The notes under the pieces were generated by a model. That model saw nothing but the letters and a program-made list of their open reading frames with translations. It made no database searches and was not told the DNA's origin. Of a stretch of 32,316 bases of DNA, positions 1 through 32,316 are shown in pieces (within the stretch, counting starts at the first letter, position 1; every line of letters starts with the position of its first letter). The DNA comes from Diploschistes diacapsis (lineage: Eukaryota), in contig JALAIB010000105.1 in the NCBI GenBank assembly GCA_023645945.1, positions 1 to 32,316 of the forward strand. The letters are read 5' to 3'. The position numbers and the translations under genes are program-made.

Positions 1-549
1 GGAAGGGGGGATGCAGTCTGTGCCGTGGTATTGCTTTTTCGAAGGGGGCGTGGTGGAGAGGTAGAGGGTTGGTTGCGGATGGGCGGTTGGGCGGGGAGCT
101 GTTGTCTGAGAGAGGGATTGGGGAGACTGTGGGCGGCTGTAGTGGTATGATTGCTGCTGTTGCTGATGGGTGGGATGCTCGGGCTCGGCGTATGGGGCGG
201 AGAGCGCTGGGTGAGGTTGTTGTGGAGGGACCAGCGGGTACGGAGAGCCGAGTCGGTAGGCATCTTTCTTCTCGTCTGCATACCGTGACAGAGGAGGCTC
301 ATATGGGGGCTGAGGAGCCCTCCGAGGCTGCTGCATTGGGTGCTGGATCGCTGGCGACGTTGGCGACTCGTCGATGTACGTATCGGTAGGACTCGATAGT
401 CCAACGCCACCCCCTTGGAGCTGCAATGGAGTCTCTGCTACGAAAGAGAAGCGGGCACTGCGATTGATATCCTGGCTATGTAGCCGTGATGGACTATCGA
501 TGGATGCATGAGGGTGTGGCGCGCCCCTGCCCATCTCCTTGGACGCCAT
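1..549 (-). CDS. 5' part of a Pro/Gln/Ser-rich protein that runs off the window; possibly the N-terminal extension of a fungal PLAC8/DUF614-family protein
   Basis: ATG at 549 opens a stop-free frame to base 1 (183 codons: MASKEMGRGAPHPHASIDSPSRLHSQDINRSARFSFVAETPLQ...PQQPHPALSAPYAE...). It is missing from the ORF track because it has no stop in the window. The RFSF-x-ETP motif resembles, from recollection, N-termini of fungal PLAC8 proteins; the diagnostic domain would lie outside the window. Confidence 0.6.
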   Translation of the reverse strand, partial: MASKEMGRGAPHPHASIDSPSRLHSQDINRSARFSFVAETPLQLQGGGVGLSSPTDTYIDESPTSPAIQHPMQQPRRAPQPPYEPPLSRYADEKKDAYRLGSPYPLVPPQQPHPALSAPYAEPEHPTHQQQQQSYHYSRPQSPQSLSQTTAPRPTAHPQPTLYLSTTPPSKKQYHGTDCIPPS

Positions 550-1486
550 GCTGGACCTCAATGCTAAGGGCAGAAATTCTGGCTTCTTTTCCTTTCTTTC
601 CACAGTGATGGCGGAGCACGGCGCTTGCTGAACGACTTGGCCTTTGCGATATCTTGGACAGTATCGTTGAAAACTGTAGCAGAGAGTATGCGAAGATGGT
701 TAACTGCGCCCGCAATGCCACCACCAAGAGATTGTGCACCGCCGTTCCCCCAAAGAGGGTACGGCATGGTAGTGATTGGCAGCACTGGAAATCACAGCTC
801 GCAGGTCGGCGCTTGGAGTCTGCAGAGCTTGGCGTCATTGGCCAACGGGTTGCAGCTCTGCTGACATCGAACATCTCAAGTCGCTCATGAGAGTTTTATG
901 TGAGATAGAATATTGGTATACTCTATGTTCGTGTTTTGTGCCAGCGTTTGGATGGAAAAGTACCGTTTGGAAACGCTTTACCTTCATCTTGATTATGCCC
1001 GGCCTACCAGCCTTATATGGGCTTGTTTACTATAAGTTTTTCTGTTTCTGATCTCAACATATCATACTTGACATATCATATTATCGAGTTCTTTCTCCCT
1101 TTTCTTCTTTTTGCTGTTGCGCTATCTCGCCCTTTCATTTCGCCCTGTCGACTCATCTTTCTCTTCGCAGCCAACCCTGAAAGAAATCCGTCTGTATTTA
1201 AAAACGGGTCACACTGTCATCGAAGTATTTGTTTTCGGTGACGGAGGTTGAATTCTGCATAGCTGCCTCTATGAAAGCCCGCTAATAACACAATACTCCC
1301 CCATCCATTCCTTGATAAGCGGTAATGGTTGCCATGTTTATTCCTAGTATCTGTCAAGCGCCAGTGCGTAGGTATCCACTTGCATAGAGGGCGCGAAGGC
1401 TCTTTCTCAAGGATACCTAACGATCTTCCTGTTCATACTCGTACTTCCAGAATATTTATTGGCCGGTGCCGCCGCCTTCAGCAAAT

Positions 1487-1983
1487 CTACTTGATGCATC
1501 GTGATGCATCGTCGCGCTCCTGATGTCGAAATCACTGACTCCCGCCGACTTGGCCGTCTGCTGCGCGTCCCCCATATTCCGCGACGCTCGGTGGATCTCG
1601 ACCTGGGTGTCACTGGATCGAATGCCCGTGCGCTGTGCCACCGAGAGGTCCGCGGTGATGCCCCCCCATCCCCATCGCAGCCTACCGTGAGGTCTTGGCG
1701 TAGCTATTATGGCCCTGGCCGCTGGAACGAGCAAAACGTTATGATAGTCGCGGGTCGAAGGGAGCGGGTGGTGGGACTAGTCGCGTCAGATTAGGGCGGG
1801 GACATAGTCGGCGGGCTCGTACATTAGGTAATGGGATGCCGAACGGTGGAAACCGGTTGGTTCGTCTTCGAAGCCATAGTCTCACGGCTAGAGACCATAT
1901 TCATGGTGGTCTTGTACCTATGTTAGTGCTGGCACGGCAGCTAGTATTGCTGTGATCGCAAGGTGGAAGGGTCTAAGTTGCAT
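1487..1983 (-). pseudogene. Decayed gene for a small secreted Gly/His-rich protein
   Basis: ATG at 1983 gives a signal-peptide-like MQLRPFHLAITAILAAVPALT, then *VQDHHEYGL*P*DYGFEDEPTG. Stops at 1920-1918 (TAG), 1890-1888 (TAG) and 1884-1882 (TGA) each revert to Q/Q/R by one T>C change. The continuation needs a frameshift, so the 3' boundary is uncertain. Confidence 0.45.
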
Positions 1984-2826
1984 CTTTTCGATATTGGCGT
2001 CTGCCCAAGCGCTTTGAATGTTTTACCGACTCTAAGGCCTATACGAACGAATAGTGATACGGTTTTTGAAGGCGTTTGCGTGTTTAGAATGACAGGGACG
2101 AAAAACAAATACTGGATTTCATTCAGACGCTCTAAATGATGTGCAGGTTAGGGATGAACGTTGTAGTCAAGTGGAATTAATGCAGAATCAAAGAGAGAAA
2201 AGAGTTTAGGATGCTATAATCTATCAGGCACAAGGGGGGGGGGGGGATATTTTGTATCATGACTGGTCCTAAGACTGACCAAATCACCATTGGAAAGAAG
2301 ATCTGTCGGGGTTCACGCTTGAATTTCGTTGTAGTTCTATACAAATCGATCAATTGAGCTGAGGGGTGGTCTCTGTATGGACCGAAGGGGTGAGTGGAAG
2401 AAGCATGGAACTGCCACTTGCCTATCACTTTATTGTAGTTCATGACCGTCTGTGCGCGCAGGTATTGCACAGATACGTAAAGAATAGGATGACTGAGGCC
2501 AAGAATGAATAAAATATCCCAAATGACACTGGGTATTACCCAGCTGTGCTCCGAATATGACTCGAAGCTGAAGTACATGACGCCAATATAATCCTAGCTT
2601 TTGCCCCTTGACGGGCGGCTTGCTCACTATGCATTCTTGCAGTTGCCGGAAGGGGGTTGGAAAGTTAGAGTTTCTGTGCGCTTGCATGAAATTATAGGCT
2701 CTCTTTTATACTGTTTGTCTCTCATGTTTATTTACACAGCACAAGGATGAAGATCATGTTGGAGCTTGGCATCATACGGACTTTGGCCAGGTTATCTCGA
2801 GTCCAAGAGTAGGCCCATTAAAGTAA

Positions 2827-3833
2827 CTATTCATCTGACCCCTTGTTTGGCTTGTCCGCGTCGGGCCTAGCAGGCCGATAAGGGTCAATCGGTTGTAAAA
2901 CTCTTGATGAATCTGTAGATGGAATGCATCAGTTGTGGCAGGGAAAATTGAGTCACGGTCATTGATCCACTCACCATGCAGCCCTTCAACTTTCTTGCCC
3001 TTTGTCCCGTCTTCGTGTGGACTAGCCGAGTGCTTTGCGTGCGTTGGAACGGATTGCCCAGCGTCGTCTAATGCGTTTTTCTTGCCCCCTCGAAGCTGGA
3101 AGGTAATCAGCGCGGGAAAAACTGGTTGGTCAGAAATTGGCCTACCTTATCCACAGAATCTCCCCCACCACTCTCCTGGGCAGCAGTCCCTTTGTCTTCA
3201 CTTCCTTCCTCATCTGCCTCATCATCCGAGGTATTGGGGGTTTCATGTCCACTTTCCTCGTCGGTGCTTGAATCGCCGGACTCCATATCACGGTGTGACT
3301 CCATTTTCGAGTCTCCCTCAGAGTCTTGTTTCGGCTCTTCACGTGAATCTCCCTCGGATTCGGACTGCTTCGCATCGTCTTCTCCATCCTGGGATTCTTC
3401 GGTTGAGCCATCCTCCTGTGACTCTTCAGTGGATTCTTCCTGCTCTTCGTGGCCCTCATGGCCCTCATGGTCATGACCCTTGGCTCTTGGGGTTCCATTC
3501 ATCCATAGATAAGCACAGGCGGGCGCACCGACAGCGACAGATCCTAATGCCCTTTGATTGCAGACGATTTAGCGAAACTATACTAGAAGGGGATACGTAA
3601 ACGAAAGTGTAATAGCTTAACAGCAACGTTACACCCGTAAGCTAGGAAGGTAGAAAATATCGTTCATACCACGGCATATCGCTGGACGACTTATGTTCAC
3701 CATGACCTCCACTGGCATACCCTCTTCGTCCAACCAAGTTCCACGATGGCCTTGATGGAGAAGCTCTATGCGCTACAGGTCCAGCTCTGAAGATAGTCCT
3801 GCCACTGGACAAAATCCGCCGGACGAACGCCAT
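2827..3833 (-). CDS. Uncharacterised mitochondrial-targeted, single-TM, highly acidic protein (258 aa, 4 exons)
   Basis: Exons 3833-3670, 3551-3146, 3095-2975 and 2912-2827 join in frame (777 nt). It has an Arg-rich presequence ending GRRGYAS, then SSDMPW-ALGSVAVGAPACAYLW (TM-like), an E/D/S-rich tract, and a C-terminal KHSASP...KGKKVEG...IDPYRP. Intron 1 needs an AAG acceptor. Confidence 0.75.
3290..3475 (-). repeat. Short coding tandem duplications in the acidic tract (HEG x2, STEESQ(E)DG x2, KQ-x-SEGDS x2)
   Basis: Visible in the translation HEGHEGHEE...ESTEESQEDGSTEESQDG...KQSESEGDSREEPKQDSEGDS and in DNA (ggccctcatg/ggccctcatg; ggattcttc twice). Confidence 0.7.
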
Positions 3834-4457
3834 TGTGGTATGTTAAAGGGGAATAAAACCAGCAGCGAGCTGGAGAAGGTGTAGCCCAAGCCTGTGAGAA
3901 GATTAGAACCGACAATATCTTGACTTCTTGGACTAAGCTCGATGCCAATTGATGGGGTGACGTCGAAATTACCACGGCCCGGCCCGACCTGACTAATCGG
4001 GCCGAAATAACATACACTTACACTTTACGAGTTATGTTATACTTCTACCCTCCTGGTCGGGGGAGGCACAACAACGCACGTATAAGAAGGGCTAATGGTT
4101 ATACAGAGGAAAGAGCGGAACTGGCTACGAATATTCAGTCATGTTAAATTCGCAATTCCTCAACTCCACGGCTTCTCTGCCACAGTATCCGAAGTCTCGT
4201 CCTCCGTCTAAGCCTTCCATTTGAACAGCAAGATTGTCGGGGAAGCAGCCGTCTCGACCCGGGTGAGCAACTGGAAGTGTTCAAAAGACTGCTCTGCTAT
4301 TGCCACCAATGTTGTCAGGCCATAGACGGTCGCCTATATATTCATGTCCACATTCGTCTCGCGATATTTCTCCTAGTGTATCACGAGTCTAATCGTATCA
4401 TTGCATTTGAGAGTCAAAGTCTACAGCCTATTTGGCAATCCTCACGGTACTATAGCC
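3834..4457. promoter_or_regulatory. Divergent intergenic/promoter region between the mitochondrial protein gene and CAND1
   Basis: Head-to-head start codons at 3833 (-) and 4458 (+). Contains CCAAT (3945-3949), TGACGTC (3958-3964) and the inverted repeat CGGCCCGA-N9-TCGGGCCG (3980-4004). Confidence 0.5.
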
Positions 4458-7400
4458 ATGGGAACTTACGGCAATCCCTCGGCTGCCGATGTGGCAACCC
4501 TCTTCAATAAATTCGATGATCCAGATTCGGATATTCGCTACATGACTCTTGTTGACCTCAACAAGCTGCTCACCACTGGATCTCCTTCTTTCCTCATACG
4601 AGAGCAGTCGACTTGTAACAGGCTCATCGATCATCTAGTCAGATTGTTAGACGACTCGAATGGGGATGTCCAGAGCCAAGCTTTGAAATGGTGAGGAACG
4701 GGATAATTCTCCATGCCTCGTGGTATTGACATCTTTGTAGCCTCGGTCCCTTTTCCGCCAAAATATCTTCCGAGCTGTTGGCTCCATTCCTGGAGTGGAT
4801 ATTGAATCTGCGGACAGTGAAATCCCAGGATGCCTCCATCCCAGCTACTGCGGCGCGGACACTCGTCCTCTCCTTTCCCCATCCTCTTGCTGGCGTCCCA
4901 TATTCCAAATCGGTGACGGATGCTTATCTTGCGGTGAGCAATGTGCTGCTCCCGAGGCTCACCGGCCGCACAAACCTCAAGGCGGATGGGAAGGCAACCA
5001 AGGGAAAGGATATGCTAAGCACAGAGGGTCCCAAAGGCGCAGATATCGATGCGATAGATCTCCTTAGTGACGTCGTGCGGTGCTTTGGGGTGATGCTCCA
5101 TGTCCAAGAGATAGAAAATCTACAGAAGAAACTCACAAATATCTTGGATGACAGTAAGACGGGCTCGATCGCGAAGAAACGGACAGTTGCGGCCTTGTCT
5201 ATCCTGTCTGCCTACATGTCCGACCCCCTGCTGAGCCAATTTGTTTCCAGCACCATTGAGAGCTTCCGTGAATCGCACATCACGCCCGCCAAGAGGCGCC
5301 TCTTGATTTCCTTGATGGGTGCTGTGGCTCGTGCCATCCCGCGGCGATTTGGTCCATACCTGCAAGTCATAACCCCGTTCGTTCTGAGCGCTGTCAGTCA
5401 AGCAGAACTTGATAAGAGCCTAGAAGCTCACAGCGAAGGTAACCATGATCCACTGGCTGAGGAGACACAAGAAGCCGCCTTTGTCGCTCTTGACGAGTTC
5501 ATTTCGTGCTGCCCCATAGATATCGTCTCCTTCACAGATGAAATCATCGATTCAGGGATTCGATATGTCACCTACGATCCTGCGGTGGTTGAAGACGACG
5601 AAGAATTGGATGAGGCAGTCAATGAGGAAGAAGACTTTCTGGACGGCGAAGAGGAGGATTACGAACAGGAAGAGGTCTTAGACGACGACGAGGATGCGAG
5701 TTGGAAAATACGCCGCAGTGCCTCGAAAATGCTCTACAAACTCATCTCGGTCCGCGGAAACGAGCTGATTGAAGGTGGTGTCGTTTATGAACGCATAGTA
5801 CCTATACTGATCAAGGCTTTCAAAGAAAGGGAGGAAAGCGTGAGGCTGGAAATTCTCGCAGCGATCACTCTGATCATCAAGAAAACGATCGACACTGTCG
5901 CGCCTCTTCCGCTAGCGACGGGAAGGTCCAGTCTACCAATGCAGACCCTATCGCCCAATCCACGAAAGAGGCGCCGTGGCGATTCGAACCCAGGTATTCT
6001 GGAGGAACATATCGCTTCCCAAGGGTTTGCCTCCCCAATTCAACTGTCGTCACCAACGTCGAGCTCTCGGAAAGATTTGCTCAAACTTGGGACCTCAATA
6101 CTCAGCGGACTTACCAGATTGTTGTCGCAGAAGCTAGTTCCGACGAAACAAGCAGCTGTCGTTCTCCTCCAGACATATGTTCAAGTCAGGCATGACAGCC
6201 TCACAGATTACCTGAGCAAAGTCCTTGAGCCTCTAATAGACTCTATTCTGGAGTCACAGGCGCACGTTGGAGCTCATGCTATTTTATCGAGTAGTACGGG
6301 CTCGGCCGCTACAAGCACTACTTTGCGAATAGAATCACTCCAACTCCTGGGAGTCATATTCGATACCCATTCCTCAAAGTCGGTGGCCCCTTACCTTGAC
6401 CGAGTGATCCAGGGGCTGGTTTATGCCATTGATGACAAGTACTTCAAAATAGCAGGCGAAGCTTTAAAGGCCTCGGAAAGTATTATCCAGGCTCTTACAC
6501 CGCCTAGGGCTTTTGGGTACGACGAGAAATCTGCCGAGTATGTAGAGAAGATGTTTGACGTTGTACTGAAGAAAGCCCAATCAAACGAAGTTGATTTAGA
6601 GGTGCGCCACCGAGCTATACATGCTCTAGGGATCTGCCTTGCTAGGACTGCGGAGACTCCGCAGAACCTGTCCGGGAGAAAGCGTAAAGATGCTCTACTT
6701 TTCCTGCAAGAAAGGCTCAAGAATGAGATGACTAGGATTGCGACCATTGGTGCAGTGGACATGGTCTTGGGTTCTTCCGGCAACCCCGAGGATATGAACC
6801 CAGAATGGATACAGCACGTCGCAATGGAGCTCGCCAATCAACTTCGAAAGGCTGATCGTCGACTGCGAGGTTCGAGCCTTGCTGCGATCAGAAGGCTGGC
6901 AAGCAATGCTACAGCATGCGACGCTCTTGATAACGGTACCCTGCAGATGATGACGACCCAGCTATTGCCTCTCGTTCGATCCGATAACTTGCACCACCTA
7001 ACTCTTGCGGTCTTAATACTGACAAATCTTGTCAAAAAAGCCCCTCAGGTTGTGGTCTCCAACGAAGTTAATTCTCGGATCTGTGAAGTCGTCATTGAGC
7101 CTTTGTCGGGTCATACATTGGAAGCATTTCTTTCACTGATCGAAGCCATCGGAGCAGAGGGAGTCGGCGCCCCGCTGATGACAAGCCTCCTACGCGCTGT
7201 GGGTGTTAACGGAGATCCTTCTGTGGTGGGTACGGTTATAGGCACCTTACTTGTAGCAGGGGGTACCTCACTTCCGATTACCACGGAACACATCCTTCAT
7301 GAGCTCAGCACCAAGCAAGATGACCAACGCGTGGCTTTATCATTGTTTATCCTTGGAGAGATTGGTCTTAGGCAGGGTTCGCCTTCGAACATCAAGCCTG

Positions 7401-8635
7401 ATGTATTTCTTAAATCTTTACAGTCACGATCAGATTCTGTCCAACGCGCTGCAGCAATTGCCCTTGGCCGTGCAGGTGCTGGAAATACTCGGGCATTCCT
7501 CCCCGTTATCCTTGGGGCCGCAAAGAGCACCGGTAACGCGCAGTCTCTGATCCTCTACTCGATTAAGGAGCTTCTGCAACAGGGTGGCAGGGCCTCTGCG
7601 AATATTTCTACATACAGTCAGGAGATATGGAACAAGCTGATGGAAATATCCGGCTCGACCGACAATAAGGTGGTCGGAGCAGAATGCATCGGTAGATTGG
7701 CGGCTACCGAGCCTGTTAGATATCTCCCGTTGCTTCAGGTGAGCCATGCTCTATCTCTTGTCTTTTTTTATTGCTTTCGTCGTATCTGCTAAACACAAAC
7801 AGAGTTACTTGAGCGATGCATCACCGTCTGTACGAAGCATGGTGATACAGGCTGTCCGTTTCGCGCTTAGCGATTCCGACGAAGCCGTAGACGATGCCTT
7901 GAAGCCGAGCCTTCTGAAGATGCTTACGGTCATGCTCAATGATGCCGATCTCGAGAACAGGAGGCTGGCAATGACTACCGTTTACTCCGCAGCACGGCAC
8001 AAGCCTGGTATCATTCTTGCGAGTCTCGGAAAACTGCTTCCATATATCATCAAAGCAGCGGAGATCAATCCAAACCTTGTTCGCGAAGTACAAATGGGCC
8101 CATTCAAGCACAAAGTTGATGACGGACTCGAAACACGCAAGGTGCGGCCGTACTATAACACCACTAATACTTTAATGCTCATGGGATTCTACAGGGCGCA
8201 TACGAAACTCTACACGCTTTGCTAGACATGGCCTATGCTCGCATGAACCACTTGGATCTGTTCGATCGCGTGATCGCAGGCCTGAGAGACGAGCACGACG
8301 TGCGAATGCTTTCGATGCTGATGCTGACGAAACTTATGCACCTCGATCCTGACGAGACCGCACGACACTTGGATACACTGGCCGGACCCTTTCAAGAGAT
8401 AACATCGACCAAGCTCAAGGAGAATGCAGTCAAGCAGGAGGTGGAGAAACTTCAAGAAGCTGTTAAAGACGTGCTCATTGTTACTGTCCGGCTGCAAAGT
8501 AGATTTCCGCAGGTTTCGATACCGACGGCCGGCAATCCGCAAGGACAAGCCTGGCGAGCTTATATCGAGTATCTCAAGAAAGACTTTGCAAGCCAATTGC
8601 AGAACGCGGAGGCTGAGGTTAAGATTCAGGAGTAA
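4458..8635 (+). CDS. CAND1: Cullin-associated NEDD8-dissociated protein 1 (HEAT-repeat, TIP120), full-length single gene, 1336 aa
   Basis: Exons 4458-4690, 4741-7738, 7803-8141 and 8195-8635 (4011 nt, in frame). Motifs: [117 protein letters not shown]. Confidence 0.97.
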
Positions 8636-9611
8636 GACGGAGGCACAATCTAATGGGTCACCCCGGAAAGATATCGGGCATTGGGTGTGAGCTGAGATGC
8701 ATATGTTATTAAATGCATAGATCAACCTGAAGCCTCGGAGCGTTATCCTGCATGTCGATAGAAGAACGGAAGCGTTATCAAAATCTATCAACTGCTTTTC
8801 GATTGGTGGATGCGATTTTCATGTTGATTCTGCCCCCTGGATTCGAAGGAAATCTATCAGAGCAACCGCGATACCAGACCTGCCAGACGACCGAGCGAAG
8901 TGGACTAGAACTAAGATATATCCAAGGGACCGTAGCGGAATAAGTGCTGCAATAGTAAAGAATAGAGCGAAATTACATATTCGTACCAGGTGCCCGAATC
9001 GTACAGCTTCTGGTTGAAAGCTGACGATTTAAATTAGAGATGAACGTTCGTTCGTCCACAGTAGTATAATACGCTATTCTTGGCACCCCTCACTTGAATT
9101 GAGAACAACCCGACTTAGAACCCCACATGATTTGGACTGAACGACATGCGCCGACTTGACTGCAAACTCATCCCATGCCCTAAAAGTTATTCCACGTATA
9201 TCATACTCTTCCTTTACTTCTCAATCTCTGTGCCTTGCCCCTATTAAGCTCTCTTGATTGGCGATTCAGAGTCTTGTGAGTGTCAGACTCAAGGTACGCC
9301 GGATTCCACAGCACTGCCGCTTCCCCCTTATCACCGACATGTTTCTGAAGTAGTGTAATGATACATGCTAGGTGAACAGGGCATATCTTACAGTCGTCCG
9401 TACCTTTAAGGCTTCTCCTCGTGGGCGCCTAGCTGGAACCACTCGTGTTCCCTTTTCCTTTCTGTGCGCTTGCAGTCTTGGGCGTCACCCGCATTGGAAT
9501 AGCCAGTATCTACCTTCCGGCCTACGACGGTCATCGGAAAGCATAACCGACAAACTGGCGGGCAATACCAAAGAAAGGCGTTTCTCCAGGGAGGGAGGTC
9601 TGCTCAACAGG

Positions 9612-11395
9612 ATGTTCGGTAGCTCCGGCAGTCCTGCTAAGGACTCTGACCAGCCGCTACAGTCTCCGGGCTACCTTTCGTCCTCAAGTGCATCCAGGAA
9701 TGGTCCCGAAGCCGCAGAGGACCACGAAAGCTCTGCAGGTGTTGATTCGAAGAACAGGGCGACTTCGCAATCTACTCGCAAGTCCGTTGACGAAACCGAC
9801 AAGAAGAGAAGGAGTAGCGGAGTTTCTAAAGCATCAGCTCTTCTTGCAACTGCAAAGCAATCCCTACATCTTAGCCACAGCCCTTCCTCATCGACTTCAG
9901 CTGCGGAAACCCCTCCTACACCACAACAGAGTGCCATGCAGAAACTGGGCAGAACGGATCCCGCTTTAAGCGTGCCCCAGGGCTCGCTTAATAACTCTGC
10001 TGGCGAGTCGCATCCCGGCCCTCATTCTACGTTCCGTGTCGGAGTCACAGAGGACAAAAATAAAAAATGTCGGAGGACGATGGAGGACACACATGCTTAT
10101 CTCTACAATTTTCTAAGCACGCCCGCTCCGGTTCTGGACATGGAAGACAGTACTGGTAGGAGAGGCGAAGATGCGGGAAAGGACGTTTCTTCCAAGGCAA
10201 GCACTGCTTCGGAAGTGATTGAAACCGACAACGGTTACTTTGCCATATTCGATGGGCACGCCGGTACCTTTGCTGCCGACTGGTGCGGTAAGAAGTTGCA
10301 TGTGCTGCTTGAGGATTTGATACGACAAAACCCAAATTCTGCCATTCCTGAACTGCTTGATCAGACGTTTACGAGCGTGGATCAGCAGCTGCAAAAGCTG
10401 CCCCTGAAGAACAGTGGCACTACTGCAATCTGTGCCGTTCTCCGCTGGGAGGACCGGATACCGAACCCGCAGTCCGCGACTGGATCGACAGCCATTGCTC
10501 CCGTTGCCGCGGCGGTTGCGAAAGCTCACGGAACACCTGACAAGCAAAGTTTGGCTCCCTTGATACCTCAATCGATTCAGTCACTGCCGTCTAGTATCAC
10601 CGCTTCCACAGCCATTCCGAAATTGCAAGAATCCGCGACGCGACAGAGAGTTCTTTATACCGCTAACGTTGGCGATGCGAGGATTGTACTTTGTCGAAAC
10701 GGAAAAGCGCTGCGCTTATCGTATGATCACAAGGGTAGCGACGAGAATGAGGGTAAACGCATCACGAATGCTGGTGGACTCATTCTCAACAATCGGGTTA
10801 ATGGAGTTTTAGCCGTCACAAGAGCTCTTGGCGATACGTATATGAAGGAGCTAATTACTGGGCATCCATACACAACGGAGACCGTGATACAACCAGATAT
10901 CGACGAGTTCTTGATTCTGGCCTGTGACGGGGTAAGTAATCCTCCAATCTTGGGCTGAAAATTGGCCAGTCTGACACCTTTCAGCTCTGGGACGTTTGCG
11001 CAGATCAAGATGCTGTGGATCTTGTACGCAACACACTAGATCCTCAAATCGCATCGAAACAGCTTGTTGACTATGCACTCTCTCGCTTCTCCACGGACAA
11101 TCTGTCATGCATGGTTGTTCGGTTTGACAACAGAGCTGTCAAGCAGACTATAGAGCATGAGGTCGAGCCGATCGGAGTTGAAGGCGATCCAATCTCTTCC
11201 AAGGGTGGCCTAAGCGAAGCGGAAGCTATTGTTAACGAGGCACGAAAGAGCATGTCAATACCTGACGGCATGGATATTGATGAAAGTATTAACAGCGTGA
11301 GCCAGGAGATAATCCGCGAGGAAGAGGGCAAGGAAGCTGGACCAGAACTGAACATCGATGAATCGGAACCAGACGGTGCGAATCGGCCGAACTAG
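9612..11395 (+). CDS. PTC1: Type 2C protein phosphatase, Ptc1 orthologue (576 aa)
   Basis: Exons 9612-10931 and 10985-11395. PP2C motifs [78 protein letters not shown] 5'-UTR intron ending at CAG 9608-9610 is likely. Confidence 0.93.
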
Positions 11396-11827
11396 TGAGT
11401 GTTTGGAAACTAGGATTTGGGGTCCCTCAATACGCCCTCATTTCGATTCAGCAATCAGTATAGGCGAGCTTTCAACGGCGTTTTAGGGAGGCTTGGCTGT
11501 GGGCAAATAAATCTCAGCGCACGGCAATAACACGCATTATGAGCTGACGAAGGGGATAAGTCAAGAAGCCGTAGTTGGCTAACAGTGTACCGGATGCGCT
11601 GTTTTGGTGCAGGCTCTGTAGAGGTGGTGCAGGGAGTACGGAGCAGCCATGTTGCAGCCGACGTATATTTGCAAATAGATTCAAGGGGAAAATTCGCTCC
11701 CGCTGTGACCATAGTTCAGACTGACTGCCAAGTTGCTGCTTACCTGCTGATACAATCCGAAGAAATCATGAAATGCTAAAACTGACCGGAAATTCTTCGA
11801 CTCAAACCTGAACCCCGTTACGCCCCA

Positions 11828-12677
11828 CTATCGCCGCAAGCCGTCCAGTCGAGCTTGTAAATCGTCATCGTCGGAAGGCCCTCCACCACCTCCAATCGCT
11901 TGCGCAACTCGGCCATCGGCGACCTTCTCCTTCTGCAAACCCGTCGGCGTTTCACCAAGCTGGGAGATGAAGCATTAGACAATTGCAATGAAGGTAGCTG
12001 GAGCTGAATGACGAGCTGGCAATGCTTACCGATTGGCCTAGGTCTACCCCTATTTCATCAAGTACCTCCTTGACTACCTCTTCGCCCTCTTCCTCATCTT
12101 CGAGACCAGTAACGTCGTCAATAGCGTCGTCCATCATCTCCTGTCGCTGGTCCATAATGTCGTTCTCCCGCTCGAACTCCATTGCAATCTTCTGAAGGGC
12201 TGGTAACCTCATCTGTCTATTCATACTGCCCAGTAGCGACGTTGCGCCCTTCATAGACTGCATCATCTGCTCGTTCGATCGAACGGTCTGTATCCGAAGG
12301 GATACGGCTTGAAGCTGGGTGCGCATCTGGTAGAACTTTTGAATGTACCTGCAGACTTTTTTGAGAGACAATCTGGAGCTAGCTCAACCTGCTAACCTTC
12401 GTGTCCGGACCAGGTCCTTGGCCTGGATCTTGCAGGCACCCATCTGGCCGTTCTTGGCGCTCTTCTTGATCTCCTGTACTAGCTTCTTCTCTTGGTTCTC
12501 TAACTTGACTCGTTCCCGGTCCAATTCCCGCTGAGTCTTCTCAAGAGCTCGTTGATGTTTGCGTAGACGTTCTTGTGGCGTCATGCGCTTGCCAAATGCC
12601 CACTCGACGATCTGGAAAGATCAGCCTGATCCAGGTTTGCACTCCTAGGGAGGACGAGAAACGATGCGTACATTCAT
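11828..12677 (-). CDS. VPS2: ESCRT-III subunit Vps2/Did4 (CHMP2A), 223 aa
   Basis: Exons 12677-12672 (6-nt ATGAAT), 12611-12397, 12348-12030 and 11959-11828. Translation MNIVEWAFGKRMTPQERLRKHQRALEKTQRELDRER...QAKDLVRTRRYIQKF...DDDLQARLDGLRR* (MIM1 tail). Confidence 0.96.
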
Positions 12678-12991
12678 AATGCACTTGTACCGAGTTTCTC
12701 AGCTGTCAAAGGAGAGGTAAGTCGCTACGTGCCTGTCTGGATTCAATCAACGCGCAAGTAATGGATTGAAGGTTCTGTAGATTCTTCCTGTCTGCCTAAT
12801 AGGAAGAAACAATGTGATGCTCTTGACATTGGCCGTTGCGCGAATGACGTCTCCGCGATTGGTCCGAGCGCCAAGACCCATGAAGGCAAATCCGGCAAAA
12901 TCCCCGTGGACACTATCGTTCTGTTTCTTCTACCCTCCTCAGATCTCTCAAGGTTTTTTACTTCTCTCGGCAGCCTCAAAGTCTTGTAAAA
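12678..12991. promoter_or_regulatory. Compact bidirectional promoter region VPS2/FZO1 (314 bp between start codons)
   Basis: Head-to-head ATGs at 12677 (-) and 12992 (+). TGACGTC at 12845-12851 is flanked by two ATTGG (reverse CCAAT) motifs. Confidence 0.55.
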
Positions 12992-15874
12992 ATGAGCGAA
13001 CATCTGCCAAATGGAGAAGGTGGTTTGAGCAGACGTAGCTCGCCATCACGCTCTCTGCGGCCTTTGCGGGCACGACCTCAGTACATGACAGTCGGTTCTG
13101 GTTCGACCTCAGCGAGTGCAGCAGCCCTCATGGCGTCAATAGAGACTGACTCAGGATACGAGAGTGCTATACCGAATGCTGAATCTACAAATGATGGCAG
13201 CGTCGGGAGTTGGAATCCCCGCTCGACCCCAGATCTTCCGACACCTGCACATATCCCCACACCTGGCCAACCGTACGGTTCTTCAGAAAGTGAAAGACGA
13301 GCACTGGCCAGCCATGTCCATCAACTCCATTACAATCAGAATCGTGTTGCATTGGGAAGAGCTATAGGAAGAACGATGGATACATTGCGCCGTCTGCAAG
13401 AGATGAATGCTGAATGGCCAGCGCATTATCCCTCGGTCCCTCAGCAGCATGAGCCACAACTGACTCAACACGACTCAAGGCCTGTGCTTTCACATACCCA
13501 ATCCACAACAGGTAACATTAACCACCATTCTATTGATCACGGCCTTTCGCGTCCGGGCCCTCGCAGAGCCGCCACTTCTCTAGGAAACGATGCCTCGGCG
13601 GAATCCAGCGGAATGGTTGGCAAAAGGGCGGAAGAAGCCCCTGAGAATCTTATTACACCGCAAACTGCGCAGGACTTTTCAATCCTAAAACTAGACTTGC
13701 GGCTCCAGGGCTTAACACAAAGCGAAATCGCACACTCCATGGACAGACGAGCGATATCTTCACTTCTAGATGGTAGAATCAATCAAAGCATAAGGCATCT
13801 TCTCTCGTTGAGGGACCGCATTGAAGATACCTCGTCCAAGGTCCTTGTGACTGGTGATCTGAACGCCGGGAAATCAACATTCTGCAACGCCCTTTTACGG
13901 AGGAAAGTCTTACCGGAGGATCAACAGCCCTGCACTAGTATTTTCTGCGAGGTTCTAGATGCGAGGGAGAATGGTGGCATCGAGGAAGTCCACGCTGTGC
14001 ACAAGGACACTGTCTACAACAGACACGACGAAAGCACTTACGATGTTTTCTCTCTTGTGGATCTAGAGAAGATTGTGACGGACAACGAACAATACAATCA
14101 GTGCAAGGTTTACGTTAAAGATACTCGGCAGATTGATCAGTCGCTTTTGAACAATGGAGTTGTGGACATTTCTCTTATCGACGCGCCCGGCTTGAACTCG
14201 GACTCCTTGAAAACAACGGCTGTCTTCGCACGTCAAGAAGAGATTGATGTTGTAGTGTTCGTGGTTTCTGCGGCAAACCATTTCACACTCTCCGCGAAAG
14301 AATTCATCTGGAACGCCGCTCATGAAAAGGCGTATATCTTCATTGTAGTCAACGGTTATGACAACATCAGAGACAAAAAGAGGTGTCAAAAGATGGTTCT
14401 TGAGCAAGTCGCTGGCCTCAGTCCAAGGACGTTCAAAGAATCGTCCGAGCTGGTACATTTCGTGTCTAGCAACGCAGTCCCGGTAGCACCAGCACCAACG
14501 CCTGGAGGACCCGATGGACCAGGTGGTGGAGGATCTGGGGGTGGTGGCTTCAGTGGCCCAGATGATCCATCAAATGATGATGGCGAAGAGGAGCCAACTG
14601 GCAAGCATGGCGAACCTGGATCCCCACCAAACAAGGGAAAAGGCAAAGAAAAAGAGAAGATCGAAGACTTCGAGCATCTGGAATCCTCTTTGAGACGATT
14701 TGTGCTCGAGAAGCGGGCTCGTTCCAAGCTTGCCCCAGCCAAAACCTACCTTATGAATGTCCTCTCCGACCTTACCTACCTCGCAACGACAAATCGTGAC
14801 GTTGCGCAGTCGGAACTGGATCGAGTCAGCAAAGAGTTGAATGAGCTGGAGCCAGTCTTTGAACGATCGAAGATAGCTCGATTGGAAGTTAGCGAGCAAG
14901 TTGAGAAAACAATAGAAACGAGGTGCGGTGATATCTACGAGCATACTAGAGAGACTCTAAACTCGACAATAATGCGGGTTGCGGGCGAAGAATTGGGCGT
15001 AGAGTACCCGGGCTTGTGGAACGCATTTCAATATGCCGAAGACATAAGGACCGCCATACTGGATCAAATATCTGCAGCAGTGACAATGTGCGAAGAGGAT
15101 GCACGACAGGCTGCTGTTAGCGGCGTAAGCGCCATGAATGCTCTGGGTATCAGGCACCTCGGCGACGACTACGAGAAGCTTGCCTTCAAGTCAGATCTGA
15201 TGTTTCAAACACGAAAGCATGCACTCGCCCGATACGTTGATACCCCAATCGAGGTCTGGGATTTCTTCGACCTGGGTAGCATGTGGGAGAGGCAGGAAAA
15301 GGTAGCTGGAACCAGCATGGCTCTCACCCTCGCTGGTGTGCTTGGAAGCAGGATGGTAGGGGGCGTGGGCTGGATCGATGGTGCCATGGGAGCGGCGAGG
15401 TTCGTCGGCGTAAGGAACTTGAGAAACTTGATCGTTCCTGGCCTTGTTGCAACCGGTATGTAGGGTTCCGCTGGAACTGAAGATTGCTAACTGGAGCCAG
15501 TGTGTTTGAGCGCAGCGTTTATGCTCCAGTCCATTCCGTATTCGCTTTCCCATCGTTTGTCCAGGCGGATCGAGGCCACACTTTCTGCCATGGACTATGT
15601 TCACTCGAATAGTGTACGCATCTCACGGGCAGTCCGTAAGGTACTGGATGTTCCGGCGAACAACCTCCGAGTGGGTCTTCAACATTCATTCGAGAAGCTA
15701 ACTGCTAGACGCGAAGAAACGGCCAAAGTGAAGAGGGAGAGCGAGGTGGCCCGCAAATACTTTGCAAACTTAGTCAGAGAGAGCAACGAGAGCAGGCACA
15801 ATGTCGACTCGATCGACCTCGAGGGAGCGGCCCCCGGGGTTGCCGGTGGCTACGAAAGCGGGCCTATGCTGTAA
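12992..15874 (+). CDS. FZO1: Mitofusin, transmembrane dynamin-like GTPase (945 aa)
   Basis: Exons 12992-15455 and 15501-15874. P-loop VTGDLNAGKSTFCNALL, LPEDQQPCTSIFCEV, LIDAPGLN, ARQEEIDVVVFVVSAANHFTLS, LRRFVLEKRARSKLAPAKTYL, a hydrophobic TM region and a C-terminal coiled coil. Confidence 0.96.
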
Positions 15875-16476
15875 GCTGAAGAGCAAGTTCATTCAATGGC
15901 GTTGCGGCTGGGTGGGCGCTTTTGAATGGCAGCTATCTTATCAGCTTAGGTAGCGGAGGAATGCGTGGCTTGAACGAGGAAGGGCGGGCTGGGCAGGCTT
16001 GTTCCTCATCAGCTGCATTGCTGCGATGGCAGCTGCGATAGCGCTCGAAATGAAAGTCAGAAAGTTTACTTCGACCAAGCTTAGCATGTACAAACCATAC
16101 AAGACTGGCAGTACAAGACTATCCTAGAGGCTCTCCAAAACCATTAATATAACGATTACAACAGTCCAGCGCTGTGGCGATGAAGTAGGAAGACGAAGTG
16201 AGTGGCTGCCCATTCGGAGGTGCAAAGTAACTTGGGGTTCTGTATTAGATACTGTTGAGGTTGGGTGAGGGTGAGATGAAAATCCAGATCCCGAGAACGT
16301 CCGTACTGCCATTTGTATCAGCAAATGATGCAAATCTGCATCACAAAACACCCTTATTTTATTTTTAGCTCGGACTTAAATAAATTGAAGGTACGTACCT
16401 AGTGCTTTACAAGACTTTGTTCTCTATCTTCAGTCATTGTTAAGAGGTTCATTGCTGCCACAGCACACTGTGCGCA

Positions 16477-18336
16477 ATGGCTTCCAAAGCTACTTCGACA
16501 CTTCTTTTGCCCAAGTCGCAGCTTAGAAAAGCCCTTCAAGCGGCTCCGCGACGCAACCTCAGCATCTTCAGCTCTGTTCGATCAAGTACCGTCAATCCGG
16601 CTTCACGCATACGCCAGCCATCGTCATCTCTATCGAGACAGGCCTTTCGTCGCTCTTATGCTGATGCAGCTCCCGGTCCTGTTTCAAGGAAACGAGCGGG
16701 CTTCTTCAGATGGACTTGGCGACTGGTCTACCTTTCCGCGATTGGTGCTTCTGTATGGGTAGGTTACGAGGTATATCAGCTTCGAACCCCCGATGAGCAA
16801 ATCCCACAAGACCCAAAGAAGAAGACTCTGGTAATACTAGGTCCGTTACTATCCCTATCTCTTTCGTATTTGGCTCTTGGCCTGACTTTCTCCTATAGGC
16901 ACCGGCTGGGGATCCGTTTCTTTGCTGAAGAAGGTTGACACCGAAAACTACAATGTCGTTGTCATCTCTCCGCGCAATTTCTTCCTCTTCACGCCTCTGC
17001 TCCCATCCTGTACGACTGGAACAATCGAACACAGATCTATTATGGAGCCGATCCGCAACATCATCCGGCACAAGGCCGCTCAGGTCAAATATTATGAGGC
17101 CGAAGCTACTAAGATCGACTACGAGAGAAAGGTCGTCCATATCAGCGACGATTCGGAAATCAAGGGGGATCTCTCGACTACAGAAGTTCCCTACGACATG
17201 CTAGTAGTCGGCGTTGGGGCGGAGAACGCGACTTTTGGAATCCCTGGAGTGCGTGAGCACTCTTGTTTCTTGAAAGAAGTTGGCGATGCTCAGCAGATTC
17301 GTCGGCGTATCATGGACTGCGTAGAAACCGCTTCGTTCAAGGACCAATCGGATGAGGAGCGCAAGCGACTTCTACACATGGTGGTCGTTGGAGGAGGCCC
17401 TACAGGTGTAGAGTTTGCTGGAGAGCTTCAGGACTTCTTTGCGCAGGATCTCAAGAAATGGATTCCTGACATCTCGTAAGCCGCCACTAATTTTGTGGAC
17501 TATCGCATGGCTGATACACCCTTTCTAGGGATCACTTTCACGTTACTCTCGTCGAGGCACTTCCCAACGTCCTGCCCATGTTCTCCAAACAGCTCATTGA
17601 CTACACGGAATCCACATTCAAGGAGGAATCCATATCGGTCCGTACAAAGACCACGGTAAAGAACGTCACAGACAAGTACATTGAAGCTGAACACACCAAC
17701 CCGGATGGCACAAAGGTTAGGGAGCAGATACCTTATGGTCTCCTTGTGTGGGCTACTGGCAACGCCGTGCGACCCGTTGTCAAGGACCTTATGTCGAACC
17801 TTCCGGCCCAGAAGGACTCTCGTCGCGGTCTTGCTGTTAACGAATACCTCGTTGTCAAGGGGTGTGAGAACGTCTGGGCTATCGGTGACTGTGCGATTGC
17901 GAACTATGCTCCCACTGCTCAGGTCGCGTCTCAGGAAGGCGCCTTCCTTGCTAGACTCTTCAACACCCTTGCCAAGACGAATGCCATCAACGAGCAGCTG
18001 AGTGAGCTCTCGGAGGCTCAGTCAAAAGCCTCAAATCAAGAAGAACGTACTGAGATTCTGAATCATATCAAGGACCTCCAGAAGCGTCTACGTCGTATCA
18101 AACAGATCGGTCCTTTTGAATACTCGCACCAGGGGAGTTTGGCGTATATCGGTTCTGAAAAAGCAGTGGCGGACGTGAGTTGGTTCAGGGGTAACATTGC
18201 CAGTGGTGGTACCTGGACCTACCTTTTCTGGAAGAGCGCCTATCTTAACATGTGCTTCAGTATGCGGAACAGGATTCTAGTTGCACTCGACTGGGCTAAG
18301 AGTTCTGTTTTTGGACGGGATGTTAGCCGAGAATAG
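16477..18336 (+). CDS. NDE1: Type II (alternative/external) mitochondrial NADH:ubiquinone oxidoreductase (582 aa)
   Basis: Exons 16477-16840, 16899-17475 and 17529-18336. Presequence, LVILG|TGWGS, SPRNFFLFTPLLPS, VVVGGGPTGVEFAGEL, WAIGDC, APTAQVASQEG, FEYSHQGSLAYIG, C-terminal FGRDVSRE. Confidence 0.93.
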
Positions 18337-18810
18337 AGGGTTCCAGAGGATATATACCAGACGGTTCTAGGCAGCTTTATGGCGATGCGGGCGTGTGTGC
18401 GCTTGAGGAATATAGATCGGTGGCATTGGCTTTGGGATTTCAGTTGTTTTTACTATTCAGCAATTAGACAAACAACTGATGTTTGTCACGGAGGGTCAAT
18501 AAATAACTTATGCAATTAGAAAATTCGATCGCAAGATGAAATAATATATATTTTTTGATTTACTTTTGCTGTACCTAAACCTAGAGCAATCCGCTACAAG
18601 TGAAAGCTGCCGCTGAAACATCGGCCCGCAACACCATCACCCAATCTACTATAAGCTGGGCCGAAGCAACTTTTAAGCTTCCTATATTATTTATTGAACT
18701 TTAGGTTACTCCTGCTATTTCACTTTACGCTCCGTCTCTACCGCCAATTAATAGAGATTTGACTCCGATAACTGACTGCGACGTGACCGCGCAGCGCAGA
18801 GCTAGTTGTC

Positions 18811-21192
18811 ATGTCTCTTTTCGGTTCGTCGCCTGATGATTCCGGTCTTATAAAGCCAGACTCTAGACATCAGTCCAAATCGCTCTTCGATGATGGACCC
18901 AAGGCGGCTCCTGAAGTGAACAACTCGCTCTTTGCAGACTACGGTGGCAATGAGTCGCCATGGTCCATACCGACCTCCAAGAAAGCTGGCCGAGACGAGC
19001 TCATTAGAAGCCTAATATCCCCTTCAGACGCACCCGAGAGCTATGTAAATGGTTTTGACGCAATATTAGAGAATGGAGGGAATATGAACAGCAGGTTGAG
19101 TCTTGAGGATGTAATGAAGCTCCTGCAGAGTAGCGGCATTCCCCAAGGCGACCAGACGTTAATACTTCGTCTTGTTTCCCCCGCTACTGCTACCGGCGTC
19201 GACAGGAATACGTTCAATTTGTTGATGGCGTTGATTGGTCTTGTGCAAGAAGGCGAGGAGGCATCGCTGGACGGGGTTGATGAAAGAAAGAAGAGTAAGG
19301 CCCAAGCTTGTATATAGGCAATAGCTTGCTTACGATGCTTCAGATCTTCCCGAACCATCGATACCCTATCTTGCTTCGCTCAAGACTACCAAAGTGTCAC
19401 AGAGCACTGCAAAGAGTAACGGACAAGATTCTTCGACTACTCAGGCAAGCTCCACCACATCCTCGCCATCAAAACAACGACAAGTTCACACAGGCTCCTT
19501 TAACGATTCTGAAGTGGATCCGTGGGCTAGTTCCGCTGCGCCAAGAAGTCAGACACAGCCAGTTCTCAACGATTCGACTCCGGACCGTAACGTTATTACA
19601 GCGGCACGACCACTCATATCTACCTCGGCGACAAGAACGACTAGCGCATTCACCACTAGCGCCCACGATCCTGACGCCTCCTCGAAAATGACCGGGACAA
19701 CGCTTGGCGATAACGCTGCTGGCAGTACAGCGGGCGCTTGGGGTGGTCCAGGAAACCCTGGATTCCCAGATACCAATCCAAGTGGTCTTGGCGGTGCCGG
19801 CTTTGGCTCAAACGACCGAGGCGACCAACCCAATGCTCGGTCTGGCCGTTCTTTTGGTGCAAATTTGAACCCCGTTAATAGAGCCGTGGAAGAATCTGTT
19901 ACAATCACTATATTGCCCGAGAAGGAGGGAATGTTCATGTTTCAACACCGTAATTACGAGGTCAAGAGCCCACGGCGCGGAAGTTCTGTCGTGCGGAGGT
20001 ACAGCGATTTCGTATGGCTTTTGGACTGTTTGCACAAAAGATATCCGTTTCGTCAATTACCACTTTTACCACCAAAGAGGGTAGCCTGTATGATAGTTTT
20101 CGCATGAGCATGAACTTGTCAAAATGCTAACGGAGATCCAGTCAATGGACGTCACTTATCGTCGGATATCCAGTTTATCGAGAAACGACGGCGTGGTTTA
20201 GTGAGATTCGCTAACGCTCTTGTGCGGCACCCTGTCCTTTGCCAGGAGCAGCTAGTTGTAATGTTCCTGACAGTACCGACGGTAGGGCAGGTTGTTATTG
20301 TGGAAGCTACCAATACTAATGCTGCACTCAGGAGCTGACGGTCTGGCGCAAACAGGCTACCATTTCCGTACAAGAAGAGTTCACCGGCAAAATCCTACCA
20401 CCAGGCTTGGAGGACTCGCTTCCCGCTAACCTCCAGGACACTTTTGATACTGTGCGTAATGGGGTGCGGAAATCAGCGGAGATTTACATTGGGCTGTGCA
20501 ACCTCATCGAGCGGCTGGCGAAGCGGAACCAGGGCATTGCGGCCGACTCACTCCGCTTTTCTCAGTCATTACGCTCGCTAACGGAAGAGTCAGACCCCAC
20601 TTATGCTACAGATACAAACGACGTTCCGTTACTGAACGAAGGCATCAAAGCAACCGCAAAGCATTTCGAGACTAGCCATAGTCTATTGGAGGACGAAGCC
20701 CAGGCTTGGGATGAAGGTGTTTTGGAGGACATGAAAAGGCAAAGAGACTGCCTCGTCAGCGTCAGAGACATGTTTGACCGCCATGATCGCTTCGCCAAGG
20801 ATAATATACCACAGTTGGAGAGACGAATAGAAAGTAATGAGGCCAAGCTTGCGAGCATTCGAGCGAAGCCGGAGGGCTCGGTCAAGCCTGGAGAGCTAGA
20901 GAAGGTTGAACAAGCTATTCTCGGTGTAAGCGTAGCCATCAATTGCGGGCATTATCGAATTACTGACTGACCTGTTTAGGATAAACAATCCATAGTCAGC
21001 CAGCATTCCCGTGATGTATTTATAAAGGAGTGCATAAGGGATGAGCTGGGTTTCCTCCAGCAGTCGCAGTACCACGTGAGCAAGCTCCATCAAGAATGGA
21101 GCCAAGAGTTGGTAAAATACTCTGAGCTACAAGCCGATAACTGGAGAGCTCTGAGCGAGGAAGTGGAAAACATGCCAACGGGCGAATCATAA
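18811..21192 (+). CDS. MVP1: Sorting nexin Mvp1 (PX-BAR), 724 aa
   Basis: Exons 18811-19294, 19344-20087, 20142-20281, 20332-20925 and 20980-21192 (2175 nt). MSLFG start; PX motifs EKEGMFMFQHRNYEV, VRRYSDFVWLLDCLHKRYPFRQLPLLPPKR and FIEKRRRGLVRF; helical BAR C-terminus. Confidence 0.95.
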
Positions 21193-21585
21193 TGTTTCTG
21201 CTACGGGAATGACTCGAGTCTACGATTAGGGACGCGTCTTGCTAAACTAGGTAATGTAGATAGCATCCTCCAAAGGTACCGGCTTTCCCCTCGCTCTTCG
21301 ACGCGGGTGGTGTAAAATACTCCCGGTATAGCTTCATTTTTATGGGAAAGTCAATATTTACGCGCAGTGATTCAGGTAGTAAAAAGATGCGCTAGCTTGT
21401 AAACCCCGGTATCTCCATAACAGTGGACGTCATGTCCCTGTTTCGCGGCTCTGCTTCCACTTCAACATGAATAGTAACATCCAACACTTTAACAATGTTA
21501 CTATGCATCTTGAAGGTTGAAAATAAATCCTGTCTTGCTTGAAGCAGCTTCGATCCTTCAGTAACAGCTCTTCGTGAAGGCGGCG

Positions 21586-24500
21586 ATGCCTGCCTTTAAC
21601 TCGCAGCAACGAGCTGCCCTCAGAGACTTTGTCGAGACCACGGGTGCTAAGGAAAGCGTAGCTGTAAAAGTAAGTGAGAATTACTTCCTCATCACTTCCA
21701 TGTTGCGACGAGTTTCCGTAACAGTAGAGATGGCAAGAGGAAAGAACGCCGGACTGACCTATATATTTTAGCAATTGAGAGCGTCGGGATGGAATCCCAA
21801 CGCAGCTGTCGATACGTATGTACTGGTTCTTCATTTCACTATTCATATCTCTATCTTGTGGATTATCGACTCGCTTCTTATGTATCACCGTCCTTTCCGT
21901 GTTATTCTTCCCTTGCAGCGTTTCGGAATATCACTATCTAGTGGAGGAAATATTCTGGGTCGCTCGAGGGCGTTGGACTTAATCCCGAGCGTATCTCGAG
22001 AACATTTGACGGGTGTCGAATTACTGCTCTACGCTAGTGACGGGTCCGAGACAGGAAAGGCAACACAGGCAGTTGTCTATCTTGAAGAAAAAACCGGGGC
22101 ATCTTCCATCTATTCTCGACATTATCTGGACACGTCCAGTCGTCTAGTTCTAAGGGTTTACACGGACTTTCAGAAAAGGAGATCGTCCTTTCGGCAGCCC
22201 TTAACATTTCCTCGATTTATGTTAGGTACCCGACCGACAGCTGTCATCTTTCATTACAATGGCTGAGCACCCCGACGAAGACGGTTCAGAGCAAAGGCCT
22301 ACCAAATTCAATGTTGAAGGGGCAGATGAAATATGTGAAACCTTTATCAAGCTCTTCAGGAAGACGACAGTAGGGCAGAAGCTTGAGACATCTGAAAGAG
22401 AACTCGAAGATGATCCCGATCTACCTCGCGGCCGAAGGCGCCACAAACCCTATTACCCCCCTAGGGTAACCCCAAAATATCTAACTACAGAGTTGAGAAT
22501 CCATCTGCGGAGTTTGGCAAAGGAGTGGATTGCACAGTATCGCAGCGGCGACCTCACTTCCAAAGAGCTTCGAAGACGAATGGCACTTGAGATTGAACGC
22601 TCATTCAAGAGCTTCTGGGCACTCTCCGCCTTTGCACGTGAGGAGCTTAATTTAGATTTTGACGATCCAGACCGGCCTGAACTCGAGGTTCGAAAAGAAA
22701 ACCTAGCTGCGGAAGAGGAATCAGAGAAGAGAAAGCGGGAATTAGAGTCAAAAGCTCTCACAATACAACCGGTATCCAGAAAAGCCGAGAAGAAGCCTCT
22801 GGTCTGTCAGAGGGATGACGGCACACGTGACTACCACCCAGGCTACGAAAATTCCATGAAAGTGACGAATACGGGTTCAAGCGATGCAGTCCGCGATGTT
22901 GACTTGATGAAAGTGGACGAAGACGATTTGAAAGCTGGCAGAGTGTTTATCACCAGAGTCCCTCTCATAAATGAGATCCGGGACGCTATCACGGATACGA
23001 GATTGGGGCTTAAGAAGTGGAAATTCCAAGAGATCTGCGACTTCATCAGTGAGTCAGCAGGATTTCCTCTTTATCTATCTTATTTTGAGAAGAGTTTTTA
23101 CGAAGGGGAAGTTCCGGCAGCAACTGTCGCTCAAAGTATATGCGACCTCAATCAAGTTCCTCCCGACTTCATGGTTGGTGAAACAGTCAAGGATACGCTT
23201 AAACGCGGCGCTTTACGTGACGTTGTTTTAGAACACCTAAGTCATTTGGTTTCCCATTCAAGAGCCGGCACCATGAATCCGAATTTGGCTCAAGAATTTG
23301 CTGTTGATACCCTTCAATTCTCTGCAGATTTTGGAAGTGCCCTTGAACACTTTCAATTGCTTTGTCAAAGTCACGAAATTGAACCTTCGGCTGCAGCTCA
23401 ACTTGCTTGGGCCGAACACATAGATAATGACTTTGTGTTCGAAAAACACGTATTAGAGGAATTTTCTGACATCTACCTGGGTACCCGGTCTGACGACACA
23501 GTGCCTACGTGGACTGGAGCCTTGTACGAGCCGCCGTTCCACTGTCGTGAGCAGTTTCATTCCCTAATGACGAAAGTCTTTGATGGATGCCGAGGTGGCA
23601 AATGGAGCATTATATGGGCAGATAAGTTGGTTCGTCATTTCTATGGCAGAAGAGCCCCAGCACTTCCTGACCTCGAGTTGTGGATCTCCAGAACGGACAT
23701 GACTTCAGTTGATCTAGCAGACAAAATCTGGCATAGCGTTCCGGAAAAAGACGATTGGGACTTGATGCTTCAAACACACAACGACGTATACATTAAGAAG
23801 AAGATGCGGCAGATGCAGGAAGATCTCGAGAAACGAGCCAAACGAGCTCAGGACACTATAATTGAATCATATCGGGAAGTCGGCAATGGAGCCGAAGTCC
23901 TCCCCAAGCTCTCAAAACTTAGGATTATGTATCCAAACAAGCGTCGCATGCTGGACATAGCAGAAGACATCATCAATGGCCGGACCAGCTTACGAAGAGC
24001 TCGAAAGCTACTTAAGAGCCTCGAGACCGGAATTGATTTACGAGCTCTTTGGAAAAAGATGTATCAGAACGGACTAGATCCTGTCTATTTCTATGGGGGA
24101 GAAATTTCTAGAGCCATGGGATATGAAGTCTTCGCACGTTCGCCATTGCATGGAAAATGGGACAAGGACCACCAACATGATATAATGAGACAGCCACTCT
24201 ACTTTCCAGATGGTGCCGGAATTTCTGATAGTGATGGAGAAACCGAGGGCCTATGGGGCCTCCGTATGCCGACTGAGGATGCGAAAAAATGGGCAAGGCA
24301 GTTGAAGCTCAGAGAAGATTTGGTCGAGGGCAACCACAAAAACCTGAAATTGAAGCGCAAAGAACAAGCAGTAAGACGATTTATCATGGGTGAGGAGCCC
24401 CCGCATACGTCCAGAGGGTCATACCATGCTCCTATGAAGCGTACGGCGAGTAAAGAGCTATCAGCTATCCCTCCAAAACGCTCGAAAACGCCCTCCCCAA

Positions 24501-26112
24501 TCCCGTCGGATGGCCCTCAAAACTCGACAGAAGAAACAAGTGTTGAGGAATCCGAGCATACTCTCGCCTTACTTACACGGCCTGTCCGTCGTTCAGACCT
24601 GTCTACTTCTTCACCTTCACTTGGCCTCGGTATTACCAGCTCTGTCACGGCAGTCTCAGGATCTGGTGAAGGTTGCATAGAAAGGCCAATACCGGGACAT
24701 GCAGCCCATGAACGTACAAGCAGCCACCCGTACTCGCCTCCTTTCTCGACTTTTTCCACGCTTCTATCATCGCTTCCGTCCTCTCCTGGATTTGCAGACT
24801 TGACATTTCAAGATCCTGGTCACGCAAACAAGCCATCCACTGCATCAAATAACAGTGGTCCGTCATCTCCAAGGCCCGGCCGAAGGGAATTGGCAGTGCA
24901 TCCTCCTTCGCTTGGCGACAATTCTGCATCTCCCCCGTCTCCAAGGCCAGGGCATATGCAATTACCAACTGGCCCTGCTCAAGTGAGAAGATCCCCGCAA
25001 TCTCATTCTCCTCCTCCTACTCCTCCTCGGGCACCAATTAGCGAAGAAGGTCAAGGGCAATTGACGACGCGTCAGCCGGAATTTCGTCCTCCTGGTCCTC
25101 GGGTCTCAATCCGTAGGACAGAATCTTCACCAACGAAGCGTTCCCAACGCGAAGGGACACCATTTCCAGGATAAAGTGCAATGCTTCAAGTCTGCAATAA
25201 CCCTGACGCACTAACTCATGGAATAGTGCTGCGATTCTTTCCAAGGCTCTTTTACCCATTAAATGAGGGTTTCCTGTCTTTGTACTCGATTCTTTTCTTG
25301 CCTTTGTTCATTTTGTTCTGTACACTGATTGAATTTATCGCTACTAGTTATTTCCAAACGGCCTCGTCTGCTCCGAAGAAAATATCATTGAGGCCGGCTC
25401 TGAACAAAGTCTTTGATAAATATCGAGGTTCGTTGTGTTTCTGGAACGGGAATCGTAACTGACCATCGCAGATGACAGCTCAAGCCCGGATCAGATCGGC
25501 GCCGAAGGTACCATGACGTACCTCACCGAGATCAAGGTGTCATTGGAAGAGTGTGCTATGTTGGCCGTTCTTACCCAGCTGAAGGCACCGACAATGGGAG
25601 AGCTTACAAGAGAAGGTTTCATAAGCGGCTGGGAGGAGCTCTCAGCGGATACAATCGAGAAACAGAAGACACACGTGGCTCATTTTCGTTCCGAAATCAA
25701 GAGTAATCACGACTTCTTTCGCAATGTGTATCGTCATTCCTTTTATCTTGCTCGATCTCCGGGACAGAAATCAGTTGCCCTCGACGCAGCTATTGAGTTT
25801 TGGCGCATGCTATTCTCACCGGAGAGTGGACTGGACTGGAGCTCCGGCGGGTTCAGCTGGCTAGACCACTACGTCACCTTCATCCAGGACAAATGGAAGA
25901 AGAGTATCGGAAAGGATCTATGGCACCAGACACTGTTTTTTGCTCAAAAGACAATTGATGATCCCTCGCTATCATGGTGGAACGAAATAGAGTCTGCGTG
26001 GCCTAGCGTTTTGGACGAATTTGCTGCTCATGTCAAGTCATTGCCGGAGTATTCGATGAACCTAAAGCCGCTGGGATCAGGTGCCGGCGATGGTATGGAC
26101 ACGCGAGAATGA
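21586..26112 (+). CDS. DCN1: Defective in cullin neddylation protein 1 (UBA-like + PONY/cullin-binding domain), 282 aa, interrupted by a 3.5-kb intron
   Basis: Exons 21586-21669, 21772-21815, 25348-25427 and 25472-26112 total 849 nt, in frame: MPAFNSQQRAALRDFVETTGAKESVAVK|QLRASGWNPNAAVDT|YFQ...LNKVFDKYR|DDSSSPDQIGAEGTMTYL...APTMGELTREGFISGW...GQKSVALDAAIEFWRMLF...KKSIGKDLW...SAWPSVLDEF. The UBA-like motif W-N...AVD-x-YF is split exactly across the long intron. Confidence 0.92.
21816..25347 (+). other. Giant (3,532-nt) spliceosomal intron 2 of DCN1 hosting a nested ORF
   Basis: Donor GTATGT at 21816. Long pyrimidine tract about 25270-25320, branch CTGAT at 25325-25329, acceptor TAG at 25345-25347. 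The phase-2 junction (AC|T) restores AVDT-YFQ. Confidence 0.85.
22259..25174 (+). CDS. Uncharacterised 971-aa intronless protein nested in DCN1 intron 2 (helical repeats plus Pro/Ser-rich disordered tail)
   Basis: Uninterrupted 2,916-nt ORF with a good start context (ACAATGG), protein-like composition and basic NLS-like clusters (RGRRRHK, KRKRE, PPKRSK). I recognise no transposase, RT, integrase or homing-endonuclease motifs. Confidence 0.8.
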   Translation: MAEHPDEDGSEQRPTKFNVEGADEICETFIKLFRKTTVGQKLETSERELEDDPDLPRGRRRHKPYYPPRVTPKYLTTELRIHLRSLAKEWIAQYRSGDLTSKELRRRMALEIERSFKSFWALSAFAREELNLDFDDPDRPELEVRKENLAAEEESEKRKRELESKALTIQPVSRKAEKKPLVCQRDDGTRDYHPGYENSMKVTNTGSSDAVRDVDLMKVDEDDLKAGRVFITRVPLINEIRDAITDTRLGLKKWKFQEICDFISESAGFPLYLSYFEKSFYEGEVPAATVAQSICDLNQVPPDFMVGETVKDTLKRGALRDVVLEHLSHLVSHSRAGTMNPNLAQEFAVDTLQFSADFGSALEHFQLLCQSHEIEPSAAAQLAWAEHIDNDFVFEKHVLEEFSDIYLGTRSDDTVPTWTGALYEPPFHCREQFHSLMTKVFDGCRGGKWSIIWADKLVRHFYGRRAPALPDLELWISRTDMTSVDLADKIWHSVPEKDDWDLMLQTHNDVYIKKKMRQMQEDLEKRAKRAQDTIIESYREVGNGAEVLPKLSKLRIMYPNKRRMLDIAEDIINGRTSLRRARKLLKSLETGIDLRALWKKMYQNGLDPVYFYGGEISRAMGYEVFARSPLHGKWDKDHQHDIMRQPLYFPDGAGISDSDGETEGLWGLRMPTEDAKKWARQLKLREDLVEGNHKNLKLKRKEQAVRRFIMGEEPPHTSRGSYHAPMKRTASKELSAIPPKRSKTPSPIPSDGPQNSTEETSVEESEHTLALLTRPVRRSDLSTSSPSLGLGITSSVTAVSGSGEGCIERPIPGHAAHERTSSHPYSPPFSTFSTLLSSLPSSPGFADLTFQDPGHANKPSTASNNSGPSSPRPGRRELAVHPPSLGDNSASPPSPRPGHMQLPTGPAQVRRSPQSHSPPPTPPRAPISEEGQGQLTTRQPEFRPPGPRVSIRRTESSPTKRSQREGTPFPG

Positions 26113-27493
26113 AGTTCGGGATCGACGACCGTTCGAACCATGTCGAACGATGCATGACCAGCATGTGCGATTTGCAAGGAGAAAGGCAAGATACCCAATA
26201 TTGTTTCACTGGATTTCTCGATTTGGACCCAAGCGGCTATGCATATAGAGTCGTTTTGGTTGCCAGGGGCACCAGAGCTGCTGGGTTCCCTGCTGGTAAA
26301 AACAGGTCGTGCAGGATCTTCTACATCCTATTAATGCAATTGACTGAGTCTGCATGTTTGCTTAGATGCCTCTGATGTCTGTAGCCCCCATGTGAGCTTC
26401 AGTCTCCCTACGCCTAAGCCATGTAATTTCCGGAATCTTCGAGAGTAGGACATGCCGCTCTCCGGGATATAGTCAGTACAAGGCGACCACAAGGCACGCA
26501 GTTGAGATAGGGTGCAGCCAAGGCTCTAATAGGTATTGATTGTGGTCGCCTAGCTTGGCCGTTAGTAGGGTGAGGATTTACCTATCAACACTGTTGATAC
26601 GTAAACATCCCTAGGATTTGAATGCAACCAAGTTCGTACAGAGCCGAGCTGAGAGCGTAACGCATGTGAATGTGTAGCGCAACATTTTCATACCGAAATT
26701 AACGGTGAGCGACTCGATCATCATTCCTCTATTATTTACGCTTCGCTTTGCTTGCTTGTTTATAGGTGGATAGAGATACGCACCGACGAGCTCAATTTAT
26801 GAATCTACATCAACGCCTCGGGCGAGCGAAAGCCCCTTTTACGAGAACTACGATTTCAAGATGGTGGATCATTATTGTTTCGATGCTCTAACGTCGGACC
26901 CGAGCCCAGAATGGCAGGAAATGGAGAGGCTGCTGCTACCCTATCGTTGGTATGGCATGCTAAAATACTGATTAGATCAACACTGCAACTATCACTTCAG
27001 TTTATGCTGGAACCCATGTGCAGTAAATTGGAAGGCTGCTGATAGTAAGTAGGCACACGTACTGTGTTGATGGGACCTCCTTTCTACCTTGCTCTTTGAC
27101 AATTATTGAAATGCAGGCAACACGATTGTCCCCCAATACAATGGCGAGGTCCTCGAGCTAAAGCTTCGGCGTATGTATCACACCGTACGCCCTGCACCAA
27201 ATGTCCTATTTATTTCCTGCATTCAGTCTGCTAGTTGGTCTGCCCTATTGGACCGCGAGGGGGACACATGCAAGTAAGTGGCTTCACCTATTCCAGCATT
27301 CTTAGCAGCAGTACTCAAAAGACTAACTTAGGTAAGATGCTAAAGGAGCGTGCACAAAGCCTGCCACTGGTTCCTTGTCACCTTATACAATTTGAGATGG
27401 ACGATTTAAGACCAAAAACCATTTCCTTAACTTCCCTAACCCAAAGTTCCTCGTCAAAGTATGACCCATATCTTTAGTCCCAGCTTCGACTCT

Positions 27494-27882
27494 TCAGGCT
27501 GTTGAACCAGGCAAGGCGATTAGACTAAGATCGCTATCGCTGATATTGTCTTCATTGCGTTTAGCACCATCGTCAGATGGGAAATTCAAGCAAGGTCGCT
27601 GTCGTTAATTTCATTCTCGTCTCTCTGAACTCCAGCACCGGTCAGGGCTATGGATGCGAGGTCGTTGACGCTGATACTGTTTCCTTCTCGTTTGGTCATA
27701 GCATCGGGTTGGGAAATAGAAGCAGAAATGCTGTCAAATCTCTTGGCTGCTTGTCCTGGCTCGTTTATGAAAGCACTATCACCTCTAATGTCCTCTTGTG
27801 GCAGTATGGGTGCCTTCTTTGGTACAGGGTTGCCGTAGGTAAGTGTGAGGAGCACGGTTACGATATAACTAGAAGGACGCAT
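27494..27882 (-). pseudogene. Secreted Kex2-processed repeat peptide precursor (KEP / dikaritin-type RiPP precursor candidate) with a 1-bp frameshift
   Basis: Signal peptide MRPSSYIVTVLLTLTYG-NPVP, then units ending KR/QR: ...EPGQAAKR, FDSISASISQPDAMTKR, EGNSISVNDLASIALTGAGVQR, DENEINDSDLA. After the TGA at 27588-27586 the repeats continue in another frame: NFPSDDGAKR-NEDNISDSDLSLIALPGSTA* (stop 27496-27494). Confidence 0.72.
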
Positions 27883-28533
27883 ATCCGCTTTGCTGGATTT
27901 TAACGTTGTAGATCGTGAAGAAGCGTGTAGTGGACTAATAGTTCATACCAAGGCTTGAGAGCGCTTTCTTTATTGATATTGTTGTTGTGAGTACGAGAAT
28001 GGAGAATATCGACAATTTCCTTTCAAGTAGGGGATCATTGTTCTTTAATATGTTATCAGTTCTTCTGTTTGCGGATTCTGGCTGCATATAGGCCAACAAC
28101 CAGCTGAAGCTGGAGATCACGACGGTGATGCTGGAAGACCAATTCTGATGTCCCTAGTCTCCATATTTCTAGATCAAGCAAACTCTTTATTCTCTTCACT
28201 CACTGGGAGAATTACCGAGTTGCTTGATTAATATATCATCCGACCCTTGAGCGTCGCCTAACCTCTACCGCTAAACGCAAGGAATTTTACCACGCAGGTC
28301 TATGGATATCGAATGAGGAGTGGAACGCCTTCGCAAGTACGTCCTCTCAAATTTACGGGCCTTATTCAATCTATTTTTCTGAGGTCCTGATCAAGGCGGT
28401 TCTAAACTTGGGCACCCTATGCCTTCCTCGTTTCCACCATTCGGCTCCATGTCTTTTACTTTTCAACCACACCAAGTTTTATGAACAATATCTGGAGATT
28501 TTTTTAAGGTTCGGTCTATAGATCGGGCAAGCG

Positions 28534-29420
28534 ATGACCAAAGAAATTTATGTATTCGAGCCGCTGGAAAAAAATTATGTTGATCAAGACTTCCACCATA
28601 GGAGCCAAGTATGAGATACGGCAACAACGTTCATGGAAGCTGCTTGTCTTTCTAAAAAACACTTGCTATATTCTTGTTTCTTCATGCAGCTTTCCTCCAC
28701 GACAAAAACTTCGATTTAAGATCCTCACGCCCTCCGCTGTCGGCTTTGAATGAGCGAACAATTACCTTTCCTTGCCAAATGTCCTTCTAGCTGACTGTTA
28801 CTAGCCAATTTCAAATATGTTCTTACAATTCCCTGGGTCGACGCCACCGAATACGCCAGCACTAACCTCACCGAAGCCTTTCCCCTCTAATAATCCATCG
28901 ATTTCGATACCAGCATGGTCGCTTTGCCCAACGACTATACCCAGCGAATAGGGCTCCCTGAAGTTCAGCCCTTTACCTGGGATCAATCAAAGAGCCTGTG
29001 CCTCCTAAACGCCTATCACAGCTTACATTGCCTGGTATGTTCCCTTTTCTACCTTATCTGTCCAACTTTTCTAATTCCAGGTAGAAAAGCACCACCTCTC
29101 CCTAGCCCAGGACCATCCGTCCACCCCTTAAACCTATCCTCTTGGGTATCTAACCCACTGTCTCGACTTCCTGCGCCTTGGAACTCTCTGCCACACCGAC
29201 GACACCCCGTTACACAACCCTAACGCGGGAGCCTATAAGCGGCGTCAACCAACCGCGCTAGTGCAGAGAATGGTGGAAGTTGGAGGAGTGGGCACGGGGA
29301 CATATTGCCTGTTATAGATGGATTGGGCAGGAGGCGAATGATGTTAATTACTTCGAGAGGTTCAAGTTCTGCCCGGATGGGTCGAGGGAGGGGAGGGTGG
29401 TAGAAAGGTATTTTGAGAGG
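28534..29420 (+). pseudogene. UstYa-like / DUF3328 oxidase pseudogene
   Basis: Exon 28805-29034: ...EAFPL**SIDFDTSMVALPNDYTQRIGLPEVQPFTWDQSKSLCLLNAYHSLHCL (HxxHC 1). From 29081: ...TP*TYPLGYLTHCLDFLRLGTLCHTDDTP (HxxHC 2 degraded), then after a frameshift SGVNQPR*CREWWKLEEWARGHIACYR...ERFKFCPDGS. The probable degraded first exon with a hydrophobic segment (28534-28750) is less certain. Confidence 0.88.
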
Positions 29421-30247
29421 TTTATGGATCATGGTGTTAAGAGGCGGATTGGGCGGTCGTGTTGCTGGCGGTTCTTGGATCCAAGAAAGAGTGGGAGGCC
29501 GACTAGAGAAGCGTTGTATTGGGCGGAGAGGATAGGGATCGATGAGAAAAGAAGGAACTGTTCTCTGTATACAGCTCCGGTATGGAGGTATTGATGAATC
29601 CAGGGCATCTATAATTAGATTGTCTCCTTGGGAATAATACTAGATCTCTTTGACCACGGAGACTGGCTCTACGCTTACAACACGACACAAGAAGTTAAAG
29701 GCTGTTGCTTCCCCCACGATCCTTTGAATCTTGAATTCCATGCTGCGGATCGTGTATGGCACTCGGGATTAAGAACTCACGTGTCGCAGATCGGGTTTGA
29801 GGGCAGTTCATTATAGTTACTACATCACTTAAACAGTGTATGTATTTTTTCGAAAATAAATATTGAGCCGTGGGCTGTTAAGATAATGGGCAGTCCAGCC
29901 GAATATTTTGGACAAACAGACACACATCTTTCTGGGGGATCAGGGCGGGCGGGTTATGGTGCAGGTTAATCAAATGCACTGATCTGTTTAGTGATTAGAT
30001 TAAATTTGGTTACCATACATGACATGCCGGCTGATCCGAGCTAGAAACGGCACTGGAAAAATAAAGTGAGAAGTTATTCCAGTGCATCAAGGCATACGCC
30101 ATAACGATTCCAAAAAAATCACCACCTTGCTTACATATACAACGACCGACTGATTATAACGTTGGTTTATATACTTCTAGTGACCTTCATTTGCACAGCA
30201 ATCCGCCTTCACGTTGACACGCGAATATGCTGTAGCAACGGATGCAA

Positions 30248-31380
30248 TCACTCTCCCGATGGAACACCGATAGCTGTCCCCTGAGCGACGGGTGTGCCCA
30301 GGTCTGGGTTGCCATTGCTGTCAAAATTGACGATCTGAGCCATTGTGTATCTATCACTTCCACAGCTTCCAGCCGAGTTCTGCGTAGCATGATAACCATT
30401 CTGAAACAAGATTAATACTTAGCAGGATGAAGCATGGTGGCGAAGGGCGAAAGAGAGCTTACCCAGATCTGAGTATTGTCGGGGGACATGAAGAAGACAT
30501 TGTGGCCTGTGCCATAGTTGCCGTTGGCAGATTGGAAGACGGGACCGGCCTTCGTCCAGCTACTCTGCTGCATGGGATCACCATTACCGTCGTAGGCCAA
30601 CAATCCTAGAGAATAGGTCGGAGTACCGCACCACGAGGCCGAGAAAGAGAGCCAAATATTACCGTTGTAATAAAGCGCGTTTGGACCTTCGTTAACAGCG
30701 ACCGGCTCGCCGGTATCGTTTTCGGGGTTTTGCATCTCCCAGGCCTCTGTCGGAGACGATATGACGGACCAATTGCCCACGGTCCAGGCTGATGTATCAA
30801 GTTCTGCGATTTGAATGCTCTGGGTTCCCTGCGCATTGAAAGCGGATACTACATGGTATCGAGTATTCCCCACCACAAGGTAAGTACTGTCGATAGACCA
30901 TGGAGTATTTCCATCAGAGCCACCTTGACCACCCGCCACAGGAGTCAACTCTGCCTGAAAAGTGTAGGTACAGTCGTATGGATCAGTCTCGCAACCCTTG
31001 AGTACCCAGGAGCGTTGGTTGCCGTTGGCGTCACCGGCCGTGTAGAATATGTACCATCTACACTCGTTAATCGCCACGGATTGAGCTCAGAAGTGCCCAA
31101 CTCACATTCCATCAATCTGGTGCATCTCTGGCGCCCAAAAGTTGCTGTTCCGGCTCGGGTCTGTATCTGTCCACACAGTCTGTGTCTCGCCAGTGGCAAG
31201 GCCGCCGAGAGTGGGCGAGCGAGTGACTGATATGAAACTCTGCTGGGTATTGGTAAGGTAGTAGTTACCATTGATGTAAACGATATGGGGATCCGCTCCA
31301 GGAGCACGAACTGGCTCTGTAAAGGTCTGTCCTTGCGCGAATAAGCAAAGGACCAGAAGAGGGAGGATTTGGAGGAGCAT
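30248..31380 (-). CDS. Secreted glycoside hydrolase family 43 (alpha-L-arabinofuranosidase-like), 340 aa
   Basis: Exons 31380-31106, 31057-30463 and 30400-30248 (1023 nt). Signal peptide, catalytic-type motifs GADPH, WAPEMH, WSIDST and VNEGP, plus YGTGHNVFFMSPD..IW|NGYHAT. Confidence 0.93.
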
Positions 31381-31889
31381 GGTATGTAATCTTAAGACAG
31401 GAAGACTTTGACAGAAGATGCAAGACTATATATCTGCAAGATTAATGGAAGACTTGGGGGGGGTGCTCCATGTTCTATAAGCTTCTCTTCCTGCACATAC
31501 TTCCTGATCAAAGTTAATTTCATATTTGCCTATTTGCTCACAGTACCCGGAGACATAGCACACGAAGGTCTGCACCAAGAGAATAGCCGTGATATCCCCG
31601 TATACGTCATGGAAGTCCAAGCCGGCCGTTCATCGTTCCCTGTTCCTGAAACCTTCATCAAACGATGCGCCCAGATGATCTCGGTCTTGCCGCGGCGGCA
31701 CGCAGTGACACGGAGGCAGAACTCCGCTTGAGCGATGGGCATCTAAGATAAAATTGTTCAGGCAGGTACAAGTTCGACGTTGAAGCACGCTAGCTAGCGG
31801 CATTTGGCAGTGTACCTAATAGGTCAGGGTGGCAGCCCGACAAATTAAAAGCTGTGTGATTCGATTGCATAGTGTGTTTAAACTATCTA

Positions 31890-32316
31890 GCTACAGATTT
31901 ATAAATAAAAGGTATTCCGCCAAGTCTTTTCGGACTTAGAGCTTAATTCCGTAATAAAACCACATCCTTTCTTACTAGAATATGAGCGACTCGCTTATTA
32001 ATTGCTTTTCATATTCATAAAGCATTCCTTTTAATCAGCTTCCTCTTTATAGATGCACCGTTCTAGTCTATCTATCCCTAACAGAATCAGCTAATTTATT
32101 CTTTTTCTATCTTTATAGTCTATTAGCTTTAATTAAAACGTTTTAGTGTTATAAATAGCAAGATTAATGAACTCTTAACTTTTTAATTCTTTCTTAAAAG
32201 TTATAGTATTTAGATTTAACAGCATATAATAGACTTAAGATGGCGTCTTTTTTTATAATTAACTTTAACGGACCCGGCGATAACTTCGTAAGTTTTATAA
32301 TTAAGAAATATTATAA
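31890..32316. repeat. Start of an AT-rich, TpA-rich block; probable RIP-degraded repeat/transposon relic
   Basis: Visible shift to AT-rich sequence with many TAA/TTA/TAG triplets (e.g. 32101-32220) and no ORF in the track. Element identity cannot be read. Confidence 0.55.

Follow-up and report, generated by a model that had tools for sequence, protein, structure and literature searches.

DCN1 is a scaffold-type E3 for cullin neddylation. In the window, a stretch of 32,316 nucleotides from the lichen-forming fungus Diploschistes diacapsis (contig JALAIB010000105.1), the DCN1 gene is interrupted by an intron of more than 3.5 kb, most of which is taken up by a long open reading frame (ORF) on the same strand. 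This arrangement raises two questions. First, are the host gene and the guest inside its intron both real? Second, how could the two be expressed from one strand, when splicing of the host discards the guest?

As read from the sequence, DCN1 consists of four exons on the plus strand (21586-26112) separated by GT..AG introns, and the spliced coding sequence of 849 nt encodes 282 amino acids with one terminal stop (Table 1). The translation of exon 4 matches the Pfam family Cullin_binding (PF03556) with an E-value of 7.7e-28 (97.7 bits, cut-off 27.9) and has 34 homologues. Exon 3 is matched in tblastn by P0011 (E 9e-8) as well as by P0019 and P0035, and its motif is found in most of 80 DCN1 loci. 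Exon 1 alone stays under the cut-off of the Pfam family UBA_8 (E 0.0072, 16.5 bits against 26), because it carries only part of the domain; it aligns with the N-termini of P0033 and P0040. In exon 2, the peptide QLRASGWNPNAAVDT pairs with QLKAAGWDLNAAVDA of Gomphillus DCN1 (P0040), a protein with the same UBA N-terminus and with the junction between AVDA and YFQT. The spliced product is colinear with these full-length orthologues: it aligns globally, end to end, with Elsinoe DCN1 (P0033; score 516, 282/270 aa), the UBA part of which carries PF22566 and PF14555. The N-terminal 43 residues, encoded by exons 1 and 2, score 65 against the N-terminus of P0033, a value reached by none of 2000 shuffles (21.1 ± 4.2). 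Judged from this exon model, full-length DCN1 would be obtainable only by splicing 21815 to 25348 and discarding the guest; homology and the canonical splice sites support this putative junction, which an earlier note on the DNA had proposed.

Table 1. Features of the DCN1 locus in the window
Feature	Position	Strand	Description
Upstream neighbour, 3′ part	20320..21192	+	Snx8/Mvp1 BAR domain, Pfam PF19566 at 2e-96 and 3.4e-30
DCN1 exon 1	21586..21669	+	28 codons, start of UBA-like domain; GTAAGT donor 3′ of exon
DCN1 intron 1	21670..21771	+	102 nt, GTAAGT...TTTTAG
DCN1 exon 2	21772..21815	+	44 nt, end of UBA-like domain, ends in phase 2
Long DCN1 intron	21816..25347	+	3,532 nt, phase 2, GTATGT...CTAG
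5′ part of long intron	21816..22258	+	443 nt; putative site of guest promoter and 5′ UTR
Guest gene	22259..25174	+	intron-less ORF, 971 aa, ATG 22259, TAA 25172-25174
Guest conserved core	22892..24493	+	residues 212-745, predicted all-alpha; alignments A1, A4
Motif EGLWGLRMP	24245..24271	+	residues 663-671; invariant columns in A1
KR-x11-KRSK	24437..24487	+	residues 727-743; bipartite-NLS-like
Two PSPRP-type repeats	24859..24963	+	direct repeat D1, disordered Ser/Pro-rich tail
Spacer, guest stop to exon 3	25175..25347	+	173 nt; ATTAAA at 25258-25263
DCN1 exon 3	25348..25427	+	linker, YFQTASS...LNKVFDKYR
DCN1 intron 3	25428..25471	+	44 nt, GTTCGT...CTGAC...CAG
DCN1 exon 4	25472..26112	+	PONY / Cullin_binding domain; TGA at 26110-26112

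The long intron carries a CTGAT branch-like site at 25325-25329, 19 nt 5′ of its AG, and interrupts the protein between AVDT and YFQ. It had been said to split the UBA-like domain; a domain boundary is indeed hit, at the C-terminal edge of the domain rather than in its middle. Compared with DCN1's own other introns in the window (102 and 44 nt) it is giant, and the intact same-strand ORF described earlier is present within it: from stop to stop (22226-25174) this ORF takes up 2,949 of the 3,532 nt (83.5%). With the host modelled by homology, the guest coding sequence lies wholly inside the intron.

Several observations bear on the nature of the guest. A HMMER search of 1.84 billion representatives yields three homologues, P0036, P0037 and P0038 (33-36% identity; E 3e-100, 5e-98 and 2.5e-59), with four guest-related proteins in total, and the guest matches no Pfam family. 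Many columns of alignment A1 are invariant, including K727, R728, P739, K740, R741 and K743 of the KR-x11-KRSK segment, which by its consensus we take to be a candidate bipartite nuclear localization signal. PPSPRPxxxxLP is kept in P0036 and P0037, and the homologues stop at a common C-terminal motif (REGTPFPG, REGTPMPGSR or REDTPYL, each followed directly by the stop). The N-terminal part scores 83 against P0038, and none of 1000 shuffles (35.6 ± 6.3) reaches this score. The AlphaFold2 model has a mean pLDDT of 65, core residues ~20-330 being at 70-90. Among the 18 listed differences between the guest and X2, a close relative assembled from an independent run in another study, 11 are synonymous and 7 non-synonymous (P = 0.016 under a transitions-only null), all of them within the first 40% of the ORF, while 83 more across the whole stretch lie outside the count. 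From the three homologues, the conserved motifs and the synonymous excess, we judge the guest to be a real, functional protein-coding gene. Its family is lineage-restricted and fast-evolving, and the guest predates the split of an eight-row DCN1 clade; the words "orphan" and "new protein" in the earlier note were thus too strong.

The guest homologues are apparently located on the same contigs as the DCN1 genes of the relatives, the longest contigs being equal in size for P0036 and P0006 (16,392), P0037 and P0005 (64,567), and P0038 and P0004 (90,664). From these equal sizes, our sole basis here, we infer the order exons 1-2, guest, exons 3-4 in the three relatives.

The window is apparently metagenome-assembled and the guest is without a Pfam family, which could point to a misassembly, a chance ORF or an intronic transposon gene. 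An artefact of this kind is already largely refuted, and we give it hardly any credence. The X2 contigs span both junctions (21400-22294 and 25155-25604), and single-contig X2 depth is 79-97 over the guest and 96.5 in the flanks, as for single-copy DNA. No terminal or inverted repeats were found, and the coding constraint and the mere four matching proteins also speak against an artefact. A transposable element gene was rejected on the lack of terminal repeats and of a transposase or reverse transcriptase family, the few relatives and the single-copy-like X2 depth. Misassembly and a multicopy transposon gene, both of which the earlier note had allowed for, are thereby discounted.

The X2 contigs also inform on constraint. 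For the contig covering 21400-22294, 22 of 23 differences are listed, and none of those listed lies in exons 1 and 2 (128 nt); its three indels are all non-coding, and DCN1 intron 1 has two substitutions and one insertion. The 5′ part of the long intron, with 13 substitutions and one insertion (2.9%), is the most densely altered in the stretch. With no listed X2 difference, the UBA exons appear to be still constrained. In another X2 contig (22320-22667), one base is missing from a C run at 22456, giving a stop at guest codon 70. We take it to be a probable contig error, given that the four later differences (codons 83-181) are all synonymous; if real, it would be a point against the guest.

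The host-guest layout is not unique to the window and recurs in other fungal lineages. In a survey across fungi, 80 DCN1 loci were compared, 52 of which, all metagenomic fungal ones, are measurable at the long-intron position. The gap ranges from 56 nt to 4 kb and is 0.7-4 kb long at 21 of the 52 loci; 16 of these 21 have an ORF of 248-1,230 aa on the DCN1 strand, where ORFs on the other strand measure 63-151 aa. These ORFs belong to families other than that of the window guest, and ORFs from different clades have no detectable similarity to one another. The intron of locus L002 has the same position and phase as the one in the window, and EGLWGLRMP is the sole guest segment with a weak profile match to the L002 guest. 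Guests of family F2, detected in 7 of the 18 gap regions examined for them, begin at a conserved Met (MFGSSEDRARQLAGR) and stop 17-93 nt 5′ of exon 3 or overlap it. In family F3 (L002 and L070) the guest ORF has no stop and continues in frame into exon 3, the protein being conserved up to the junction; dN/dS is 0.31-0.39 (0.34 in the last 89 codons). A point against constraint is that within species pN/pS is 1.2-1.7, on few differences. Three lineages with introns of 2.1-2.6 kb showed neither a long ORF nor any conserved coding signal, so a long intron at this position needs no guest. The Snx8/Mvp1 gene precedes the UBA exons on the same strand in 27 of the 80 loci, at any intron length.

Are the UBA exons, then, still part of the gene? 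The UBA domain is reportedly dispensable for neddylation in yeast, and exons 1 and 2 could be relics, a shortened DCN1 starting downstream of a guest that is merely its neighbour. In-frame ATGs suited to such a start exist at 25181, via read-through of the acceptor, and at the Met of the 199-aa P0002, and the annotated DCN1 proteins of Nothophoma and Varicellaria are without the UBA part. However, we consider this improbable. Exons 1 and 2 are intact, with canonical splice sites and X2-identical in the listed differences where the flanks differ by ~3%, and their similarity to Gomphillus is about that of the remainder of DCN1. The exon 3 peptide is conserved without a conserved start. In the cDNA-like contigs L014 and L001, which fall within the clade that bears F2 (grouped at 99 with L027 and L036), the UBA part is joined directly to exon 3 and the small downstream intron is absent too. 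An annotation without the UBA is also what is expected when a predictor misses exons 2-4 kb upstream.

With host and guest both supported, the second question can be addressed. The deposited NCBI model P0039 ("hypothetical protein", 1,150 aa) joins guest residues 1-937 through a single H to the C-terminal 212 residues of DCN1. Such a splice to exon 4, or read-through into exon 3, would make the guest an alternative N-terminus of DCN1. The guest frame is indeed that of exon 3, and the intervening 58 codons can be read through, the spacer having no stop in this frame and four and five in the other two (open in 1,145 of 20,000 shuffles, 5.7%); the in-frame F3 guests, constrained up to their last codons, point the same way. 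Nevertheless, a fusion protein in the window is very unlikely. The TAA comes after a C-terminal motif that P0038 and P0037 have in common with the guest, and their calls stop there too. P0039 uses a weak GTCAGC donor, loses the conserved last 34 residues of the guest and skips DCN1 exons 1-3, including the conserved exon 3. No in-frame consensus donor into exon 3 or 4 was found within the last 400 nt of the guest, and this, together with the TAA, rules out a guest ORF continuous with exon 3 or 4 in the window. We regard P0039 as a prediction artefact that merges two genes. Mis-annotation of this locus had been foreseen, and ORF-style callers likewise return the 971-aa guest and, as P0002, a DCN1 stump.

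Two separate products could come from one promoter and one pre-mRNA, with splicing leading to DCN1 and cleavage and polyadenylation after the guest aborting DCN1 and leading to a guest mRNA. The anatomy fits such a switch, which the earlier note had suggested, as well as it fits the explanation we prefer, and the ATTAAA in the spacer, 5′ of the branch-like site, makes an intronic poly(A) site possible in the window. On the other hand, if transcription began at the DCN1 promoter, the guest ATG would follow the DCN1 ATG and would be overlapped by a frame that stays open for 164 codons from exon 2 (21772-22266), so translation of the guest from such an mRNA would be poor. The stop positions in F2 and the stopless F3 would leave no space for intronic 3′-end formation in those families. 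We therefore hold the switch to be rather unlikely. In view of the guest stops in other families, which lie near or overlap exon 3 or are absent, and of the DCN1 start codon and long ORF that would precede the guest ATG, it appears at least as likely as this switch that the guest has an internal promoter and perhaps shares its 3′ part with DCN1.

We propose, as the probable explanation, a real and conserved host-guest locus in which DCN1 is accompanied by a separate guest gene with its own promoter. The exon model (by homology), the coding constraint on the guest, the conserved linkage, the independent contiguity and the recurrence in fungi are established, and from them we infer what is said here of transcripts and of a nuclear location of the guest. 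DCN1 would have kept its ancestral exon order beside Mvp1/Snx8 while the phase-2 intron between UBA and linker expanded to 3.5 kb. This intron would hold a separate, intron-less guest gene on the same strand, whose product combines an all-alpha core with a bipartite-NLS-like motif and a Ser/Pro-rich tail. A promoter within the 443 intron nucleotides ahead of the guest ATG may drive guest transcription, and the guest mRNA may end in the 173-nt spacer or beyond it, with DCN1 exons 3 and 4 as its 3′ UTR. Host read-through could disturb guest initiation or termination, and be disturbed in turn. Because splicing discards the guest and the guest transcript would be separate, each transcript would give one product or the other.

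A wider reading, which taken as a whole we put forward only tentatively, is that the intron at the UBA/PONY boundary is an old, conserved slot of Pezizomycotina with an internal promoter, and that this promoter drives same-strand expression of fast-evolving, lineage-specific proteins. Such proteins might all go back to one old nested gene whose descendants are no longer recognizably related, or else to repeated captures or de novo births. Some lichen fungi would fuse the guest in frame to PONY, while elsewhere, the window included, a stop codon separates them. If this were true, the guest would be functionally linked with neddylation: it might serve as a substitute targeting module, or its production might reduce that of full-length DCN1.

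How does the locus compare with known systems? Like the canonical fungal DCN1 of Elsinoe and Gomphillus, the window gene has the domain order UBA-like plus PONY (282 versus 270-287 aa), the intron between AV(D/N)x and (Y/F)(F/Y), and Snx8/Mvp1 as the upstream neighbour. It differs in the length of that intron, which is 56-448 nt in 23 of the 52 measured loci. Same-strand orientation is the rarer one among nested genes, and it is the orientation of the window guest. Host genes with a nested intronic protein gene are best described in animals, the mammalian pairs being treated in PMC11694760 and PMC3192792; as there, a complete protein gene sits in one host intron and is removed by host splicing, and interference of host read-through with guest initiation or termination is expected. 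In contrast to these pairs, the window belongs to a compact filamentous-fungal genome in which the other DCN1 introns are 44-102 nt long, and one intron slot is filled in separate fungal clades by mutually dissimilar ORFs. Our literature searches found no paper on a fungal nested gene at DCN1; the deposited P0039 takes in the PONY exon together with guest residues 1-937.

In the animal paralogues DCNL1-5, the PONY domain is preceded by a UBA, lipid-anchor or NLS N-terminus. In L002 and L070, an intron-started transcript would similarly put an N-terminus of ~1,230 aa on PONY in place of the UBA, although in the fungi the alternatives would be two first exons of a single gene and not a set of paralogues. 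In the window, unlike these, the guest ends at a conserved TAA 173 nt before exon 3, and guest and DCN1 would therefore be separate products.

The DCN1 gene, the cullin-neddylation gene that hosts the intron, was modelled from the window sequence and its frame list as four exons on the plus strand (see the table). When joined by script, the exons give 849 nt encoding 282 amino acids with a single terminal stop, and the joined protein aligned end to end with the Elsinoe DCN1 protein P0033, whose database domains are UBA_8, UBA_4 and Cullin_binding. The split DCN1 with a giant intron proposed in the earlier note is thus confirmed. Exon 4 contains the Pfam Cullin_binding match (PF03556, the PONY domain; 7.7e-28), and exon 1 alone gives a sub-threshold UBA_8 match (0.0072). 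The 43 residues of exons 1 and 2 align with the N-terminus of P0033 with a score of 65, which is reached by 0 of 2000 shuffles (21.1 ± 4.2), and both the N-terminus and the join of ..AVDA to YFQT.. are common to the window DCN1 and the annotated Gomphillus DCN1 (P0040). The long intron does not cut the UBA-like domain in the way originally suggested, since its position is the C-terminal edge of the domain and not the middle. Introns of filamentous fungi are normally tens of bases long. The CTGAT element of the long intron is branch-like with reference to the fungal branch-site consensus.

Coordinates of the DCN1 locus of the window and of related features at metagenomic fungal DCN1 loci (L numbers)
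Feature	Source	Coordinates	Details
Snx8/Mvp1 neighbour	window	20320-21192	BAR domain, E 2e-96; upstream of DCN1, same strand
DCN1 exon 1	window	21586-21669	+ strand
DCN1 exon 2	window	21772-21815	+ strand
DCN1 exon 3	window	25348-25427	+ strand
DCN1 exon 4	window	25472-26112	+ strand
DCN1 intron 1	window		102 nt, GTAAGT..AG
DCN1 long intron	window		3,532 nt, GTATGT..CTAG, CTGAT 19 nt 5' of AG
DCN1 third intron	window		44 nt
Guest open frame	window	22226-25174	frame +2
F2 ORF	L015	1042-2091
F2 ORF	L024	3522-4682
F2 ORF	L026	1491-2996
F2 ORF	L037	8560-9900
F2 ORF	L016	8995-10002
F2 ORF	L027	1-1380
F2 ORF	L013	1-1193
F3 ORF	L002	6171-9854	also L003-5, L009, L071, L073, L074
F3 ORF	L070	1909-3120
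Long DCN1 intron without guest	L043	7238-9853
Long DCN1 intron without guest	L048	7750-9861
Long DCN1 intron without guest	L072	6758-8982
cDNA-like short contigs, DCN1 without introns	L001, L007, L014, L022, L039, L050, L052, L057

The Snx8/Mvp1 gene also lies upstream of DCN1 on the same strand in 27 of 80 metagenomic DCN1 loci, regardless of intron length, which argues that the UBA exons stand in their ancestral place and that the extra DNA lies inside the gene. Reading on from exon 2 without splicing (21772-22266), 164 codons are open and overlap the guest ATG. There is also a possible short alternative intron at 21816-21918 (..CCCTTGCAG); if it were used, the frame would end 20 codons past the acceptor, leaving a UBA-only peptide of ~64 aa.

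The same-strand open frame in the long intron, here called the guest, fills 83.5% of it, in agreement with the 83% reported at first, and encodes 971 amino acids from the ATG at 22259. The guest had been described as an orphan, a description that no longer holds: an exhaustive HMMER search of 1.84 billion representatives returned three homologues besides the window's own protein, namely P0036 and P0037 (798 aa) and P0038 (668 aa), with E from 3e-100 to 2.5e-59 and identities of 33-36%. A word-indexed protein search with the whole guest or with residues 212-745 had the guest itself alone among the matches listed and missed all three, and a metagenome scan with the guest alignment gave 265 pattern matches, 0 of them confirmed. 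The alignment contains many invariant columns (IYxGTxSDD, LWxxMYxxxxDPVYF, EGLWGLxMP and KR-x11-KRxK), C-terminal to which lies a Ser/Pro-rich tail with PPSPRPxxxxLP repeats. The proteins also share a terminal motif (REGTPFPG* in the window, REGTPMPGSR* in P0038, REDTPYL* in P0037), and conservation with P0038 extends to the N-terminal part (score 83, against 35.6 ± 6.3 for shuffles, 0/1000 reaching it).

The window was further compared with X2, a contig set from a sequencing run of another study that is 1-3% different from the window per contig. Within the guest ORF, 11 of the 18 differences listed, all of which lie before 23462, are synonymous and 7 non-synonymous, for a null expectation of 22-34% synonymous (P = 0.016 or 0.0004); the list stops short of 83 further differences across the whole stretch. 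The sole X2 contig covering the C run at 22456-22461 is one base short at 22456, a loss that would stop the guest ORF at codon 70. Since each of the four differences that follow (codons 83-181) is synonymous when read in the unshifted frame, we take the base loss as a contig error, a real variant being the alternative. Judged from these sequences, the guest in the DCN1 intron is a real protein-coding gene.

As to its function, the guest core (residues 212-745) is predicted with modest confidence (mean pLDDT 65) to be an all-alpha domain. A Foldseek search of the core model against the PDB gave no match at E <= 0.001, and the best hit of a wide VIA-align search (Z 6.3 over 79 residues) is within the stated noise for helical models. 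No Pfam family matched the guest family (F1) or F2, a second family found at the same intron position in other fungi, and an ESM Atlas search with both gave no usable match. The KR-x11-KRSK motif of the guest fits the bipartite nuclear localization signal consensus, from which we infer a putative nuclear protein.

Two explanations named in the earlier note, a misassembly and a multicopy transposon gene, were both rejected. The whole stretch is contained in one contig of run X1, which may be the source of this DNA, and contigs of X3 and X4 cover it partially. The independent X2 contigs bridge both guest-DCN1 junctions, one (21400-22294) spanning exon 1, intron 1, exon 2 and the guest start, and another (25155-25604) spanning the guest end, the spacer, exon 3, intron 3 and exon 4, which speaks against a misassembly. 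Evidence against a transposon gene comes from an X2 single-contig depth of 79-97 over the guest versus 96.5 in the flanks, from the lack of any terminal or inverted repeats found flanking the ORF, and from the lack of a Pfam family. Separately, a direct repeat of 29 nt with 79% identity links the guest (23568-23596) to exon 3 (25401-25429), where the encoded peptides, TKVFDGCRG in the guest and NKVFDKYRG in exon 3, are alike. The repeat is probably fortuitous, given that other members of the guest family do not keep the peptide and that, as we estimate, chance alone should produce about 0.5 such seeds.

The locus had been predicted to be mis-annotated, and it is. In the NCBI protein P0039 (1,150 aa), from a Diploschistes diacapsis MAG, guest residues 1-937 are followed by a single His and the C-terminal 212 aa of DCN1; the join runs from a GTCAGC donor after 25070 to the acceptor of exon 4, so that DCN1 exons 1-3 and the conserved guest end are missing. 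No consensus donor was found by which the guest tail could be spliced in frame to exon 3 or 4. ORF-type callers give the 971-aa protein and split off a 199-aa DCN1 stump. The annotated DCN1 proteins of Nothophoma and Varicellaria are without the UBA part, as expected if the UBA exons lie far upstream. DCN1 thus appears truncated or fused in several fungal annotations (P0039, P0029 and P0028), and UBA-less fungal DCN1 entries call for caution.

The three guest homologues and three of the closest DCN1 matches form pairs with equal longest-contig sizes (P0036/P0006, 16,392; P0037/P0005, 64,567; P0038/P0004, 90,664), which we take to mean that guest and DCN1 are on the same contig in three relatives, the sizes bearing on linkage and not on gene order. 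In a quick maximum-likelihood tree of the PONY part, which is not a careful search, the window, the three linked DCN1 proteins, P0007-9 and Gomphillus group together with 100% SH-aLRT support, the window being the first of the eight members of this clade to branch. The guest would therefore predate the clade, and the host-guest pair seems to have been kept since before this lichen-forming clade split.

A search of DCN1 exons across fungi, suggested in the earlier note, revealed that a long, ORF-bearing intron recurs. A metagenome scan with the DCN1 alignment gave the 80 loci, in which the UBA exons, exon 3 and the PONY exon were located by tblastn; exon 3 was not found in 8 and a UBA match in 20 (often because the contig stops short), leaving 52 measurable, many of which are the same species resampled. 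The gap between the UBA part and exon 3 is -3 to 24 nt in 8 of the 52, 56-448 nt in 23 and 702-4,051 nt in 21, 8 of these last being one near-identical group. A same-strand ORF from Met, of 248-1,230 aa, is present in 16 of the 21 long gaps, whereas the longest opposite-strand ORFs there are of 63-151 aa. The F2 family has a conserved Met start, MFGSSEDRARQLAGR; of 18 gap regions tested with its profile, 7 match, in every case on the strand of DCN1 and directly upstream of exon 3, and its lineages form a 99% clade that includes Nothophoma (Pleosporales) and contains P0029. The L002 group carries a third family, F3, in the form of a 1,228-aa same-strand ORF, to which a homologue in L070 is 50% identical. 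In L043, L048/L051 and L072 the gap measures 2.1-2.6 kb, and neither a long ORF nor a conserved coding signal was detected in it. A common origin of the three families was considered, and homology was not demonstrated by profile comparison: hhalign gave E 0.76 for F1 against F2, and for F1 against the L002 guest E 9.5e-4 at a probability of 22%, or E 0.0092 and 4% with the F3 alignment, and the HMMER profile of F1 found nothing in the 18 gap regions.

How are host and guest both expressed? The earlier note envisaged a splicing/polyadenylation switch. In F2, exon 3 begins 17, 58, 66 or 93 nt after the stop or, in L016, is itself overlapped by the F2 ORF in a different frame; the F3 ORF has no stop, and in L002 as in L070 it continues in frame into exon 3. 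These guests therefore cannot end an mRNA inside the intron, so that the downstream DCN1 exons would be shared, as 3' UTR in F2 and as coding sequence in F3. A promoter within the intron would fit the anatomy of F2 and F3 better than a single-promoter switch. F3 is a candidate giant alternative DCN1 N-terminus: its dN/dS between the L002 and L070 lineages is 0.31-0.39, and its protein conservation reaches the exon 3 junction (dN/dS 0.34 over the final 89 codons, compared with 0.11-0.15 in the PONY exon). In L070 the frame is interrupted farther upstream, by an in-frame stop at 479 and a frame change near 1816-1909, and within-species pN/pS in the L002 group is ~1.2-1.7 from few differences.

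In the window, the guest frame is the exon-3 frame, and the 58 codons after the TAA are open; the spacer (25175-25347) has 0 stops in this frame, as do 5.7% of shuffles, and 4 and 5 in the others. The open frame may be left over from an ancestral state with guest and DCN1 in frame, as in L002 and L070, or be chance. Translation from an in-frame ATG at 25181 would continue past the acceptor into exon 3. The 173-nt spacer also contains ATTAAA, a poly(A) motif, which makes a terminator inside the window's intron possible. Fusion of the UBA part to the guest was rejected, as both AG sites before the guest ATG (22225 and 22240) are out of phase with the exon-2 donor.

The eight directly joined loci are short, cDNA-like contigs that look like assembled transcripts, at whose ends no poly(A) tails were seen. 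Two of them, L014 and L001, are placed inside the F2 clade. Their closest genomic relatives, to which they are only 73-83% identical and which are thus of different species, have the long intron and the small downstream one, and both introns are missing from L014 and L001. The two contigs provide indirect evidence that DCN1 mRNA is spliced across the guest-bearing intron in the F2 clade.

On the sequence evidence assembled here, the DCN1 locus holds a genuine host-guest pair on one strand; the pair is conserved and, among filamentous fungi, unusual. Same-strand intronic genes are expected to be disfavoured, as initiation and termination of the guest clash with transcription and splicing of the host, and nested genes lie less often on the host strand. 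DCN1 acts as a scaffold-type E3 in cullin neddylation, for which its UBA domain is reported to be dispensable in yeast, and the animal DCNL1-5 paralogues bear UBA, lipid-anchor or NLS N-termini. No nested gene in a fungal DCN1 was found in the full-text literature searched, whose coverage mostly stops short of subscription journals. The intron is long and ORF-bearing also in a second clade, which includes Pleosporales, and in a third group its ORF is in frame with PONY. If transcripts confirm this picture, the locus would be a natural system for how a compact genome handles a nested same-strand gene, and one could ask whether a lineage-specific protein comes at the expense of DCN1 output or retargets it. 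Nested genes are a known kind, but DCN1 differs from them in that one intron slot holds different ORFs in different clades, and in that in one clade the ORF of the slot is fused to the PONY domain of the host.

Follow-up and report, generated by a model that had tools for sequence, protein, structure and literature searches.

A conserved open reading frame within an intron of DCN1 in Diploschistes diacapsis, probably a separate gene, that shares the frame of the following DCN1 exon

DCN1 is a scaffold-type E3 that promotes the neddylation of cullins, and the place and the targets of its action are believed to depend on its N-terminal module. In mammals the proteins DCNL1 to DCNL5 share a PONY domain and differ in the N-terminal part, which may be of UBA, membrane-targeting or nuclear type. 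The locus that we discuss here would be similar, if the fusion form considered below exists, in having one PONY domain with interchangeable N-terminal modules. However the mammalian variants are products of separate paralogous genes, whereas here the forms would come from one locus by way of a candidate internal promoter.

The locus is also to be compared with the same-strand nested genes of eukaryotes, which it resembles in that an intron encloses a complete ORF, start and stop included, and that the host exons are intact and colinear with their homologues. It differs from them in that the host intron is about 60 times as long as is usual in the window (44-60 nt), the window being the whole stretch of 32,316 nt of D. 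diacapsis DNA that was analysed, and in that the nested stop is just 173 nt from the next host exon and in the frame of that exon. A further difference is that several lineages of fungi have ORFs, of no demonstrable kinship to one another, in this intron of DCN1. Fungal introns of several kilobases are not expected.

By its sequence the window holds a canonical fungal DCN1, with the UBA-like part in exons 1 and 2 and the PONY part in exons 3 and 4.

21586..21669, + strand: DCN1 exon 1, start of the UBA-like domain, with ATG at 21586 and donor GTAAGT at 21670
21772..21815, + strand: DCN1 exon 2, end of the UBA-like domain, stopping 2 bases into a codon, with donor GTATGT at 21816
21816..25347, + strand: DCN1 intron 2, 3532 nt, containing the nested ORF and placed from the homology of the flanking exons
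25325..25347, + strand: 3' end of DCN1 intron 2, with branch-like CTGAT and acceptor TAG
25348..25427, + strand: DCN1 exon 3, YFQTASSAPKK...NKVFDKYR
25428..25471, + strand: DCN1 intron 3, 44 nt, with donor GTTCGT
25472..26112, + strand: DCN1 exon 4, the cullin-binding (PONY) domain, PF03556, and the stop

Joined together, the four exons make up 849 nt (282 codons) closed by a single terminal stop, and in alignment the spliced model is colinear with the full-length DCN1 proteins P0042 and P0035, with 175 identities to the 287 aa of P0042. The UBA-like N-terminus matches both residue for residue and is in one frame with the PONY domain after splicing. The exon 2/3 joint sits exactly where the homologues run continuous, as the exon 2 peptide ...AAVDT and YFQ of exon 3 are joined exactly as in ...AAVDAYFQ of P0042. 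Pfam finds PF03556 in the exon 4 translation, P0003 (E 7.7e-28, 97.7 bits with a cut-off of 27.9), and PF14555 is annotated in P0035, this being a precomputed assignment for P0035 and not for the joined protein of the window.

Inside intron 2 there is a long ORF on the same strand.

22259..25174, + strand: nested ORF, 971 codons and TAA, inside intron 21816-25347
25148..25171, + strand: codons of the conserved C-terminal motif REGTPFPG (P0040 ends REGTPMPGSR and P0039 ends REDTPYL)
25172..25174, + strand: TAA stop of the nested ORF, with A as the next base

The stop-to-stop span is 22226-25174, with the ATG at 22259, and the whole ORF lies between the host donor and the host acceptor, with flanking exons that join in frame. 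The protein has three relatives with 33-36% identity, P0038, P0039 and P0040 (E 3e-100, 5e-98 and 3e-59 respectively). Each is on a contig of the same size as one that carries a DCN1 relative (16392, 64567 and 90664 nt), and we read this as conserved linkage of the two genes. The C-terminal motif is at the very end in two of the three relatives, and so in three of four proteins if that of the window is included, with the stop 0-2 residues behind it. Since tail and stop position are common to these proteins, the main nested product should end at the TAA. The comparisons indicate that the nested ORF is a real gene that encodes a conserved protein from its own start codon to its own stop, and that TAA 25172 is its genuine, normal and evolutionarily conserved stop. 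TAA followed by A is the most efficient terminator context in eukaryotes.

With regard to the protein itself, an AlphaFold model (mean pLDDT 51) predicts an all-alpha core from about residue 233 to residue 535. In residues 703-971 the model shows no secondary structure and stays below a pLDDT of 50, and we read this part as disordered. No Pfam family was found at E up to 0.1 for the protein or its relatives, the ESM Atlas gave no usable match, and a search of the PDB with the model by Foldseek gave none at E up to 0.001. When contigs were scanned with the alignment of nested ORFs there were 33 pattern matches in genome contigs and 265 in metagenome contigs, none of them confirmed, and tblastn of the four proteins of the nested family against 80 DCN1 loci gave no match. 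There is a 29-nt in-frame repeat of 79% identity between the nested ORF (23568-23596) and the region of DCN1 exon 3 (25401-25429), which raised the question of whether the nested ORF is a diverged copy of DCN1. The resemblance is put down to chance, with BLASTP against P0035 giving E 0.11 and hhalign against the DCN1 alignment giving E 0.45 over 13 columns.

Of the 55 fungal loci in which both parts of the gene were found, 21 have an intron of kilobase size at this position of DCN1. The arrangement most like that of the window is in L002 and L064, of a lichen-like group, in which an ORF of about 1250 codons in the same intron and on the same strand enters exon 3 in frame. The frame relation is thus that of the window, and the two share a broad clade of the DCN1 tree, the L002/L064 clade and the clade of the window falling together in a clade of 14 rows with support of 99/91. 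The difference is that L002 and L064 have no intervening stop, whereas the window has a conserved stop and then a T-rich stretch that codes for hydrophobic residues. In L002 and L064 the substitution pattern is of coding type right up to the exon 3 junction, the last 78 codons before exon 3 having no indel and differences at the three codon positions of 20, 19 and 36, mostly third. The pattern indicates that in this lineage the big ORF acts as a giant alternative N-terminal coding exon of DCN1.

There is a weak similarity, at consistent positions, of the ORF families of L002 type and of the window. The profile of the window family scores 9.9 bits against L002, which was reached by none of 500 local shuffles; for the reverse comparison the score was reached by 3, 5, 0 and 2 of 250 shuffles, and hhalign gives E 0.002 with a probability of only 14%. 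The intron of L046, 2.5 kb long, contains a decayed remnant of an ORF of L002 type (E 1.4e-5), and ORFs of this type therefore come and go.

The Dothideomycete ORF family has its own stop and is in the frame of exon 3 in one of eight lineages, a relation that looks random. PF03556 was absent from all 39 database relatives, and hhalign of this family with the window family and the L002 family gave E 0.12 and 0.63, which does not demonstrate homology. L001 is a spliced copy of L079, with 100% identity in three blocks and 1539 nt removed (L079 1559-3097), and the intron removed holds a 384-codon nested ORF at 1915-3066; in another fungus, then, the DCN1 intron at this position is spliced out across a nested ORF. 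In-phase GT sites are seen by eye near the ORF ends in L015, L023, L025 and L036. A general rule that every nested ORF splices to exon 3 was not supported, as L024 lacks an in-phase GT and some of the other sites are inside conserved coding sequence.

What makes the locus in the window unusual is the relation of the nested ORF to exon 3. As the first-pass annotation of this DNA had pointed out, the two are in one frame with TAA 25172-25174 as the sole interruption. The ORF of this frame after the TAA runs from 25175 to 25462 and reads directly into the exon 3 peptide YFQTASSAPKK.

25175..25347, + strand: 57 open codons in the shared frame, at the T-rich 3' end of intron 2 (38.7% T)
25181..25183, + strand: in-frame ATG six bases past the stop, with G at -3, a candidate start for a PONY-only form of 295 codons, the N-terminus of which would be hydrophobic

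The remaining two frames of 25175-25347 are closed. When these 173 nt were shuffled the shared frame was open in 1099 of 20000 mononucleotide and 271 of 5000 dinucleotide shuffles (about 5.5%), which with the frame match gives a joint chance of about 0.018 (about 2%), as against 1 in 3 for the frame alone. The chance of 1 in 3 given in the annotation is therefore too generous as a full measure. The codon log-odds of the stretch is +0.07 per codon, a value inside the spread of real coding windows (mean 0.17, sd 0.12). The 40 codons that a fusion would add give a membrane-helix-like string rich in phenylalanine and leucine, as expected when a T-rich intron end is read. Across loci the length of open frame upstream of exon 3 gave no consistent signal, and the frame of exon 3 is not consistently the open one.

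We think it rather probable that the nested ORF is a separate gene inside DCN1 intron 2. There would then be a same-strand protein-coding gene housed in an intron of 3.5 kb, starting at its own ATG 22259 and ending at TAA 25172, presumably with its own promoter inside the intron. The DCN1 mRNA would be spliced from 21815 to 25348 across the entire nested gene, and the 57 open codons after the stop would be the T-rich 3' end of the intron, outside the main product of both genes. The nested transcript would end within the 173 nt before exon 3, or continue into the DCN1 exons as 3' UTR, in which case a spliced intron downstream of the stop should attract nonsense-mediated decay. Counting for a separate gene are the C-terminal motif with its stop, the three relatives, the splicing of L001 as compared with L079, the single same-frame case among eight Dothideomycete lineages and the relatives free of PF03556. 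Counting against it are the joint chance of 0.018, together with a candidate intron of 3n length that spans the stop (base rate 7%), the in-frame fusion in L002 and L064 with the weak similarity of the ORF families, and the gap of 173 nt, where space for an independent 3' end is short.

The main alternative is that in some transcripts from the nested promoter an intron of 3n length removes the stop, and that the ORF is read through 25227-25347 into exons 3 and 4, giving a protein of about 1231 aa in which the nested protein replaces the UBA-like domain. We consider such a fusion isoform unlikely in the window. The candidate signals are as follows.

25071..25076, + strand: GTCAGC, second candidate donor giving a 3n intron, and the donor of the public chimeric model P0041
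25113..25118, + strand: GTAGGA, candidate donor, in agreement with GTNNG, the loose pattern of those donors of the window that are probably real
25203..25226, + strand: candidate branch motifs CTGAC (25203-25207) and CTAAC (25211-25215) and candidate acceptor TAG (25224-25226)

The motifs and ATG 25181 are all at the positions reported in the annotation, and the intron that it proposed, 25113-25226, is indeed one of 114 nt that spans the stop and keeps the frame; 25071-25226, of 156 nt, is also 3n and does the same. Donors of GTNNG type, including GTAGGG and GTAGGC, are apparently used in the window, and the two other GTAGG donors that had been cited, at 20282 (+ strand) and 3141-3145 (minus strand), are both where ORF continuity suggests real short introns. 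The spacing from candidate branch to acceptor is like that of the real introns of DCN1, and the fusion isoform would also account for the frame match with the open stretch and has a precedent in the stop-free architecture of L002 and L064, in the same well-supported clade. However the signals are of ordinary quality for this genome. GTAGG is present 38 times in the window with 40 expected, so that splice-like signals by themselves are weak evidence, and pseudo-introns of the form GTNNG...CTRAY...YAG (45-200 nt, 3n) span 209 of 2989 codon positions (7%) inside the long ORFs of the window. Most of the likely real introns measure 44-60 nt, and the candidates, at 114-156 nt, are longer. The proposed intron would remove the conserved C-terminal tail, and nothing in L002 or L064 corresponds to the 40 membrane-helix-like residues that would be added. 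Inspection by eye of the final 150 nt of the nested ORF showed no donor that would join acceptor 25347 in frame, nor did the candidate scan reveal one within 200 nt. The idea that the nested ORF is a giant alternative N-terminal exon of DCN1 thus fits L002 and L064, where the ORF is in frame without a stop, but for the window its proposed donor would delete a conserved tail. The frame relation is the same in L002 and L064 and looks random in the Dothideomycete family.

Of a similarly low likelihood is a broader reading, in which DCN1 of lichen-forming fungi would be a two-promoter unit, the upstream promoter giving the UBA-PONY protein and a promoter in intron 2 giving the giant protein, alone or with a C-terminal PONY domain, with both of these made in the species of the window.

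Somewhat less likely again is that the open stretch is a historical trace, the ancestor having been fused in frame like L002 and L064 and the lineage of the window having gained a stop, with the 57 codons as a functionless remnant. The weak position-consistent similarity of the two ORF families, their common location, strand and clade, and the decayed remnant in L046 all fit this reading. However the stop is 0-2 residues behind a common tail in three of four proteins of the family, with 33-36% identity to that of the window, so the stop must be old, and 57 codons not under selection should long since carry stops or indels.

Translational coupling on one mRNA is very improbable, whether by rare read-through of the TAA or by re-initiation at ATG 25181, the product of which would be a PONY-only DCN1 of 295 aa that has a hydrophobic N-terminal anchor. 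In its favour the frame stays open past the stop, with an ATG that has G at -3 close behind, and the gene calls of two DCN1 relatives, P0013 and P0022, likewise begin with an ATG before exon 3 and in its frame, with hydrophobic leaders of 36 and 42 codons respectively. However such starts come from ORF callers that always pick the longest frame, and the frame of exon 3 is not consistently open across loci. The stop is TAA then A and not, by the general context rule, of a leaky type, this being a poor context for read-through, and re-initiation after an ORF of 971 codons is not expected.

The locus is mis-annotated in public records, with chimeric, split or partial models. P0041 (1150 aa) has the nested ORF, ending ...QLTT, joined by the GTCAGC donor to exon 4 with exon 3 skipped, and we take this to be a gene-prediction artefact. 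For the analogous locus in Alternaria there are at least three annotations that are mutually incompatible. The chimeric models use weak and inconsistent junctions and skip conserved parts, and so are no evidence for a real isoform. Among the papers listed on DCN1, nested genes and introns in fungi there was none on this locus, no paper was found under either of two locus tags for the homologue in P. nodorum, and no paper on a Diploschistes transcriptome offered RNA data by its title or the start of its abstract.

Such mis-annotation makes the locus a useful test case for fungal gene prediction. More generally, a conserved habit of placing a large same-strand ORF between the UBA-like and PONY parts, with fusion to PONY in one lineage or more, would amount to an exchange of the N-terminus of DCN1 by natural experiment, and would also give fungi a clear example of genes that fuse or split by way of an intron. 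If the two-promoter reading is true, the species of the window would chiefly make the protein of 971 aa, and the form of about 1231 aa, from transcripts in which the stop is spliced out, would take the all-alpha domain of the nested protein to the cullin-neddylation scaffold.

The DCN1 gene was located by reading 19800-26400 with ORFs listed under the standard code; the features are given here together with an ORF nested in intron 2 and the likely donors of a gene upstream.

20088, 20282 and 20926, same strand as DCN1: likely donors GTATGA, GTAGGG and GTAAGC of the upstream gene
21586-21669, forward strand: DCN1 exon 1 (sequence reading and ORF listing, standard code)
21772-21815, forward strand: DCN1 exon 2 (sequence reading and ORF listing)
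21816-25347, forward strand: DCN1 intron 2 (donor GTATGT, branch-like CTGAT, acceptor TAG)
22259-25174, same strand as DCN1: nested ORF of 971 codons inside intron 2 (protein P0001)
25348-25427, forward strand: DCN1 exon 3 (sequence reading and ORF listing)
25472-26112, forward strand: DCN1 exon 4, with the cullin-binding (PONY) domain PF03556 (E 7.7e-28)

Spliced in silico, the four exons give 849 nt and 282 codons with a single terminal stop, and the product has 175 identities with P0042, a DCN1 of 287 aa. The joint of exons 2 and 3 (...AAVDT/YFQ...) coincides exactly with a continuous stretch of P0042 and of another DCN1, P0035. By this structure intron 2 measures 3532 nt, against 102 nt for intron 1.

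The nested ORF appears to be a real gene that terminates at its own stop. Searched in full with HMMER, a set of 1.84 billion representative proteins yielded three relatives, P0038, P0039 and P0040 (E 3e-100, 5e-98 and 3e-59; identity 33-36%). Their contigs are equal in size to those of the close DCN1 relatives P0008, P0007 and P0006, and we read this as linkage of the nested gene and DCN1 in all four species. The C-terminal REGTPFPG of P0001 matches the ends of P0040 (REGTPMPGSR) and P0039 (REDTPYL), so the stop position and C-terminus are conserved in three of the four proteins, that of P0038 being unlike the others. No Pfam family was found for P0001. The structure model (mean pLDDT 51) has a predicted all-alpha core at about residues 233-535, with no fold match found in the PDB; residues 703-971, to which the model gives no secondary structure and a pLDDT below 50, are read as disordered. 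There is also a 29-nt direct repeat with 79% identity (23568-23596 and 25401-25429), in one reading frame, giving ..TKVFDGCRG in the nested ORF and ..NKVFDKYRG in DCN1 exon 3; homology had no support in a profile comparison (E 0.45), and the repeat is thus probably due to chance.

The first-pass annotation proposed that a GTAGGA donor at 25113 and a TAG acceptor at 25224-25226 could remove the stop (25172-25174) as a 114-nt intron, and every feature that it described is present where it was placed. One frame runs through the nested ORF, the 57 codons that follow its stop (25175-25347) and exon 3; the other two frames of that 173-nt stretch are closed. When the stretch was shuffled, it stayed open in 1099 of 20000 trials by mononucleotide and in 271 of 5000 by dinucleotide, and since a frame match has a chance of 1/3 and openness one of 0.055, the joint chance is about 0.018, a stronger coincidence than the earlier prior of one in three. 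The splice-like signals near the stop add little evidence, as the window has 38 GTAGG sites where 40 would be expected, and pseudo-introns of length 3n (GTNNG...CTRAY...YAG, 45-200 nt) span 209 of 2989 codon positions (7%) in its long ORFs. In a by-eye reading of a noisy list, GTNNG fits all the donors that best restore ORF continuity (GTAAGT, GTATGT, GTAAGC, GTATGA, GTCCGT, GTGCGG, GTTCGG, GTTCGT, GTAGGC and GTAGGG), most of these introns being 44-60 nt long, and GTAGGA would not be an unusual donor for this genome. The upstream gene (19325-21192), whose peptides may resemble a PX-domain sorting nexin, is interrupted by several short introns, and the variety of their donors points to a loose 5' splice consensus. 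Splicing at 25113 would delete exactly the conserved tail REGTPFPG.

A fusion of the nested ORF to the PONY domain does already exist as an annotation. P0041, an NCBI hypothetical protein of 1150 aa from a D. diacapsis MAG in the 90% cluster of P0001, follows the nested ORF to ...QLTT and then passes directly to exon 4 (22259-26112), using a GTCAGC donor at 25071, skipping exon 3 and lacking the UBA-like exons. We regard this chimera as a gene-prediction artefact.

A scan of metagenome contigs gave 80 DCN1 loci, and in the 55 where the UBA-like part and exon 3 could both be identified (the other 25, missing one or both, were not counted) the two are more than 1 kb apart in 21. In one group, comprising L002, seven near-identical loci (94-100%) and L064 (about 50% amino-acid identity), the intron is filled by an ORF of about 1250 codons that continues past the acceptor into exon 3, in frame and free of stops.

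L002 6123-10190: fused ORF, lichen-like lineage
L064 1909-3246: fused ORF, same group

Over the final 78 codons before exon 3, L002 and L064 have 40 identical residues and no indels, with differences by codon position of 20/19/36, so substitution is of coding type up to the junction. Given this and the open frame, it is difficult not to conclude that this group makes a very long form of DCN1, with a giant exon at its N-terminus.

A second family, in Dothideomycetes, starts MFGSSEDRARQLAGR and is found in L013, L015, L016, L023, L024, L025 (=L027, L029), L036 (=L037) and L079 (=L078); of its 39 database relatives, all lacking PF03556 (precomputed column), the two with organism names are from Parastagonospora and Paraphoma, and Alternaria members came from a cluster look-up. 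In six lineages the ORF terminates at a stop of its own 12-85 nt upstream of exon 3, and in one of eight it is in the frame of exon 3, a random relation. The stop is polymorphic among near-identical strains: L025 has TAG where L027 has a sense codon and an ORF 11 codons longer; that of L023 (1491-2999) is a sense codon in the 98%-identical P0044, which continues into exon 3 and PONY. Three blocks of L001 match L079 at 100% identity (L001 1-1360; L079 1155-4103), L001 lacking a 46-nt intron and 1539 nt (L079 1559-3097) that contain a nested ORF of 384 codons (1915-3066). With introns so precisely removed L001 is a spliced DCN1 mRNA, direct transcript evidence for one locus of the family, and the collection thus holds transcript-derived contigs. 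Public models of the analogous locus are discordant (P0104-P0116, Alternaria; P0079 and P0125, Parastagonospora nodorum): some are fused (665 and 682 aa; UBA, ORF body and PONY) and leave out the N-terminal motif that is best conserved in the family, others have UBA and ORF (454 and 478 aa) beside a 220-aa PONY-only gene, and others are stand-alone hypothetical proteins of 412-525 aa.

At the same DCN1 position, L046, L049/L051 and L069/L076 have introns of 2.0-2.5 kb in which no same-strand ORF exceeds 154 codons, the longest on either strand being 177.

L046 7411-9863: ORF-poor intron
L049 7920-9874: ORF-poor intron
L069 6760-8992: ORF-poor intron

In L046 a short piece of an L002-type ORF survives as a remnant (E 1.4e-5), suggesting that the large ORFs decay while the introns stay large.

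By hhalign the window family (P0001 and its relatives) matches the L002 family around GLWGLRMP...AKK with an E of 0.002, yet at just 14% probability. On L002 the profile of the window family has a score of 9.9 bits, which none of 500 local shuffles attained, and the reverse comparison matched the same motif in all four window-family proteins, with scores reached by 3, 5, 0 and 2 of 250 shuffles. No similarity of the Dothideomycete family to either was found (E 0.12 and 0.63). For the DCN1 tree, loci with a best match below 150 residues, including L046, L049, L064 and L069, were excluded beforehand, and 79 rows became 62 on dropping identical sequences; the window clusters with P0006, P0007, P0008 and P0013 (support 100/100), and this group and that of L002 fall within a clade of 14 rows (99/91). 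Both nested genes and alternative first exons are familiar arrangements; a limited literature search found no description of large same-strand ORFs recurring in this DCN1 intron in two fungal classes, nor of a lineage in which such an ORF is fused to DCN1 in frame.

On balance we lean towards the nested ORF being a separate gene, given its conserved stop and tail, what is presumably a strong terminator context, the frequency of pseudo-introns and the random frame relation in the Dothideomycete family; moreover the peptide added beyond the stop would be a hydrophobic, membrane-helix-like translation of the T-rich intron end. A link to DCN1 draws on the low joint chance of frame and openness, on a related clade that has the fused arrangement and whose ORF may be of common ancestry, and on the closeness of exon 3 to the nested stop, at which distance nested transcripts are likely to run into the DCN1 exons. 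Such a link could be a spliced isoform joining the nested ORF to DCN1, which we think unlikely, or the frame could be a historical trace, slightly less probable again; translational coupling of the two is improbable.
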